A stretch of DNA of 64,000 nt from a candidate division WOR-3 bacterium (GCA_039802265.1 JBDRWI010000003.1:2072-66071), one strand, 5' to 3'; numbered from the stretch's first letter, positions 1-64,000 are shown. The notes: generated by a model from the sequence alone, not told the origin. Made by a program: numbers and translations.

Positions 1-447
1 TTTATAATCCTTCAATTCTTCTTTAATTTCGTCTTCGTTATATACTACATATATCATTCTCGGTGCATTATAGGGTAGAACACTTGCAAAACTACTTAGT
101 GTGTATATCTTCTGAACAGAGAGATGATGCTGGGCGATGTCAAGGAGTGCTGAGAGAAATAGATGGTGGTTCAACTGGGGTTCATAACCAATGAATATTA
201 CAAGGTCATCTCTCTGCCCACAGAAAAATTGATTCTGTGGGATGAAGGCAACATCATCGACAATCTCAACGCCCCTTAAGTGATAAAAATTTGCCGGTTT
301 GATTTCACAAAAGACCTCGCCCGATAACTTTTCAACGAGCATGTGCGCAATTCTTTTGGCCAAATTCCCCAGGCTGTGTTCCCAGATAACCAATAAAATC
401 GGATTGTTTAAACTTGGCTGTTTCGAAAATTTAAATAGATCAGTCAC
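1..447 (-). CDS. PAC2 (proteasome assembly chaperone-like) family protein, second paralog; runs off the left window edge
   Basis: Not in the ORF track. Translated by hand from GTG at 447, which overlaps the upstream stop: VTDLFKFSKQPSLNNPILLVIWEHSLGNLAKRIAHMLVEKLSGEVFCEIKPANFYHLRGVEIVDDVAFIPQNQFF. This parallels the N-terminus of 440..1372. Confidence 0.75.
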   Translation of the reverse strand, partial: MTDLFKFSKQPSLNNPILLVIWEHSLGNLAKRIAHMLVEKLSGEVFCEIKPANFYHLRGVEIVDDVAFIPQNQFFCGQRDDLVIFIGYEPQLNHHLFLSALLDIAQHHLSVQKIYTLSSFASVLPYNAPRMIYVVYNEDEIKEELKDYK

Positions 448-1372
448 CGGGTTCTTTTTTAAAGAAGTCACGGAAGAATTCATCGCTGTGTTCCTTAAAC
501 CATTTTACCTCTTCCTCGCTTATTGGTCTAATTGATGCCTGATTTTTCTTCAATCGCTCAAAACTTTCTATAAACTTCTCTCTCATTTCTTCAGGCAGGC
601 TTTCCAAGAAGGCGTTAAGGATCTGCTCAACATTTTTATCAATCTGTTCAATATAGCGATCAAAGATAGATAGGTCTATTTCAATGGATAGAATCTTTGT
701 TAAAACCTGTAGTACTGCCCTTGAACCCTTGGGCCAGGGGAAGGGGAACCATTGCAAATAATAGGGGATTTCGCCCATTAGACATATCCCATCTACACCA
801 AATGTCCGGGCGACACCGAGCATCAATCCATTCATACCTGTAATTGTTCCCTGCCCCTGCCTCCCTTCAATGTCGGACATAAGAATTGTATTATCATAAG
901 TGCGGATTTCGCCAATGAGTGCGGGTGTGTTGGGAACTGCCCAGACCCTGGGTCTTGAGGTATGGTGAATCTGGGCAACTGCGGCACCCGAGGTATAGAC
1001 CCGCTTGATCCCATATTTTGTTCCCACCTCGAGAATCATACTGGCAAGATGGTATGCCTTAACACCATGCCCATATCCACCTTCTTCTTCGGATGGCTGT
1101 TCATCGGCGATGAAAAAGATAATATCACATTCCTGGGTTGATTTGTAATAGAACTTATTGCGGGGAAAATTCAGATTTCTCAAAATTCCATCCTTTATAG
1201 AAACCTCATTAGGATAGAAAAAATCCCAGGCTTCAATCTCGCCAAATTCTTCAGCCTTCAATTGTTCACGCAGTGTATCAATAGCAACCAGTCCAATCTT
1301 GCCAATACCCGGCCAGCCACATAAGAGGACCGGATTTCTTAAAGAAGGCTCTCTATATATCCTCACACCCAT
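440..1372 (-). CDS. PAC2 family protein
   Basis: PVLLCGWPGIGKIG N-terminal motif, ITGMNGLMLG and GICLMGEIPYY are typical of the PAC2 / proteasome assembly chaperone family. Confidence 0.85.
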   Translation of the reverse strand: MGVRIYREPSLRNPVLLCGWPGIGKIGLVAIDTLREQLKAEEFGEIEAWDFFYPNEVSIKDGILRNLNFPRNKFYYKSTQECDIIFFIADEQPSEEEGGYGHGVKAYHLASMILEVGTKYGIKRVYTSGAAVAQIHHTSRPRVWAVPNTPALIGEIRTYDNTILMSDIEGRQGQGTITGMNGLMLGVARTFGVDGICLMGEIPYYLQWFPFPWPKGSRAVLQVLTKILSIEIDLSIFDRYIEQIDKNVEQILNAFLESLPEEMREKFIESFERLKKNQASIRPISEEEVKWFKEHSDEFFRDFFKKEPGD

Positions 1373-1374
1373 AA

Positions 1375-1938
1375 TTAGCCTTTTACCCGCTCCAGATATT
1401 TCTTTGTCTCTACATCAATTCGGACTATATCACCGGGCTTGATGAATTGGGGAACCAAGACCTCCATTCCATTCTCCAGGGTTGCTGATTTGTATGCGGC
1501 ATCAAATTCGCCCTTCAATCCTTCACCAGTAGATTCTACTCTCATATCAACGGTTTTCGGGATTATAATATCTATTGGCTTGCCTTCATAAAATTCTATC
1601 TTTAATTTCAAACCGGCAGTGAGGAATTTACTGAATTCCCCTAACTTTTGTCGATCAATGAGAATCTGGTCATACGTCTCCGGGTGCATAAAGCAATAAC
1701 TATCCCGGTCCTGGTAGATAAACTCCATTGGTATAGTCTCCACCATTACATCATCAAGTCTGTCATCAGGATGGAATCGCTGTTCAGTAAGTGTTTGCGT
1801 CTTCAAATTTTTTAACTTCACATGAACCATTGAGCCAAACTTTGCCGTTCCCATCTTCAATTCTGTAGCGATTACCTTAAATAATTCGTTGTTCAATTTA
1901 ATGGTCATCCCGGTTTTCAATTCTGAAGCAGAGACCAT
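1375..1938 (-). CDS. efp: Elongation factor P family protein with a divergent tip loop
   Basis: ASELKTGM N-terminus, FMHPETYDQ and KSATLENGMEVLVPQFIKPGDIVRIDV C-terminal signature; the PGKG loop is replaced by MGTAKFG. Confidence 0.9.
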   Translation of the reverse strand: MVSASELKTGMTIKLNNELFKVIATELKMGTAKFGSMVHVKLKNLKTQTLTEQRFHPDDRLDDVMVETIPMEFIYQDRDSYCFMHPETYDQILIDRQKLGEFSKFLTAGLKLKIEFYEGKPIDIIIPKTVDMRVESTGEGLKGEFDAAYKSATLENGMEVLVPQFIKPGDIVRIDVETKKYLERVKG

Positions 1939-1950
1939 GCTATTCTCCTT

Positions 1951-2238
1951 TTAAATTCCATATCTTATCTCAAAACCCTTAAAATCACCGGTATAGTCTT
2001 CCCAGTTCACCTCTATGTTATCAACCCGTGCCCCGGGTGGTCCTTTACGGCACCAATCGATCAGGTTTTGAAGTGCCGATTGTGGACCCTCAGCAACAAC
2101 CTCAACCCGGCCATCGGGCAGATTTTTCACCCAGCCGGTTAGATTGAGTTTTCTTGCGATATCCCGGGTATGGGCACGAAAGAATACCCCCTGTACAATG
2201 CCACAGATAAATAGGTGGATTCGGCCCTTATCTTCCAT
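1951..2238 (-). CDS. acyP: Acylphosphatase
   Basis: GIVQGVFFR and GWVKNLPDGRVE signatures. Confidence 0.95.
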   Translation of the reverse strand: MEDKGRIHLFICGIVQGVFFRAHTRDIARKLNLTGWVKNLPDGRVEVVAEGPQSALQNLIDWCRKGPPGARVDNIEVNWEDYTGDFKGFEIRYGI

Positions 2239-2258
2239 TTCTCTCTAACCTGTAAATA

Positions 2259-2286
2259 ATTATAACAATATTCTTTTGCCTGTCAA
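2259..2286 (-). promoter_or_regulatory. Sigma70-type promoter for acyP-efp-PAC2-PAC2
   Basis: Minus strand TTGACA (2286-2281), 16 nt spacer, TATAAT (2264-2259). Confidence 0.7.
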
Positions 2287-3218
2287 TAATTTTTGATGCG
2301 GTAGTAATCTATACCCTGATGATTGACCAGTCTTACTTTTTTATCGGCTATAAGATGGGCAAGAATCTTAACTGCCTCATTCCGATTCAATCTTAAAACA
2401 TTTGTTATATCGTTCAGTGTTACGGGTCTTCTTGCCAGTAGATTCAAAATTAAAGTTTCCTTTCTTTCTTTTGTAGTCCTACCCCTTTTTTCTTTAAAAT
2501 CAACAATTATTTCACATTCATTTCCCAGATATTTTTTTATTTTTAAGAGCTCTTCTTTCAATAACGGAAGGGCCCTGTCATCACTCGGGGGTCTGACCAC
2601 CGTATTCAATTGAACCCGCTCGGGTTTAATCTGTGATATAATCTTTTTCAATCCCTCAAGCTCCTCCTTGTTATCATTAAACCCTTTGATTAACATAATC
2701 TCTAACCAGATCTCTCCTTTATATTTTTTTCGAAACTCAATCAATCCCGAAATTGTCTTTTTTAAAGTTATTAAGGGATGTCCGCAATGAATCCTTTTAA
2801 ATGTCTCCAAGTTTGCTGTCGTCAGGGTTGGTAATACTACATCAGCCAAAAGGAGGTCTTGCTGGACCGAAGGCTTATAAAGAAGTGCACCGTTGGTAAT
2901 AACCGCAACAGGAATTTTGGTAAACTTCTTAATCGCACGGATTAAATACCCAATCTTCGAATTCAAGGTTGGTTCACCTGAACCCGAGAAGGTGATGAAA
3001 TCCACCCTCTTGTTTTTTTTGAGAGATTCTTTTAATTCCCTTAGTATTCTTTTTGGGGGTAAATAAATCCTGCGCCTCATTGTCTTGGTGGTGGTTCTCC
3101 CCAACTGGCAGTAGATACAATTATAGGTACAGGTTTTATAAGGAACCAGATCAATCCCCAGCGAAAGTCCGAGCCGTCGTGATGGAACCGGTCCGTAAAT
3201 TAAACTTGCCTCAGACAT
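2283..3218 (-). CDS. Radical SAM protein (COG0731-like) with a C-terminal HTH-like segment
   Basis: YGPVPSRRLGLSLG, CTYNCIYC (CxxxCxxC) and FSGSGEPTL. Confidence 0.9.
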   Translation of the reverse strand: MSEASLIYGPVPSRRLGLSLGIDLVPYKTCTYNCIYCQLGRTTTKTMRRRIYLPPKRILRELKESLKKNKRVDFITFSGSGEPTLNSKIGYLIRAIKKFTKIPVAVITNGALLYKPSVQQDLLLADVVLPTLTTANLETFKRIHCGHPLITLKKTISGLIEFRKKYKGEIWLEIMLIKGFNDNKEELEGLKKIISQIKPERVQLNTVVRPPSDDRALPLLKEELLKIKKYLGNECEIIVDFKEKRGRTTKERKETLILNLLARRPVTLNDITNVLRLNRNEAVKILAHLIADKKVRLVNHQGIDYYRIKNY

Positions 3219-4090
3219 TAAGATTTGACTTTTTTTATTCTATTGTTGTGGTCTAACAGAACAATCGTTGGTTTAAAATTGGGGGCGGTATTTATATCGG
3301 TGAGCATATAAGATAGAATACAAAGCCGATGCCCCACCTTACCCTTTAAAGAGGCTGGACCATAAAGGACAAATCTACCCGAATTTGGTTTTTCAGGAAT
3401 TGTGTAGGTCTCAAGCCGCTCGCCATTATCATAATTTAAAACCTGGACTCTTTCTCCAGGGATGATATTAGCAATTTCCATTATTCTTGCATCAATCCCC
3501 ATACTTCCTTTATAATGGAGGACTGTGGCGGTGATGGTTGCCTCGGTTATCTTTGACTTCAAGACCTCAACAAAGGAATTCCTTTTCCATTTTTCAAATC
3601 CCTCTTTGATGATTACCCGGTGGCTGGCAAAGGGAATCCGGGGAATATTCTCTTTTGGAAAGAATTGCACAGAAATTGTATCAGAACCCGATTTTAATCT
3701 TCCCCCTACCATCTTTATCCTGTATCCCAACAATAAAACATTCCCGTAAATCGTTGTTGATTCCGTATAGACCCCGACCAGCGAATGGACGCTTCCCTTT
3801 ATCCCTGTTTCTTCCCTCAATTCGCGCAATACCGCCTCTTCCGGTGATTCATTTTGTTCAATAAAACCTGAAGGCAATGCCCAATGTCCCTTCTTGGGTT
3901 CAACCCCTCTCCGGACAAGCAATATTTCACCTGCCTCATTCTGCACCAGGGCAGCCACAGCCGGCAATGGGTTCTGATAAGAATACCATCCACACTGCTG
4001 ACACTTGAGGTGGTGGCTTTTTTCTTTTTTTTGCTTAATCAACTTACTCCGACATAAAGGGCAGAATTGATAACCAATCACGTTTTTCAT
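3218..4090 (-). CDS. Zn-ribbon NUDIX hydrolase fused to aspartate 1-decarboxylase (PanD)-like domain
   Basis: CPLC...CQQC ribbon; Nudix box GFIEQNESPEEAVLRELREETG; C-terminal ~120 aa LKSKI...HYKG|SMGID...NGERLETY match PanD. Start placed at ATG 4090 because the promoter lies at 4097-4124. Confidence 0.85.
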   Translation of the reverse strand: MKNVIGYQFCPLCRSKLIKQKKEKSHHLKCQQCGWYSYQNPLPAVAALVQNEAGEILLVRRGVEPKKGHWALPSGFIEQNESPEEAVLRELREETGIKGSVHSLVGVYTESTTIYGNVLLLGYRIKMVGGRLKSGSDTISVQFFPKENIPRIPFASHRVIIKEGFEKWKRNSFVEVLKSKITEATITATVLHYKGSMGIDARIMEIANIIPGERVQVLNYDNGERLETYTIPEKPNSGRFVLYGPASLKGKVGHRLCILSYMLTDINTAPNFKPTIVLLDHNNRIKKVKS

Positions 4091-4096
4091 CAGGAT

Positions 4097-4184
4097 ATTA
4101 TATATAAAATTTAACAAAAATCAATGCCGGCTAATTCCTTTAGTCTATTTGGCTATTGACTTTCCTTTTAATTTTAATTATAAT
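4097..4184. promoter_or_regulatory. Divergent sigma70-type promoter pair
   Basis: Plus strand: TTGACT 4156-4161, 17 nt, TATAAT 4179-4184. Minus strand: TTGATT 4124-4119, 16 nt, TATAAT 4102-4097. Confidence 0.75.
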
Positions 4185-4189
4185 TACTT

Positions 4190-4603
4190 GTGGAAAAAAA
4201 CTTAGAAACAATTACCCTAACCTCCTCAAGTCTGGAAAAACTGGAAAGGTTATTGGGTAATTTCTGCACCCAGACGAATACTATCTGGGCAATCTTAATC
4301 ACTAACTCGGGGCACCTGATTGTTCAGCGGGGATTTGTCCGTCCATTTGATGTCCTGACAATTGCTGCACTGACGAGCAATATCTTTAACTCAACGATGG
4401 AATTGGCAAATCTTATCGGCGAAAAGAAATTCAGGGAATTATTTCAGGAAGGTACAAGGTCAAGTATATACTACATTTCTGTAGATACCAATTATCTATT
4501 AGTCTCAATGTTTGATGACCGCACAATACCCGGGGTAGTAAAGGTTGCCTCAGAAGAGTTTTCAAGGGCGGTGCGCGATATTATAAAAGAAGGATTAGAA
4601 TGA
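4190..4603 (+). CDS. Roadblock/LC7 (MglB-like) domain protein
   Basis: 137 aa with AILITNSGHLI, IAALTSNIFNSTMELANLIGEKKFRELFQEG and SMFDDRTIPGVVK, matching the MglB pattern. Confidence 0.85.
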   Translation: MEKNLETITLTSSSLEKLERLLGNFCTQTNTIWAILITNSGHLIVQRGFVRPFDVLTIAALTSNIFNSTMELANLIGEKKFRELFQEGTRSSIYYISVDTNYLLVSMFDDRTIPGVVKVASEEFSRAVRDIIKEGLE

Positions 4604-6447
4604 AAAATATCAGTTTAGAAAATTTTTATGTATACGAGGGGAATCGTGTGGCATATTTGGCCGCGCAAAAGATTATTCAATTTCCCGGAGAAATCTTTAA
4701 TCCATTTTATATATTCTCTGGTGGGAGCTTTGGTAAAACCCATCTCCTCTGGGCAATATATGAAGAGTTAAAAAAGAAAGGGGAGGTCTTCATATTTACC
4801 GGTAAGGAATTTGAAAAATACCTTGCGGATACCGATGTATTCAACACCCCGGTAATCGTTGATGACCTTCACCTTATTTCGGACAAATATCAGGAAAAAT
4901 TATTAACAATGATTGATGTGCTTTTGTTAAATAACAGGCAAATGTGTTTCTCCGGAAATGTAGCACCAAGGGAACTCAAAAACCTCAATCAAAAAATTAT
5001 CTCCCGATTGGAGGGTGGACTTGTCTGTGATATTTTACCCCCAAAAGAACTGCAGCTTGTTGAGTTTATCAAAAAAAAGTCTGAGGAAAAGGGGGTGATT
5101 ATACCGGATGAGATTGCCCTTGAACTAACCCACCTTGCAGTTGGTTCTTTAAGAACAGTTGAAGGAATGGTCAATCGCCTTGCCGCCTATGCATCTTTGG
5201 GTAATGTCTCCCTTGATTTAGGTAATATTCGTCTTATCCTCAAGGAATTCTATCCCAAGGGAATCTACAGTCCGGTATCATCCCTGCTTGAAGAATTGAA
5301 GAAGAACGCGGATGAGGTTCTTAATGAAATTGCTGAAGGAGTAGACCTCCGTAAGGAATATAAAGAAAAGATTTATATCTGGGAGATGAAGGGATTTGAT
5401 ATATCGGGATTGAAACCGCTTATTGAGGGGGATATAGAGGTCCTTACTAATGCATATAATGAATTTATCAAAAAAGTGGAAAGACTGATTGAACTACAAA
5501 AAGAGTTTGGTACCCTTGATACCAGTAAGGCACCGGAAGAGGCGATAAAGGTAGAGACCATGCTCTTCTCACCGGATAAAATTCCTGATATTGAAAAACT
5601 GATTGCCGAGATCAAGTCCCGAACACTTGAAACTGAAATGCCTCCCAAATTTGCTGAATATTTAGTTGGAGAGTGTAATCAGACTGCCTACGATATTTAT
5701 CATAATTCGATCGTCCCGAATTTAGGAAAAAGGTTCAATCCCTTTATTATATTCGGGGGCAAAGGAACGGGTAAGACTTATCTCCTTGAGGCGATCAGCG
5801 ACGACCTAAAACGCCGTCATTATAAGGTTTATTTTAATGACCTTGCTCAAGGGTCCGGGTTTACTTTTGAAGAGGAGGCGGGATTTAATGCCTTGATTCT
5901 GGATAACTTCTCAAGTATATTTTCTGCCGATGAAAAAAGGCGTAAGGATTTTTTTGAATTGATGATGTCGTTCATAAAAAATGACAGACCGGTCTTTATC
6001 GCCTCCCTCCCCTTTCCGGAGAATGTCGCACTCTCTGATGATGAACGATTGACCTTTGAATTGGGGATTGAAGTCTTTCTCTCACCACCCACGCCTGATA
6101 TTATTGAAAAAATTTTGCGTAAGAGGCTAAAAGAGGCAGAGTTAGAAGAAGCCCAGAAAAAGGGCATTCCAGCGTTCAATTCATTTTATGAGATTGATGA
6201 ATATGTAAATTCCCTTCTTAAAAAAATGCCCGAGCCTGAGGCGGTATCCGAGATTGTCCATCTTGGATTACCGGGTGAAGAAGAGCCTACATCGGTACCG
6301 GTTGAGCAGGAAATAACTGAGAAATCTACCCCGGAAAAGCAAGTGGTGCTTGAAGAATTAGCGCCCCATCCGCCACTAAAGAAATTAAAGGAAGAGCGCT
6401 TGATTCTCACCCACATTGCTGATGAATTGATTGAAGAGAATTTTTAA
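4600..6447 (+). CDS. Protein with two tandem DnaA/Hda-type AAA+ domains; lacks DnaA domains I and IV
   Basis: Domain 1: ENFYVYEGNRVAY, FNPFYI, GKTHLL, IVDDLH, SRLEGGL, RTVEG. Domain 2: EYLVGECNQTAY, FNPFIIFGGKGTGKTYLL, ILDN. Acidic low-complexity tail; no DnaA-box-binding HTH. Confidence 0.85.
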   Translation: MKNISLENFYVYEGNRVAYLAAQKIIQFPGEIFNPFYIFSGGSFGKTHLLWAIYEELKKKGEVFIFTGKEFEKYLADTDVFNTPVIVDDLHLISDKYQEKLLTMIDVLLLNNRQMCFSGNVAPRELKNLNQKIISRLEGGLVCDILPPKELQLVEFIKKKSEEKGVIIPDEIALELTHLAVGSLRTVEGMVNRLAAYASLGNVSLDLGNIRLILKEFYPKGIYSPVSSLLEELKKNADEVLNEIAEGVDLRKEYKEKIYIWEMKGFDISGLKPLIEGDIEVLTNAYNEFIKKVERLIELQKEFGTLDTSKAPEEAIKVETMLFSPDKIPDIEKLIAEIKSRTLETEMPPKFAEYLVGECNQTAYDIYHNSIVPNLGKRFNPFIIFGGKGTGKTYLLEAISDDLKRRHYKVYFNDLAQGSGFTFEEEAGFNALILDNFSSIFSADEKRRKDFFELMMSFIKNDRPVFIASLPFPENVALSDDERLTFELGIEVFLSPPTPDIIEKILRKRLKEAELEEAQKKGIPAFNSFYEIDEYVNSLLKKMPEPEAVSEIVHLGLPGEEEPTSVPVEQEITEKSTPEKQVVLEELAPHPPLKKLKEERLILTHIADELIEENF

Positions 6448-6466
6448 TCTATGTTAAAAAATTGAT

Positions 6467-8074
6467 ATGGCAATCAAAGGTTCATTGAGTGAAGCGAATC
6501 TACCCGATGTGATACAGCTTTTAAGTTTTTCTCTAAAATCGGGTTGTCTTTCTGTTACTGATGGCAGAAATTTCGGTAACATATTTATAAAAGAGGGCAA
6601 GATAGTCTATGCAACTCTGTTAAATAGAAAAGACCGTCTTGGCGATGTACTCTTAAAAAAAGGAATAATTGATGAATCCATGCTTAAGCAGGCCCTTGAA
6701 GAACAGCGTACCAAGAGCAAGAGACTGGGTGAGATTTTAGTCGAGAAAGGTTTCATCACTCAGGAAATACTGGCGCAGGAGTTGACCAATCAGATTACGG
6801 AAACGATCTTCACAATGCTCACCTGGGAGAGTGGATATTTCAACTTTGAGGCAGATTTACTCCCTGGACCGGGTGAGTTTCTGGTTCAACTTTCACCCCA
6901 GCAGGTTCTACTTGAAGGCGCACGGCGTATTGACGAGTGGCGCAAGATTGAAAATAAACTCCCTCCTTTTGAAACTGTCCTTGTTGTAAAATCCGAAACT
7001 CAGGGTGTGCCCCTCACCCTTGAAGAAGAGAAGGTGTTATCGTTGATCGATGGAACACGTACCATTGATGATATCCTCAAGCTCTCAGAATTCGACTTTT
7101 TTGAGACCTGTCGGACAATTTATGGCCTAATTTCTGCCGGGCTGGTGGAGAAACCCAAAAAAACCCTGATTGAGAAGAAGACGGTCGGTGATATTACCGA
7201 ATATAAAAATTTAGGTTTTGCCTTCCTCAAGACTGAAATGTATGAAGAGGCGGAGCGTGAATTCAAGAAGATTCTGGAAATTGACCCCAATAATGTCGAG
7301 GCGCTGTTATACCAGGGTTTGATTGAATTGAGGAGAAAAAATTATGACCGGGCAAAGGAATATTTGACCAGGGCAGATAGCATCGAAAAACGTCCATCAA
7401 TCTTAAATAATCTTGGTTATCTTTATCTTCTGACCGATGAAGTTGAATTGGCCCTTAAATTTTTAACTCAGGCAAAAGAGAGCGCACCGGATAACCCAAA
7501 GGTAAATTGCAACTTGGGTATTGCCCATTATAAAAACGGAGAGCTGGATAAGGCAAGGGAGATTTTAAGTCAGGTTATTGAGAAGAAACCGGAACTTTTA
7601 ACTCCCCATATCTATCTTTCTGTAATCCTTGTAAAAATTGCTACAATTAGAGGGGGTAAAGAAGAAGTAGATGAAGCCATCAATTTTCTAAAGACCTGTA
7701 TTAATAGATTCCCGAGAAATGAAATCTTCAAGAATAATCTTGCGGTTTTATATGAAGCAATTGACTTACCGGAAGAGGCAGAAAGGTCCTATCGTCAGGC
7801 ACTTGAGGATGCGCCTAATGATTATTTTGTTTTGAAAAACCTCGCTGATTTCTATTACGAATCCCAGATTTTAGGAGCCGCCCGGGAATTATATGAGAAG
7901 ATTCCCGAAGAAAAGAGAGACTGGGAGGTTTTATTTAAACTGGGAAACATTTATATGCGCCAGGGCGATACGGAAGAGGCGCTAAATAACTGGCAAAAGG
8001 CAAAGGCCTTGAATCCCGAACAGGAGATTATTACCCGCAATATTGAAGTCCTGCAGAAGGCCCGTGGAAAATAA
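6467..8074 (+). CDS. DUF4388 + tandem MshEN (c-di-GMP-binding motif) + TPR repeat protein
   Basis: MAIKGSLSEANLPDVIQLL and W-x-x-G-x-F-x-F (DUF4388); two RLGxxLxxxGxIxxxxLxxxLxxQ motifs; LLEGARRIDEW; multiple C-terminal TPRs. Confidence 0.85.
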   Translation: MAIKGSLSEANLPDVIQLLSFSLKSGCLSVTDGRNFGNIFIKEGKIVYATLLNRKDRLGDVLLKKGIIDESMLKQALEEQRTKSKRLGEILVEKGFITQEILAQELTNQITETIFTMLTWESGYFNFEADLLPGPGEFLVQLSPQQVLLEGARRIDEWRKIENKLPPFETVLVVKSETQGVPLTLEEEKVLSLIDGTRTIDDILKLSEFDFFETCRTIYGLISAGLVEKPKKTLIEKKTVGDITEYKNLGFAFLKTEMYEEAEREFKKILEIDPNNVEALLYQGLIELRRKNYDRAKEYLTRADSIEKRPSILNNLGYLYLLTDEVELALKFLTQAKESAPDNPKVNCNLGIAHYKNGELDKAREILSQVIEKKPELLTPHIYLSVILVKIATIRGGKEEVDEAINFLKTCINRFPRNEIFKNNLAVLYEAIDLPEEAERSYRQALEDAPNDYFVLKNLADFYYESQILGAARELYEKIPEEKRDWEVLFKLGNIYMRQGDTEEALNNWQKAKALNPEQEIITRNIEVLQKARGK

Positions 8075-8843
8075 CTTTGTAGAACTGATTCAATTTATTG
8101 AGAAAAAGACCTCATTTCCCTGCACCAAATATAAAGTAAGGCCACTACAAAGAAGAATCAGGGTACGCATGCGTGACCTTGGAATTGTTGATTTTTCACA
8201 ATATTATGAATTTTTGAAAAACAATCCAGAGGAGTTTGAGAAACTTTTAAGCGTATTGACGATCAATCTCTCTTATTTTTTTCGAAACCCGGAGACATTT
8301 AACTATCTGAAGGAATCGATCTTCGTTGAACTTTCAAAAAAGGAGCGTTTGATTTTCTGGAGTGCGGGCTGTGCCCAGGGTGAAGAGCCCTACTCCCTTG
8401 CCCTCCTTGCCGCCGAGATGGGAATGCTTGAGCGAATTAAAATATACGGCACAGACATCGACCAGAAGGCATTAAGCCAGGCAAAGGAAGGGATATATCT
8501 ACCGGTGACATTTCAATATACCCCGCAATATCTGATTGAGAAATACTTCAATAAAAAGAACAATCATTTTCAAATCATAGAGGAGATCCGTTCGGTCGTA
8601 GAATTTTATAATCTTGACCTATTTAGTAATGTTCCATTTCGTGATTGTGATCTTATTATGTGCCGAAATGTCTTAATATATTTACAGAAAGAGGCACAAT
8701 CCGAACTTCTTCTAAAATTCTACAAACTCCTAAAACCGGCTGGTTATTTGGTGATTGGTAAAGTAGAACTACTGCTGGGAATCCCCGAGGCAAAATTCTT
8801 TGAGCCGGTAAGTCAAGCAGAAAGGATATATAGAAAGATTTGA
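8064..8843 (+). CDS. cheR: Protein-glutamate O-methyltransferase CheR
   Basis: LTINLSYFFR, WSAGCAQGEEPYS, GTDID and DLIMCRNVLIY. GTG at 8064 preferred over TTG at 8043. Confidence 0.93.
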   Translation: MENNFVELIQFIEKKTSFPCTKYKVRPLQRRIRVRMRDLGIVDFSQYYEFLKNNPEEFEKLLSVLTINLSYFFRNPETFNYLKESIFVELSKKERLIFWSAGCAQGEEPYSLALLAAEMGMLERIKIYGTDIDQKALSQAKEGIYLPVTFQYTPQYLIEKYFNKKNNHFQIIEEIRSVVEFYNLDLFSNVPFRDCDLIMCRNVLIYLQKEAQSELLLKFYKLLKPAGYLVIGKVELLLGIPEAKFFEPVSQAERIYRKI

Positions 8844-8865
8844 TTGACTTGAAGATGGTTGAGAT

Positions 8866-9324
8866 ATGACCGAATTAAAGGTGGGAATTGGTGAGGTAAG
8901 GGTTGAAAGGGGTGATGTGGTTCTTTCAGCATACGGTGTGGGGTCCTGTGTAGTGGTGGTCTTTTATGAAAAGGAAAAAAAAGTAGGAGGCCTTGCCCAT
9001 ATCCTTCTGCCCGGTGGAAATGAAGAGAGTCTCAAAACCTGTGGTGGTGCGATAAAGGAACTCTTAAGAAGATTTGAGGCACTGGGAATAAAAAGGGAAA
9101 ATATTGTGGCAAAGATTGCCGGTGGTGCTACAATGTTTAAAGAATTCAATCACTCCTCCATCGGCAAAAGGAATGTTATGGAAACCAGGGCACTTTTGGG
9201 AAAACTTGGGATACCGATTGTGGGTGAAGATGTACTGGGCGAGCGGGGCAGGACGGTTATCTTTAATCTCAAAAACGGTGAGGTGAGGGTAAGGTCTTAT
9301 CGTCGGGGTGAAAAGATTATATGA
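8866..9324 (+). CDS. cheD: Glutamine deamidase CheD
   Basis: GVGSCV (catalytic Cys), GLAHILLP (His), AKIAGGATMF, IGKRN. Confidence 0.93.
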   Translation: MTELKVGIGEVRVERGDVVLSAYGVGSCVVVVFYEKEKKVGGLAHILLPGGNEESLKTCGGAIKELLRRFEALGIKRENIVAKIAGGATMFKEFNHSSIGKRNVMETRALLGKLGIPIVGEDVLGERGRTVIFNLKNGEVRVRSYRRGEKII

Positions 9325-10337
9325 AAAAAAAGGTCTTGATTGTTGAGGATTCAATATTGATGCAGCGGGTGCTCGGTGATATTATCAAAAATAGTATAGA
9401 ATTTGAGGTATGTGCCTATGCCCGGAGTGTTGATGAGGGCTGGGCAAAGTTCAATAGACTCAAACCGGATATCATCACCCTTGATTATGAACTACCCGGA
9501 GAAAATGGGCTCGTCTTACTGAAGAAGATAATGGAACATAAACCTACACCGGTTCTTATGATCTCGGCCCATACCAAAGAAGGGGCAGAGTTGACCATAA
9601 AATCCTTAAAGATGGGGGCGGTTGACTTCTTTACAAAACCCTCCGGTCCGATCTCTCTTGACCTATATCAGTACAAAGAGGAACTGTTGAAAAAGCTCAT
9701 TTCGGTTGCCCAGGCAAATGTCTATTTCCGGGAAGAGAGTCCACTTATAAAGGTCCGGCAGCGCAGGCTTGATTATTATATCGGAATTGCCTCTTCAACC
9801 GGTGGGGTAAGAACATTGAATAGGTTGATCCCTCAATTTCCCAATGAGAGTGGTCTACGGATAATGGTGGTGCAACATATGCCCAGATTCTTCACCACCA
9901 GCCTCGCCCATCATCTAAATGAACAGTCAACCCTGGTAGTAAAAGAGGCACAGGATAACGATGAGATTTTACCGGACGAGGTTCTGATTGCACCCGGTGG
10001 CCTCCACATGAAGGTAAATGATACCGGAGAAAGGGTAATACTTTCTGATGAACCACCAAGGCATGGGGTAAAACCATCCGCCGATATCCTGTTTGAATCA
10101 ATGGCACAAGTCTACCAAAAGAAGATGATTGGTATAATTCTGAGTGGAATGGGGCATGATGGAACAATGGGGCTTAGAAAGGTTAAAGAGCGGGGCGGTA
10201 TTGTAATTGCCCAGGACCCAAAGGAGGCGACCATCGCGGGTATGCCTCAATCTGCAATTGAATCCGGGATTGTTGATTATATCCTTCCAGTAGCGAATAT
10301 CCCGGCGAAGATTATGGAGATTGCCGAAGATGACTGA
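9321..10337 (+). CDS. cheB: Receiver + methylesterase CheB
   Basis: REC domain (VED, DIITLD, KP); catalytic Ser/His/Asp in ASSTGG, VQHMP and GMGHDG. Confidence 0.95.
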   Translation: MKKKVLIVEDSILMQRVLGDIIKNSIEFEVCAYARSVDEGWAKFNRLKPDIITLDYELPGENGLVLLKKIMEHKPTPVLMISAHTKEGAELTIKSLKMGAVDFFTKPSGPISLDLYQYKEELLKKLISVAQANVYFREESPLIKVRQRRLDYYIGIASSTGGVRTLNRLIPQFPNESGLRIMVVQHMPRFFTTSLAHHLNEQSTLVVKEAQDNDEILPDEVLIAPGGLHMKVNDTGERVILSDEPPRHGVKPSADILFESMAQVYQKKMIGIILSGMGHDGTMGLRKVKERGGIVIAQDPKEATIAGMPQSAIESGIVDYILPVANIPAKIMEIAEDD

Positions 10338-11202
10338 AAAGATACAGGAGAAACTTGAGACATTAAAAAAGATGGTGGCTGATTACAAACCGCAGCTGGA
10401 GCAAGATATCAAAGAACTTATCAAGGGGATCTATATTGAAATTGCCAGTGCAAGTAAGGCATTAACTCAGGCCCAGGATGAATTGAGACGGATTGTCCTT
10501 GAAATTAAGAGCAAAAAGATATCGCAGGTTGATGCAGGTAGATTCTATGCATTCTTAAAATCAAAGACCTCGGCTGAACTTGATATTGCTACACTCATTG
10601 ACCGAGCCTGGAATCTTATTGTTGTGGAGGAAAATGACGAGGCAATAAAGGTTTTGAATGAGGCATTAAATATCAATCCCAAACATATTCGTGCCCTCGG
10701 GCTAATGGGACTGGCATTGATGAATAAGGAGTTGTACGATGAGGCAATGCTCTATTTTCAGAAGGTCTTGATTCAAGAACCCGAAAGCCCATTTGCCCTG
10801 AATAATTTAGGATTTATCTGCTACAAGAAGGGAATATGGGGCGAGGCGATTGAACACCTCTCAAAGGTAACAAAACAGACAAAGGACCGACAGGCAAGGC
10901 TTTATGCCAATTATTATCTTGGACTTGTCTATTATGAACGGGGAATGATTTCTGATGCAGTAAGATTTTTTGAGGAGGCAATAAAGATTGGACCCAATCT
11001 CCAGGAGGCCTACTACTACTTAGGAATGGCCGAGTTAAAAAGGTATGAATTCAAAAAGGCGGTAGAGTGGTTTGAAAGGTGTATCAAAATTGATGAGTCA
11101 ACCAAATATGCCCGACTCGCCAAAGAGGAACTGGCAAAGATAAAACCAATAACCGAGCCAGAGAAGATAATGAAGAAAAATTTGGGCAAGGATTCCCAAT
11201 AA
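10330..11202 (+). CDS. Coiled-coil + TPR repeat protein
   Basis: Helical N-terminus followed by about five TPR units. ATG 10330 overlaps the end of cheB. Confidence 0.8.
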   Translation: MTEKIQEKLETLKKMVADYKPQLEQDIKELIKGIYIEIASASKALTQAQDELRRIVLEIKSKKISQVDAGRFYAFLKSKTSAELDIATLIDRAWNLIVVEENDEAIKVLNEALNINPKHIRALGLMGLALMNKELYDEAMLYFQKVLIQEPESPFALNNLGFICYKKGIWGEAIEHLSKVTKQTKDRQARLYANYYLGLVYYERGMISDAVRFFEEAIKIGPNLQEAYYYLGMAELKRYEFKKAVEWFERCIKIDESTKYARLAKEELAKIKPITEPEKIMKKNLGKDSQ

Positions 11203-11982
11203 ATGAATCTGAAAGATATAATGTGTGATATTGCAGATTTCATTATCCATACTGGAGACTTTATATATAGAGTATCAAGACAAAAAAAGAGAATCCATTA
11301 CAAGGGGGCAGTTGACCTTGTAACCCAGTTTGATAAAATCTCCCAGCGGCGAATCGTCAATTTTCTTAAAAAGCAATTCCCCGATTTTGGAATTCTGAGT
11401 GAAGAGAACTTCCACCACCAGCGAGACAGTCAAATCAGGTGGATCCTTGACCCCCTTGATGGTACGACCAACTTTGCCCATAATCTTCCAATCTGGTCAA
11501 TCTCACTCGCCCTGGAGGTTGAAATGGAGATTGTCCTCGGAGTGGTTTACGACCCAACAAGAAGGGAGTTATTCTCCGCAATAAAGAGTCGGGGTGCCTA
11601 TTTAAATGGGAAGAGAATCAGGGTCTCAAGGACAAAGGATTTAAAAAAGAGCCTTTTGGTTACAGGATTTCCCTATGATATCCGGACCTCAAAGGATAAC
11701 AACATCAAAAATTTTGCGAAATTCTGTCTTTCTTCCCAGGCAGTAAGGAGGCTTGGCTCAGCTGCACTTGACCTCTGCTATACTGCCTGTGGCCGCTTTG
11801 ATGGATACTGGGAATTGAAATTATCACCCTGGGATCAGGCAGCGGGGTATTTAATCTTAAAAGAGGCAGGGGGAAAAATAACAGATTTTAAAGGGAATCC
11901 ATTTAGTATCTATGGGAGGGAGGTCTTAGGCACAAACGGCCTCATTCACAACCAGATGATAGAAATCCTTAATAAAAATTAA
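11203..11982 (+). CDS. suhB: Inositol monophosphatase family protein
   Basis: WILDPLDGTTNFAH, RRLGSAALDL and LSPWDQAAG. Confidence 0.93.
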   Translation: MNLKDIMCDIADFIIHTGDFIYRVSRQKKRIHYKGAVDLVTQFDKISQRRIVNFLKKQFPDFGILSEENFHHQRDSQIRWILDPLDGTTNFAHNLPIWSISLALEVEMEIVLGVVYDPTRRELFSAIKSRGAYLNGKRIRVSRTKDLKKSLLVTGFPYDIRTSKDNNIKNFAKFCLSSQAVRRLGSAALDLCYTACGRFDGYWELKLSPWDQAAGYLILKEAGGKITDFKGNPFSIYGREVLGTNGLIHNQMIEILNKN

Positions 11983-12000
11983 AAAAATTTATTTTATCCC

Positions 12001-12028
12001 TTGACAAATTAAAATTTTTGCATATAAT
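12001..12028 (+). promoter_or_regulatory. Sigma70-type promoter of the DUF2089 operon
   Basis: TTGACA 12001-12006, 16 nt, TATAAT 12023-12028; ATG at 12036. Confidence 0.75.
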
Positions 12029-12035
12029 ATATATT

Positions 12036-12395
12036 ATGATTAAGAAATTTAAAAATTGTCCATCCTGCGGGGAGAGGATGGTGATAAGTGAATTAAAGTG
12101 CCCTAAATGTGATTTGAGGGTAAAGAAGGATTTTACCCCTTGCGAATTCTGTCAGCTTCCGGAAGAGGATTATGAATTCTTAAAGGTCTTTTTGAGAACC
12201 GAGGGTAAGATAACCGATATGGAAAAGATTTTGAATGTCTCATACCCCACGATAAAGGCAAGGTTAAAGTCTCTATTAAACAGTCTCAATCTATCACCGA
12301 TTGGAGAGCCAATCGACCCGATTGAGGCAATTGCCCAGGGAAAGATTTCGGTTGATGAGGCAGTTGCGATATTAAAGAGCAGGAGGCAGAGATGA
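12036..12395 (+). CDS. DUF2089 family Zn-ribbon/HTH protein
   Basis: CPSC...CPKC, LNVSYPTIKARL and C-terminal GKISVDEA. Confidence 0.88.
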   Translation: MIKKFKNCPSCGERMVISELKCPKCDLRVKKDFTPCEFCQLPEEDYEFLKVFLRTEGKITDMEKILNVSYPTIKARLKSLLNSLNLSPIGEPIDPIEAIAQGKISVDEAVAILKSRRQR

Positions 12396-12562
12396 AATTC
12401 TGGGTCAATTCAATATTTTATGGGGTTATATTGCTTGCGATTGGAGTGATTATCTGGCTTTCCAATCTCCACATCATCCACATAGTCTGGCGTCGGGATT
12501 GGCCAGTAATTCTGATTGCAATTGGAGTGCTTGAACTAATAAAGGCCATCATAAGAAGATAG
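12392..12562 (+). CDS. Small two-TM membrane protein (LiaI/LiaF-like, DUF5668-like), 56 aa
   Basis: Below the ORF-track cutoff. ATGA overlap with the upstream gene and AGGAGG RBS; MKFWVNSIFYGVILLAIGVIIWLSNLHIIHIVWRRDWPVILIAIGVLELIKAIIRR. Confidence 0.8.
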   Translation: MKFWVNSIFYGVILLAIGVIIWLSNLHIIHIVWRRDWPVILIAIGVLELIKAIIRR

Positions 12563-12604
12563 TCCTTGAATGGGCAATTGATGGCAAAATGAATAGGAGG
12601 ATTT

Positions 12605-13003
12605 ATGTCTGAAGAGAGGATAAAGATATTAAGGATGGTTGCCGAGGGAAAGATTACCCCTGAGGAGGGAGAGCGCCTCTTGAGTGCCATCAAAGAGAGT
12701 GATGAGAAAGCAAGATTCTTCAGGGTTAGGGTCTCGGATAAAACATCGGGCAAGACCAAGGTTAAGGTTGATATCCCGATAGGAGTATTAAAGTTTGTCT
12801 CTAAACTCGGCACAATCTTTAAGGGAGTAATACCGGAAAAGGGATTCAAGATGAATATCAAGGGAAAAGAAATCTATCTTGATGAGATGACTCCAGAGAT
12901 TATTGATAATATCCTCAACGAAATTACTGAAGGAGGCAGGTTCACACTCGTTGAGGTTGATGACGATGAAGAGAATCAGCGCGTGGAGGTATTCATTGAA
13001 TGA
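12605..13003 (+). CDS. SHOCT-like domain protein (DUF2089-associated)
   Basis: EERIKILRMVAEGKITPEEGERLL and KVKVDIP; AGGAGG RBS. Confidence 0.8.
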   Translation: MSEERIKILRMVAEGKITPEEGERLLSAIKESDEKARFFRVRVSDKTSGKTKVKVDIPIGVLKFVSKLGTIFKGVIPEKGFKMNIKGKEIYLDEMTPEIIDNILNEITEGGRFTLVEVDDDEENQRVEVFIE

Positions 13004-13757
13004 AAGGTTGAGAATCCTTAAATTGTTAGAAGAGGGAAAGATAAATGCCGAAGAGGCGGCAAGGCTCTTGGAGGCTCTGAATTATGGAGAGTCAAAGAAA
13101 AAGAGCCGGTACTGGGGATTCTTTGATTTCTTTCCGAATTTTATCCATGAGTCTTTCAAAGATTTTGATTATGAAGAAAAGAGCAAGTTTGGTAAAAAAG
13201 AGAAGATTGAATTGCGGGGCGTAAGCGGCGATATTGAACTGATTGGCACCGATGATGAGATGATAAAAATCCAGAAGCGCGGACTGGCAAGAATCAGTGA
13301 GGAAGATGGTATCTTAAAAATACGGGCGGTAAGCGGCACTATTATCATCTGGACACCACCGAAGATAGATATTGAGCTGAAGAGCGTCTCCGGAAATCTA
13401 ACCATGGAAAATATTGAAGGAAGGGTAACCTTTCATTCGGTAGCAGGCAGGGTTAAAGGTAAAAATCTATCCGGCAGTCTCTATTGTAAAGTCGCGGGCG
13501 GCGATATTGAACTTGATTACCGAAGAATTGAAGAATTGAATATCAACTCTGGAGGTGATGTAATATTGCATCTACCTGAAGAAACCACCGCGGAGATTGA
13601 GATTACTGCTGGTGGCGAAATTCTTTGTGAATTTGAATTGAAAGAGGAGATAAATGAAAGGCAATATCTCAAGGGTATCATCAACTCGCCAAAGGCTAAG
13701 GTCAAAATCAACGCGGGTGGGGATGTATCTTTGATAAAAAGAACTTCAGGAGATTAA
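12996..13757 (+). CDS. SHOCT-like + DUF4097 beta-strand repeat protein (YvlB/LiaX-like)
   Basis: ERLRILKLLEEGKINAEEA followed by VSGDI/VSGTI/VSGNL/AGGDI repeats. TTG 12996 follows GGAGG. Confidence 0.8.
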   Translation: MNERLRILKLLEEGKINAEEAARLLEALNYGESKKKSRYWGFFDFFPNFIHESFKDFDYEEKSKFGKKEKIELRGVSGDIELIGTDDEMIKIQKRGLARISEEDGILKIRAVSGTIIIWTPPKIDIELKSVSGNLTMENIEGRVTFHSVAGRVKGKNLSGSLYCKVAGGDIELDYRRIEELNINSGGDVILHLPEETTAEIEITAGGEILCEFELKEEINERQYLKGIINSPKAKVKINAGGDVSLIKRTSGD

Positions 13758-13758
13758 G

Positions 13759-13929
13759 ATGGGTTGCCGGATACTAATTGCAATCTTTTTGATTGTGCTT
13801 GGCGGCTGGATATGGGCGAGTAACTGGGGGATTACGGTCTTTTCGTTCTACCGAGACTGGCCAGTAATACTTATCCTCATTGGAATGGGAATACTTTTGA
13901 AATTTAGAAGAAGGCGGCTTTCACGCTGA
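13759..13929 (+). CDS. Small two-TM membrane protein (DUF5668-like), 56 aa
   Basis: Below the ORF-track cutoff. MGCRILIAIFLIVLGGWIWASNWGITVFSFYRDWPVILILIGMGILLKFRRRRLSR shares RDWPVILI with 12392..12562. Confidence 0.78.
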   Translation: MGCRILIAIFLIVLGGWIWASNWGITVFSFYRDWPVILILIGMGILLKFRRRRLSR

Positions 13930-13941
13930 AACGGCAAAAAG

Positions 13942-14571
13942 ATGAATAAGGTTTTCTCTTTTACATTGGTTCCGTTTGTAGTATTAGTAAACCTTTTTTT
14001 GGGCGACGGAGGTCTGCTCAAGGCTGAGACAAGACCTTCATTGATGCACGGCTATACCCTTTATAGTCCAATCCCGTCAAAGCAGGGGGATTATCAACTA
14101 CCACCATTATCCTTTTATGCCGCTTACAAAAGACCACTCTTTAACTCGTTCATTACCGGTGCCCTAATAATGGAAGCAGCAGAAGAATCCTTACAACCAA
14201 AAAAACCATTCTGGAAACAGGCAGGAATTTATGGATTGGAGTTTATAGGTGCTGGTGCATCAGCCACTCTATTGGTGCCCATCGCCACGATATTTATTAT
14301 TGAAGGCGACCCGGACTACTGGCATTACGATGAGTGGACAGTCATCTATGCCTTTGGTAACGCCCTGTGCACCAGTACGTGCGCCTGGGGTATGGGAAGA
14401 TTGTTCAGGCAAAAGGGTAGTTGGTTGAAGGCCGCACTCTGTGCTGGTTTAGGAGGATTTATCGGCGGTTGTTATTTAACCACAGGGAATTCTTTCCGCG
14501 AAGAAGTGTGGCCCTGGATATTTGGTATAGGATTACCCGCCTCAGGTGCAGTTTGGGGATTTAACTTCTAA
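13942..14571 (+). CDS. Hypothetical exported/membrane protein with glycine-rich TM segments
   Basis: Signal-like N-terminus and several Gly-rich hydrophobic helices; family not recognised. Confidence 0.6.
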   Translation: MNKVFSFTLVPFVVLVNLFLGDGGLLKAETRPSLMHGYTLYSPIPSKQGDYQLPPLSFYAAYKRPLFNSFITGALIMEAAEESLQPKKPFWKQAGIYGLEFIGAGASATLLVPIATIFIIEGDPDYWHYDEWTVIYAFGNALCTSTCAWGMGRLFRQKGSWLKAALCAGLGGFIGGCYLTTGNSFREEVWPWIFGIGLPASGAVWGFNF

Positions 14572-15247
14572 GGGTTAGAAATATCCCCAATATATCCCCG
14601 GTTAAGGCAACAAGAAAATGTAGCATGGCACAGGGGATAAAGCTATGTGCCCGGATTCCCATTATTCCCAGAAAAAATCCGGCAAGGATTGAGCCATACG
14701 CCTCAAGGGGTGGTTTACGATAATGGAGCAGGGCAAAAGGAATTGTCTGGGTCAGTATTGCAATTCTATAGTCAATCTTCTTTGCCAGTCCAAAGAGCAT
14801 AAAGCCCCGGAAGAAGAATTCCCAGGCAAACATATGAAATAACTGGATGAGTTCATAGGTAATAAAAAAATTCCAGTTCTTGCCAGCCTTTTTGTATAAA
14901 GGATAGAAAGACCCAAGATTTGAAAACTTAAACGCAAGAATGAGCACAATCAACATAATACAAAAAAAGAACGCCAGGTCCTTTATCCAGATTTTTATCT
15001 TTCCCAAACTTATCCCGTAGTCTTTTGGTTTATTCTTAAATAAGACCATATGAAGAAACGGTGAAGTCAAATAGATAAACCCGGTGATTAGCAGTTTTTC
15101 AAGAAATGGCTCGTTAGCAAAGAATATCTTTGTTCTTTTAAGGTATATTGAAAATAGCAAAATAAAACAGGAATAAAGAATAATCGTCAGAACTTCTAAA
15201 TCAAACTTTTTTACTTCTGACAAAATCTCAGCCAGCCACTTCTTCAT
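14561..15247 (-). CDS. CPBP (Abi/CAAX) intramembrane metalloprotease
   Basis: WEFFFRG, FALLH and HFLVA motifs in a multi-TM protein. Confidence 0.88.
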   Translation of the reverse strand: MKKWLAEILSEVKKFDLEVLTIILYSCFILLFSIYLKRTKIFFANEPFLEKLLITGFIYLTSPFLHMVLFKNKPKDYGISLGKIKIWIKDLAFFFCIMLIVLILAFKFSNLGSFYPLYKKAGKNWNFFITYELIQLFHMFAWEFFFRGFMLFGLAKKIDYRIAILTQTIPFALLHYRKPPLEAYGSILAGFFLGIMGIRAHSFIPCAMLHFLVALTGDILGIFLTLRS

Positions 15248-15248
15248 C

Positions 15249-15710
15249 TTAATATTCTGCCCAATATATTTTGTAGTAATTTTTTTGTTTTCGGAAATAA
15301 CCCTTTACCGTGGCTGGTTGTATCACCCCACCAAAGACGAGTACACGCTCGTTTTCATATCTTGCTATAACCCTGATTCCGAGACTACAATGGGCATAAA
15401 CATAATTGTTTGTAGTAAGTGAATCAATCCAGACTTTTAATCCCGAAATCATTATATTTATTGAATCTGCAACATTGAAAAATTCGGCGATTTTTGACTT
15501 CAAACCTTCAAAATCAAGGTTATGCTGGTCAAGATAATCTGTGTCAAGATAATTAAAGACCATCCTTTCATCTTCACTTTCCACCGCCTCCTTCAACCGC
15601 TTTATATCCTTTATTAAATTTATCTTTTCGTCCGGTAACAATTTTTTAATTATGAATACAATAAGAATACTGATAAGTATAATCAGAGTTATTTTTTGCC
15701 ATTTGTTCAT
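15249..15710 (-). CDS. Hypothetical membrane-anchored protein (possible NTF2-like fold)
   Basis: N-terminal TM followed by an alpha/beta domain; tightly packed with its neighbours. Confidence 0.6.
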   Translation of the reverse strand: MNKWQKITLIILISILIVFIIKKLLPDEKINLIKDIKRLKEAVESEDERMVFNYLDTDYLDQHNLDFEGLKSKIAEFFNVADSINIMISGLKVWIDSLTTNNYVYAHCSLGIRVIARYENERVLVFGGVIQPATVKGYFRKQKNYYKIYWAEY

Positions 15711-15712
15711 CT

Positions 15713-17257
15713 TCAGGAAATGATTAGCAAAATACCCAGTCCAAAGAACAGAAGGGCGGTTAAAAGCTTTATCAGCGGTATTCGCCTTGATAGTGCATCC
15801 GCGACATTTTCCCGGGAAATAAGGCTTGTTAGAACCGCAATGATAATCAGGGGAAAGATGAACATAATGTTATAAATGATCAAAAGAATCACGGGTTTGA
15901 GTCCCAGGGCAGCCCTAGAAACAACGAAGGTAATTGTGGGGAGATATACCTGCCCGGTGCATCCAAATTCAAGAAAAGAGATTAACCCTCCGGCAATAAA
16001 AGAACCGATTATTATTCCGCCAACCCCGGTTTTTTCCTTTATCTCTTTATGAATCCGCTGTTTGATTATAAGGGGTAATTGGAGAATCATCCTGTTAAAA
16101 TCTCCGCGCCGTGCTACAAAATAGTCATAAAGGCTCAATATACCAAGAATAAGCGCAAAAATTCCAAATGATAAGAATATTATCCGCCTTAAAAATTTTA
16201 TTGCTGAAAGCATATTTATAATGGTATAGGCACCGAATCCAATTGCGAGATAGCATAGAAAGACCGCCGAAATAAAGGATACAGCCATTGCAATAATTGA
16301 TTTCTTCTTTTGGCCAATGAAGATAAGGTAACTTATAAAGAAGATAATGGTTGCAAAGGCACAGGGGTTTACTCCATCTATTAAACCTGCAAGCATAATA
16401 CCCAAGATAGAAAATTTTTTAAATCTCTCTACAATACCCTCTTCCGCAGCCGTGAATTTTAATGTATCAAGTCTTGGGCTTCCCCCTGAATATTTTTGCA
16501 GTAGACCCTCCAATTTGTCAGCGGCGATATCCCTTATAATAAAATCTTCACCAATAAATATTGCCGGGACAATCAATCTCCTTGCTTCCGGAATTTTTGT
16601 TAAATCAGCAAGTCCCTCATAAAGAATCTTGCTCTTAGCGTCAAAGATGTTATAACGATGGATGACCATATCTGGGTATTTTTCCTTCAAACCATTAAGG
16701 AGTGCCTCAGCGCGATTGCATTCTGGGCAGGATGGTTGATAGAAGTAATACAAATTGACCTCTTTAGTGGTTTTCTTCAGGGTATCTTGTTTTACCGCAA
16801 CGGTGTCCCTTTTTACTGGAGGAATTTTTCTTTCCGCATATCTCTTTAGGATCAAACCCAATTTCTCTTTTACTGCTTCTGGTCCATAAAATGCCGAATC
16901 ACCAACAAAGACAATGGGCAGATCTTCACCGATATTCTGGATATTCTTTTCTTTCTCCATCTGCTCAAGTAGTTTGTAATTGTCAAGATTGTTCAGGTCA
17001 TATTTTTTCAAATTGAATTTATAGACTCTTTGTAGTAGCGGAATATCACCAAGGAGTATATCCATACAATGGCCGCAGGAAGGTGAATAGAAGAAATGGA
17101 CGGTAATCACCTCTGAAGCCGCGTTGGCATAAAATGGTAAAAATAAGTTCAAAATTCCGATGGCAGATGCCAGATGCCCACCAATTAGATTCAAAACTTT
17201 TTGTTTACTTGTCAATATATTTAAATTTCGGAATTTTGGGGTTTGGGATTTTATCAT
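15713..17257 (-). CDS. Double thioredoxin/glutaredoxin domain + CcdA/DsbD-like TM protein
   Basis: CGHC and CPEC motifs; GLIDGVNPCAF and EFGCTGQVYLP membrane cysteines. Start codon uncertain. Confidence 0.85.
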   Translation of the reverse strand: MIKSQTPKFRNLNILTSKQKVLNLIGGHLASAIGILNLFLPFYANAASEVITVHFFYSPSCGHCMDILLGDIPLLQRVYKFNLKKYDLNNLDNYKLLEQMEKEKNIQNIGEDLPIVFVGDSAFYGPEAVKEKLGLILKRYAERKIPPVKRDTVAVKQDTLKKTTKEVNLYYFYQPSCPECNRAEALLNGLKEKYPDMVIHRYNIFDAKSKILYEGLADLTKIPEARRLIVPAIFIGEDFIIRDIAADKLEGLLQKYSGGSPRLDTLKFTAAEEGIVERFKKFSILGIMLAGLIDGVNPCAFATIIFFISYLIFIGQKKKSIIAMAVSFISAVFLCYLAIGFGAYTIINMLSAIKFLRRIIFLSFGIFALILGILSLYDYFVARRGDFNRMILQLPLIIKQRIHKEIKEKTGVGGIIIGSFIAGGLISFLEFGCTGQVYLPTITFVVSRAALGLKPVILLIIYNIMFIFPLIIIAVLTSLISRENVADALSRRIPLIKLLTALLFFGLGILLIIS

Positions 17258-17265
17258 AAAATAAT

Positions 17266-17338
17266 TGGGTCATGCAGGATTCGAACCTGCGGCCACCGGA
17301 TTAAAAATCCGATGCTCTGCCAACTGAGCTAATGACCC
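17266..17338 (-). tRNA. tRNA-Lys (UUU)
   Basis: GGGTCAT TA GCTC AGTTGGCA GAGC A TCGGA TTTTTAA TCCGG TGGCC GCAGG TTCGAAT CCTGC ATGACCC A; 73 nt cloverleaf, CCA not encoded. Confidence 0.95.
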
Positions 17339-17399
17339 AAGCAATCATTATCTTATCCAAAAATTATTGATTGTCAAGCACCCTTTTTTGTCTGGGCAC

Positions 17400-17427
17400 T
17401 TGACACTGGAAAAAGGATATCTATAAT
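17400..17427 (+). promoter_or_regulatory. Sigma70-type promoter of the BTAD regulator, divergent from the tRNA
   Basis: TTGACA 17400-17405, 16 nt, TATAAT 17422-17427. Confidence 0.7.
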
Positions 17428-17442
17428 TATCTTTGTAAAAAT

Positions 17443-19587
17443 ATGAATATAGAAAGTGAGATTGAACAGGCGCTGAAGGAGAATAAATTTGAAATTGCAG
17501 CCCAATTGATAGTTAAGGAGAGCCGTGAACTGCTACAACCAGGTAAAATTAAGATCCTGAGAGATCTTCTAAGAGTAATCCCCGAAGACGAATACTTGAG
17601 AAATCCAAAACTTTTACTCGTTAGTGCAAATACTGATTATCTAAGTGGTGAACTGCTCAGTGCCGAGAGGAAAATTAAGACAGCAATACCTAAATTGAAG
17701 AAGCAAAATGATAAATCAGGGCTTTCTGCGGCATACCGTTGTCTTTCTTATATCTATCAGGACATGGGAAAAAATAAAAAGGCGATTGAGGTATCAAAAC
17801 TTGGATTGAAGCTTTTATCATCCGATGACTTCCGTAGCAGAGCCGGTTTACTCTCCACAATGGCAGGAAGTTACTGGCGGCTTTTAAATTACCCAAAGGC
17901 ATTAAGGTTTTATAAAAAAGTTATGGATATCTACATAGCACTTGGTGACAAAGAAGGAGAAATCCGCACGCTCGCAAACTCATCAACAATAGATATGAAA
18001 TTAGGCAACTTTCAAAAGGCAAGGAAAGAAAAGGAAGAGGTGCTGAGATTTTATGAAAATTCAGATAATAGAAGGAGTTATTGCCTCGCTGCCTTAAATC
18101 TTGCGGCACTTTATCTTTTAATGCGGGAACTTGACCGTGCGGAATCACTCTCTACCACCGCAATCACCGAGGCGATGAAAATAGGTCTTGGACTCGCCAT
18201 CGGACCAGCAATGGTAAATTTAGGTGAGATAATGATGCTACAGAAAAAATTTAAACAAGCGGAGGATACCCTCCTACAGGCAATGAAAAAGACCGATGAT
18301 GCCCAGACTTCATCGTTTTTAACCAACTGCTGTATTGCATTAAGTAGATTATATCGCCTGCAGAATAAGATTGATTTAAGCAAAAAATATGCGCTAAAGG
18401 CATTGGAATCTTGCCCGGCAGATACACCAATTGAAAGGGCCGGTGCTGAGTTCAATATGGCACAATTACACTTTGCAACCGGCAGATACACAGAGGGTCT
18501 CAAATTATTGAATGAATCGCTTAACTATTATAAAAAAATGAAAATGGCATATCATATCGCCACTTGTTATTTGGAACGCACAGATGTTTTATTAAATCAA
18601 GAAAAAAAAGCATCTGCCGTTAAGACATTTTCAAAGGCACTCAATATCTGTCAGAGATACGGCTATGATTTTTTATTTGACCCATCAATTTTTAATAATT
18701 ACTGGCATCTTGTTGAAATCTTGAAACCAAGCCGCCCGGTTCTTTATATTAAAAAACTACATTTGAAATATAAACCACTACCGATAACTGGATTAAGACT
18801 GCCAAAGATAAAATTTTTCACCCTTGGAGAATTTGAAATCTTTGTAAATGGAGCAAAAATAGAAAGATGGCGAAGAAATTCGGCACGATGGGTATTGAGC
18901 CTACTCTTTACAAAACAGATAATAAATAGAGGTGGTGAACTCGTATTTGAAGATAAATTCGTTCCCAGGGATTCACTACTGCTCGCGCTCTGGCCCAATA
19001 AACCTCAGGCACTTGCCGTAATGAATCTACAGGTTGCTATAAACGAAGTGCGCAAAAGATTGGAGCCTGGTTTAAAAGAAGGAAAAAAATCACAAATAAT
19101 AGAATACGAAAATCACTCTTACCGGTTGAGGTTGGATAGAATCCACACCGACTTAGAAGATTTTTTGAAATTTTATCGTCAGGCAAGGCAATCAGAGATA
19201 TCCGGAAATTACAAAGATGCATCGAAATTCTACCAGAAAATCTTTGATTTGTATAAAGGTGATTTTCTGTCTGGTATTGATTTAACCGAAGTCTTTGCTA
19301 TTCGTGAAGAATTGAGTCAGATATTTGTAAGATCCTTACTGGCATCAGCACGGATAAACTTAAATGAAAAAAATATTGAGACAGCAGTCAACCAGTGTAA
19401 AATTGCATTAACAAAAGACCCTTACTCAGAAGAATGCTATCGCCTCTTGATGGAATGTTATGCACGGATGGATAGAAAGGATCTGGTATTAAAACAATAT
19501 GAAAAGATTAAAAACATCCTCAAGGATGATTTGGGGCTGGAACTGAGTAGGGAAACAGAGGATTTGAAGAATCGACTTCTATCGTAA
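17443..19587 (+). CDS. MalT-like TPR + wHTH + BTAD (SARP-type) transcriptional regulator
   Basis: Long TPR array, then FFTLGEFEI, LLALWP, VRKRLEP, LYKGDFL, DPYSEECYRLLM and LGLELSRET. Confidence 0.88.
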   Translation: MNIESEIEQALKENKFEIAAQLIVKESRELLQPGKIKILRDLLRVIPEDEYLRNPKLLLVSANTDYLSGELLSAERKIKTAIPKLKKQNDKSGLSAAYRCLSYIYQDMGKNKKAIEVSKLGLKLLSSDDFRSRAGLLSTMAGSYWRLLNYPKALRFYKKVMDIYIALGDKEGEIRTLANSSTIDMKLGNFQKARKEKEEVLRFYENSDNRRSYCLAALNLAALYLLMRELDRAESLSTTAITEAMKIGLGLAIGPAMVNLGEIMMLQKKFKQAEDTLLQAMKKTDDAQTSSFLTNCCIALSRLYRLQNKIDLSKKYALKALESCPADTPIERAGAEFNMAQLHFATGRYTEGLKLLNESLNYYKKMKMAYHIATCYLERTDVLLNQEKKASAVKTFSKALNICQRYGYDFLFDPSIFNNYWHLVEILKPSRPVLYIKKLHLKYKPLPITGLRLPKIKFFTLGEFEIFVNGAKIERWRRNSARWVLSLLFTKQIINRGGELVFEDKFVPRDSLLLALWPNKPQALAVMNLQVAINEVRKRLEPGLKEGKKSQIIEYENHSYRLRLDRIHTDLEDFLKFYRQARQSEISGNYKDASKFYQKIFDLYKGDFLSGIDLTEVFAIREELSQIFVRSLLASARINLNEKNIETAVNQCKIALTKDPYSEECYRLLMECYARMDRKDLVLKQYEKIKNILKDDLGLELSRETEDLKNRLLS

Positions 19588-19602
19588 ATTTTTTTATAAT
19601 TA

Positions 19603-19625
19603 GCAGGGCAAGGCTTTAGCCTTGC
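19603..19625 (+). repeat. REP-like palindrome, near-identical to 56181-56203
   Basis: GCAGG GCAAGGCT TT AGCCTTGC; one mismatch to the copy at 56181. Confidence 0.8.
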
Positions 19626-19907
19626 ATAAAAATGCTTCAGACCACACTGGCTGCCATACCCTAAAGCAATCGCTAACCCCTTTCACCACAACCTGGTAAG
19701 CCTCTGGTAAGTGTATTTTAGTAAAATTTATTGTGATTAGCAGGTTATATAATGACCGTTTTAAGGTTAAACAGTTCAAAAAAAGAAAAATAATTTCAAG
19801 GCAGAACAAAAAGAAAATGAGTAATAAATCTAAGAGATTATGGTTTTTAAGAATATACAAGGACTATGAAATCCGTAATTGGTCAATTGATTGAAAGGAG
19901 GTGCATT

Positions 19908-20444
19908 ATGCAGAGGCAGATAGCCTTGCTGATTTTTCTGTTGTCGTGTATCCAGATCGGCTCTGGATACATCCTCAAGTCCGATGTCCTATCAGGTGGT
20001 GGCACCGGAATGTTTTCTTCATCCTATATCGCAAAAGGCTCACTCTCCCAGATGACGACAAGTAGCCCCTGGTTAACAAGTTCCGGATACAAAGCAATCG
20101 TCGGTTTCTGGCATCCATATCCATTTGGACCAGGCGTGGAAGAAAAATTTTCAGGTCAGGGTCAAATTCCATTCCGATATTTCCTTTACCCTAATACACC
20201 CAATCCAGTGAGAGACTTTTTAACCATAAAATATTCAATTGCAAAAAGGAACAAAGTTATCCTTGATATCTATAATCCGCTGGGGCAAAAGGTCGCCACC
20301 CTGATAGATGAAGTGCAGAATCCAGGTGACTATAAAGTTACCTGGCATTTGCCAAAAAATTGTCTTCCTGCTGGAGTTTATTTCTATAGACTAAAGGCTG
20401 GAGACTATGAAAGTATAAAAAAGATGGTTCTTTTGCAAAAATAA
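19908..20444 (+). CDS. Small secreted protein with T9SS type-A/FlgD-like C-terminal domain
   Basis: AGGAGG RBS, signal peptide, VLSGGG...GSLSQ...GFW segment, then PNP...IYNPLGQKV...AGVYFYRL...KKMVL. Confidence 0.82.
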   Translation: MQRQIALLIFLLSCIQIGSGYILKSDVLSGGGTGMFSSSYIAKGSLSQMTTSSPWLTSSGYKAIVGFWHPYPFGPGVEEKFSGQGQIPFRYFLYPNTPNPVRDFLTIKYSIAKRNKVILDIYNPLGQKVATLIDEVQNPGDYKVTWHLPKNCLPAGVYFYRLKAGDYESIKKMVLLQK

Positions 20445-20455
20445 GGAGGTAAACC

Positions 20456-21778
20456 ATGAAGAAATTATTAGCAATAATCACCGGGGTATTGTTCACCACA
20501 ACAATCCCCTACGCCCTTGAATCTGATGGTGCATTCAGTATAAACAAGGGCAATGTGAAAATAGAAAAGATAGAGAAAGGAGATGCGGGACCATTATCTG
20601 TTCCCCTGAAACTCAATTATCAGGGTTATTTGACCGATAATAGTGGGAATGCGATAAACGATACCCTAACAATGGTCTTCAGGATATTTGATGCCCAGGC
20701 CGGCGGTAATCAACTATGGACATCAGGCAATCAACAAATCATTGTTAGTTCTGGTGTGTTCCACTATATTCTTAGTAATGTCCCATTGAGCATATTCTTA
20801 CCGGGGGAACCGAGATATCTTGAATTGACAGTTGAAGGGCAGATTTTAACTCCAAGGACTGAGGTCACGAGTGCACCATGGTCATATACTGCCACCTTTT
20901 CTGATACTGCGGGTGGGACAGCACGCATTGGCGGAAGACCGGTATCAAATGCCGCCCCTGCGGTCAATCAGGTCTTAAAATGGGATGGAACTCAATGGAA
21001 GCCTGCAAATGATACTTCTGTAGCCGATAATGACTGGATAATATCTGGGAATAATATGTATTCTGGTGTCACGGGCAATGTCGGTATTGGAACAATGAAC
21101 CCCAGGACAAAGTTTGAAGTTCGTGATGGTAATATTACGATGAGTGGTTCGCCCGCCGCCAGTGATACCGTCTATTCAGGAATCAGTCAAGAAGTAAATA
21201 ATCGTTTGGTCAATTTTGGGGTCAATTCAGGGCGCGAAGGTCCTTTTAACCCTAACTATTTGGGCTATTGGTTCAGGTGCGATACCCGCTCGGGCTCTCA
21301 AGGGTTCCATTTTTTCAGAAGAGATGCTGGAAATCCTGTGGGCACGGAGTTAGTAACAATCTCTGATTCCGGCAATGTCGGGATTGGTACATCAACGCCC
21401 CAATCCAAACTCCATGTGGTTGGTGATTTGAAGGTTGAGGGCAAAATCAATGGAACAAAGGTGTACAAAGGTGCGCTGTCTAGTGGTGCTACACTGGAGT
21501 TTACAGTCCCCAACGGTGCAACAATTGAAATCATACTCACAGATGCTAATGATAATTATGCTGGAACCTGGAGTGGGCATTATTATAATCAATATTTCTG
21601 TGGCACCTATATTGATAACAACGGAACCTCTGGCAAATCCCAAGCGTACGGTTTTAACAGTCAGATATTCTTGGATGTAGGCAACAGGGGAGTAGCAGAG
21701 ACCTTTGGACAAGTAGGTAAATTCAGGCTCCGTTGTATTAATAGTTGGTTAGAATATACGGTAAGGATAACGGAGTAA
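20456..21778 (+). CDS. Secreted fibre/adhesin-like protein
   Basis: Signal peptide; PLKLNYQGYLTD domain; NQVLKWDGTQWKP; two GNVGIGT...P..K repeats; AAGGAGG RBS. Confidence 0.7.
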   Translation: MKKLLAIITGVLFTTTIPYALESDGAFSINKGNVKIEKIEKGDAGPLSVPLKLNYQGYLTDNSGNAINDTLTMVFRIFDAQAGGNQLWTSGNQQIIVSSGVFHYILSNVPLSIFLPGEPRYLELTVEGQILTPRTEVTSAPWSYTATFSDTAGGTARIGGRPVSNAAPAVNQVLKWDGTQWKPANDTSVADNDWIISGNNMYSGVTGNVGIGTMNPRTKFEVRDGNITMSGSPAASDTVYSGISQEVNNRLVNFGVNSGREGPFNPNYLGYWFRCDTRSGSQGFHFFRRDAGNPVGTELVTISDSGNVGIGTSTPQSKLHVVGDLKVEGKINGTKVYKGALSSGATLEFTVPNGATIEIILTDANDNYAGTWSGHYYNQYFCGTYIDNNGTSGKSQAYGFNSQIFLDVGNRGVAETFGQVGKFRLRCINSWLEYTVRITE

Positions 21779-21835
21779 TAAAATCGATTATTGGCTGTCA
21801 AACCCTTCGTTTCACAAAGTGATTGATATCTTTAT

Positions 21836-21876
21836 GGAGGCTGGTGTAGATTGTGCAATATCAAACATCAGCCTCC
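21836..21876 (+). terminator. Stem-loop after the fibre gene
   Basis: GGAGGCTGGTGT ... ACATCAGCCTCC, 12 bp with one G-U pair; no clear U tract. Confidence 0.5.
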
Positions 21877-21916
21877 TATAATCCAAAATCAGATTCCGCA
21901 TACGAAGTAGAAGTTA

Positions 21917-22303
21917 GTGATTAAATTATACAGTAGAATCACTATGAACAATAAAATGGAAAAACCCGAAATGCTGAAAGCTTTTTTGTTTGTCGTAATC
22001 TCTTTATTATGCTTTTTTTGTAACAAAAAAGACAGGAAGTTGGTTATGCAAAATAGAATAAGGTGCCAGGTGATAAAAGATACCCGGATATATAAGTTTC
22101 GTCCGGACAAAAACTATGGGGATGGCGGAGGGTGGCAGGACATAACCGATCCGCTCCATCCAGTTACCCTCCCGAAATTATCCGATAATATAGCATCGGT
22201 CGTTACGATAAAGGGTTTCCGTTCTGAACGAGAAGGTGGAATATGTTATGAATTGGATGCGACACAAATTATGGAATCTCGCGATGCCTTATGTTCTCCT
22301 TGA
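21917..22303 (+). CDS. Hypothetical lipoprotein-like protein
   Basis: Hydrophobic stretch ending LLCFFC; true start probably a downstream Met. Confidence 0.5.
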   Translation: MIKLYSRITMNNKMEKPEMLKAFLFVVISLLCFFCNKKDRKLVMQNRIRCQVIKDTRIYKFRPDKNYGDGGGWQDITDPLHPVTLPKLSDNIASVVTIKGFRSEREGGICYELDATQIMESRDALCSP

Positions 22304-22473
22304 TTTTTTATTTATAATGTGTAGAATTTACCAACTTGAAGGCGTTCAGCGATTATAATAGATAAGTTTTTTTCAAAAATGTAGTGATAGAGTTTATTCT
22401 GCATAAAAAATAATATGTATTGGAATTTTGGATTTATCCAAGCATTAGCGAGGATTATGTTCAAGGAGGTCGT

Positions 22474-23601
22474 ATGCCTGATGAATATGTGGAAGTAAAA
22501 AGAACCGGCTGGGGACAGAACATAATAAAATCCATAAGTGGCATTATCATTGGATTTTTGATGTTTATTATCTCCTTTGTTGTTCTCTGGACAAACGAAG
22601 GCCGGACAAATCTCGGCAAGGTCGCTGAGACCGCCCTTATTGTCAGCCCTGATGCAATCAACTCCTCTGCTGATGGTAAACTGGTCTCAATAACTGGAAC
22701 ACTGGAAACGACCACACCAATCGGCGACCCTGAATTCCTAAAACCCGGCAAGTATGTGCGCCTTGAACGAATTGTTGAGATGTTCGCCTGGGTTGAAGAA
22801 AAAGAGACAAAGACGGAAAAGAAAGTCGGTGGCACAACCGAAGAAAAGACAGTTTATCGTTACAAAAAAGAATGGACAAGAAATCCTAAATCAAGTGGTG
22901 AATTCAAATATCCTGAAGGACACGAGAATCCATACAAATCAGTGAGTGAGCAGACTTTTTACGCACCAAGTGCAAAGATCGGTATATACAGTTTTGACCC
23001 TCAATCTGCAACATTACCATCGGCAAGGCCGGTTTATCTGACCACTCAAAATGTAATCTTTTCAAGGAATGGCAAATTGGTCGGTACCGATTATATCTTT
23101 ATCGGAAAAGGGACATTTGATAATCCACAGGTTGGTGATATTCGTTTACGCTTTGAGGCAGTTCAAACCGGCATATCTGTTACGCTCTTTGGAAAAAAAC
23201 AGGGTGAGAATATCATTGCCTATCTTCACAAGGGCAGGGACCGACTCTTTCGGGCACTCAGTGGAACCCGCGAAGAGGCGATTGCCACACTGAAGACCGA
23301 GCATAAGATGATAGGTTGGTTCTTGAGAATCGTAGGTTTCTTATTAATGTGGATTGGATTGAATCTCATCCTCGGTCCAATCGGTGCAATTCTTGATATC
23401 CTGCCATTTTTAGGAAATTTGAGCCGCGGGATTATCGGGGTGATTACCTTTCTTGTTGCCCTTGTTCTTTCAATTGTAACAATCTTAATCTCAATGATAT
23501 TCCACAATTTGGTAGCGCTCATTATTTTTATTATTGTTGTCGTAGCATTAATATTTTTGCTTCGTAGAAGAAAAAGACCAGTGCCTTCTACTACCGCCTG
23601 A
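22474..23601 (+). CDS. TMEM43 (DUF1625) family membrane protein
   Basis: N-terminal TM, LWTNEGR, RLERIVEMFAWVE, PQVGDIR and C-terminal TMs; ATG 22474 follows AAGGAGG. Confidence 0.88.
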   Translation: MPDEYVEVKRTGWGQNIIKSISGIIIGFLMFIISFVVLWTNEGRTNLGKVAETALIVSPDAINSSADGKLVSITGTLETTTPIGDPEFLKPGKYVRLERIVEMFAWVEEKETKTEKKVGGTTEEKTVYRYKKEWTRNPKSSGEFKYPEGHENPYKSVSEQTFYAPSAKIGIYSFDPQSATLPSARPVYLTTQNVIFSRNGKLVGTDYIFIGKGTFDNPQVGDIRLRFEAVQTGISVTLFGKKQGENIIAYLHKGRDRLFRALSGTREEAIATLKTEHKMIGWFLRIVGFLLMWIGLNLILGPIGAILDILPFLGNLSRGIIGVITFLVALVLSIVTILISMIFHNLVALIIFIIVVVALIFLLRRRKRPVPSTTA

Positions 23602-23612
23602 AAGAAGGAGAT

Positions 23613-24503
23613 TTGTCCGCTGCACGGATTGAAGTAATAAGATACTCTGAAGATGCAAAGGAACGTCTGCGCGTCTGTTTGAAATTTATCTTTGAACTAT
23701 TAAAGAAATACGGAAGGGGTGAAAAGAAGTTCCTTGTTGATGATTTTGAAGGTCAACATTCAGAAATTTATTCAATTGATGAAAACCTGGAAAAATTATT
23801 AGAAAATATCTCCTCTGGTCAGGAAGTAAAATTCCTAAATCTTTCTATTCCAGTATATGTCCATATTGATTTAGGCTACGAGATACATTTGAGTTCTGAT
23901 CATGGACAGGATTATGTAGATGATGTATTAGCAGTCTGGGAAGAAATATCAGGTAAAAGAGAGAAAGGGAGATTTGTAAGATTAAAAGACGAATTCGCAC
24001 TTGATAAAGTCGGCGAAATCTACTCAGGTGCCCTAAAACTGGACTTAGATAGTAATACCTTGGAGAAACTCAAGTTAAAGCGAATTTTTGCTTTCTTTTG
24101 TTTGGTTGACATAAAATTCGGGCTGAAGCATAAGAAATTTGTTGCCGAGGATTTACAATCGGTAAAGAAGAAAGAATTCAGCCTTGATTTAAGCTTTGAA
24201 GATTTCTATAAAGGTATTCAGGAATTAAAGATTGAAAATGTTGATGAAGGTGAATTCCAAGGTTCTTTTAAGACAGACCTTAATGATGGTGGAATGGTAG
24301 AACTTGATTTGCAAACTGATAGAGGCAAAGTCATATCCGATAAATACGAAACAAATCAAGATATAAAGAATATTTATTATTTCACACTCAAGTTGGAGCC
24401 GGCCACCTTAGAAAATTTAACTAAAGAGATTCTGGAGAACTTATCAGCACGTGTCCCTTCAATAGTTCTCAAGCGTTCAGAATCAAACAGAAGTCTCCCA
24501 TAG
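23613..24503 (+). CDS. Hypothetical protein
   Basis: 296 aa open frame with AAGGAG RBS; no motif recognised. Confidence 0.65.
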   Translation: MSAARIEVIRYSEDAKERLRVCLKFIFELLKKYGRGEKKFLVDDFEGQHSEIYSIDENLEKLLENISSGQEVKFLNLSIPVYVHIDLGYEIHLSSDHGQDYVDDVLAVWEEISGKREKGRFVRLKDEFALDKVGEIYSGALKLDLDSNTLEKLKLKRIFAFFCLVDIKFGLKHKKFVAEDLQSVKKKEFSLDLSFEDFYKGIQELKIENVDEGEFQGSFKTDLNDGGMVELDLQTDRGKVISDKYETNQDIKNIYYFTLKLEPATLENLTKEILENLSARVPSIVLKRSESNRSLP

Positions 24504-24518
24504 TGAAAAGCGAATATT

Positions 24519-25289
24519 ATGCAGGTAATTGTTGATGGCGTGACCTTTAGTAAAAAAGAGCAAATAAAGAAGATCATCAAAAGCCGAATCCTTGAAGGTA
24601 TTCCTGGCCCACCAGTGCCTTCAAAGAGTCTTGAGCCAAATTCTGAATGGCTTGAATTGGTTTATATTGCAGTGAAGAAAAATCCAATGGTAAAGAAGGA
24701 ATTTGAAGATGCTGTAGCCGAACTTCTCGATGACGACAATGTGACTCCAGAGCTAATCTATCTATTAACTGTGTGGCAGATACCCCATCTTCTCCCCAAA
24801 CTACTTGAATTAGGCAAATCAGAAAGACTCATTGGTGCTGATTGCACCCTTTATCATGATGCACACGAGGCGATAATAAACATATTTGCTGAAATTCCCT
24901 ATCCCCCAGCCAAGGAATTTTTGATCTCACAGTTAAAAAAGAGTAAATATGCCTCCCGGGCGCTCGTTGCATTGGCAAATATTGACATTGATGCTACACT
25001 AAAGGCACTACCAGGTATTTTGCGTAATGAGAAATATAAATGGCAATTGTTAATTGAGATAATTATGAATTCTGTTAAAGCATTTGGTTACACCACTGTA
25101 ACAAAGATTGCTGAGGCACTTACCAATGAGGATGATAAAATAAAAGAACTTTTCTATGCCCTGCTGCTCTGGAAGGTTGAAGAAAAGGAAATTTTAAAAG
25201 AGATAAAACCGAAACTATCGGATATCAAAAAAATCCTGAGGATAACAGAGGATATCGCGCCCCTCAATCCCAGGGATTGTCCTTTTTAA
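24519..25289 (+). CDS. Hypothetical alpha-helical (HEAT-like) protein
   Basis: 256 aa with an amphipathic helical repeat character. Confidence 0.6.
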   Translation: MQVIVDGVTFSKKEQIKKIIKSRILEGIPGPPVPSKSLEPNSEWLELVYIAVKKNPMVKKEFEDAVAELLDDDNVTPELIYLLTVWQIPHLLPKLLELGKSERLIGADCTLYHDAHEAIINIFAEIPYPPAKEFLISQLKKSKYASRALVALANIDIDATLKALPGILRNEKYKWQLLIEIIMNSVKAFGYTTVTKIAEALTNEDDKIKELFYALLLWKVEEKEILKEIKPKLSDIKKILRITEDIAPLNPRDCPF

Positions 25290-25352
25290 TTTTGATTGTC
25301 TTTGATTCAAATCGCATAGTTGACAAATAAAGAGGATTGGTTATAATAAGAT

Positions 25353-25766
25353 ATGCTTAATAAGATTGTCGTTCACTTTTTAGACCACCGGATTGAAAGG
25401 GGTTATACCACTGATTTCAATCCCGATAAACCGTTCTTTCATTTGATCGTAAAAGAAAACGATAAGGATAAATCAATACCCATAAAGATTGAAAATCTCA
25501 AGGCAGTATTCTTTGTAAAAGAATTATTGGGAAAATCAAGAACAAGGCCGGCGGAAAAGAAAACCTTTGAGGACCTAAAGGATAAAAAATTAATTGGCAA
25601 AAAAGTAAAGGTAGAATTTGTTGATAATGAGGTTCTGTATGGAATTACCCTCGGCTACTCACCCAAACGCCAGGGTTTCTTTTTTACACCAATTGACCCG
25701 GACAGTAATAACGAAAGAATCTTTGCGGTCCTGGGGGCGGTAAAAAGTGTTACTTTTTATGATTAA
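25353..25766 (+). CDS. Conserved hypothetical protein with internal duplication (DUF6982-like)
   Basis: NKIVVHFLD...GYTTDF and KVKVEFVD...GITLGY halves; LKAVFFVK; SNNERIF. Promoter TTGACA 25320 / TATAAT 25342. Confidence 0.75.
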   Translation: MLNKIVVHFLDHRIERGYTTDFNPDKPFFHLIVKENDKDKSIPIKIENLKAVFFVKELLGKSRTRPAEKKTFEDLKDKKLIGKKVKVEFVDNEVLYGITLGYSPKRQGFFFTPIDPDSNNERIFAVLGAVKSVTFYD

Positions 25767-25776
25767 TTGAATATCT

Positions 25777-27018
25777 TTATTCAATTAAAACAATCTTCAA
25801 CAGCGTTCTTTTTTTATTAAATCTAATGCGGCAGAAATACAGGCCAGCAGGTACTTTTCTACCTGTATCATCCCTTCCATCCCACAGGACAGTATATTCT
25901 CCGGGTAGTTGAATTGCCCTCAAAAGGTTTTTTGTTCTACGGCCATTTTGATCGTAAATGATAATCTCAACGGTGCTATATTCAGCAAGACTGTAGTTAA
26001 TCTCAGTCATCTTGGAAAAAGGATTGGGATGATTTGAGTTGGCACTCATTATAAATGGTTGGTCCGGTTTCTGCTTTGAGTAGATAGGAATCAAAATCGG
26101 CTGGGTATCTGGTTTTAAACAAACAAGTGTTTTGTTGGGTATTTCAATCCATAGCGAAGAAAAGGTATCAAGGGGCTGTGAGGCAGCAATCCAGAAATCT
26201 GAAATTTCAGTTGCCGGGTAAAAATAGGCAGTTATTGAGCCGGGTATAGACCTTGTAAAGTTTAGTGCCCAAAGTGTCTTTCCATCGGTCATTACAAAAT
26301 TCATTTCCCCGGACCTCGGTCCCAGGGCAGAATCCAGTTTGACGATTGCCAGTCTTATGCATTCTTCAATTGTCATTTGAAGATAGGTATCGATCACCTC
26401 TACCAGCAGAATTCCAAAGAGGTCGGAATCAAGGAAGTTCGGTGAATAATCAGGCGGGTTGTATTTAAGATAAAAGGGATTTATCTGATTAATGAGTCCT
26501 GATAATACATCCACTGGAATTGTTCCATTATGGGCAAAGAGCATATCAAACCTTCGATTGATACATCGGCGTCGGAAGGGATGGGGATTGGGGATACCGC
26601 TGACCGGACCACTTGTTCCCCGCCGGATATGCACGAGAGCAGTTCTATTACCGTATTTTATAATCTCATCAACTGACTCTTGATAGCGCGGATCAAAAGC
26701 CGCCTCAGGCTCGCCACGCCGGATTACCGGCAAAAAGGAAAAGGAATCAATGGCAAAAAAATATCCAATGCCCCAGCCATCTGGATTATTGAGGCTGAGT
26801 GCCCTCAATGAATCAAGTTGTCTCCGGATAGTCTCTTCAATCTGGGGTGTATTTTTTGAAAATGTTATCCCCCAGAAGCGACAATTGTGTTGATATCTCT
26901 CTTCCTTGCTACATTTCATAACAAAGGCGGCGAAGATAAAGAAAAAAATGCCAGCGGTTATTGGTCTCAGAAAGAGTGGGAAATCCTTTCGGTCTAACCA
27001 GTTGTTAAATCCGAGCAT
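25777..27018 (-). CDS. Exported class II glutamine amidotransferase (Ntn, EgtC/YafJ-like) with FlgD/T9SS-like tail
   Basis: CRFWG, NPDGWG, HIRRGT, NPHPF, FAHNG and DSD motifs; tail HPNPF...WDGRDDTGRKVPAGLYF. Confidence 0.85.
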   Translation of the reverse strand: MLGFNNWLDRKDFPLFLRPITAGIFFFIFAAFVMKCSKEERYQHNCRFWGITFSKNTPQIEETIRRQLDSLRALSLNNPDGWGIGYFFAIDSFSFLPVIRRGEPEAAFDPRYQESVDEIIKYGNRTALVHIRRGTSGPVSGIPNPHPFRRRCINRRFDMLFAHNGTIPVDVLSGLINQINPFYLKYNPPDYSPNFLDSDLFGILLVEVIDTYLQMTIEECIRLAIVKLDSALGPRSGEMNFVMTDGKTLWALNFTRSIPGSITAYFYPATEISDFWIAASQPLDTFSSLWIEIPNKTLVCLKPDTQPILIPIYSKQKPDQPFIMSANSNHPNPFSKMTEINYSLAEYSTVEIIIYDQNGRRTKNLLRAIQLPGEYTVLWDGRDDTGRKVPAGLYFCRIRFNKKRTLLKIVLIE

Positions 27019-27137
27019 ATATTATTATAATAACCAGATGATATTATGTCAATAATCACCATTTCCTCAAAACTATTGATTTTTAAAAGAACCTGGATAG
27101 AATTATGCGTATAAAATCTGATAGATAAGGAGACAAG

Positions 27138-27782
27138 ATGAAATTATATCTTGACACAGCAAATATAGAAGAGATAAAAGAAATCGCCCAGTGGGGCATC
27201 CTGGATGGTGTGACAACGAATCCATCCCTTTTGGCAAAGGAAAAGGGTAATTATAAAAATATATTAAAAGAGATCTGCGATATTGTAAAAGGACCGGTAA
27301 GCGGTGAGGTAATCAGTCTGGAGGCTAATGAGATGATAGAGGAGGCAAGGAATTTGAGCAAGATTAGCGATTATATTGTAATAAAAATTCCCTGCACCAG
27401 CGATGGGTTAAAGGCAACCAAGGTTTTAACAAAAGAAGGAATAAAGGTCAATATGACACTGGTCTTTTCGGCAAATCAGGCAATTCTTGCGGCAAAGTCA
27501 GGGGCAACCTACGTGAGCCCTTTTGTCGGACGCCTTGATGATATCGGAAATCCCGGTATAGAGGTAGTGCAGGATATAATCCAGATCTATCGTACTTATG
27601 AATTCCCCACTCAGGTGATATTTGCCTCAGTACGGCACCCTGAACATGTGCGTCAGGCCGCTTTAATCGGTGTCCATATTGCCACAATTCCTTACAAGGT
27701 CTTTATTCAACTGATTAAGCATCCTTTAACCGATATCGGCATTGAAAGATTTCTTAAGGACTGGCAGGCACATAAAGGATAG
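27138..27782 (+). CDS. tal: Transaldolase (FSA/TalC subfamily)
   Basis: LDTAN, GVTTNPS, VIKIP (Schiff-base Lys); the Glu in VSGEV and Phe in SPFVGR favour transaldolase over FSA. Confidence 0.93.
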
Positions 27783-27797
27783 GATGGAAGGAATTTT

Positions 27798-29234
27798 ATG
27801 AAAAAAAGAGACATCGTCTTTTGCCTGATTGGAATAGGCATTGCCATAGGCTTTTTGTCTCTGTTTAATCTGTTCCGCACAACAGGGAAGAGTTCCTATT
27901 ATCTACAGGATTTGAGATTGGTAAGCCTCAACGACGAGATCTCAAAACAGAGGATGAATGCCATCGTCCTTGCTGCAAATAAGGTTGGCCCAGCTGTTGT
28001 CTCAATCACGGTTATTCAAACAAGGATTATTACCATCTCTCCATTTGATGACGAATTCTTCCGACGCTTCTTTGGCGATTTCTTTCCTGAACAGCGCTAT
28101 CGTCAGCAGATCAAAAGCCTTGGTTCGGGTGTCATTATCTCCCCGGATGGTTTTATTATCACCAATGAACATGTAGTCTCAAATGCTACAGAAATAAATG
28201 TAACACTGCCTGATGCCCGACAGTTTAAGGCGCAAATCATCGCTGCCGATAGAACAATGGACCTGGCACTTTTGAAGGTTGATGGCCATAATTTACCATA
28301 TGCAGAACTGGGTAGTTCTGAAGACCTTTTAATTGGAGAATGGGTGATTGCCTTGGGTAATCCCTTTGGATTTATGCTTGAGGACACCCGGCCAACTGTA
28401 ACGGTTGGTGTTATTTCGGCACTCAATCGGGCAATAAAGTCAGCCCATGAGGATAGGATTTATAAGGATATGATTCAAACCGATGCCGCAATAAATCCCG
28501 GTAATTCGGGTGGCCCCCTGGTAAATATTCTTGGGCAGGTAATCGGTATAAATACCTTTATCCTTACCTCAAGTGGTGGCTCTGAGGGTGTTGGCTTTGC
28601 CCGGCCGATAAATGTTGTAAAGAAATTCATAAATGAAACCAAACAATTTGGCAAGATAAGGACACCCTGGCTCGGGATCTGGGTTCAGGATATTACCCCG
28701 GAAATCGCTGAGGCAATGGGGATTGAACAACGGGGTGTGCTGGTCAGCAGCGTTGATTTAAATAGCCCGGCACAAAAATCAGGAATCAAAGAAGGGGACA
28801 GAATAGTTGTAGTAAATAATGAGGTGGTAGGTAGTGTTTCAACATGGGAGAGGGTAATTGCCAGCCTCTTTGTGGGTGATACAGTGAGCATAAGTCTTTA
28901 CCGTGATGGTGATTCATTATTTATTCAATCTGTAATAGAAGAATATCGCGAAGCCGGTGCCACCGGTTCAAGGTTGGGGATTTATGTAGAAGACATAAAT
29001 CTTTATCTTGCTAAGAAATATGGGCTGGGTTATAAACAAGGGGTTGTCGTTACGAGGGTAGAAAAAGGCAGCATCGGCGAGAAAATCGGCTTTGCGCCGG
29101 GTGATGTAATATTAAAAATCGGTGAGGCAAGGATAAAAAATAAAGAGGATTTCAAAAAGGCGATTGCCGATTTTAAGAATAAATATTTTATAATTGACCG
29201 GGGAGGATTAATCTTCCAAATATACCTTCAGTGA
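27798..29234 (+). CDS. degP: HtrA/DegP serine protease with two PDZ domains
   Basis: LGSGVI, TNEHVV, DLALL and QTDAAINPGNSGGPL. Confidence 0.93.
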   Translation: MKKRDIVFCLIGIGIAIGFLSLFNLFRTTGKSSYYLQDLRLVSLNDEISKQRMNAIVLAANKVGPAVVSITVIQTRIITISPFDDEFFRRFFGDFFPEQRYRQQIKSLGSGVIISPDGFIITNEHVVSNATEINVTLPDARQFKAQIIAADRTMDLALLKVDGHNLPYAELGSSEDLLIGEWVIALGNPFGFMLEDTRPTVTVGVISALNRAIKSAHEDRIYKDMIQTDAAINPGNSGGPLVNILGQVIGINTFILTSSGGSEGVGFARPINVVKKFINETKQFGKIRTPWLGIWVQDITPEIAEAMGIEQRGVLVSSVDLNSPAQKSGIKEGDRIVVVNNEVVGSVSTWERVIASLFVGDTVSISLYRDGDSLFIQSVIEEYREAGATGSRLGIYVEDINLYLAKKYGLGYKQGVVVTRVEKGSIGEKIGFAPGDVILKIGEARIKNKEDFKKAIADFKNKYFIIDRGGLIFQIYLQ

Positions 29235-30535
29235 GCCCCTTCTTTTTTAATCACCGTCAAGATTGTCTTTAAGAATATCTTCAAGTCCAGTTTTAAAGAG
29301 ATATTATTTATGTATTCAAGGTCGTAAACGAGTTTTTTCTTTACATCCTCAATGGTTTGGTCATAGGAATATTTTACCTGTGCCAGTCCAGTTATTCCGG
29401 GCAGAACCGTGTGGCGCAGTCGGTAAAAAGGAATTGTGTCTATGAATTGAGAAACAAAATGTGGCCTTTCCGGTCGCGGTCCAACAAAACTCATATCTCC
29501 GACAAGGACATTGAATAACTGGGGTAACTCATCAAGTCGGAAAGGTCTCATAATCTTTCCCATCCTTGTGATCCTCCAGTCGTTCTTCTTTGCCCACACC
29601 GGACCAGTATACTTCTCAGCATCGGCAATCATTGAACGGAATTTGTATAATAAAAATTGTTTACCCCTTAAACCAATTCTCTTCTGTTTATAAAAGACCG
29701 GGCCATCAGAATCAATCTTTATTAACAGTGCAATAAAGAGCATAATCGGAGATAAGACCAGCAAGACAATCGTTGACAAAAAGATATCGGTAAATCTTTT
29801 TAAGAATCTATCCCAACCAGAAAGCGGGTGGAATATCACCTGAAGGAGTGCTGAATCTGGAACTTTGTTAACAAGAAAATGCTGGTAAATCAAGGGGTAT
29901 AATTTCGGGGTAATAAAGATCTTGTGTTTTATTTCAGCAAACTGGGAGATTAATTTCAAGACCTCATCAGGTTTTTTACCGTTGCTTTCTATTAAAATTC
30001 CATCAATTCTATTTTCCTTAAAAATCTGCTCGGCAAGTTGTGGAGTTATCTTGTTGAATTTGATTTCTTTAAGCACCGTAAAATTGGAGTAATTAGTTAT
30101 TGTGTCTCCATTTTTAAAGATTAAGACCTTTTGTGGCCGGTTCTTAAAATATTCACCCTCAATCCCCCACCAGATAAATCGCCACAATGGAATTAAACTG
30201 AGCAGAAGACAGTATGAGGGAACAAACCCCTGTGCCTTTATGAAATTTATGTTCATAATATAGCCACCGGATATTAAGAGCAGTAAACCCAGTATAAGCG
30301 TCTTGATCAGTCGTGCCATCCCATTCATTAGCTGAAAACTAAAACGATTCTGATAGAGGTCAGATGACTGAAATAGGAATAACCAATATATCACCAGGCA
30401 AATCGCAGCCAATAACGCATTAATACTCGTCACTGGGTTATTAATGAGGGAAGCCTTCCAACTTATAAAGAATATTAAAGAGAATAAAAAGGCATCTCCA
30501 CAAATAGTAATTAGGACTTCAAGTTTCCTTGGCAT
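29228..30535 (-). CDS. Polyprenyl-phosphate glycosylphosphotransferase (WcaJ/WbaP-like sugar transferase)
   Basis: KRFTD, KFRSM, LDELPQLFNV, SFVGPRPE and PGITGLAQV. Confidence 0.92.
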   Translation of the reverse strand: MPRKLEVLITICGDAFLFSLIFFISWKASLINNPVTSINALLAAICLVIYWLFLFQSSDLYQNRFSFQLMNGMARLIKTLILGLLLLISGGYIMNINFIKAQGFVPSYCLLLSLIPLWRFIWWGIEGEYFKNRPQKVLIFKNGDTITNYSNFTVLKEIKFNKITPQLAEQIFKENRIDGILIESNGKKPDEVLKLISQFAEIKHKIFITPKLYPLIYQHFLVNKVPDSALLQVIFHPLSGWDRFLKRFTDIFLSTIVLLVLSPIMLFIALLIKIDSDGPVFYKQKRIGLRGKQFLLYKFRSMIADAEKYTGPVWAKKNDWRITRMGKIMRPFRLDELPQLFNVLVGDMSFVGPRPERPHFVSQFIDTIPFYRLRHTVLPGITGLAQVKYSYDQTIEDVKKKLVYDLEYINNISLKLDLKIFLKTILTVIKKEGAH

Positions 30536-30615
30536 CCAACATATTAATTATCGCCCTTTACCTCCCCAAACATAGTCTATTATATCTAAAATTTATGAAT
30601 TGTCAAGGGTTAAAT

Positions 30616-32226
30616 TTATCTAATCAAAAAGATTTCCACCCGCCGGCTCTTTTCCGGACTTTCTTTTATCAGTTTTGTCTTTGAAAAAGCCATGGTGGAT
30701 ATGCGCTCTTTTTCAATACCATGCACCTTAACAAGATAATCCATGGCACTGTTTGCCCTTGCCAGAGAGAGTATTTGATTATAATTTATATTACCCCGAC
30801 TATCGGTGTGCCCCCGCAGTTCGCACCTGACCCCGGGATGATTCTTTAAGAACTCCGCAATTCTATCCAGTTCCGGCTTCTGGTCTTCTCTAATATTCGC
30901 ATCGTCAAAATCGAAGTAGATAATTGCCTCCGGCGTCTCTTTAATTTCTTCAGCAACTTCTATTGGTTTCAATAAAATTGCCTCTTTGCGGTCTTCGGTA
31001 ATCAGAACCTTTGTCTTAAATTGGGTATAATTCAGTTTATTGGCACTAATTTCATAATCCCCAGGGATGAGGGTGGTGGTAAATAATCCTGTGGAATCAG
31101 AAATCAACATAGTATTGACTGGACCAGTGATATTGATTGATACATCGGAAAGGGGTTGCTCGGTTTTCAAATCCCGCACCACTCCTTCAAGCGAAACCTG
31201 TGACCGAGTAAGATTAAAATTGGCAATCAGGGATTGATTTGCCTCAAGGGCCAAAACCCTTGTCTCAGTGGTATAATAAGGACAATCAACTTTCAGGGTA
31301 TAAATACCGGCCGGCAGTCCAATGAGCTTATATACTCCATAATCCGGACTGCATTCCACCACCTCATTGATTTCTATTACCGTAATTTTCGCCTTTAGTG
31401 GTTTATTGGTGTTTTTATCTCTCACCTCTCCGGCGATATTGCCGGTGGGCACAATCTCCCTTTCGCGTAATAAAGAGGAATTGATTGATAGACCGGCATT
31501 TGCACCAATTAACCACATCTCTTCAGATAGTCCAAAATCCACGGCGACAGTCAGACAGAAGCGATGCCAGGGATGAAATTTTAATCCTGGTGAAAGGCGC
31601 CAGTTCCAGTCGCGCTGATGATTTCTTGTCAATTCCATAAAATGGGTGAAGAACTTTGAGGGCAATTCCCAGGCAAAACCGAATGTTATTGGAAAGTGTT
31701 CTGATAGGTCAGCCCTTCCCAGGGGGGTGCCTAAATTGAGATGGCTCCTTAAAGGTAGCATCGACCAGATATCAGCGAGGTCAAAGGTCATAAGGAACTT
31801 GGGATAGAATATCAATCTCTCATTAGAATAAATCTGGCGGCCTGTGGGCAGGGTTAAGGTGGCATCGGTTCCGAAATAGGAATTTCTAATCTTCTTCAGA
31901 ATTAATTTTAAACCCAGGTCAGTATCCCCCAAGTCACCGCTAAAATCTGATGTGTTAATGGGTAATCGGGCATTGCCATAACCCTGGGCTCGCCAGAGGG
32001 TATACACCTCAAGATAATTCGTTGGAACATATCCAATGCCGACACGCCCCTCACCAAAATCAATTGTTGAATCTCTATAATCATAACGATAACCTTCGGC
32101 ATCGGTGTTTAAGATCAAAATCGAACGCGCACCTAAAAGCCAGTCAAGGTCAGCACTCTTTACCCGGTAGATTCCTTTCCCCCCGTAGGTAGATGGGAAG
32201 GATATGATTAAGAGTAAAAATAACAT
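30616..32226 (-). CDS. OmpA-family outer membrane protein with carboxypeptidase-regulatory-like Ig domains
   Basis: N-terminal beta-barrel-like region; C-terminal IYFDFD, GHTDSRG, NQILSLARA and RRVEI. Confidence 0.85.
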   Translation of the reverse strand: MLFLLLIISFPSTYGGKGIYRVKSADLDWLLGARSILILNTDAEGYRYDYRDSTIDFGEGRVGIGYVPTNYLEVYTLWRAQGYGNARLPINTSDFSGDLGDTDLGLKLILKKIRNSYFGTDATLTLPTGRQIYSNERLIFYPKFLMTFDLADIWSMLPLRSHLNLGTPLGRADLSEHFPITFGFAWELPSKFFTHFMELTRNHQRDWNWRLSPGLKFHPWHRFCLTVAVDFGLSEEMWLIGANAGLSINSSLLREREIVPTGNIAGEVRDKNTNKPLKAKITVIEINEVVECSPDYGVYKLIGLPAGIYTLKVDCPYYTTETRVLALEANQSLIANFNLTRSQVSLEGVVRDLKTEQPLSDVSINITGPVNTMLISDSTGLFTTTLIPGDYEISANKLNYTQFKTKVLITEDRKEAILLKPIEVAEEIKETPEAIIYFDFDDANIREDQKPELDRIAEFLKNHPGVRCELRGHTDSRGNINYNQILSLARANSAMDYLVKVHGIEKERISTMAFSKTKLIKESPEKSRRVEIFLIR

Positions 32227-32243
32227 CTTAACCTCCCTTCAAG

Positions 32244-33023
32244 TCAATGGTTTTTTAATTTTCTTATTAAGACCTCGGCAACCTTCTTTCCGGAAAGAAG
32301 CATGCCGCCAAATATGGGTCCCATCCTTGGACCCCCGAATACTGCATTGGCTGCCATACCGCAGACATATAGATTTTTGTAAACCTCACGGGTATTTTTT
32401 AAAGTTGACTTTTCAGCGACTTCTGCCCACATTGATTTTTCACCTTCAATCCTGCCCGTAGAGGTAAATAATTTACCTCCGCTTTTTCTTTCTACAATTC
32501 TTGTAATCTCACAAGGATGACCCGTGGCATCCACCACAAAGGATGATTTGATTGCAATAGGGTCAACATGCAGATGCGCCATCTGGGTGCTGGTCCAATT
32601 GACAACAACGCCACAGACGGCATTCTTTTTCATAATTACATCCTCAATTGTAAAGAGATTAAAGATTTTTAGTCCGGCCTTTATCGAACGGTCAACAAGA
32701 CAGGCAGTTGTCTCAAGGGAATCGGCAATATAATAGCCATTTTTATACCTTTCATACCTTACCCCAAATTCCTTCAGGATTTCAAGTCCTTCCTTCTGGA
32801 CAACAATTCGGTTAAACATAATTCCACCACCGGGCATACCTCCACCGGGCTTCAGGGCGCTTTCAAAGAGGACGGTCCTGATTCCCGCCTTGGCCAGATA
32901 GTACCCGGCACATAATCCGGAAGGACCGCCACCGCCGATTACCACTTCTGATTCTACTGCCTCAATGAGACCCTTGAGATAGGACTCAATGATTGCTCTG
33001 GAAATTACTGTCTCTTCGAGCAT
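32244..33023 (-). CDS. thi4: Thi4-type (sulfide-dependent) thiazole synthase
   Basis: [27 protein letters not shown] and [13 protein letters not shown]. Confidence 0.93.
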
Positions 33024-33025
33024 CC

Positions 33026-33550
33026 TTAGAAGATTCCAAAACGGCCGCCAAATGAAAAACGGAATACCGCCTCGGTATTTCCCGCATCATAGACGACAAT
33101 CCCTGGTTCAACAAAAATTTTGGTCCCAGGATTTACTGGATAATTCAATCCCATACCGAACCGGAAGGATAGAGAGTTCGTGTTTCCTGACGGACCCGGG
33201 TTATCAAAGATTTCAAATCCCAGTCCACCGTGAATATAAGGTTCAAGGTCTGACATTGGAATGTAGAATAGGCCATCAAGGGACATACCGCTGAATCCCC
33301 AACCTCCGGAATTGAGATAAAAGTGCGTTCCATTGCCAAAGACAACCTCAGTGATATTCAATCTGATACCCACCTGATGCAATGGGTTTATGATACATTC
33401 CGCACCAATACCAAAATGGGCATCTTCGCCAATGTACAAACTTCCCTTTGGTCCAATTTCAAATACTGACCTTTTCTGCCCCTTTACGGTTTTTCCATCA
33501 ACTGCAAAGATAAAAGTGGATATAGCAAGGATGGTTATCAATCTTCTCAT
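33026..33550 (-). CDS. Small outer membrane beta-barrel protein
   Basis: Signal peptide, alternating beta strands, PYIHGGLG and C-terminal Phe. Confidence 0.75.
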
Positions 33551-33627
33551 TCTTTTCTCCTGTAAGGAATTATATACAGATTTAAAGAAAAAGCAAGAGA
33601 GAGGTAATTGTGCGCCACAGAATCTCC

Positions 33628-33655
33628 TTGACTTACTTTAATTTCTGATTATAAT
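33628..33655 (+). promoter_or_regulatory. Sigma70-type promoter of pyrR-pyrB-pyrC
   Basis: TTGACT 33628-33633, 16 nt, TATAAT 33650-33655. Confidence 0.75.
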
Positions 33656-33661
33656 AAGATG

Positions 33662-34285
33662 ATGAAGGTAATTCTGGAGGAAGGTGATATAAAAAGGATA
33701 TTAACACGAATTGCCCATGAGATTGTTGAACGAAACAAGGGAACAAAGGACCTGACTCTTGTTGGCATAAAAAGGCGCGGCGATCTCCTCGCCCAAAGAA
33801 TTGCCCAGCGCATAAAAGAATCCGAGGGAAAAGTAGTGCCAATCGGAGCCCTTGATATTACCCTTTATCGTGATGACCTTCAACTCGTTGCCGAGGCACC
33901 AATCATTGAGGGAACCGATATACCTTTTGATGTTAACAATAAAATAATTGTTCTGGTTGATGATGTCTTATATACGGGCAGAACAATAAGGGCGGCGATT
34001 GAAGAGATTCTTGACTTTGGACGACCCAGGATGATCCAACTCGCTGTCTTGATTGACCGCGGACATCGGGAATTACCCATTCAGGCTGATTATACTGGAA
34101 AGAAGATTACTACTGCACCCAATGAAATTGTTGATGTTTACATTAAAGAACTGGATGGAAAAGATCTGGTTTTTATCCACCGGCTTTTTAAAAAGAAGAA
34201 AATAAAGGTAAAAAAGGGGCGGATAAAACTTTCCACCCCACACCGGACAAAGGTTGAGCAACTGACAATAAGTGCTGAACGATGA
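33662..34285 (+). CDS. pyrR: Bifunctional pyr regulator / uracil phosphoribosyltransferase
   Basis: LTRIAHEI, LDITLYRDD, VDDVLYTGRT and DRGHRELPI. Confidence 0.95.
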   Translation: MKVILEEGDIKRILTRIAHEIVERNKGTKDLTLVGIKRRGDLLAQRIAQRIKESEGKVVPIGALDITLYRDDLQLVAEAPIIEGTDIPFDVNNKIIVLVDDVLYTGRTIRAAIEEILDFGRPRMIQLAVLIDRGHRELPIQADYTGKKITTAPNEIVDVYIKELDGKDLVFIHRLFKKKKIKVKKGRIKLSTPHRTKVEQLTISAER

Positions 34286-35205
34286 CGCCAAAGAAAGACC
34301 TTATAGGGATTGAAGGGCTAACGAGTCAGGAGATAATAAACTATCTTGATACCGCCGAGAAATTTGTGGAAGTTATATCTCGACCCATTCCAATTATCCC
34401 GGCATTGAGGGGAAAGACAATACTCACTCTCTTCTTTGAACCATCAACCCGGACCCAGATTTCATTCGGTATTGCAGCCAAGCGTTTATCGGCCGATGTC
34501 GTCAGCTTTTCTACTGCAACATCAAGTGTGAAGAAGGGAGAGACACTCCTTGATACCGCCAGAAATATTGAGGCGATGAAGGTTGATGGTGTTGTTGTCC
34601 GGCACTGGGCCTCCGGGGCAGCAAGATTCCTTGCTGAACATCTGGACGCCTTTGTAATCAATGCCGGTGATGGAAGTCATGAACATCCAACCCAGGCTCT
34701 ACTTGATATTATGACCATCCGTCAGCATTTTGGTAATGTCAAGGGACTCAATGTCTTGCTCGTTGGAGATATTACCCATTCCCGGGTAGCCCGCTCGAAT
34801 ATCTTCGGTTTGAAAACGCTGGGGGCAAATGTGGCGGTGTGTGCACCACCCACCTTGCTTCCCCTTGATATAGAAAAACTGGATGTTAAGGTGTATTACA
34901 ATCTTGATGAAATAATTGGTGAATTTGATGTGGTGATGGCATTGCGCATACAATTGGAAAGGCAGGAAGCCGGTTTATTCCCTTCAATCCGTGAATACCG
35001 AAATTTATATGGGCTCACCAAAGAAAGAATGGCAAAACTTAACCCCAGGTGTATAATTATGCATCCTGGCCCAACCAATAGGGGTGTGGAGATTGACCCC
35101 GAGGTTGCCGATAGTGAAAGGTCGGTAATTTTAAAACAGGTAAAAAATGGTGTGGCAATGAGAATGGCAATTCTATTCATCCATGCCGGAGGTAAAATTG
35201 AGTAA
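34282..35205 (+). CDS. pyrB: Aspartate carbamoyltransferase catalytic subunit
   Basis: FFEPSTRT, HPTQ and MHPGP. Confidence 0.97.
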   Translation: MTPKKDLIGIEGLTSQEIINYLDTAEKFVEVISRPIPIIPALRGKTILTLFFEPSTRTQISFGIAAKRLSADVVSFSTATSSVKKGETLLDTARNIEAMKVDGVVVRHWASGAARFLAEHLDAFVINAGDGSHEHPTQALLDIMTIRQHFGNVKGLNVLLVGDITHSRVARSNIFGLKTLGANVAVCAPPTLLPLDIEKLDVKVYYNLDEIIGEFDVVMALRIQLERQEAGLFPSIREYRNLYGLTKERMAKLNPRCIIMHPGPTNRGVEIDPEVADSERSVILKQVKNGVAMRMAILFIHAGGKIE

Positions 35206-36478
35206 AATTCTGATAAAAAACGGTCGACTCGTGGACCCCAAGACAAAAACCGACCGGGTAACCGATATTTTAATAGTTGATGATAAGATAGATAGAATTG
35301 AAAAAGGTATAAGGGTAGAAGGGGCAAAGGTAATCGATGCCGAAGGTATGATTGTAGCGCCCGGACTCATTGACCTCCACTGTCATCTCCGCGACCCTGG
35401 AAGACCTGATGAAGAGACGATTGAAACCGGTTCAAGGGCGGCAATTGCCGGTGGATTTACTACCATCTGCTGTATGCCCAACACTGACCCACCAATTGAT
35501 AACGAGGGAATTGTTCAGTATATCTACAAAGAGGCAGAAAGGGTGAATCTCTGCCGGGTCTTTCCCATCGGGGCGATTACCAAAAAGCGCGAAGGCAAGG
35601 AAATTACCGAATTCGGTGAGTTAATTAAATCCGGGGTAAAAGGCTTTTCGGATGATGGAAATACGGTAAGTAATCCAAGAGTCTTGAGAAATGCTCTGGA
35701 ATATTCCAAAATTTTTGATACTACAATCTTTGAGCATGCACTTGATGAAAACTTAAGTAAGGATGGATTGGCAAATGAAGGTATTACCGCAACCCGTCTC
35801 GGTCTAACCGGCTCACCGAGCATTGCCGAAGAGATAATTGTTGCCCGGGATTTGAGCCTTGCTCGCTTTACAAAGGCGCGGATTCATTTCTGTCATATTT
35901 CAACCAGGGGCGCTGTGGAATTAATAAGAAGGGCAAAAAGGGAAGGGATAAATGTGACCTGTGAGACCTGCCCCCATTATTTTGCCTTTAATGATACAGT
36001 TCTTGAAAATTATGACACGAATTTCAAGGTCAATCCACCAATAAGAGATGAGGAAGACCGAAGGGCAATAATTGAGGGCTTACGCGATGGGACAATTGAT
36101 TGCATAACAACCGACCATGCGCCCCACTCTCAGGCAGAAAAGGAATTAGAATTTGCGGCCGCGCCCTTTGGAATGACTGGACTACAGACTGCCCTTTCCC
36201 TAACGATTATGCATTTGATAAACATTGAAAGATTTTCCTGGTTGTCTGTGCTGGAAAAATTTACGACTAATCCGGTCAGCATTATCAAAGAGAATCTCGG
36301 GACGGTTAAACCCGGTGCCATTGCCGATTTAGTAGTAATAAATCCTAATGTAACCTGGCGGCTCACTGAGAAAGATATAAAGTCAAAATCTCTGAATACA
36401 CCGCTTTTAAACAAACAACTTATTGGAAGGGCTGAATATACAATCGTGGGCGGGGTAATAAAGTATCAAATAACATAG
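35198..36478 (+). CDS. pyrC: Dihydroorotase
   Basis: DLHCHLRDPG, MPNT, KVNPP and TDHAPH; TTG 35198 follows GGAGG. Confidence 0.95.
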   Translation: MSKILIKNGRLVDPKTKTDRVTDILIVDDKIDRIEKGIRVEGAKVIDAEGMIVAPGLIDLHCHLRDPGRPDEETIETGSRAAIAGGFTTICCMPNTDPPIDNEGIVQYIYKEAERVNLCRVFPIGAITKKREGKEITEFGELIKSGVKGFSDDGNTVSNPRVLRNALEYSKIFDTTIFEHALDENLSKDGLANEGITATRLGLTGSPSIAEEIIVARDLSLARFTKARIHFCHISTRGAVELIRRAKREGINVTCETCPHYFAFNDTVLENYDTNFKVNPPIRDEEDRRAIIEGLRDGTIDCITTDHAPHSQAEKELEFAAAPFGMTGLQTALSLTIMHLINIERFSWLSVLEKFTTNPVSIIKENLGTVKPGAIADLVVINPNVTWRLTEKDIKSKSLNTPLLNKQLIGRAEYTIVGGVIKYQIT

Positions 36479-36486
36479 CAAAACTT

Positions 36487-37023
36487 ATGGAACAAAAGGA
36501 CATTGAACTACCCGATTGGTTGGGAAGTGGTCAGGACCTTTTTGACACAATTCAAATCCTGAAAGGAAAGAAAATTGAGCAGGGTTTTATGGAAATAGAC
36601 TATAATTTTAAGTTCAGTGAAAAATTCTCCTATCCGGTAGTATTTGAGTTAAAGACTTTGGAAGGCGATGTTGTTATTGACCGCATTGCCTTTCGGGTTT
36701 CGGGTGAAAAAGATGACAAGCAGAGAAAGATTGAGGAGACAATTATCATCCCCGGTGTGATAAGAACCCTTACCCGCGAAGATTTTATAAAATTTTTTGC
36801 TGAGGTTATTAAAAAAGATATTGACTTTGCCCTTTATCTTAATGAATCTCCTAAAAAATTTAGCGGATTAAAATTCCGTGAACTGAAGGAAGGTCAGAAG
36901 ATAGTTTTAAATGAGCAGTTAATAATAGAAATAATGGCGCAATTGGAGCCGACTGGTTCTACCTCTGTTCTGGGTTCTGATAATGCTGGGGCACTCTTTT
37001 TTAATCCGGGATTGATTAAATAA
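36487..37023 (+). CDS. Hypothetical protein
   Basis: 178 aa open frame starting 8 nt after pyrC; no family recognised. Confidence 0.6.
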   Translation: MEQKDIELPDWLGSGQDLFDTIQILKGKKIEQGFMEIDYNFKFSEKFSYPVVFELKTLEGDVVIDRIAFRVSGEKDDKQRKIEETIIIPGVIRTLTREDFIKFFAEVIKKDIDFALYLNESPKKFSGLKFRELKEGQKIVLNEQLIIEIMAQLEPTGSTSVLGSDNAGALFFNPGLIK

Positions 37024-37087
37024 CTGCTTCAAATCACAGCCTAAACCAGGTATAGTTGGTGTTTTTTAAAGACTGCAGAAAACTTTA

Positions 37088-37858
37088 TTATTTTTTACCC
37101 TTGCGGGCGATTACACCGATTGCCAAGGTGGTATAAAGAAAGAGCCTTTTCCTCCTCAGCCTGTCCTGCAAAAGATAGAATTTTTTCGTGATGCAACCAA
37201 GATATTCAGGATACATCGGTAGATTGACATTTAATCGTCCGAGAATCTGACGCAGGATTTTATAGAATATCCCGGGCCTTGACCAATCACCATAAAAATG
37301 TATCGGCTCAAAGTTTTGCCCCCTCAACAGTCTTTTTAGGGAATTTATGGTAAATTGCCTTTCCCATCCCCCGAACCATTCTCCGATAAACATTAAAATC
37401 TGTTTTAGAATTGTGTAGATATGGAATGTCTGGGGAACATCCACCAAGAGAATTCCGTTATCTTTCAATATCCGCTTATTCTCTTTCAGTAACGGGGTGG
37501 GTGACGGAAAATGTTCAAGCAGACCTTGATGGAATACGACATCAAAGGTTTTTTCTTTAAAGGGTGTCTGTAATGCATCAGCCATTATCAAACTTACTTT
37601 ATGCTTCAACTTTTGATTTTTCTTCAAATAATCATTGATCAGCATCAGGCTTTCCCAGGAGTAATCAAGAAGATATACATCGGCACCTTCCTGACTCAAC
37701 CTGATTCCGTCCCGGCCGGTACCAGCACCGGTTTCCAGAATCCTTTTATTAGAAATCTCTGTTATCCCTTTCAGTTCTACAACAATGTCAGTTACAGGTG
37801 GATAGATTTCTTCTAACCTGCGTCCAGCCCAAAATTTGTCCCATAGCGCTTTTTTCAT
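37088..37858 (-). CDS. Class I SAM-dependent methyltransferase
   Basis: ILETGAGTGRD, PFKEKTFDVV and GLLEH. Start placed at ATG 37858, 7 nt after the -10 box. Confidence 0.88.
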   Translation of the reverse strand: MKKALWDKFWAGRRLEEIYPPVTDIVVELKGITEISNKRILETGAGTGRDGIRLSQEGADVYLLDYSWESLMLINDYLKKNQKLKHKVSLIMADALQTPFKEKTFDVVFHQGLLEHFPSPTPLLKENKRILKDNGILLVDVPQTFHIYTILKQILMFIGEWFGGWERQFTINSLKRLLRGQNFEPIHFYGDWSRPGIFYKILRQILGRLNVNLPMYPEYLGCITKKFYLLQDRLRRKRLFLYTTLAIGVIARKGKK

Positions 37859-37865
37859 CAAATTC

Positions 37866-37924
37866 ATTATATCCCTCTCAGCCCATTGGTCAATACTTGA
37901 CAATTGGTGGTTTTTGATTATAAT
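37866..37924. promoter_or_regulatory. Back-to-back sigma70-type promoters
   Basis: Plus: TTGACA 37897-37902, 16 nt, TATAAT 37919-37924. Minus: TTGACC 37893-37888, 16 nt, TATAAT 37871-37866. Confidence 0.72.
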
Positions 37925-37993
37925 GAACCCACCGTCAGGATTCGGAATAATAATATCGCGCGGACGGTGATAAATTTTTATCAGGAGGTTTTA

Positions 37994-40681
37994 ATGGACT
38001 ATAAAAAATTGGAAAATATTCTTTTAGGTGTTATTTTAATCTTTGCAGGGGGGGTCTATCTATATACCGTTGCACCAACCCTTTCATTCTGGGACTGCGG
38101 TGAATTCATTGCCTCGGCATATACCCTGGCTGTTCCTCATCCACCAGGCACGCCATTTTATGTCCTCTTTGGGCGACTCTGGCTTATAATCATTGGAATC
38201 TTTGCTTCATTTTTACCAATTTCAAAGGAAATTGCCTGGCATATGAATCTTTTGGGAGTCACCTTTACCCTGCTGACTGTATTTCTTGTTTATCGTCTCC
38301 TATTAAAAATTTTTAGACTATGGTCTAAAGGTAATAATCAACTCACACAGATAATAATTGCCTTTGGCACCACCATGATGATTGCCTTTTTTTATACGAT
38401 CTGGGGAAATGCGGTGGAGACCGAGGTCTATGCGGCAGCAAGTTTTGTCTTTGTCCTGATTAATTATCTGGCTATCTTATGGTACGAAAGTGTAAAGATT
38501 GGAAATCCTAAGAATTCATTTCTCTTATTATCTTTCTATCTAATCTTCCTTTCCACCGGTATCCACCTGACGCCCTTTTTAATCTACATTCCAATTTATG
38601 TCTTTATCTTTGTGGTAGAGCGCCGTTATCTAAAAGATATTCTCTTTTTATTACTCGGATTGTTTCAACTGATATTCTTCCCCTTACTGTTTATTCTTCC
38701 GGAGAGTCTCTATACCTTAGGACTTATTCTGTTAGGTTTGATTCTTTTGATTGGAATTGTCCTGCCCATCAATAATCCCCAGAAATACCGGAGTTGGCGA
38801 TTCTTCTGGATTGGTATTTTGGCTGTAGTTGTCGGGATTTCAACCGAATTATACCTGCCCTTACGCTCAAGGAAATTGACTGAACTCTATAAAGATAAAA
38901 GAGTTCAGGAACGTTATCTCAAGGGTGAGAATATTGCCCCGAGGATAAACGAGTGTGAACCTGGTGAGAACTTTGCAGCCTTTGATGGAGTCTTGCACCG
39001 GAGTCAGTATGGTCCTCAGTACCTCCTGCCCCGCAAGACCCAAGAGCAGACCGGCTATAGTGTAATAGAGGGTTATTTCTGGCAGATTGCCCTGTTTATC
39101 CGCTATCTCTCCTGGCAGGTTGCACCCGAAGATATACCCCGCCTCTTACGCGCCTTGATCTTAACAATCTTTTATGGTATGGGGATATGGGGTATGGTTG
39201 AGTTATTCAGAAGGGAAAAGAAAATCTTTATCTTTATGATGGTGATAATGTTTATGCTCACATTTGCAATGGTTGGTTATTTGAATTTGAAATTCTCACC
39301 GAGCGATTCAAATCCCCGGCACCAGGACCGTGAGGTAAGGGAGCGTGACTATTTCTTCCATACCTCAGACTTATACTTTGGTTTATTTGTTGGTATGGGT
39401 TTTTATGCTTTTATTGAGTGGCTAAAAAGAGAGGCGAAGAATAAGCGGGTTGCTTCACTGGGTGCCTACACTGGAATTGTTGTATTCGGAATCATTCCAT
39501 TCTTTACCAATTTCCATCTCAACAATCGCTATGGTAATTTTATTCCCAAGGATTATGGTTATAATATGCTCATCTCGTGTGATGAAGGGGGTGTGGTCTT
39601 TACCAATGGTGATAATGATACATTTCCTTTATGGTTTGTCCAGGAAGTACTGGGAATTCGCCGGGATGTGATTGTAGCAAATCTTTCGCTTATCAATACT
39701 GACTGGTATATAAGACAACTTAAATACTGGGGTGCGCCGATAAATTTCAGTGAATGGGTTATAAAGCGGTTAAGGCCCCAGATGACTCAGGACCGTCGGA
39801 TTATATATGTCAAGGATATAATGATTCGCCACATCATTGCGGTAAATGCCGGTATTGAATTGAAGGACGAGGATTACTTTATTCCTCAGGAGGAGTTTGC
39901 TGCAAAATACCTAAAGGGCTATAAGGGTAAAAGGCCGATCTATTTTGCCTCCACGGTTTCCCAGGAGAATTATAAGGGATTTGAACCATATCTGAGACTT
40001 GAAGGACTGGTCTATCGGGTAGTTGGCGATAGTATTGCTCCACCGAACAATATTGACATCCAGCGCACAAAGAATTTCTTCTATCGTGATTACCGTTATA
40101 CCGGTGTCTTTGAACCCGAAAAACAGGCCCTCCTTGCCACAATTATTGATGACTTTGAAAAGAGAAAGAGAGAGGGTGAGTTTTATAATTTCAAGGTTGT
40201 GAAGGACGAAAATACCGAGCGGCTATACAGCAACTATGCAGCGGGTCTATTCCAGCTCGGACTTGCTCTGCAAAATCTCGGTGATATTAAGGGGACAATC
40301 AATGCGTGGCGCTTTGCAATGCTCTTTGAGCCACCGCAATCCTTTCCGTTTCTGTATAATATTGGACTACTCTATGCCCAGATCGGGATGTTAGATTCAG
40401 CAGAAAGTTATTTTTCCCAGATTGAGACAAAAGACCCCCAGGTTATTTTGAGATTGGGCATGGTCTATCGCTCAATTGGAAAATTTGAAAAGGCCGTTGA
40501 ATGTTTTCAAAGTTTAATAACCCAAAATCCGCGTAATCCGCAAGGGTATATGGGACTTTTATCCACATATCTTGACTGGGGCGATACTACAAATGCAAAA
40601 AGGATTCTGGAAGAGTGGATAAGAATGAATCCGCATGATACAAGTGCGTTGAATATCTTAAAAGAGATCAGCGGGAAATGA
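37994..40681 (+). CDS. DUF2723 (TMEM260-like GT-C glycosyltransferase) + TPR protein
   Basis: FWDCGEF, VPHPPGTP, ETEVY, RERDYF and FTNGDNDTFPLW; C-terminal TPRs; ATG 37994 follows AGGAGG. Confidence 0.9.
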   Translation: MDYKKLENILLGVILIFAGGVYLYTVAPTLSFWDCGEFIASAYTLAVPHPPGTPFYVLFGRLWLIIIGIFASFLPISKEIAWHMNLLGVTFTLLTVFLVYRLLLKIFRLWSKGNNQLTQIIIAFGTTMMIAFFYTIWGNAVETEVYAAASFVFVLINYLAILWYESVKIGNPKNSFLLLSFYLIFLSTGIHLTPFLIYIPIYVFIFVVERRYLKDILFLLLGLFQLIFFPLLFILPESLYTLGLILLGLILLIGIVLPINNPQKYRSWRFFWIGILAVVVGISTELYLPLRSRKLTELYKDKRVQERYLKGENIAPRINECEPGENFAAFDGVLHRSQYGPQYLLPRKTQEQTGYSVIEGYFWQIALFIRYLSWQVAPEDIPRLLRALILTIFYGMGIWGMVELFRREKKIFIFMMVIMFMLTFAMVGYLNLKFSPSDSNPRHQDREVRERDYFFHTSDLYFGLFVGMGFYAFIEWLKREAKNKRVASLGAYTGIVVFGIIPFFTNFHLNNRYGNFIPKDYGYNMLISCDEGGVVFTNGDNDTFPLWFVQEVLGIRRDVIVANLSLINTDWYIRQLKYWGAPINFSEWVIKRLRPQMTQDRRIIYVKDIMIRHIIAVNAGIELKDEDYFIPQEEFAAKYLKGYKGKRPIYFASTVSQENYKGFEPYLRLEGLVYRVVGDSIAPPNNIDIQRTKNFFYRDYRYTGVFEPEKQALLATIIDDFEKRKREGEFYNFKVVKDENTERLYSNYAAGLFQLGLALQNLGDIKGTINAWRFAMLFEPPQSFPFLYNIGLLYAQIGMLDSAESYFSQIETKDPQVILRLGMVYRSIGKFEKAVECFQSLITQNPRNPQGYMGLLSTYLDWGDTTNAKRILEEWIRMNPHDTSALNILKEISGK

Positions 40682-41631
40682 AGGCGATTGTCTTATATTC
40701 AGGTGGTCTTGATTCAACCCTTGCCCTGAAACTCATAAAAGAGCAGGGTGCGGAGGTCTTTCCTCTTTTTATCCGCCATCAATTCCTCCCTGAATCTCAC
40801 TTACCAAAACTGAAAAATCTCAAGACTATTGATGTCACTGAAGAGATGATTGAAATTGTAAAAAGTCCCCATTATGGCTATGGCAAAAACCTTAATCCAT
40901 GTATTGACTGCCGGATATTGATGCTCCAGAAAGCAAAGAGGTATTTAACCGAATTAAAGGCTGATTTTGTCGTGACCGGTGAGGTCCTTGATCAGCGACC
41001 GATGTCACAGCGAATGGAAATTCTGATGCTGATTGAAAAGAAGGCCGGACTTGAGGGCCTGGTTGTGCGACCATTGAGTGGAGGTTTATTACCACCAACA
41101 ATTCCAGAAAAGAAGGGATTGATAGATAGAGGAAAATTGTTAAAGCTCCGGGGGAGGTCAAGGAGGATTGAACTTGCCCTGGCAAAAGAAAAAAATATAA
41201 AAGAATTCTTTTCTCCGGGCGGGGGTTGCCTTTTAACCGATACCGGATTCTCCCGCCGGCTGGCTGACCTGATGCGCTATGAAGGTGAGATTACACCCGA
41301 AGATATTCATCTTTTGAAATTAGGACGCCATTTCCGTCTCGGACCCAATACCCGCTTGGTTGTGGGACGAGAAGAGGAGGAGAACAAGAAACTGGAAAAA
41401 CTACTTAATTCAAAGGCTGTCCTTCTTTATGTCCCCAATACCGGCAGCCCCAATGCCCTACTTTTAGGTAGTAGAGATCTATTAAAGACGGCAGCCCGGG
41501 TAATAGCCCGGTATAGTGATAAAAGAAAAGAATCCATTGTTGAGGTATGCTACAAAGAGAAGGGGAAGATAAATAAAGTGAAGGTGCAGCCCTGTACTGA
41601 TGAAGAACTTAATAAATGGAGGGTTACCTGA
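40678..41631 (+). CDS. PP-loop tRNA sulfurtransferase-like protein (ThiI/MnmA-related) with DUF814-like tail
   Basis: SGGLDS, NPCIDCR, GEVLDQRPMSQ, GGCLLTD and GRHFRL. Confidence 0.82.
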   Translation: MKAIVLYSGGLDSTLALKLIKEQGAEVFPLFIRHQFLPESHLPKLKNLKTIDVTEEMIEIVKSPHYGYGKNLNPCIDCRILMLQKAKRYLTELKADFVVTGEVLDQRPMSQRMEILMLIEKKAGLEGLVVRPLSGGLLPPTIPEKKGLIDRGKLLKLRGRSRRIELALAKEKNIKEFFSPGGGCLLTDTGFSRRLADLMRYEGEITPEDIHLLKLGRHFRLGPNTRLVVGREEEENKKLEKLLNSKAVLLYVPNTGSPNALLLGSRDLLKTAARVIARYSDKRKESIVEVCYKEKGKINKVKVQPCTDEELNKWRVT

Positions 41632-41633
41632 TT

Positions 41634-42113
41634 ATGAAAAGATTGTGGGCACCCTGGCGTGTGGAATATATCCGCAGTCCCTCAAGGGGATGTTTCCTCT
41701 GTGAGGCATTAAGGGAGAAAGATGCAGAAAGGGTCTTTGTCCTGGAGAACGGCACGAAGGCATTTACCATTATGAACCGCTATCCATATAACAATGGCCA
41801 TTTGCTGGTCGCACCAATCAGACACATCGGTTCAATTGAAGAACTAAATGATGATGAGGTACTTGATATCCATCGGTTGATTTTAAGGGCAATAAAGGTA
41901 ATGGAAGTCGTAATCAAACCCGCTGGATTTAATGTTGGCATAAATCAAGGCTCGGTTGCCGGTGCCGGTCTTGTTGACCACATTCACGTTCATTTAGTTC
42001 CCCGCTGGCCCGGTGATACAAATTTTATGCCCATTATCGGTGAGACAAAGGTCATTTCTGAAGGCCTTAAAGAGACCTATAACAAAATCAAAAAAGGACT
42101 CCAGGAACTTTAA
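41634..42113 (+). CDS. HIT family protein (Ap4A phosphorylase/hydrolase-like)
   Basis: LWAPWR, NRYPYNNGH and HIHVHLVPRW. Confidence 0.9.
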   Translation: MKRLWAPWRVEYIRSPSRGCFLCEALREKDAERVFVLENGTKAFTIMNRYPYNNGHLLVAPIRHIGSIEELNDDEVLDIHRLILRAIKVMEVVIKPAGFNVGINQGSVAGAGLVDHIHVHLVPRWPGDTNFMPIIGETKVISEGLKETYNKIKKGLQEL

Positions 42114-42206
42114 AAATTTGCCACATTTTGCTTCTCAAACCGACAAACGATGATTAAAATCTATGTATTTGAATTTCAAAAATTCTGAATGGACCTTCAA
42201 GATTAT

Positions 42207-42275
42207 CCTCTCCCTTTATAAGGGAGAGGGCAGGGATGAGGGTTGGGGTTTCAGGGGCTTGCCCCTGATGTAATC
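42207..42275. repeat. Composite palindromic repeat (CCCTCTCCC...GGGAGAGGG type plus CAGGGG...CCCCTG type)
   Basis: CCTCTCCCTTTATAAGGGAGAGGGCAGGGATGAGGG followed by GGGGTTTCAGGGGCTTGCCCCTGATG; both have relatives at 43193-43504. Confidence 0.75.
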
Positions 42276-42287
42276 CTGTGAGGAATA

Positions 42288-42860
42288 ATGTTAATCTTCG
42301 GTCTTGGCAACCCGGGTTTGAAATATCGCTGGACAAGGCATAATACCGGGTTTTTGTTTCTTGATTTCCTGGCAAAAAAATATAAGAAAAGATTCTGCAA
42401 ATTTGAAGATTATGCACAGACGATAATAAGGATAGATGGAAAAGAAATAAAGTTAATAAAACCGCTTTTATTTATGAACCACTCCGGCATCGCTGTTTCT
42501 CGCATTCTTGAAAAAAATCCTGACGCATTCATTATTATCCTTGATGATATAAACCTCCCCCTGGGTAGGATGAGATTTCGTGCCAAAGGCAGTGATGGTG
42601 GGCATCTCGGCTTAAGGTCAATTATTGAGGCATTGAATACTACAGACTTTCCGAGATTGCGCATCGGCATTGCGAATGAGGATTCCATTGCCCGAAGAAT
42701 AGACTCTGCAGATTTTGTTTTGAGTCCATTTGACCGCGCTGAAAGAGAAATTATCAAACTGGTTATGGAAAAGGCAATAGAAGGAATTGAAATTTTTTTA
42801 ACCCAGGGTTTGGAGAGGGCGCAGAACTTCATAAATGCAGTCAAGGTCACCGGAGGTTAA
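42288..42860 (+). CDS. pth: Peptidyl-tRNA hydrolase
   Basis: GLGNPG, TRHNTGF, FMNHSG, GSDGGHLG and RLRIGI. Confidence 0.95.
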   Translation: MLIFGLGNPGLKYRWTRHNTGFLFLDFLAKKYKKRFCKFEDYAQTIIRIDGKEIKLIKPLLFMNHSGIAVSRILEKNPDAFIIILDDINLPLGRMRFRAKGSDGGHLGLRSIIEALNTTDFPRLRIGIANEDSIARRIDSADFVLSPFDRAEREIIKLVMEKAIEGIEIFLTQGLERAQNFINAVKVTGG

Positions 42861-42919
42861 CGGCTATTATCTTTTGAAAAATTCGCTCCCCTTGGTATCT
42901 CTTCTGGTAATGGGTAAGA

Positions 42920-43075
42920 GGCTGTGTAGCAATGTCATTGCGAGGAAATGAAATTAAAAGCAATCTCATCTTTGCAAATTGCTAACAGCCAATCGCTAAT
43001 GGCTAGATAATGAGATTGCCGCACCCCTCGCTTTGCTCAGGGTTCGCAATGACAAAATGGAGTTATGACACAGCC
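42920..43075. mobile_element. MITE-like nested palindromic element
   Basis: Outer IR GGCTGTGT / ACACAGCC; inner GTCATTGCGA / TCGCAATGAC; innermost GCAATCTCAT / ATGAGATTGC. No transposase. Confidence 0.6.
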
Positions 43076-43192
43076 GCTAAATGGTCACACTATTTTTCAG
43101 GTAATAGTTTAGTTTTCCTAAATTTTTTCTTCGCACATTCCCCTCCCTTATTGAGAGTGGATAAAGGGAAGGGTGAAATTTCGACATTTTTA

Positions 43193-43504
43193 CCCCTCAC
43201 CCTTACCCTCTCCCCCAAAGGGGAGAGGGTTTTTGGGGAAAAACTTAACTATTACTTTTTCAGATTTATGGGTTTTAGATTTATTGTATTGGAATTTGAA
43301 AAAATTCCAATACAAGAATAATGAAAATTTTCATTATAGAAAAGAATATGGACAAGATACATCTGGGATTTCTAAAAGTTCGCTGGAAAGTGCACAACTT
43401 TAAGATGGAGCGTCTCTGGGGGTTTCAGGGGTTCTCCCCTGATGTATCTTGTATGAATTTCAATAATTGTGAGGGTTAGGGTTTCATAGGTGAAACCCCT
43501 GATG
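43193..43504. repeat. Cluster of palindromic repeats
   Basis: CCCCTCACCCTTACCCTCTCCCCCAAAGGGGAGAGGG (43193-43229); GGGGTTTCAGGGGTTCTCCCCTGATG (from 43419); GGGTTTCATAGGTGAAACCCCTGATG (43479-43504). Confidence 0.75.
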
Positions 43505-43515
43505 ATGTTCAAAAT

Positions 43516-43546
43516 TGGTATCGGAATTTTTCAAATTCCGATACCA
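43516..43546 (-). terminator. Perfect 14 bp hairpin downstream of ppdK
   Basis: TGGTATCGGAATTT-ttc-AAATTCCGATACCA, followed by a short U run on the minus strand. Confidence 0.65.
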
Positions 43547-43586
43547 TAAAATTCCTAAGAATTAACTCCAGTTTACGGGCAGTTCT

Positions 43587-46328
43587 TTACTTGTTTTTTC
43601 CCTTATGAGATTTGTAAAGGACATTTGCCTGGGCTGCCGCAAGCCTTGCAATTGGCACCCTGAAAGGCGAACAGGAGACATAGTCCATTCCAACCCGGTG
43701 GCAGAAGTGGATTGAATCCGGGTCACCACCATGCTCGCCACAGATTCCAATCTCAAGGTCCTTTCTTGCCTTGCGTCCGCGCTTAATCCCCATATCTATC
43801 AGCTCGCCAATTCCCCTCTGGTCAATGGACTGGAATGGGTCTTTGGGGAGAATGCCTTTCTTTATGTAATCGGGTAAAAATCCACCGATATCATCCCGGG
43901 AGAATCCAAATCCCATCTGGGTTAAATCATTTGTGCCATAAGAGAAGAACTGGGCAACAGTAGCAATCTCATCGGCAACGATGCAGGCGCGGGGAATCTC
44001 AATCATCGTGCCATACATATATTTTATCTTCTTGAGGTTATATTTCTTTAAAACCTCTTTGTAGACCCTCTCCACAATAACTACCTGGTCTTTCAATTCG
44101 TTCACCTCACCCACGACCGGCACCATTATCTCCGGATACGGCTTCTTTCCCTCTTTTATCAGTTCTGCAGCCGCCTCAAAAATTGCCCGAACCTGCATCT
44201 CACTCACTTCCGGGTAGGTAATACCCAGACGGACTCCGCGGTGACCCATCATTGGATTTGATTCATGGAGCATATCCGCACGTTCATTCAATTCTTCAAT
44301 TGTGATATTCAATTCCTGGGCAAGTCTTTCCCTTTTATCTGGTTCATTGGGGACAAATTCATGTAAGGGTGGGTCTAAAAGACGAATCACTACCGGAAAG
44401 CCGTCCATTGCCTCAAGGACACCCTTTATGTCATTCTTTACATAGGGAAACAACTCATCCAGTGCCTTACGCCTTTCTTCCTCGTTTTTTGACATAATCA
44501 TCTTGCGCAATAAGAATAAGGGCTCTTCTGAACCCTTGCCATAGAACATATGTTCGGTCCTCATCAGCCCGATACCACAGGCACCAAATTTCCTGGCACG
44601 CTGGGCATCTGCAGGGGTATCCGCATTTGCCCGAATACCTAATCTCTTTACTGAATCGCAGACCTTTAAGAACTCCATAAGTAAAACATTCTCTTCAGCG
44701 GATGCCATCATCGGCAACTGCCCTTCATAGACATTTCCCTTTGTTCCATTCAGAGTCAGCCAGTCTCCTTCTTTGAATACCTTATCTCCAATTCTCAGGG
44801 TCTTATCTTCGTAGTCAATCTGTAACGCGCCACAGCCAACAATACAGCATTTCCCCCAGCCCCGGGCAACCAGTGCCGCATGAGAGGTCATCCCACCCCG
44901 GGCAGTCAGAATTGCCTGGGCAGCCCGCATACCATCAACATCCTCAGGATTTGTCTCCTCCCGAACCAGGATAACCCTTTTACCCTGTTTTGACCATTCC
45001 ACTGCATCCTTTGCGGTAAATACAATCTGACCGTTTGCCCCACCGGGTCCAGCAGGTAAACCTCTGGCAATAGGTCTTGCCTTCATCTCTGCCTTTGGAT
45101 CAATCATTGGATGGAGCAGTTCATCAAGTTGTGCTGGTGTGACCCGCATCACTGCTTCTTCCTTGGTAATCAACCCCTCTTTCAACATATCCATTGCCAT
45201 CTTTACTGCTGCCGGTCCGTTTCTCTTCCCCACTCGGCACTGGAGCATATAGAGTATTCCCCGCTCAATTGTAAATTCAATGTCAAGCATATCCCGATAA
45301 TGACGCTCCAGTTTCTTCTGATAATTGTAGAGTTCTTTATAAATCTCAGGCATTGCCTTTTCAAGTGAAACGAGGTCCTTGTTATGTTCACTCTTTGAAT
45401 ATTCATTCACGGGTGCAGGTGTTCTGATTCCTGCTACTACATCTTCACCCTGGGCATTTATTAGATACTCACCATAAAACTCATTTTCGCCATTCCCAGG
45501 ATTGCGGGTAAATCCAACACCGGTTGCGGAATCCTCACCCATATTGCCAAAGACCATTGCCTGGACACTACAGGCAGTTCCCCAGTCATCCGGAATTCCT
45601 TCAATCCTTCTATAGGCAACCGCCCTTTTTCCATTCCAGGAGGCAAAGACCGCCTTTATCCCTCCCCAGAGCTGTTCATTATGGTCATCGGGAAATTCCC
45701 TGCCCAGCACTTCTTTTACTTTACTCTTAAATAATTTACAGAGTTCCTTCAAATCATCAGCGGTAAGTTCTGTATCACTTCTATATCCTTTTTCCTCTTT
45801 CATCCTTTCCATTATCTTTTCCAGTTGCCGCCGGATACCAGACTCGTCATCCTTTGGTTCAATGCCCCCGGCCTTTTCCATTACTACATCAGAATACATC
45901 ATAATCAATCGGCGATAGGCATCATAGACAAAACGTTCATTACCGCCACTCTGTTTTATCAAACCCGGGATTGTCTTTTCCGTTAGTCCGATATTCAAGA
46001 CCGTCTCCATCATTCCCGGCATTGATGCCCTTGCACCCGAACGAACCGAGACCAGGAGTGGATTTTGCGGGTCACCAAACTTCCTGCCCAGTAACTTCTC
46101 CATCCGCTCCATTGCCTTTTTTACCTGTGTTTTTAATTCCTTGGGTAGTCTCCTTTCATTCTTGTAGTAATAGTTACACACCTCGGTGGTAATTGTAAAA
46201 CCGGGTGGAACCCTTATTCCGAGATTTGTCATCTCAGCAAGGTTTGCACCCTTACCACCCAATAGATTTTTCATATTCGCCGAACCATCAGCCCTTCTCC
46301 CACCAAAGTTATAGACCAATTTCTTCAT
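43587..46328 (-). CDS. ppdK: Pyruvate, phosphate dikinase
   Basis: LGGKGANL, SVRSGARASMPGMM, GMTSHAA (phospho-His), SYGTNDLTQ and GICGEHGG. Confidence 0.98.
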   Translation of the reverse strand: MKKLVYNFGGRRADGSANMKNLLGGKGANLAEMTNLGIRVPPGFTITTEVCNYYYKNERRLPKELKTQVKKAMERMEKLLGRKFGDPQNPLLVSVRSGARASMPGMMETVLNIGLTEKTIPGLIKQSGGNERFVYDAYRRLIMMYSDVVMEKAGGIEPKDDESGIRRQLEKIMERMKEEKGYRSDTELTADDLKELCKLFKSKVKEVLGREFPDDHNEQLWGGIKAVFASWNGKRAVAYRRIEGIPDDWGTACSVQAMVFGNMGEDSATGVGFTRNPGNGENEFYGEYLINAQGEDVVAGIRTPAPVNEYSKSEHNKDLVSLEKAMPEIYKELYNYQKKLERHYRDMLDIEFTIERGILYMLQCRVGKRNGPAAVKMAMDMLKEGLITKEEAVMRVTPAQLDELLHPMIDPKAEMKARPIARGLPAGPGGANGQIVFTAKDAVEWSKQGKRVILVREETNPEDVDGMRAAQAILTARGGMTSHAALVARGWGKCCIVGCGALQIDYEDKTLRIGDKVFKEGDWLTLNGTKGNVYEGQLPMMASAEENVLLMEFLKVCDSVKRLGIRANADTPADAQRARKFGACGIGLMRTEHMFYGKGSEEPLFLLRKMIMSKNEEERRKALDELFPYVKNDIKGVLEAMDGFPVVIRLLDPPLHEFVPNEPDKRERLAQELNITIEELNERADMLHESNPMMGHRGVRLGITYPEVSEMQVRAIFEAAAELIKEGKKPYPEIMVPVVGEVNELKDQVVIVERVYKEVLKKYNLKKIKYMYGTMIEIPRACIVADEIATVAQFFSYGTNDLTQMGFGFSRDDIGGFLPDYIKKGILPKDPFQSIDQRGIGELIDMGIKRGRKARKDLEIGICGEHGGDPDSIHFCHRVGMDYVSCSPFRVPIARLAAAQANVLYKSHKGKNK

Positions 46329-46346
46329 TCTACTCCTTTCAATCTT

Positions 46347-47669
46347 TTACCTTTTAATTCTGGCAACGATTTTCTTTATTAAATCTTTGAGCACCTGCCC
46401 ATTCCTTTCCTTTAACTCATAATTTACTTTAATTGCCGGTTTATTGAGTTTTAAAAACTTTCTCAGGTCCACCGGGGTGGCAATAATAACAATATCCCCC
46501 GGGGTCCTATTGATACTCCTCTGCAACTCATAGATCTGACTCTTTGAATAGCCCAAGGCCGGAATCAAAGGACCGATCTGGGGATAGATATTAAAAGCCC
46601 TCTTTATTGAACCAACCACATAAGGCCTCGGGTCAATAATACTCTTTGCCTTAAATTTTTTTGCCGCAATCACACCGGCTCCGAATGACATTTCACCGTG
46701 GGTCAGAGTTGGACCATCTTCAACCACAACCGCTCTTTTATTACGGATCAATTCCGGTCTATCCACATAAATTGGTGATTCTCCTTCAATGATTATTGCC
46801 CGATTATTCAGTTTATGAATATTTTCCTTTAATAACTCAATATTCTTTCTGGGTGCTGTATCAACCTTATTTATTATAACCACATCTGCCAGTCGCACAT
46901 TTGCCTCACCCGGATGGTATGAACTCTCATTGCCAACCCGAAATGGGTCAACGACAACAATATGCAGGTCGGATTCATAAAATGGCAGGTCGTTATTACC
47001 CCCATCCCATACAATTATGTCAGAAATCGCCTCTGCCGCTTTCAGGATTTTTGCATAATCAACACCGGCAAAGACCGTATTCCCGCGCCGAATATGGGGT
47101 TCATACTCCTCCCTCTCTTCAATCGTGCACTGATATCTATCAAGGTCGGACATTGTAGAAAATCGCTGAATTACCTGTTTCCTTAAATCGCCATAAGGCA
47201 TCGGATGTCGGACAACCGAGAAGCGAGCCTTCAATTCGTTAAGGATATCACAAACCCGGCGGGTTGTTTGACTTTTACCAGAGCCAGTCCTTGCTGCACA
47301 GATAGATATTATCTTACATTTTGATTTTAACATTGAGGAACGGGGTCCCAAAAGCCAGAAGTCAGCACCCGCGGCCATTGCCTCTGATGCCTTGTGCATG
47401 ACATAATTATGCGAAATATCGGAATAGGAAAAGACGACTATGTCAATCTTATATCTTTTTATTAAATGGGTCAACTTGCTTTCGGAAAAGATAGGAATCC
47501 CCTTTGGATATCCCTTCCCTGCCAGTTCCTTGGGATATTTCCTATCTTCAATATTGGGAATCTGGGTGGCAGTGAAACAAATTACCTTATATTCAGGATT
47601 GTTCTTAAAGAAAATATTAAAATTATGAAAATCCCTTCCGGCCGCACCCATAATAAGAACTCTTTTCAC
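46347..47669 (-). CDS. COG2403 P-loop protein (cDPG-synthetase-like annotation; ArcE arginine synthetase-like)
   Basis: IMGAAGRDFHNFN, RTGSGKSQT, RHPMPYG, TIEEREEYE, WDGGNND and VEDGPTLTHG. Confidence 0.85.
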   Translation of the reverse strand: MKRVLIMGAAGRDFHNFNIFFKNNPEYKVICFTATQIPNIEDRKYPKELAGKGYPKGIPIFSESKLTHLIKRYKIDIVVFSYSDISHNYVMHKASEAMAAGADFWLLGPRSSMLKSKCKIISICAARTGSGKSQTTRRVCDILNELKARFSVVRHPMPYGDLRKQVIQRFSTMSDLDRYQCTIEEREEYEPHIRRGNTVFAGVDYAKILKAAEAISDIIVWDGGNNDLPFYESDLHIVVVDPFRVGNESSYHPGEANVRLADVVIINKVDTAPRKNIELLKENIHKLNNRAIIIEGESPIYVDRPELIRNKRAVVVEDGPTLTHGEMSFGAGVIAAKKFKAKSIIDPRPYVVGSIKRAFNIYPQIGPLIPALGYSKSQIYELQRSINRTPGDIVIIATPVDLRKFLKLNKPAIKVNYELKERNGQVLKDLIKKIVARIKR

Positions 47670-47817
47670 ATAAACCTCCTGATTCAGTTAATCAACCGTT
47701 AGTCCTTCTTATCTCCCTGCAAAACTTAATTTCATAACCAATTTTAGGGTAGGAGAGAGATTTCTCTACCCATTATTAGGAGTTTCACCCAAATAATGGA
47801 TTGAATAAGGATGTTAT

Positions 47818-47845
47818 ATTATATCCAAAATGGGTAAAATGTCAA
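47818..47845 (-). promoter_or_regulatory. Sigma70-type promoter upstream of the COG2403-ppdK pair
   Basis: Minus strand TTGACA, 16 nt, TATAAT; about 140 nt leader ending in AGGAGG and a GTG start. Confidence 0.65.
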
Positions 47846-48546
47846 GGTATCCGCTCTTTTTCTAAAATTTCCCGGGCCATTATCGCATAGACAGAAGCCG
47901 GGTCCTTGATAATCAGTTCCTCAAGGACCTCCCTGGCTTCTTTTTTCCTTCCCATCTTTATCAAGACCCGCGCCTGAAGAATCTTGGCGCGGGGGAATTT
48001 ATGTTCAATAAAATCTCGGTCAAGCTGCATGAGAAATTTAAGGGCAAGATCAAATTGGTCTTCATTAAAATTGACAAGACCGAGATAGTAGAGTGCATAA
48101 CCTCCCACCCGGGTATTAATCAATTCCCTGAGGCTATCCCGGGCATCCTTGGTCTTATCAATCTCTATAAACAAAATTGCCCGTGCCAGTCTTTTCAGAT
48201 TTGCGGTATCGCCCCTTGCGTTCTCTATTAGATAGAGCCTTTCCAGGGCGTCATTGGCAATCTCATGGGAAGTAAAGCGACTGGCGGTTAAAAGGTAACT
48301 CTCCCGCGCCTCCAATATCCTTCCGGCAAAGAATAGATTTTCACCAATGAGAAAATTGATTAATGGATGGTAAGAAGGACAAAGTTTTTTTTCACATTCC
48401 CTTAAGAATAGATTGGCACTGTCCGATTTATTTTCGGCAAGATAGAGATTATTAATCTTTAATACCAGTTCAAATTCATTGGATTCCTTCAGTTGTTCCT
48501 TTAAGGAGTCAATCGTAGAATTCAAAAGAATAAGAAAAAGTATCAT
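47842..48546 (-). CDS. Exported TPR repeat protein
   Basis: Short hydrophobic N-terminus followed by TPR-like helices (ALYYLG, EAREVLEELI..DP). Confidence 0.75.
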   Translation of the reverse strand: MILFLILLNSTIDSLKEQLKESNEFELVLKINNLYLAENKSDSANLFLRECEKKLCPSYHPLINFLIGENLFFAGRILEARESYLLTASRFTSHEIANDALERLYLIENARGDTANLKRLARAILFIEIDKTKDARDSLRELINTRVGGYALYYLGLVNFNEDQFDLALKFLMQLDRDFIEHKFPRAKILQARVLIKMGRKKEAREVLEELIIKDPASVYAIMAREILEKERIP

Positions 48547-51500
48547 CTTTCCTGAAGAATTCGCCTGAAGTATTCTCGGATATAAATCTCATACTCCTGA
48601 GGATAGGGCTCCCTCAATGCTCTTTGTATCAATTCATTGAGTTCATCCCTTCCCAATTCCTGTGGGAGCGGGGGTGGGGAAGGTCTGATAACATCCTTCC
48701 CTGGTCTGCTCTTACGCTCCTTTGTCCAGTCCTCCTGTCTGATTGACTTCTCGGCATCAAGGAGCCGGGAGATGAGTAGTTGTTGCCGTTCAATCAGTTT
48801 CCGGTCCAGTTTATACTGATACAATGCCTCTTCAATATCCTGCATCTCTCTGCTGATCTCCTCAAGGAGTTCCTGATATTTGCCAGCACCAGGGGAATCC
48901 TTTAATGCCTCAATTGCCTCCCTCAATTCCCGCTGCCTGCCTGCCAGCCTTGAAATCTGTGCCATCTGTTCTTTGCTCAATCCCGAGACTGGAATCGGGA
49001 AGATGCCGAGCATCGATTGATTCATTGCCATCTGCCCCTGGGTAATTTCCGAAAGGCTTTTCAGGAACTGGTCCATCCCGGTTGATGAGCCACCAGACTC
49101 CATTGCCTTTTTCAGACTCTCAAGGATTTCTATACTGGCAAGGTTCAGTTGTCTCATCGCCTCCCTGATGTTGTCTTTATGGTCCATTCCCAGACTTGCA
49201 TCCCTTTGTGCCTGCTCCATCTCCTTTATTGCCCTTGCCAGCCGCTTACCCATCTGGGGTGTGACATAAAGACTCTTAACCTGCTGGGCATACAGGCTTT
49301 CCGCAACCGCCTTTGTTGAACCGGTTAGCGCTGATTGCAGGTCAATATCCAACTTTTCGCTATTTAAAATCTCCTCTTCAATTTTTGAGATTTCAATCAG
49401 ACGATTCAATACCTCCATCATATTCTTCCTTAAATTTGCCGTCCTCCCCTTGGTCAAGGATTCATAGAGTTGCTGCAGGTCTGCAGCGAGTTTATTTAAA
49501 TCACTTTCTGTCTTTGATAGATTATCCGGGTTAATTGGTGCCATTTCCCTTGCCTCGGTTGCCTTTTCACTTAAGGCACTGGCAATTTCAACTTCCTCCA
49601 GTTCTTGACTTAGTTTTTCAATCTGGTGGGCAAGGCTATCAATATTTTCAGCCAGGGTATCACAGGCACATTTTATCTCCTCTCCTTGTTGATATCTTTC
49701 ATTTAGGCGTTCGGACTTTTCGGCAAGTTCCTTTGCCTTTTCGGCAAGTTCTCTTAACCTTTCTTCTTGTTGGTATCTTTTAAGAATTTCCAGGGTTCGT
49801 TCAAGGGCTCGGGTAAACTCTTCCTGCAACTCTTTTAGATTTTCTAATGCCCTTCTAACCTCCTCCGGTTTCTTATCCAGTTCCAATTTCAAATCTTGCA
49901 ATGCCTGGCGCAATTCCTCCGGTGCTATTTCCTGCAAGATTCGGGTGATTTCCTGGAGCCTTTCAATTGATTTCTGGTCAAGAACAATCCCCTCCTTCAG
50001 CCTTTCAAGCGTTTTTTCCAATTCTTCCTGCCATTCTGAAATCTTTTTTAGAATCTGTTCCTCTTTACCAATCACCTCTTTTAAACGCTCCTTATCCAGA
50101 TAGGATAATTCCTTTTCTTTCTTTATCTTCTCTTCCATTCGCTTTATCTCACCCACATTTTCTTTATATAACTCCTGCAGGGAATTAAGGTCTGACTGGA
50201 GCTGGGCCTCCTTGCCACTCACCTCTTCGTAAATCTGTTCCATCGTTGGAAAATAGATATGATAAAATTTACTGCGGGAAGTCTGTCCGGAGTTGTCAGT
50301 TACCTCAACATAGTATGAAACCTCATCCCCGGGCAGAAGTCCCAAGCTTGATAAATTCCAGTCAAAGAATATCGTATCTTCTATGCTTCCCCGGTTGATT
50401 CTCAAGTTTATTTTTTTGTTTTCTTTTAAGTAATAATTAAGAACTGCCTTTTCAAGCCCGTAATCATCGCTGCACTTTATCCCTAATGTCAATTTCATAT
50501 CCTGGGGTAAATAGATATTGTATCCGGGATAGAATATCTCAACAATCGGAGCGAGGTTGCTGACTGAATAAATTGTTATAACCTCCTTCAATTCAGTCTG
50601 TGCCTTTAAGTAAAGTAATGCATTGCCGCTTGATTTTATTGTGAATCTACCTGTAAACTCATTATCCTGACAATCCAATTCTGTAGTATCACCATATTCA
50701 AATAAACCCCGGGAAAGATTCTGCGAGGCAATTCCTTTTACAAGGACTTCGGTACCAACCGGTGCTACAATATCTCTGGTAGTCTTAATCTCCTCTTTTA
50801 AGTGGGTATAGGCGGGATATTTCAGATGGAATTCAAGATGCCTCAGGACTAAGGGTTCAATTACCTGAAGTTTAATCTTCTCCGTTTTCCGTTCAAAGAT
50901 TCTAAAATAGAAGGTAAGAGATTTTTCAACAGTTACCTTTTTTCTGGCAATCCCATCGGTGAGAAAAATTTTCTCCCTTTTAGTAACTCCCCCTTCCTCG
51001 CTGATTAGTTCTACCGCCCTAGGCAGATAGAGATTGAATATGTGAAGTTTTAAGTCAATCTCAATTCCCTTGGGAACTGCCATTGTCCTAGGCAGCAATT
51101 GATACTCAATTTTACGGTTTAAAGAGAAGTAGAACCTTTTCGGAAAGAATGCCGGATATGACAGGAAAAGAATAACGGTGAGGAGAAAAAATAGGATTGA
51201 GCGATTAAATTTTTCAAAAGTTAAATATTTATTGATATCAATACTGCTAAATTTATCGGCGACGCTCTTTATAAAACCTTCAATCAATTCCCTTGAATAG
51301 CCCTCTTTATTACTCTTGGGGGATAAACAGAACTGGAGACTACCCACGAGTTCACCCTTAAAATTTATCTTTCGGTCAAGCATCCTCACCCTTTCTATAA
51401 AGGTCCTGGGACGATAGAATAGCAATGATAATATTCCAATTAGCCCATAAATTGGCGATTTCAACAAAAAGAGGGCAACAGTGATGGCGATTATAAATAT

Positions 51501-51593
51501 CCCAAGAGTAAAGAAGAGGGATGTGCCAAGGTCAATAAGCCTCTGTTTTTTATTATAAATCCTTATTTTATCAATTAATGGGTTTGATTCCAT
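48543..51593 (-). CDS. DUF4175-like membrane-anchored Ig + long coiled-coil protein
   Basis: N-terminal TMs, YPAYT, DDYGL, LLPGDEVSYYVEVTDN, long coiled coil, SRLLDAEKS and Y...YF C-terminus. Confidence 0.78.
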   Translation of the reverse strand: MESNPLIDKIRIYNKKQRLIDLGTSLFFTLGIFIIAITVALFLLKSPIYGLIGILSLLFYRPRTFIERVRMLDRKINFKGELVGSLQFCLSPKSNKEGYSRELIEGFIKSVADKFSSIDINKYLTFEKFNRSILFFLLTVILFLSYPAFFPKRFYFSLNRKIEYQLLPRTMAVPKGIEIDLKLHIFNLYLPRAVELISEEGGVTKREKIFLTDGIARKKVTVEKSLTFYFRIFERKTEKIKLQVIEPLVLRHLEFHLKYPAYTHLKEEIKTTRDIVAPVGTEVLVKGIASQNLSRGLFEYGDTTELDCQDNEFTGRFTIKSSGNALLYLKAQTELKEVITIYSVSNLAPIVEIFYPGYNIYLPQDMKLTLGIKCSDDYGLEKAVLNYYLKENKKINLRINRGSIEDTIFFDWNLSSLGLLPGDEVSYYVEVTDNSGQTSRSKFYHIYFPTMEQIYEEVSGKEAQLQSDLNSLQELYKENVGEIKRMEEKIKKEKELSYLDKERLKEVIGKEEQILKKISEWQEELEKTLERLKEGIVLDQKSIERLQEITRILQEIAPEELRQALQDLKLELDKKPEEVRRALENLKELQEEFTRALERTLEILKRYQQEERLRELAEKAKELAEKSERLNERYQQGEEIKCACDTLAENIDSLAHQIEKLSQELEEVEIASALSEKATEAREMAPINPDNLSKTESDLNKLAADLQQLYESLTKGRTANLRKNMMEVLNRLIEISKIEEEILNSEKLDIDLQSALTGSTKAVAESLYAQQVKSLYVTPQMGKRLARAIKEMEQAQRDASLGMDHKDNIREAMRQLNLASIEILESLKKAMESGGSSTGMDQFLKSLSEITQGQMAMNQSMLGIFPIPVSGLSKEQMAQISRLAGRQRELREAIEALKDSPGAGKYQELLEEISREMQDIEEALYQYKLDRKLIERQQLLISRLLDAEKSIRQEDWTKERKSRPGKDVIRPSPPPLPQELGRDELNELIQRALREPYPQEYEIYIREYFRRILQER

Positions 51594-51600
51594 TTTATCT

Positions 51601-52233
51601 TCAGTGGGTTAAGGCATAGACGACGATATTGATACCCATCTTCAGTGCTGCCTCGCGCTTTTCCGGTGGGTCATTATGAACATCAGGGTCTTCCCAGCCA
51701 TCTCCCAGGTCACACTCATAGGTATAGAATACGACAAGACGATTCTGGTAAAAAATTCCAAACCCCTGTGGCGGTTTGCCATCATGTTCGTGAATCTTGG
51801 GTAGACCATTAGGAAAATCATAACAACAGTGGTAGATCGGATGGTCGAAGGGTAATTCAATTAAAGGAGAGTCAGGAAAGACCCTTTTAATTTCCTTTCT
51901 AAAAGAGGAATCCATACCGTAATTGTCATCCGCATGTAAAAAGCCACCACGGGCAAAATAATTTCTCAAAATTTTTATCTCCTCATCCGTGAAATGGACA
52001 TTGCCGTGACCGGTCATATAGAGGTAGGGATATTCAAATAGTCTGGGGTCGGTTATCTCTACAATTTCTTCATTGGGTCTGGCCCTGATTGTGGTACGCT
52101 GATTTATCTCTTTTAATAGATTGGACAGGGAAGATGGATTTGCATACCAGTCACCACCACCACCATACTTCAGGCGCGCAATCGTAAAGTCATACTGATT
52201 TAATAATAGAACTAAAATCCAGAGCATATTCAC
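51601..52233 (-). CDS. DUF4159 domain protein
   Basis: ARLKYGGGGDWY, YMTGHG, GGFLHADDNYG and DLGDGWED. GTG 52233 lies 7 nt after TATAAT (52246-52241). Confidence 0.88.
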   Translation of the reverse strand: MNMLWILVLLLNQYDFTIARLKYGGGGDWYANPSSLSNLLKEINQRTTIRARPNEEIVEITDPRLFEYPYLYMTGHGNVHFTDEEIKILRNYFARGGFLHADDNYGMDSSFRKEIKRVFPDSPLIELPFDHPIYHCCYDFPNGLPKIHEHDGKPPQGFGIFYQNRLVVFYTYECDLGDGWEDPDVHNDPPEKREAALKMGINIVVYALTH

Positions 52234-52485
52234 AATGCTTATTATAAGCCGAAATAGAGTTATGTCAAGACTCCGTCGCCCTCGCCACCCACACTTTTTG
52301 TCTAATCCGTGGTTAAAGCACGAAGTGATAGCCGCATTATACAATTTTACCACCCTGACCTGAAATAATGGTTGAGGTGAAATGTCCTTAGTGATATAAT
52401 GATAATTAGCGTTTGGAATGTGAAGAATTTACTACCCGGTGGGGATTAAAAAGGGAAGAGTGATTAGGTGATTTAAACCGAAGAC

Positions 52486-52513
52486 TTGACAAATGACAAA
52501 ATTTGCATATAAT
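52486..52513 (+). promoter_or_regulatory. Sigma70-type promoter of rho, with a ~200 nt leader
   Basis: TTGACA, 16 nt, TATAAT; AAGGAGG RBS before ATG 52719. Confidence 0.65.
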
Positions 52514-52718
52514 TACTATACTCTGCAATAAAGGAATTGAAAGAATTCCATTGGAGTTTATTTGGCCGGTAATCTGCAGATGTGGATTATTGCAATTTTT
52601 AGTGAATCAGGCAACCACAAGTCGTAGGATGGCTGGGCTATTTATAAGAGCTTGGTTGGGGGTTCAGGAACCTGTCTGATATACACCCCTTGATTGAATT
52701 TAAGGAGGTATTAAAATT

Positions 52719-53972
52719 ATGGAGATAACCGAGCTTAAAAAGAAGAAGGTCTCGGAACTTCATACTATTGCAAAGGAACTGGGTCTTGAGAATTATACTG
52801 ACTTGAAGAAACAGGACCTGATTCATGCAATAATTGAGGCCGAGACAAAAAGGGCGGAGCTGGTGCCGGTTGAGGGTGTCTTACAGATTCATCCCGAGGG
52901 CTATGGCTTTTTAAGGTCACCAAATTACAACTACCTCCAGAGTCCGGATGATATCTATCTCTCAATGTCCCAGATTCGTAAGTTCAATCTTAAGGTTGGT
53001 GATACGATACGGGGACTTGCCCGGCCGCCCAGGGAAGGCGAGCGCTACTTCGCAATGATAAAGATTGAGTATGTCAACGGCATTCCCTTGGCGGAGTTTA
53101 GTGGACGAATTCTCTTTGACAATCTTACACCCCTTTATCCAAATGAAAGGATTCATCTTGAAGTGGAAGGAAAGAATGACCTCTCGATGCGGATAATTGA
53201 CCTCTTTACGCCGATTGGTAAGGGACAGCGCGGCCTTATCGTTTCCCCGCCACGGGCGGGCAAGACCGTTATCCTTCAGAAGATTGCCAATTCTATAACT
53301 GCCAATCATCCTGAGATTTACCTGATTGTTTTGTTGATTGATGAGCGGCCCGAAGAGGTAACCGATTTTGAACGTTCAGTGCAGGCCGAGGTAATATCCT
53401 CAACATTTGATGAAACACCAGAGCGTCACACTGAGGTTGCTGAAATTATCCTGGAAAGGGCAAAACGAATGGTTGAATCAAAGAAGGATGTAGTGATTCT
53501 CTTGGATAGTCTCACCCGTCTTGCCCGTGCCCACAATGCAGTTGTGCCTCACTCGGGCAAAACACTATCGGGCGGACTTGACTCCACTGCTCTGCAAAAG
53601 CCAAAGAAATTCTTCGGCTCGGCACGCAAGATTGAAGAAGGAGGAAGCCTTACGATTATCGCTACTGCATTAATAGATACGGGCAGTAGAATGGATGAGG
53701 TCATCTTTGAAGAGTTTAAAGGAACCGGTAATCTGGAACTTGTGCTTGACCGTCGCCTTTCTGACCGGCGAATATTCCCAGCCCTTGACCTGTACAAATC
53801 AGGAACCAGGAAAGAAGAACTCCTGCTTACGGAGTTTGAACTGAATCGGCTCTGGATTCTACGCAAACTCCTTTCCGAGATGAATACAATTGAACAGATG
53901 GAATTTATTATTGAAAAGATGCAGCGGACTAAGAATAATCGGGAATTCTTAGAATCAATGAGTGAATCATAA
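52719..53972 (+). CDS. rho: Transcription termination factor Rho
   Basis: [30 protein letters not shown] and FEEFKGTGN. Confidence 0.98.
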
Positions 53973-53987
53973 AATCAGGAGGAATAA

Positions 53988-54221
53988 ATGAAGAAAGATA
54001 TTCACCCCAAATATTTTGATTGTGTAATAACCTGTGCCTGTGGCAACAAAATCCAGACGCGGTCAACAAAAGAAAAGATCTCCGTTGATATCTGCGCCAA
54101 TTGTCATCCATTTTTTACCGGCAAACAAAAGATCGTTGATTCCGCAGGGCGGGTTGAGAAGTTTATCAGTAAATATCAAAAGGTAAAAAGACTATCCAGA
54201 AAAAGGACGAAGTCGGAGTAA
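53988..54221 (+). CDS. rpmE: 50S ribosomal protein L31 (zinc-binding type)
   Basis: [21 protein letters not shown] and GRVEKF. Confidence 0.97.
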
Positions 54222-54224
54222 AAG

Positions 54225-55359
54225 ATGAAAAAGCCACCGAATCTGAAAAATGTCTCTTTTGGAGAAATAAAGAACCTGGAGGGTAGGTTTAACCTTCTGA
54301 AGGAGTATCTTTGACCCCCAAAAAATTCTCAATGAGATAAAAAAACTGCAGGAAAAGACCCTACAGCCCGACTTCTGGAACGACCGCCAGCAGGCGCAAA
54401 AAATTATGAGTGAAATTGACCGTAAGCAGACATTGCTTGATACAGTGAATAATATCTCACAGCAGTTCTCCTTCATAAACGAACTGCTTGATTTGGAGAT
54501 AGATGATGCGAAACTCTCCTCAGAGATAATGACCGAGGTGAAGGAAATAGAAAAGAGAATAAGGGATCTGGAGTTCAAACTTTTACTCGGAGGAGAGGAT
54601 GATATAAAAAATTGTATAATGACAATCCACCCCGGGGCAGGCGGAACCGAGGCCTGTGATTGGGCAGAGATGCTAATGCGGATGTATCTGAGATACCTTC
54701 AGATAAAAAAATTTACCTATCGCATTCTTGACCTTTTACCCGGTGATGTGGCTGGGGTCAAGGATGTAACGCTTGAGGTAACGGGGAAATATGCCTACGG
54801 ACTGTTGAAGGCAGAAACAGGTATCCATCGCCTGGTGCGAATCTCACCATTTGATGCCAACCAGAAGCGGCATACCTCTTTCGCCTCGGTATTTGTCTAT
54901 CCTGAGGTGGAAGAGGTAAGTTTTGAAATTAAAGAAGAGGACTTAAAGATCGATACCTTCCGGGCAGGCGGCCATGGTGGGCAGAATGTCAATAAGGTCT
55001 CCTCGGCAGTTAGAATTACCCACATCCCGACGGGGATTGTTGTCCAGTGCCAGAATGAACGTTCCCAATTCCAAAATAAAATGAATGCGATGAAGGTCCT
55101 TCGTTCCCGGCTCTATGATTACTACAAACGAAAGGAAGAAGAAAAATTGAATGAACTTGAATCTAAGAAAACGGATATTGCCTGGGGACACCAGATTCGT
55201 TCTTATATCTTTCATCCCTACAAACTTGTTAAAGACCATCGCACTGATTATGAAACAACACAGGTTGAGAAAGTAATGGATGGTGAACTTGATGATTTTA
55301 TCTATTCCTATCTGCTGATGGATTCCCAGAAGAGTAAAAAACTGAATGGTGTAGGTTAA
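54225..55359 (+). CDS. prfB: Peptide chain release factor 2 with programmed +1 frameshift
   Basis: The frame from ATG 54225 ends at CTT TGA C (54309-54315), preceded by AGGAG. The +1 frame (DPQKIL...PDFWND) is in phase with ORF 54406..55359, which carries SPF and GGQ. Confidence 0.95.
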
Positions 55360-55412
55360 ACATCTATTGACTTTAAACTTAAATTTTATATAATTGAATG
55401 TAAGGAGGTATA

Positions 55413-56021
55413 ATGAGACAAATCCTTTTCGCATCTTTAATTTTTGTTCTTTTTTTTACCTTATGTGGTGCGCCACAACCACCTGCAACAGGTGGACAAC
55501 CCGGTCGGATAGATGTTGCGTATGGTCTACTCGGCGAAAATGAGCTCCAACGATTATTAAGAGCGCTACCTACTTTTATAGAGGTGATTGAAAAAGAAGG
55601 TAGAGATTTTGATTTTAAAGAAGACCCCGGGAATTTGCTTTCTGCCTATCAGTCGATGGCACTATTAAATAAAGAAATCGCCGAACTTGATGCCCGGTTG
55701 CGTACCGCCGGCATGGGCTGGAATGAATTCTGGCCTGCGTATGGTAAGACGATGTTTGCCTATACTGCAATCCTTTTTGATTCTTTAAAAGGAGAGATGA
55801 AGAAAAACGAAGCAGAGATGAAAAATATGGAATCAAGGTTGAAGGACCCGAAGGTCTCCGAAATGGAAAAGAATATCTTAAAACAGTCCCTTGAGGCAAT
55901 GAAGGCAATGACCAAAATGTGGAGTGACCTTGATACAATTTATGCCAAGGTTCCTCAGGCGAATAAAGACCTGGTTAAGAGGTATTTTAAGGAACTGACT
56001 AACATCTTGGACCGGGATTAG
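55413..56021 (+). CDS. Hypothetical helical lipoprotein
   Basis: AAGGAGG RBS, signal ending FTLC, own promoter TTGACT 55367 / TATAAT 55389. Confidence 0.7.
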   Translation: MRQILFASLIFVLFFTLCGAPQPPATGGQPGRIDVAYGLLGENELQRLLRALPTFIEVIEKEGRDFDFKEDPGNLLSAYQSMALLNKEIAELDARLRTAGMGWNEFWPAYGKTMFAYTAILFDSLKGEMKKNEAEMKNMESRLKDPKVSEMEKNILKQSLEAMKAMTKMWSDLDTIYAKVPQANKDLVKRYFKELTNILDRD

Positions 56022-56180
56022 ATCTTAATATTTGCTTGAGTTTAATTCTTAAGGATCTTATCCTTTTAATTTTTCCCTGATAGATTGTAAGTCAAGGGTT
56101 TTAGCCTCCCGTAACATAGGTCTAAAGTAAAAGATTCAATTTTATTTTCTTTGTAATAGGTAAGTTTTCCCCAAAAAATT

Positions 56181-56380
56181 GTAGGGCAAGGCTTTAGCCT
56201 TGCAAATGTAGGGACAGCCTTTATGGTGTCCCACGGACAGGGATAAACCCTGCCCCTACAATTGCTGCGAGGATTCTGGGTCGCGGTTAGAAACCGCTCC
56301 TACAAAAAGAAATATTGTAGGAGGGGCTTCCAGCCCCGATAAATATCAAGAATTCAGGGCGAAACTGCTGATGTATCTTG
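56181..56380. repeat. Cluster of five GTAG-type REP-like palindromes plus a decayed CAGGG...CTGATG repeat
   Basis: GTAG-led hairpins at 56181(+), 56208(+), 56235-56259(-), 56281-56303(-) and 56317(+). Confidence 0.8.
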
Positions 56381-56566
56381 AGTGAGTTTGGGAAAAACTA
56401 AACTGTTGCGTTTTTCTTTTTTATTGGGGTCATTTTTGGTGCCCCGCGTTTCAATAAGGCAACATTATGCAAAAATTTATACTTGTTTCCCAAAATTCGA
56501 TTACTTCTTTTCTGCACTTCTTCTTTGCTTGTTCGCAATGGATTGAATTTAGCCGAGACAGTTAAA

Positions 56567-59500
56567 TTATCGTAATAAGACGACTTCCGCTGTCGCCTTT
56601 GACTGTGCCATCTGATATATTACATAATACACACCTGAGGGCAACTTACGATTAAAGTCATCCTTACCATCCCAGAAAAGTTCATAGAATCCTGCCTGTT
56701 TTTCACCATTGAAAATTGTTTTGACTTTCTGTCCGAGCACATTATAGATTTTTAGACTGTAATTGCCGTAACTGCTCACTTGAACTTTAATTTTTATAGA
56801 ATTGCGAAATGGATTGGGAGAAATTGAGAGAAAATGTTTGTTTATGGGAATATTACGGATTTCCTTTTCAGTAATCCCTAATTTGTGTCTGATTAACTTA
56901 AAACAACTTGCAGTCCCTGTTCCAATATGAAAGCCAGGACCTAAGAGCGGTACCCAATACACGGTATCTGTATCCCCGCCCATTGTATAAAACCAGCCGG
57001 AATCTGATTTGAGTGCCATAAATTGGCACCCACTAATTCGGGGCATTGGATGTTCAGGCAATGCAAGATATTGCCTGGAATTTGGGTCATACTCCCAGAC
57101 TTTATTTAACTTTTCTGCATGTGGCCTACGCCCATATGCTCCTCCAACCATATATATCCTGTCATCATATAGATTAGCACTGCTCAGACATACAGGATAA
57201 GGGAGGGTATCATAAAAGCCCCAGATAATTGAATCCGGTTGGCTCACCTGAATATCTCCTACAATGATTGAATCAAAAAGGAAAAAACCAAGAGTCGCAT
57301 ATTCTCCACCAATAAGATAGATTGTATTATTTAAGATACAGGCCGGGCCACTCAAGAATTGCTGATTAAAATTTGAACATTCATAAAAGGTATCAAGGGC
57401 TGGATTATATAAGTGAACCCTATAATTATGTAGTCCACCAATACAATAGATTAACGAATCATTCCAGACTACCCTTGCTGCGGAGGCAGTATATGGCCAA
57501 GGGAATGTATCACCTTCATACCAGGTATTATTTTCAATATCATAAATCTGATTTTTATTAACGCTTGCATACGAAGAATCGAAGCCTCCAATAATGTAGA
57601 TTTTACGCTTGCAATATGCCCCATATATAAAATTTAATGGATAAGGCATTGGAGTTTTTATAGTCCAGGTATCTGAAAGGGGGTCGTATTCCCAGCAGTT
57701 GTTTTGCACTGGATTCGTTTGACCTAATAGTGGATTGTAATACGGAGAGCCTCCGATTACATAAATCTTATCATTGAATGGCGAATAGACTGTGGCGTGC
57801 GCCATCCGAGGTTCTGGCATAGATGCAATACGCCGCCATTCATAAATCCTGACTTCTATTTCCTTAAAAAGTGTATCATTATAAGGGTCCAAGTCGTGAA
57901 CCAAGTTGGTAATTGCACAGACACGATATTTCCCCGGAATATGAAAGGGTAACCATGCTGGAAAAATAGCACTAATTGTATCTCGTGAAGATAGGTTGAA
58001 TATGTTGACTGTCTCATCGTAGATAATAGAAAGGTCTTTGGTGATAATAAGTCGCACAGGGAAAGATTCAGCATTTGCACCGCTATTCATCACTAAGACC
58101 CTTGGAATAATTGTTGTATCGGTATAGGTAATTGAATCAGGTTCAATAATCTTCAACGGTCGCACATCGTGTTCAAGGAGATTACCAAGGCAAAGATATG
58201 AGCGAATTATATGGTCACCGTCATAGTAATCTTGCTTCTGCCAGACCCCATTTAATCTTACCCATTTGTATTGCGGATAATCTGTAATACTGTCAATTCC
58301 AACTGCCTCGGTCCCTTTACAAGGAATATTTCTCATTCCCACCCAGAAGTTTCCGTAATTTATTACCAGACTATCGGGTGGTATTCCATAGACCCAGGAT
58401 GGAGGTATTGTATCACCTTTTATAATATCACACCACACTGGGGGCTCGTCAGGGATACCATCGTGTGTTCTATCAAACCAGATGCCAATCTCAAATGGGT
58501 CTGGGGTAGAATCCGGCCATGTCCAATTAGGGTCTCCTTTTGATAATAAATAGATAGCAACATATTTTATCAAACAAGGATAATATGGTGGGATAAATTC
58601 CGTGGCAATAACATCATCTTCAGAATGGAAATAATAACCCGTCCTTACTACACCATCATCCCAGCGCCCTGAATCGCTGACTATTCCCGGCGCCTTTAGC
58701 CTTTTGGATAATGTATCATCACGATTTACAGTATCACCAGGCAGTTCGGTATATAAAATTGTCTCGTAATCAAAAAATTCAGCAGGCAACCAAGGGGTAA
58801 ATATAACATCAGTCTTGGCATTAGAAGGAAGATTGCTAACATATTGAACATCAGAGAAAATCTCTATACCCATAGAATCAATCTTGCAGACAACTGGAAA
58901 AGAAACAGTTGATTGCCCACGATTCTTTACCCTTAATACGAGATTAACCGGTGTATTGGGAGTTAATAAATTGCCATCGGTTGGTGACAGAAGTTCAACA
59001 ACACCGACATTAGAATCGGGTGGTGGAATATAATAGAATCTTATTGCATATTGATTGGTTATATTCTCCTGATAGGCAACAAGTCCAACCTCCCCATTAC
59101 CATCCTCTATACCAATTGTAGAGGGAACTTCAAGCCAGTCAGGTGCAGAATGGTATTGAAATGTGATTGAAGAGTCTTGGGAATTTAATATAATCTCAAA
59201 TTTATAAGGTCCATCACCATTATAACCGAATACACTATCCCATTCAACAATAAATTTCCCGTTATAAGTGCCATAATTTGCTGAACCATAACCAAAATAT
59301 CCAGGAAATAAATCGCAGGCAAACGGTGCGATTGTATTATTCGGTTCATAAACATAAGGAATTGGCACATTAAAACTTGTGCTTTTTGATGTAAAGGAAA
59401 TCCAGCCATTGGAACAAATCCTTATTGAATCAAAGTTAATACCGTAGAACCAGAACGGCGCAGGTAACGGGATTGGTCCGATGTTTACATCGTCACCAGT

Positions 59501-59704
59501 GATTGGATTTGAATCTATTTCTACCCAGTTGTATGTCGGACCCCCTGGTTCATAGGAATCTATCCAGTGATAGCCGAATTCATCGAAACCAGTGTGCGTT
59601 TGTCGGGGGGCCTTTAAATATACTCGCGGGATTATGCCTTTGAGGTTTTTATCCGGACCAATCGCCGGCTGGGTAATAAAAAATAGTAATATTACCTGAA
59701 TCAT
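56567..59704 (-). CDS. Secreted multidomain protein: Ig/CARDB-like + Kelch propeller + FlgD/T9SS-like tail
   Basis: DEFGYHWIDS..PGGPTYNW N-domain; V.N.G Ig-like units; Kelch IYVIGG/IYIIGG/IYLIGG/IYMVGG; PNPF...WDGKD...SGVY. ATG 59704 overlaps the upstream stop. Confidence 0.85.
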   Translation of the reverse strand: MIQVILLFFITQPAIGPDKNLKGIIPRVYLKAPRQTHTGFDEFGYHWIDSYEPGGPTYNWVEIDSNPITGDDVNIGPIPLPAPFWFYGINFDSIRICSNGWISFTSKSTSFNVPIPYVYEPNNTIAPFACDLFPGYFGYGSANYGTYNGKFIVEWDSVFGYNGDGPYKFEIILNSQDSSITFQYHSAPDWLEVPSTIGIEDGNGEVGLVAYQENITNQYAIRFYYIPPPDSNVGVVELLSPTDGNLLTPNTPVNLVLRVKNRGQSTVSFPVVCKIDSMGIEIFSDVQYVSNLPSNAKTDVIFTPWLPAEFFDYETILYTELPGDTVNRDDTLSKRLKAPGIVSDSGRWDDGVVRTGYYFHSEDDVIATEFIPPYYPCLIKYVAIYLLSKGDPNWTWPDSTPDPFEIGIWFDRTHDGIPDEPPVWCDIIKGDTIPPSWVYGIPPDSLVINYGNFWVGMRNIPCKGTEAVGIDSITDYPQYKWVRLNGVWQKQDYYDGDHIIRSYLCLGNLLEHDVRPLKIIEPDSITYTDTTIIPRVLVMNSGANAESFPVRLIITKDLSIIYDETVNIFNLSSRDTISAIFPAWLPFHIPGKYRVCAITNLVHDLDPYNDTLFKEIEVRIYEWRRIASMPEPRMAHATVYSPFNDKIYVIGGSPYYNPLLGQTNPVQNNCWEYDPLSDTWTIKTPMPYPLNFIYGAYCKRKIYIIGGFDSSYASVNKNQIYDIENNTWYEGDTFPWPYTASAARVVWNDSLIYCIGGLHNYRVHLYNPALDTFYECSNFNQQFLSGPACILNNTIYLIGGEYATLGFFLFDSIIVGDIQVSQPDSIIWGFYDTLPYPVCLSSANLYDDRIYMVGGAYGRRPHAEKLNKVWEYDPNSRQYLALPEHPMPRISGCQFMALKSDSGWFYTMGGDTDTVYWVPLLGPGFHIGTGTASCFKLIRHKLGITEKEIRNIPINKHFLSISPNPFRNSIKIKVQVSSYGNYSLKIYNVLGQKVKTIFNGEKQAGFYELFWDGKDDFNRKLPSGVYYVIYQMAQSKATAEVVLLR

Positions 59705-61896
59705 CTTATTACCACAACCTTCTTTACACAGGTCCAATCATTGGTTTCAATCATAAGGAAATAGACACCAGAACTAAACCTTTGCTTATCAATCCGCCCA
59801 GTATGAATTCCACTCTGTTTATACTCTTTCTGTCTTTCAAGAACCCTGCCTAAGATATCAATAAATGAAATCTTTACCTCTGATGGATTTTTAAGATAAT
59901 AAGTAAACTCAATATCTTCTTTAAGATTTTTAATTTGAAAATTTTCGGATGCTGGACTGGCTTTTTCTTCACTTATTCCTTCCCCATAGTATTGATAGAT
60001 ATGCAAGCCTAAAAACCACTGGGCAATATAAATATAGGAATTTTTGTAAACGACATCCACACCATAATACTCTCCCGGTGGCGCATCGTAATACCCAAGT
60101 TCAGTTATAGAATTGGGATTTGAGACATCAAGCACACTCAATAGTTTTATAATCGGTGATGATGAAGCATCCAATCTTACACCTGTGGCGATATTACCCG
60201 AAGCGTCAATGTCATAAAAATATGCTTGGGGAAGACACCCAATTAACATTGGCAAATAGGGATTTGTAACATCAATAACAAAAAGGGTATCATTACCGGC
60301 GATATAGATGCGATTGTTATCAAGGGTAAGATTCCCCTGGTTACATTCCAGAAAACTTGTCCGAAATGGATGGAGGGGGTCGTGGACATTGATGATTGAC
60401 AAACCTCCATGCTGAACTACCCCAGCCATATAAACATAGTCACCAGCCCCGGCAATATCATAAAAAGGACAAACTACCGAATCATAAGTGCTGACAACAT
60501 AAGGCATTTGGGGATTGGCAACATTTACTATTGTGAGTCCTGGTGTATGGTCTGCCACATAGACAAAACTATCCCTTGCCCAGACTCCCCATACCCCATA
60601 ACAATTGGGAATATAACACTCACCCAATTTGACAGGGTTTGTGGGAATAGAGATATCAATTACATTCAATTTGCCATTCTCAAATTCTCCACAAGTTACA
60701 TATGCATAATTTTCTCCAAGATACATCATATTTGAATTATTTTCAAAGGCTAAAGAGCCGACTTCCTGGCAATTTGCAGGGTTTGAGATATCAACAATAT
60801 TTAGCATATTCTCACTGCAGAGATATGCGTAATTGCCCCTGACAAAGACATTCCTTAAACATCCCGGTGTCTGATAATGCCCGATTTCATAAGGATTTTG
60901 GGGGTCGGTTGCATCTATTGACCGTAAGCCTCCCCATGTGTGGGAAAGGAATACATAGCCATTTAAATAGGAAACCCCTTTATAACACCATACAGTATCC
61001 GGTAATGGACACCAGCCTATTTTTATCGGTGAATGAATATCAGTAATATCATATATTCCAAATCCATAGCCATTTATACTATCATAGTCCGGAAAATAAA
61101 GGTAATTTTCATAGACCTCACAGTCTTTACCACTACCACCCATCTCGCAACAATAAACTGGATGCCCTGGTTCGGAGATATCAAAAATCATCGTGCCGCC
61201 ACCAAAAAGAAAAAAGACGAATAGATAATTACCATATATCTTTGCACCAGAAAGATTGGGAACGCCTGTGGTCTCATATATTCTATAAGGATGCGCAGGA
61301 TCAAAGATATTGATTCCCACCAACTCACCCCCAAATGTAGTGGGGGTGAATGGCATAACGCAATATGCATAATCACCTTTTACAGCAATTCCGGTGGCAG
61401 AATAACAGGGTGGCTCAAGAATATTACAACTTCCTATTTCAAAAGGTGAATATGGATTGGAAATGTCAATAATACGAAGTTTGTAGGAATCAGTAATATA
61501 TGCATAATTCCCCTTTACGAACACCTCATTTACCGAATAAATGGCATCAAGCCCACCCAAAAGAACAGGCTCGGCAGGATTCTGTAAATCATAGATTTTT
61601 AATCCAAACGACCTTTCAGCAACAAAAAGCAGATTGCTCGTGAAATAGGTGTGTGGACGGTCAGACCTGGTGATAATCTGGGATACCTTTACTGGCTGCG
61701 TCGGGTCATCAACATTTAGAATTAAAATTCCACCTCCCGCAGTTAACATAACATACCTATGCCCATTGATTAACCCCGCACTCATCTTCTGTGCAGTGCC
61801 AAATGGCCAGGCACCAAGCCAGCGCACATTCAATGAATCCTGGGCAATGAGTAAAAATGGCAATAATAATGCTACAAAAATTAACTTCGCTTTCAT
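59701..61896 (-). CDS. Secreted LVIVD-repeat beta-propeller protein with C-terminal sorting domain
   Basis: Many GNYAY...L.IIDISNP..P.EIG repeats; tail DILGR...SGVYFL...KKVVV. Confidence 0.88.
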   Translation of the reverse strand: MKAKLIFVALLLPFLLIAQDSLNVRWLGAWPFGTAQKMSAGLINGHRYVMLTAGGGILILNVDDPTQPVKVSQIITRSDRPHTYFTSNLLFVAERSFGLKIYDLQNPAEPVLLGGLDAIYSVNEVFVKGNYAYITDSYKLRIIDISNPYSPFEIGSCNILEPPCYSATGIAVKGDYAYCVMPFTPTTFGGELVGINIFDPAHPYRIYETTGVPNLSGAKIYGNYLFVFFLFGGGTMIFDISEPGHPVYCCEMGGSGKDCEVYENYLYFPDYDSINGYGFGIYDITDIHSPIKIGWCPLPDTVWCYKGVSYLNGYVFLSHTWGGLRSIDATDPQNPYEIGHYQTPGCLRNVFVRGNYAYLCSENMLNIVDISNPANCQEVGSLAFENNSNMMYLGENYAYVTCGEFENGKLNVIDISIPTNPVKLGECYIPNCYGVWGVWARDSFVYVADHTPGLTIVNVANPQMPYVVSTYDSVVCPFYDIAGAGDYVYMAGVVQHGGLSIINVHDPLHPFRTSFLECNQGNLTLDNNRIYIAGNDTLFVIDVTNPYLPMLIGCLPQAYFYDIDASGNIATGVRLDASSSPIIKLLSVLDVSNPNSITELGYYDAPPGEYYGVDVVYKNSYIYIAQWFLGLHIYQYYGEGISEEKASPASENFQIKNLKEDIEFTYYLKNPSEVKISFIDILGRVLERQKEYKQSGIHTGRIDKQRFSSGVYFLMIETNDWTCVKKVVVIR

Positions 61897-63342
61897 TTAT
61901 TGAGGTTTTATTACCTTCACAAAACCAATATTTTTCCCATTCGCCGAGAGAGAAAGAAAATAAATTGAAGGGGATAAGGCTTCTATTCTCTCATCAACAA
62001 TTGTTAAATAAGAATGTGTCTGGGTAATGGTCTTTTCAAAAACTAATGCACCAGAAAGATTGTAGAGTGCTATTCTTATCGGGGATTGAGGGGGTTGCAC
62101 AAATTTTAAGAAAATGGAATTTTTGAAAAAAATTGGGGCACTGAAATATTTATTTGCCGGTTTCGGATTTGAAACTTCCTCAACGAAATTGCCGGTGGGA
62201 TTTCTCTTATAATAAATTTCTGGATTACCATCACGTTCATCGGTCCATAAAACATGGACTTTTGTGCCAGAAACAGCAATGCTGGGGCTAAAGGAACTCC
62301 CAGGATTATTGGTGAGCCTCGTATCCGGTCCCCAGGTTGCACCATTATCACTGGAATATTTATAATAGAGGTCACCGGCGCTTTCTTCTACCCAGACGAT
62401 ATGAACATTCCAACCTGAGACAGTAATATTAGGATTGTCTGAACTTGAGGAAGTAAAGGTGAGCCTTGTATCTGGACCCCAATTTAAGCCATTATCAGTT
62501 GAGCGTTTATAATAAATCTCGTGGTTTCCATCACGCGCATCCATCCATACTACATGAACATTGTTTCCTGAGGCAGCGATTGAGGCATACCAGGAATCTT
62601 CAGTTCCCTGGGATAGTCTTATCTCCGGTTCCCAGGTTATACCATTGTCAGTTGAGCGTCTATACCTAATCTGCTCTTTACCATATCCCAAGTCTCGCCA
62701 GTCCTGCCAGACGATATGAATGTAGTTCCCGGAAACTGCGATAGAAGGGTTCCATATTACATCATATTCTGTAATTCTTACATCCGGGTCCCAGCCATAG
62801 CCATTACACGATGAATGCTTAAAACGAACCTCATCCATCCCTGTCCCCAAATCCTGGTCAACCCAGACAGCATAGACATCGTTTCCTGGTGCTACCATAG
62901 AAGGATAAGCAGAAAGACCATAGCTGTATGTGAGCCTATAATCTGGTAACCAGGTTGAACCACCATTTTCTGAGTGTTTGTAGTAAATCTCGTAATTACC
63001 CTGGCGCATATCTGTCCATAAAATATGAACGAAATTGTTTGCAAAGGCAATTGCCGGAGTCTGTGATAGTGCAGTGTCATTTGTAAGCCTTGTGTCGGCT
63101 GTCCAATTTACTCCTCCATCAAGTGAGCGCTTAAAATAGATTTCATTATTACCATCACGGCCATCAGACCAGACAGCCAGAACTGTATCTCCACTTGCGG
63201 CGATACACCAGGCGGAATTCCAGTTCAAATAGGAAACAGAATCATTATAAGTAAGTCTTGTATCAGACCCCCATTGGGCAAAAAGGGGATTCAGACAAAG
63301 AATCATCCCCAGTGGAATTATTGTTTTTATTTTGCTAAGCAT
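61897..63342 (-). CDS. Secreted BNR/Asp-box (sialidase-fold-like) repeat protein with C-terminal sorting-like domain
   Basis: Repeated VHxVW.D.RDGN.EIYYKRS.D.G..W..D.RLT units; signal peptide; YNLSGALV tail. Confidence 0.88.
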   Translation of the reverse strand: MLSKIKTIIPLGMILCLNPLFAQWGSDTRLTYNDSVSYLNWNSAWCIAASGDTVLAVWSDGRDGNNEIYFKRSLDGGVNWTADTRLTNDTALSQTPAIAFANNFVHILWTDMRQGNYEIYYKHSENGGSTWLPDYRLTYSYGLSAYPSMVAPGNDVYAVWVDQDLGTGMDEVRFKHSSCNGYGWDPDVRITEYDVIWNPSIAVSGNYIHIVWQDWRDLGYGKEQIRYRRSTDNGITWEPEIRLSQGTEDSWYASIAASGNNVHVVWMDARDGNHEIYYKRSTDNGLNWGPDTRLTFTSSSSDNPNITVSGWNVHIVWVEESAGDLYYKYSSDNGATWGPDTRLTNNPGSSFSPSIAVSGTKVHVLWTDERDGNPEIYYKRNPTGNFVEEVSNPKPANKYFSAPIFFKNSIFLKFVQPPQSPIRIALYNLSGALVFEKTITQTHSYLTIVDERIEALSPSIYFLSLSANGKNIGFVKVIKPQ

Positions 63343-63352
63343 ATTAACCTCC

Positions 63353-63383
63353 TTGGCGGGGGTGGATTTTCCACCCCCGCCAA
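63353..63383 (-). other. Perfect 14 bp GC-rich intercistronic hairpin abutting an RBS
   Basis: TTGGCGGGGGTGGA-ttt-TCCACCCCCGCCAA; on the minus strand it is followed directly by GGAGGTTAATATG, with no U tract. Confidence 0.75.
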
Positions 63384-63389
63384 ATGCTG

Positions 63390-64000
63390 TTACTCAAGCA
63401 CAATGAGTTTTTTAACTATGCTCTTTTCCGGCGTCTCCAACCTGATGAAATAAATACCACTTGCAACACCTCTATTGTTAGAATCGTCGTTATTCCAATT
63501 TATAGTATAGAACCCAGCCGACTGTTTACTATGTTCAATTGTTTGGATTAACTGTCCTAATGAGTTATAAACCGATAACTTTACTTCGCAAGGAGACGGA
63601 AGGGTATAGGTTATCAAAGTGCGATTTCTTGATGGATTTGGGAAGCAATTTAAGGTAATAACAGAAGGAATTTCTGCTACTGTTAGAGACTGTGGTCCTC
63701 CGCCTTGACCTTTTGGCTCACGCTCAAGCACAATAGCGCTCAAGACTGCAAGTTCACCCTGGGTTACTTCTACCGTAACTGTAATCTCGCCATCCATCAG
63801 GAATGCCTCAGGGATTATGCCTTCAATTTGTGTTACCTGATATGGATAGACCCATTCATTCCTGGTCCAGCCATCGTCTATTCTTATTCGCTCTTTCCAT
63901 TTATCAGCGCCTTCGTGATAGAGAATGAATTTTACTGTCCATTTATCACTGCCTTCAAGACCAGTAATGTGGTAAATGAGTTTATTGCTATCAAAGTCCA
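63390..64000 (-). CDS. 3' end of a secreted protein with FlgD/T9SS-like tail; 5' part lies beyond the window
   Basis: The frame is open from 63998 (DFDSNKLIYHITG...) to the stop; GGGPQS linker, FPNP, YNSLGQ, SGIYFIRL and KKLIVLE. Confidence 0.85.
   Translation of the reverse strand, partial: DFDSNKLIYHITGLEGSDKWTVKFILYHEGADKWKERIRIDDGWTRNEWVYPYQVTQIEGIIPEAFLMDGEITVTVEVTQGELAVLSAIVLEREPKGQGGGPQSLTVAEIPSVITLNCFPNPSRNRTLITYTLPSPCEVKLSVYNSLGQLIQTIEHSKQSAGFYTINWNNDDSNNRGVASGIYFIRLETPEKSIVKKLIVLE

What the first reader, a model, noticed from the sequence alone, without database searches (positions are those of the whole stretch)
4190..11982. Receptor-less Che modification module wired to MglB, a double DnaA-type ATPase and a c-di-GMP-motif scaffold
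Seen: one promoter is followed by tightly packed or overlapping genes: Roadblock/MglB, tandem DnaA-like AAA+, DUF4388-MshEN-TPR, CheR, CheD, CheB, TPR, suhB. CheR, CheD and CheB keep their catalytic motifs. No MCP, CheA, CheW, CheY, MglA or flagellar gene occurs in the 64 kb. Known: CheR/CheB/CheD normally methylate, demethylate and deamidate chemoreceptors; MglB and DUF4388 proteins act in polarity and type IV pilus control. Inference: a writer/eraser/primer set for glutamate methylation repurposed onto a non-receptor substrate in the operon, linking c-di-GMP, polarity and possibly the cell cycle. I do not know of a described system with this composition.
Basis: partly seen in the sequence, partly recalled or inferred. 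Interest (0 to 1): 0.88.

Follow-up and report, generated by a model that had tools for sequence, protein, structure and literature searches.

The report
Split chemosensory pathway wired to MglA polarity
This operon holds the receptor-modifying enzymes of an ordinary but split chemotaxis-like pathway, joined to a conserved, unstudied trio of proteins that belongs with the MglA polarity switch and probably steers pilus-based movement in a non-flagellated hot-spring bacterium.

Summary
The genome is not receptor-less, however. Other contigs carry four MCPs, three CheW, one CheA, CheY and CheC. CheR, CheD and CheB are single copy.

Across 40 related genomes, CheR is found only where CheA and MCPs are found. 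The CheR-CheD-CheB-TPR block was lost three separate times, each time in a genome that lacks the ancestral kinase and receptors. In distant relatives (TA06 and others) CheW-MCP-CheW directly follows the same operon. The "non-receptor substrate" idea is therefore not supported.

The finding that holds is a conserved trio:
- an MglB-like Roadblock protein;
- a tandem DnaA-clade AAA+ ATPase without a DNA-binding domain;
- a PATAN-MshEN-TPR protein.

This trio survives without any Che genes. In relatives mglA lies directly upstream of it. A co-fold model docks the ATPase's C-terminal peptide in the TPR groove (0.61 against 0.02 for the best control).

No flagellar export gene was found in any of the 40 genomes, while pilus ATPases are present. 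The most likely role is Frz-like control of pilus motility and polarity. I rate it a new variant of a known kind.

The parts
4156..4184 (+). Sigma-70-like promoter (TTGACT-17-TATAAT, 11 of 12) just before the first gene
4190..4603 (+). Roadblock/LC7 protein, an MglB paralogue ('MglB2'), 137 aa
   Evidence: Pfam Robl_LC7 scores 26.5 bits against a cut-off of 23. The best solved relatives are MglB (6h5b, E 5e-12). It is 36% identical to the genome's MglB on C35. The mglA2 orthologue lies directly upstream in 7 of 28 related genomes.
4600..6447 (+). Tandem DnaA-clade AAA+ ATPase ('AAA2'), 615 aa. It has an N-terminal module, a helical middle region, a second AAA+ module and a disordered acidic tail.
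   Evidence: Pfam Bac_DnaA matches twice. The PDB profile hits DnaA domain III at E 1.8e-45. The AF2 model has pLDDT 74.9. Foldseek gives TMt 0.81-0.82 to DnaA domain III. In the alignment Walker A and Walker B (DD) are invariant in module 1, and module 2 has an invariant DN. No DnaA_C domain was found.
6376..6444 (+). C-terminal peptide of AAA2 (residues 593-615, ending in a conserved acidic-aromatic motif), predicted to lie in the TPR groove of the next protein
   Evidence: It is conserved in 11 of 11 orthologues. The co-fold gives ipSAE 0.61 against a best control of 0.02.
6467..8074 (+). PATAN (DUF4388) - MshEN - TPR protein, 535 aa
   Evidence: Pfam DUF4388 scores 122.5 bits, with many TPR families. 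16 orthologues are aligned.
6635..6793 (+). MshEN-type c-di-GMP-binding motif (residues 57-109), inserted in the PATAN domain
   Evidence: Both halves fit the strict motif. NF053729 scores 63 bits against a cut-off of 38. The stretch is 43-44% identical to the N-termini of PilB-like genes on C44 and C48.
8043..8843 (+). CheR methyltransferase (single copy in the genome)
   Evidence: Pfam CheR 171.7 bits and CheR_N 42.7 bits. It aligns to 5ftw and 1af7. tblastn finds only the gene itself.
8866..9324 (+). CheD deamidase (single copy)
   Evidence: Pfam CheD. It aligns to 2f9z with the Cys and His motif columns kept. tblastn finds only the gene itself.
9321..10337 (+). CheB, receiver domain plus methylesterase (single copy)
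   Evidence: Pfam. NF001965 scores 342.6 bits against a cut-off of 293. It aligns to 1a2o and 6ymz.
10321..11202 (+). TPR protein of 293 aa that travels with CheR-CheD-CheB
   Evidence: Pfam TPR families. It is lost together with CheRDB in G019, G027, G037 and G038. It follows CheB in distant loci L074, L075, L077, L078 and L080-L083.
11203..11982 (+). SuhB-type inositol monophosphatase family gene, last gene of the unit. It is probably a passenger.
   Evidence: Pfam Inositol_P 223.9 bits. It follows the operon in the order's families f1 and f2, but was not hit after it in the f3 loci or the distant loci.

Best explanation
The operon joins two modules.

(1) CheR, CheD, CheB and a dedicated 293-aa TPR protein are the only adaptation enzymes found for this genome's single CheA-based chemosensory pathway. 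The rest of that pathway lies on other contigs: MCP-CheW-CheY-CheA-CheC-TPR-TPR/Roadblock on C17, AAA_22-CheW-MCP-CheW on C93, and further MCPs on C8 and C4. The enzymes most likely act on those MCPs in the usual way (inferred, not assayed).

(2) The MglB-like Roadblock protein, the tandem DnaA-clade AAA+ ATPase and the PATAN-MshEN-TPR protein form a conserved trio. The trio belongs with the small GTPase MglA and also exists in relatives that have no Che pathway.

No flagellar export gene was found in the whole order, and type IV pilus ATPases and two MglA paralogues are present. The pathway therefore most likely steers pilus-based surface movement or cell polarity through MglA. This resembles Frz in Myxococcus and the PATAN regulators of cyanobacteria.

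Inferred working model: the ATPase is tethered by its C-terminal peptide to the TPR groove of the PATAN protein. ATP (through the AAA+ modules) and, in this species, c-di-GMP (through MshEN) set the state of the complex. The Roadblock protein couples it to MglA2.
For: Pathway present in the genome: MCPsignal gives 5 hits in 4 proteins, CheW gives 4 hits and the CheA dimerisation domain gives 1, all outside the window's contig. Their domain composition was checked.

Single copy: CheR, CheD and the CheB esterase are single copy.

Candidate substrate: the C93 MCP has 5 matches to the methylation consensus, including a Q-containing site. The Roadblock protein, AAA2, the PATAN-TPR protein and both other TPR proteins have 0.

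Co-variation in 40 relatives:
- CheA is found in 30 and MCPsignal in the same 30.
- Strong CheR (E <= 1e-45) is found in 28 of those 30. The exceptions are G003 (67% complete) and G013 (the contig ends beside the operon).
- Strong CheR is found in 0 of the 10 genomes without CheA and MCPs.

Short operon: Roadblock-AAA2-PATAN/TPR-SuhB without CheRDB-TPR occurs in G019, G027, G037 and G038 (Roadblock beyond the contig end in G038). This pattern needs 3 changes on the AAA2 tree.

Distant loci: L074, L077 and L078 continue CheB-TPR-(AAA_22)-CheW-MCP(-CheW) on the same strand.

Link to MglA:
- An MglA orthologue lies directly upstream of AAA2 in the 5 distant loci examined.
- The mglA2 orthologue lies directly upstream of the Roadblock gene in 7 of 28 related genomes.
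- Genomes without Che keep two MglA paralogues and 4-8 T2SSE ATPases.

Motility machinery: FHIPEP was found in 0 of 40 genomes. The own genome has 7 T2SSE-family genes over the cut-off, including two of PilB size.

c-di-GMP: the own genome has 12 GGDEF hits.

Co-fold of the AAA2 tail with the TPR domain:
- Median ipSAE is 0.61 (runs 0.61, 0.68, 0.60); the best of 3 controls is 0.02.
- The runs agree in at least 59% of their contacts; the partner's pLDDT is at least 43.
- In calibration the mark was reached by 58 of 80 solved complexes and 2 of 110 mismatched pairs. These counts hold only roughly here, because my own alignments were used.

Literature (passages only): PATAN regulators bind PilB1, some PATAN proteins carry GspE_N, and MglA/MglB genes lie near PATAN genes (10.1101/2021.06.11.447907; PMC4316618).
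Against: - No biochemistry exists: methylation of the MCPs, GAP activity, nucleotide binding and any motility phenotype are all untested.
- The genome is 89.3% complete, so a second adaptation set or flagellar genes could in principle lie in the missing part. The 5 closed genomes among the relatives argue against flagella.
- The strict double MshEN motif is present in only 1 of 16 orthologues. A relaxed motif in both halves is present in 2 of 16, and in neither half in 6 of 16. c-di-GMP input is therefore not a conserved property of the trio.
- The trio persists without Che genes, so its tie to the pathway may be looser than an obligate output.
- The co-fold may pass by likeness to solved TPR-peptide complexes, and the partner's own fold is uncertain.
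- The three-losses count rests on a quick single-gene tree, and G037 and G038 are 87% and 79% complete.
- The pathway has CheC and CheD, which I recall as typical of flagellar-type classes and not of the Pil-Chp class. Its class was not determined.
Confidence: 0.65

Rival explanations
1. One reading: CheR, CheD and CheB have been repurposed to methylate, demethylate and deamidate a non-receptor protein of the operon (AAA2, the PATAN-TPR protein or the TPR protein).
For: The adjacency to the trio is tight and conserved across very distant lineages. The AAA2 tail is glutamate-rich. A listing shows that CheR can methylate a non-receptor (PhoP in Salmonella, PMC8546571; title and abstract start only).
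Against: MCPs, CheW and CheA exist and co-vary with the enzymes. An MCP lies in the same operon in distant relatives. The operon's non-enzyme proteins have no match to the methylation consensus, against 5 in the C93 MCP. The trio, including the conserved tail motif, is kept unchanged where CheRDB are lost.
Confidence: 0.07
2. The adjacency is inherited synteny without functional meaning. The trio and the adaptation genes work in unrelated processes and merely share a transcript, as suhB probably does.
For: suhB, a housekeeping-type gene, is also in the unit. The trio functions without Che genes in at least four genomes. In L072 an AAA2-like gene sits with a large TPR protein and no Che genes.
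Against: The order AAA2-PATAN/TPR-CheR-CheD(-CheB-TPR) is kept in 10 of 14 distant loci at 22-30% AAA2 identity (two of them cut by contig ends), while the flanking genes differ. The CheA cluster itself ends with TPR and TPR-Roadblock proteins, and that arrangement is conserved in G034, G036 and G018. Stop and start codons overlap.
Confidence: 0.15
3. AAA2 is an Hda-like regulator of replication initiation, so the operon ties chemosensing or polarity to the cell cycle.
For: Module 1 is a complete DnaA domain III with Walker A, Walker B and box VII/VIII-like motifs.
Against: No DnaA_C or domain I was detected. TIGR00362 scores 175 bits against a cut-off of 343.9, and the Hda model TIGR03420 scores 97 against 194.8. 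Every genome has a separate DnaA of about 440 aa. The gene's neighbours are MglA, Roadblock and PATAN, not replication genes. The tail is predicted to dock on TPR.
Confidence: 0.08

Closest known systems
Frz chemosensory system acting on MglA/MglB polarity in Myxococcus xanthus
   Same: A Che-type pathway with CheR and CheB in a non-flagellar setting, coupled to the MglA GTPase and a Roadblock GAP, with TPR proteins involved. The Frz-MglA link is taken from passages of PMC4316618 and from listings of PMC3441718.
   Different: - Here mglA or its Roadblock partner is encoded in the same operon as Che genes. In M. xanthus mglA is not near its partners (PMC4316618 passage).
- CheA is not fused to a receiver domain, and the MCP has a multi-pass membrane domain.
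- CheC and CheD are present.
- TPR is a separate protein, not fused to CheR (the FrzF fusion is recalled).
- A tandem DnaA-like ATPase and a PATAN-MshEN protein are added.
Cyanobacterial Tax/Pix systems with PATAN-REC (PatA-type) regulators that bind PilB1
   Same: A PATAN-domain protein is encoded with a chemosensory pathway in an organism that moves by type IV pili (10.1101/2021.06.11.447907, passages).
   Different: The PATAN protein here has no receiver domain. It carries an inserted MshEN motif and a C-terminal TPR domain.
MshEN c-di-GMP receptor domain of Vibrio cholerae MshE
   Same: Two 24-residue motifs with a 5-residue spacer (PMC5013675 abstract and passages).
   Different: It is inserted in a PATAN domain and not at the N-terminus of a secretion ATPase. 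The binding residues are not conserved in most orthologues.
DnaA domain III and Hda (initiator-clade AAA+)
   Same: The fold and nucleotide motifs of module 1.
   Different: The module is duplicated, and the second module has a DN Walker B. There is no DNA-binding domain, there is a disordered tail with a docking peptide, and the scores fall below the family cut-offs.
MglB / MglC Roadblock proteins
   Same: The Roadblock fold family, with MglB as the best solved match, paired with an MglA paralogue in relatives.
   Different: It is only 36% identical to the genome's own MglB and shorter (137 aa against 173 aa). Whether it is a GAP like MglB or an adaptor like MglC is unknown. MglC did not appear among the PDB hits.
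TPR domains binding C-terminal peptides (Hsp70/Hsp90 EEVD with Hop/CHIP; recalled) and SgmX, the TPR effector of MglA
   Same: An acidic C-terminal peptide at the end of a disordered linker is predicted to lie in a TPR groove. In M. xanthus a TPR protein links MglA to pili (PMC7519303 and PMC7668184, listings only).
   Different: The motif and the partners differ, and the binding is predicted only.

Membership tests
Chemoreceptor adaptation module (CheR/CheB/CheD acting on MCPs) | CheR with an N-terminal helical domain and a SAM-binding domain | tested here: met
   Pfam CheR_N and CheR; aligned to 5ftw and 1af7 over both domains
Chemoreceptor adaptation module (CheR/CheB/CheD acting on MCPs) | CheB with a receiver domain and an esterase domain, with the Ser/His/Asp motif columns kept (residue roles recalled) | tested here: met
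   Alignment to 6ymz and 1a2o; NF001965 above its cut-off
Chemoreceptor adaptation module (CheR/CheB/CheD acting on MCPs) | CheD with the Cys/His motif columns kept (residue roles recalled) | tested here: met
   Alignment to 2f9z
Chemoreceptor adaptation module (CheR/CheB/CheD acting on MCPs) | MCPs, CheW and CheA present in the same genome and co-occurring across relatives | tested here: met
Chemoreceptor adaptation module (CheR/CheB/CheD acting on MCPs) | MCP with methylation-site consensus (consensus recalled) | tested here: met
   5 matches in the C93 MCP, 1 each in the C8 and C17 MCPs
Chemoreceptor adaptation module (CheR/CheB/CheD acting on MCPs) | Methylation, demethylation and deamidation of the MCPs actually occur | not testable with these tools
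   Needs biochemistry
MglA/MglB GTPase-GAP module | Roadblock/LC7 protein most similar to MglB | tested here: met
   below the NCBIfam MglB equivalog cut-off (50 against 200 bits)
MglA/MglB GTPase-GAP module | Cognate mglA adjacent | tested here: inconclusive
   Not adjacent in this window (mglA2 is on C14). Adjacent in 7 of 28 related genomes.
MglA/MglB GTPase-GAP module | GAP activity on MglA | not testable with these tools
   Needs an assay
MshEN c-di-GMP receptor domain | Tandem 24-residue motifs with a 5-residue spacer | tested here: met
MshEN c-di-GMP receptor domain | Motif conserved among orthologues | tested here: not met
   Strict motif in both halves in 1 of 16; relaxed motif in both halves in 2 of 16
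PATAN (DUF4388) domain proteins | Match to PF14332 | tested here: met
   122.5 bits against a cut-off of 25
DnaA / Hda | Domain IV (DnaA_C) for DnaA, or a family model above its cut-off | tested here: not met
   No DnaA_C among the Pfam hits. TIGR00362 scores 175 against 343.9, and TIGR03420 scores 97 against 194.8.
Frz-type system | CheA-CheY fusion, cytoplasmic MCP and CheR-TPR fusion (features recalled) | tested here: not met
   CheA of 501 aa has no receiver domain. The C93 MCP has about 6 hydrophobic segments. CheR of 266 aa has no TPR.
Pil-Chp (Tfp class) chemosensory system | Class assignment by CheA/MCP class models | not tested
   No class HMMs were available. The presence of CheC and CheD argues against it (recalled).

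The most novel reading that the evidence does not exclude
The Roadblock protein, the tandem DnaA-clade AAA+ ATPase and the PATAN-(MshEN)-TPR protein are a previously undescribed nucleotide-gated polarity module of MglA in WOR-3, TA06 and related candidate phyla. In this reading the ATPase polymerises or switches in the way DnaA does, but on a TPR scaffold instead of on DNA. It is tethered by a C-terminal peptide, and it is the point where a chemosensory pathway, and in some species c-di-GMP, reset pilus polarity.
Probability: 0.3. Interest if true: 0.75.

Novelty: new variant of a known kind. Interest (0 to 1): 0.5.

Why it matters
A chemosensory pathway talking to the MglA polarity switch has so far been known in Myxococcus, where the genes are scattered. 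Here the genes for both are written into one operon, in deep-branching uncultured phyla.

This gives independent genomic support that Che-to-MglA coupling is old and widespread. It also names three candidate coupling proteins that can be expressed and tested. One of them is an uncharacterised family of tandem DnaA-like ATPases that databases annotate only as "DnaA/Hda family" or hypothetical.

The case also carries a warning: a "receptor-less" Che module seen in a single window can be one piece of a split pathway.

Tried and rejected
- The phylum-wide scan with the AAA2 profile was swamped by true DnaA, so its tally of 136 of 151 is not usable. From the listed rows, two-module hits in frames of at least 580 aa occur in at least 19 genomes outside the order. 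43 matches were not listed.
- Foldseek on the AAA2 model gave only DnaA and generic double-ring AAA+ matches, and no clue to the helical middle region.
- I considered AAA2 as DnaA or Hda and rejected both.
- I considered the Roadblock protein as MglC-like. Only MglB structures were hit, so this is unresolved.
- The look-up of sequencing runs listed no RNA holder. Two runs labelled metatranscriptomic are marked "probably DNA" and are kept as contigs. I therefore did not run read laying, and I make no statement on expression or co-transcription.
- Literature searches for this composite system found no paper describing a DnaA-like ATPase with MglA, PATAN or Che genes, and none describing Che genes in WOR-3. 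These searches cover only the held library.
Supplementary table S2 of PMC4316618 (MglA gene neighbourhoods) may already list neighbourhoods of this kind.
- I did not determine the chemosensory class or the MCP heptad class.

Full report
**What is in the window**

The region 4190-11982 holds eight + strand genes that overlap or nearly touch. Pfam assigns them as follows:
- Roadblock/LC7 (137 aa)
- a 615-aa protein with two DnaA-type AAA+ modules
- a 535-aa DUF4388 (PATAN) plus TPR protein
- CheR
- CheD
- CheB (receiver plus esterase)
- a 293-aa TPR protein
- an inositol-monophosphatase family protein

A near-consensus promoter-like site lies at 4156-4184, and a perfect one at 12001-12028 opens the next unit. 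No + strand terminator-like site lies between them. Weaker internal sites exist, so one promoter is plausible but not shown.

Residues 57-109 of the PATAN protein carry both halves of the strict MshEN c-di-GMP motif (motif from PMC5013675, abstract and passages). They also match NCBIfam NF053729 above its cut-off.

CheB, CheD and CheR align over their full length to solved enzymes, with the active-site motif columns kept. The roles of those residues are recalled, not taken from a call. The flanking genes are housekeeping or unrelated.

**The genome is not receptor-less**

The window is part of contig C3 of a 2.30-Mb assembly in 110 contigs, 89.3% complete. Family searches of that assembly found three things, all on other contigs:
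- MCPsignal in four proteins, on C8, C93, C17 and C4
- CheW domains at four places, on C17 and C93
- one CheA dimerisation domain, on C17

The domain scans show these arrangements:
- C17: MCP fused to SBP_bac_5 (1104 aa), CheW, CheY, CheA (501 aa), CheC, a 794-aa TPR protein and a TPR-Roadblock protein
- C93: AAA_22, CheW, MCP (520 aa), CheW
- C8: a HAMP-MCP beside an NtrC-type regulator
- C4: a second MCP-SBP_bac_5 protein

tblastn finds CheR, CheD and the CheB esterase only once in the genome.

The C93 MCP has five matches to the methylation-site consensus (recalled), one of them containing Gln. The Roadblock protein, AAA2, the PATAN-TPR protein and the TPR proteins have none.

**Co-variation across relatives**

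The tandem AAA+ protein was found in 39 of 40 genomes, counting the window's own. The 39 relatives come from three families of one order, and the miss is a 67%-complete genome.

In ten loci fetched around it:
- the full eight-gene order is kept in six;
- two loci from family f3 have the first six genes;
- two closed genomes of genus g9 have Roadblock-AAA2-PATAN/TPR-SuhB with no CheR, CheD, CheB or TPR.

The CheA dimerisation domain is found in 30 of 40 genomes and MCPsignal in the same 30. A strong CheR match (E <= 1e-45) is found in 28 of those 30. The two exceptions are G003 (67% complete) and G013, whose contig ends beside the operon. No strong CheR match occurs in any of the ten genomes without CheA and MCPs.

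G037 and G038 also carry the short operon (in G038 the contig ends before the Roadblock gene). G037 has CheA, an MCP and a 486-aa CheR, but in a different cluster on another contig.

On a quick maximum-likelihood tree of 30 AAA2 proteins, the short form needs three changes. This is a single-gene tree built with the quick method, and two of the genomes are incomplete.

The CheA cluster, with its two TPR proteins, is conserved in G034, G036 and G018. A CheW-MCP-CheW cluster lies elsewhere in G034. The three-locus layout is therefore a property of the order.

**Distant relatives join the pieces**

A scan of species-representative genomes returned 29 loci. The record titles of the close ones read "Candidatus Stahlbacteria". 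Protein names from another search read "candidate division WOR-3". The distant loci include candidate division TA06 and unnamed MAGs.

Of the 14 distant loci (L072-L085), ten have PATAN/TPR-CheR-CheD. Two of these are cut by contig ends, and in the other eight CheB and TPR follow.

In L074 and L077 the same strand continues with AAA_22-CheW-MCP(-CheW), and in L078 with CheW-MCP. There the window's operon and the C93 cluster form a single unit.

In the five distant loci I examined, the gene directly upstream of AAA2 is an MglA orthologue. It is 54-61% identical to this genome's MglA and has the threonine-containing switch motif. That MglA homologues carry Thr in this position comes from the abstract start of PMC3000849.

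Within the order, the orthologue of this genome's second MglA (on C14) lies directly upstream of the Roadblock gene in 7 of 28 genomes. In this genome that mglA2 has moved, and it sits behind a DHH/DHHA1 phosphoesterase gene. A standard MglB-MglA pair is on C35.

**What the trio looks like**

Module 1 of AAA2 is a full DnaA domain III: E 1.8e-45 to B. subtilis DnaA by profile, and TMt 0.81-0.82 by Foldseek.

In 11 orthologues:
- Walker A and the DD Walker B of module 1 are invariant;
- module 2 has an invariant DN;
- a helical middle region is well conserved;
- a disordered acidic tail ends in a conserved acidic-aromatic motif.

No DnaA C-terminal domain is detected, and the DnaA and Hda models score far below their cut-offs. 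Each genome also has a normal DnaA.

The co-fold of the tail (residues 545-615) with the TPR domain (residues 240-535) gave these results:
- Median ipSAE is 0.61 (runs 0.61, 0.68, 0.60), against 0.02 for the best of three controls.
- The runs agree in at least 59% of their contacts, and the partner's pLDDT is at least 43.
- The contacts are between residues 593-615 and the groove formed by residues 254-461.
- In calibration the mark was reached by 58 of 80 solved complexes and 2 of 110 mismatched pairs. This holds only roughly here, because my own alignments were used.
- The tool states that the model supports binding but does not show it, and that a pass may reflect likeness to solved complexes.

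The MshEN motif is strict in only 1 of 16 orthologues. c-di-GMP sensing therefore looks like a feature of this lineage and not of the family. The genome has 12 GGDEF hits.

**Likely function**

The flagellar export protein family FHIPEP was found in none of the 40 genomes, five of them closed. This genome has seven T2SSE-family genes over the cut-off, two of PilB size. The Che-less relatives keep two MglA paralogues and 4-8 such ATPases.

Published passages say that:
- PATAN-REC regulators bind the pilus motor PilB1;
- some PATAN proteins carry GspE_N;
- MglA/MglB genes lie near PATAN genes (10.1101/2021.06.11.447907; PMC4316618).

I therefore read the operon as the adaptation half of a split, non-flagellar chemosensory pathway, fused to an MglA-linked module that most likely controls pilus polarity. 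The presence, co-variation and synteny of the genes are shown. The enzymes' substrates, the output and all protein contacts are inferred.

**Comparison and novelty**

It works like Frz plus MglA/MglB, but it fails the recalled Frz hallmarks (no CheA-CheY fusion, a membrane MCP, no CheR-TPR fusion). It resembles the cyanobacterial PATAN systems but has no receiver domain on the PATAN protein.

The MglB-PATAN neighbourhood and PATAN-GspE_N proteins are already in print. Five searches of the held library did not find two things:
- the tandem DnaA-like ATPase in this context;
- an operon that joins mglA or its Roadblock partner to Che genes.

Supplements were closed and may hold relevant neighbourhood tables.

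**Verdict:** a new variant of a known kind, of moderate interest. The "non-receptor substrate" reading is not supported.

Noticed in passing
window 3218-4117 (-): A single ORF combines a NUDIX domain with an aspartate decarboxylase (PanD) domain. It is transcribed divergently from the operon.
   Followed up: no
G000 C17:16827-20141 and C4:33588-36884 (L011, L048): Two proteins of about 1100 aa join MCP signalling stretches (two in the C17 frame) to a family-5 solute-binding domain. Frames of 1047-1139 aa with the same hits recur across the order. This is an unusual receptor architecture.
   Followed up: partly
G000 C24:13807-16751 (-); L077:2540-5472: A PilT-like ATPase gene sits between accB and accC, both in this genome and in a distant relative at 70% identity.
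   Followed up: partly
G000 C14:8154-10255 (L093): The second MglA paralogue overlaps the end of a 501-aa DHH/DHHA1 phosphoesterase gene. ORFs of similar size (507 and 142 aa) precede mglA2 in G034.
   Followed up: partly
L072:2726-11055: A MAG labelled Gemmatimonadetes has two bactofilin genes, then tsaD, gatC and gatA, then an 898-aa TPR protein like the one in the CheA cluster, and then a 697-aa tandem DnaA-like protein. No Che genes are present.
   Followed up: partly
G000 C8:32416-35354 (L013): A HAMP-MCP gene overlaps by one base the start of an NtrC-type sigma-54 response regulator gene.
   Followed up: no
G000 C93:3119-3922 (L012): The AAA_22 protein before CheW-MCP-CheW resembles the PEP-CTERM-associated ATPase model TIGR03015 (218 bits, below the cut-off of 324.5). 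It keeps this position in L074 and L077.
   Followed up: partly
G036 C1:1301003-1304633; G037 C19; G018 C26; G016 C4: A few relatives carry a second, different Che cluster with a CheR of 436-489 aa. In G036 and G037 a longer CheA (649 and 776 aa) lies nearby.
   Followed up: no
G000 C6:18188-19162, C18:25492-26127, C63:9996-10832: Three more PATAN-domain proteins are in the genome. One lies beside accA.
   Followed up: no
window 4100-12100: Near-identical DNA is held in 8 public runs of hot-spring metagenomes from 2 studies. One of them may be the source of this DNA.
   Followed up: no
window 12001-12028 (+): A 12-of-12 sigma-70 consensus lies in front of the DUF2089 gene and overlaps the longest ORF's TTG start at 12018. 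The real start is therefore probably further downstream.
   Followed up: no
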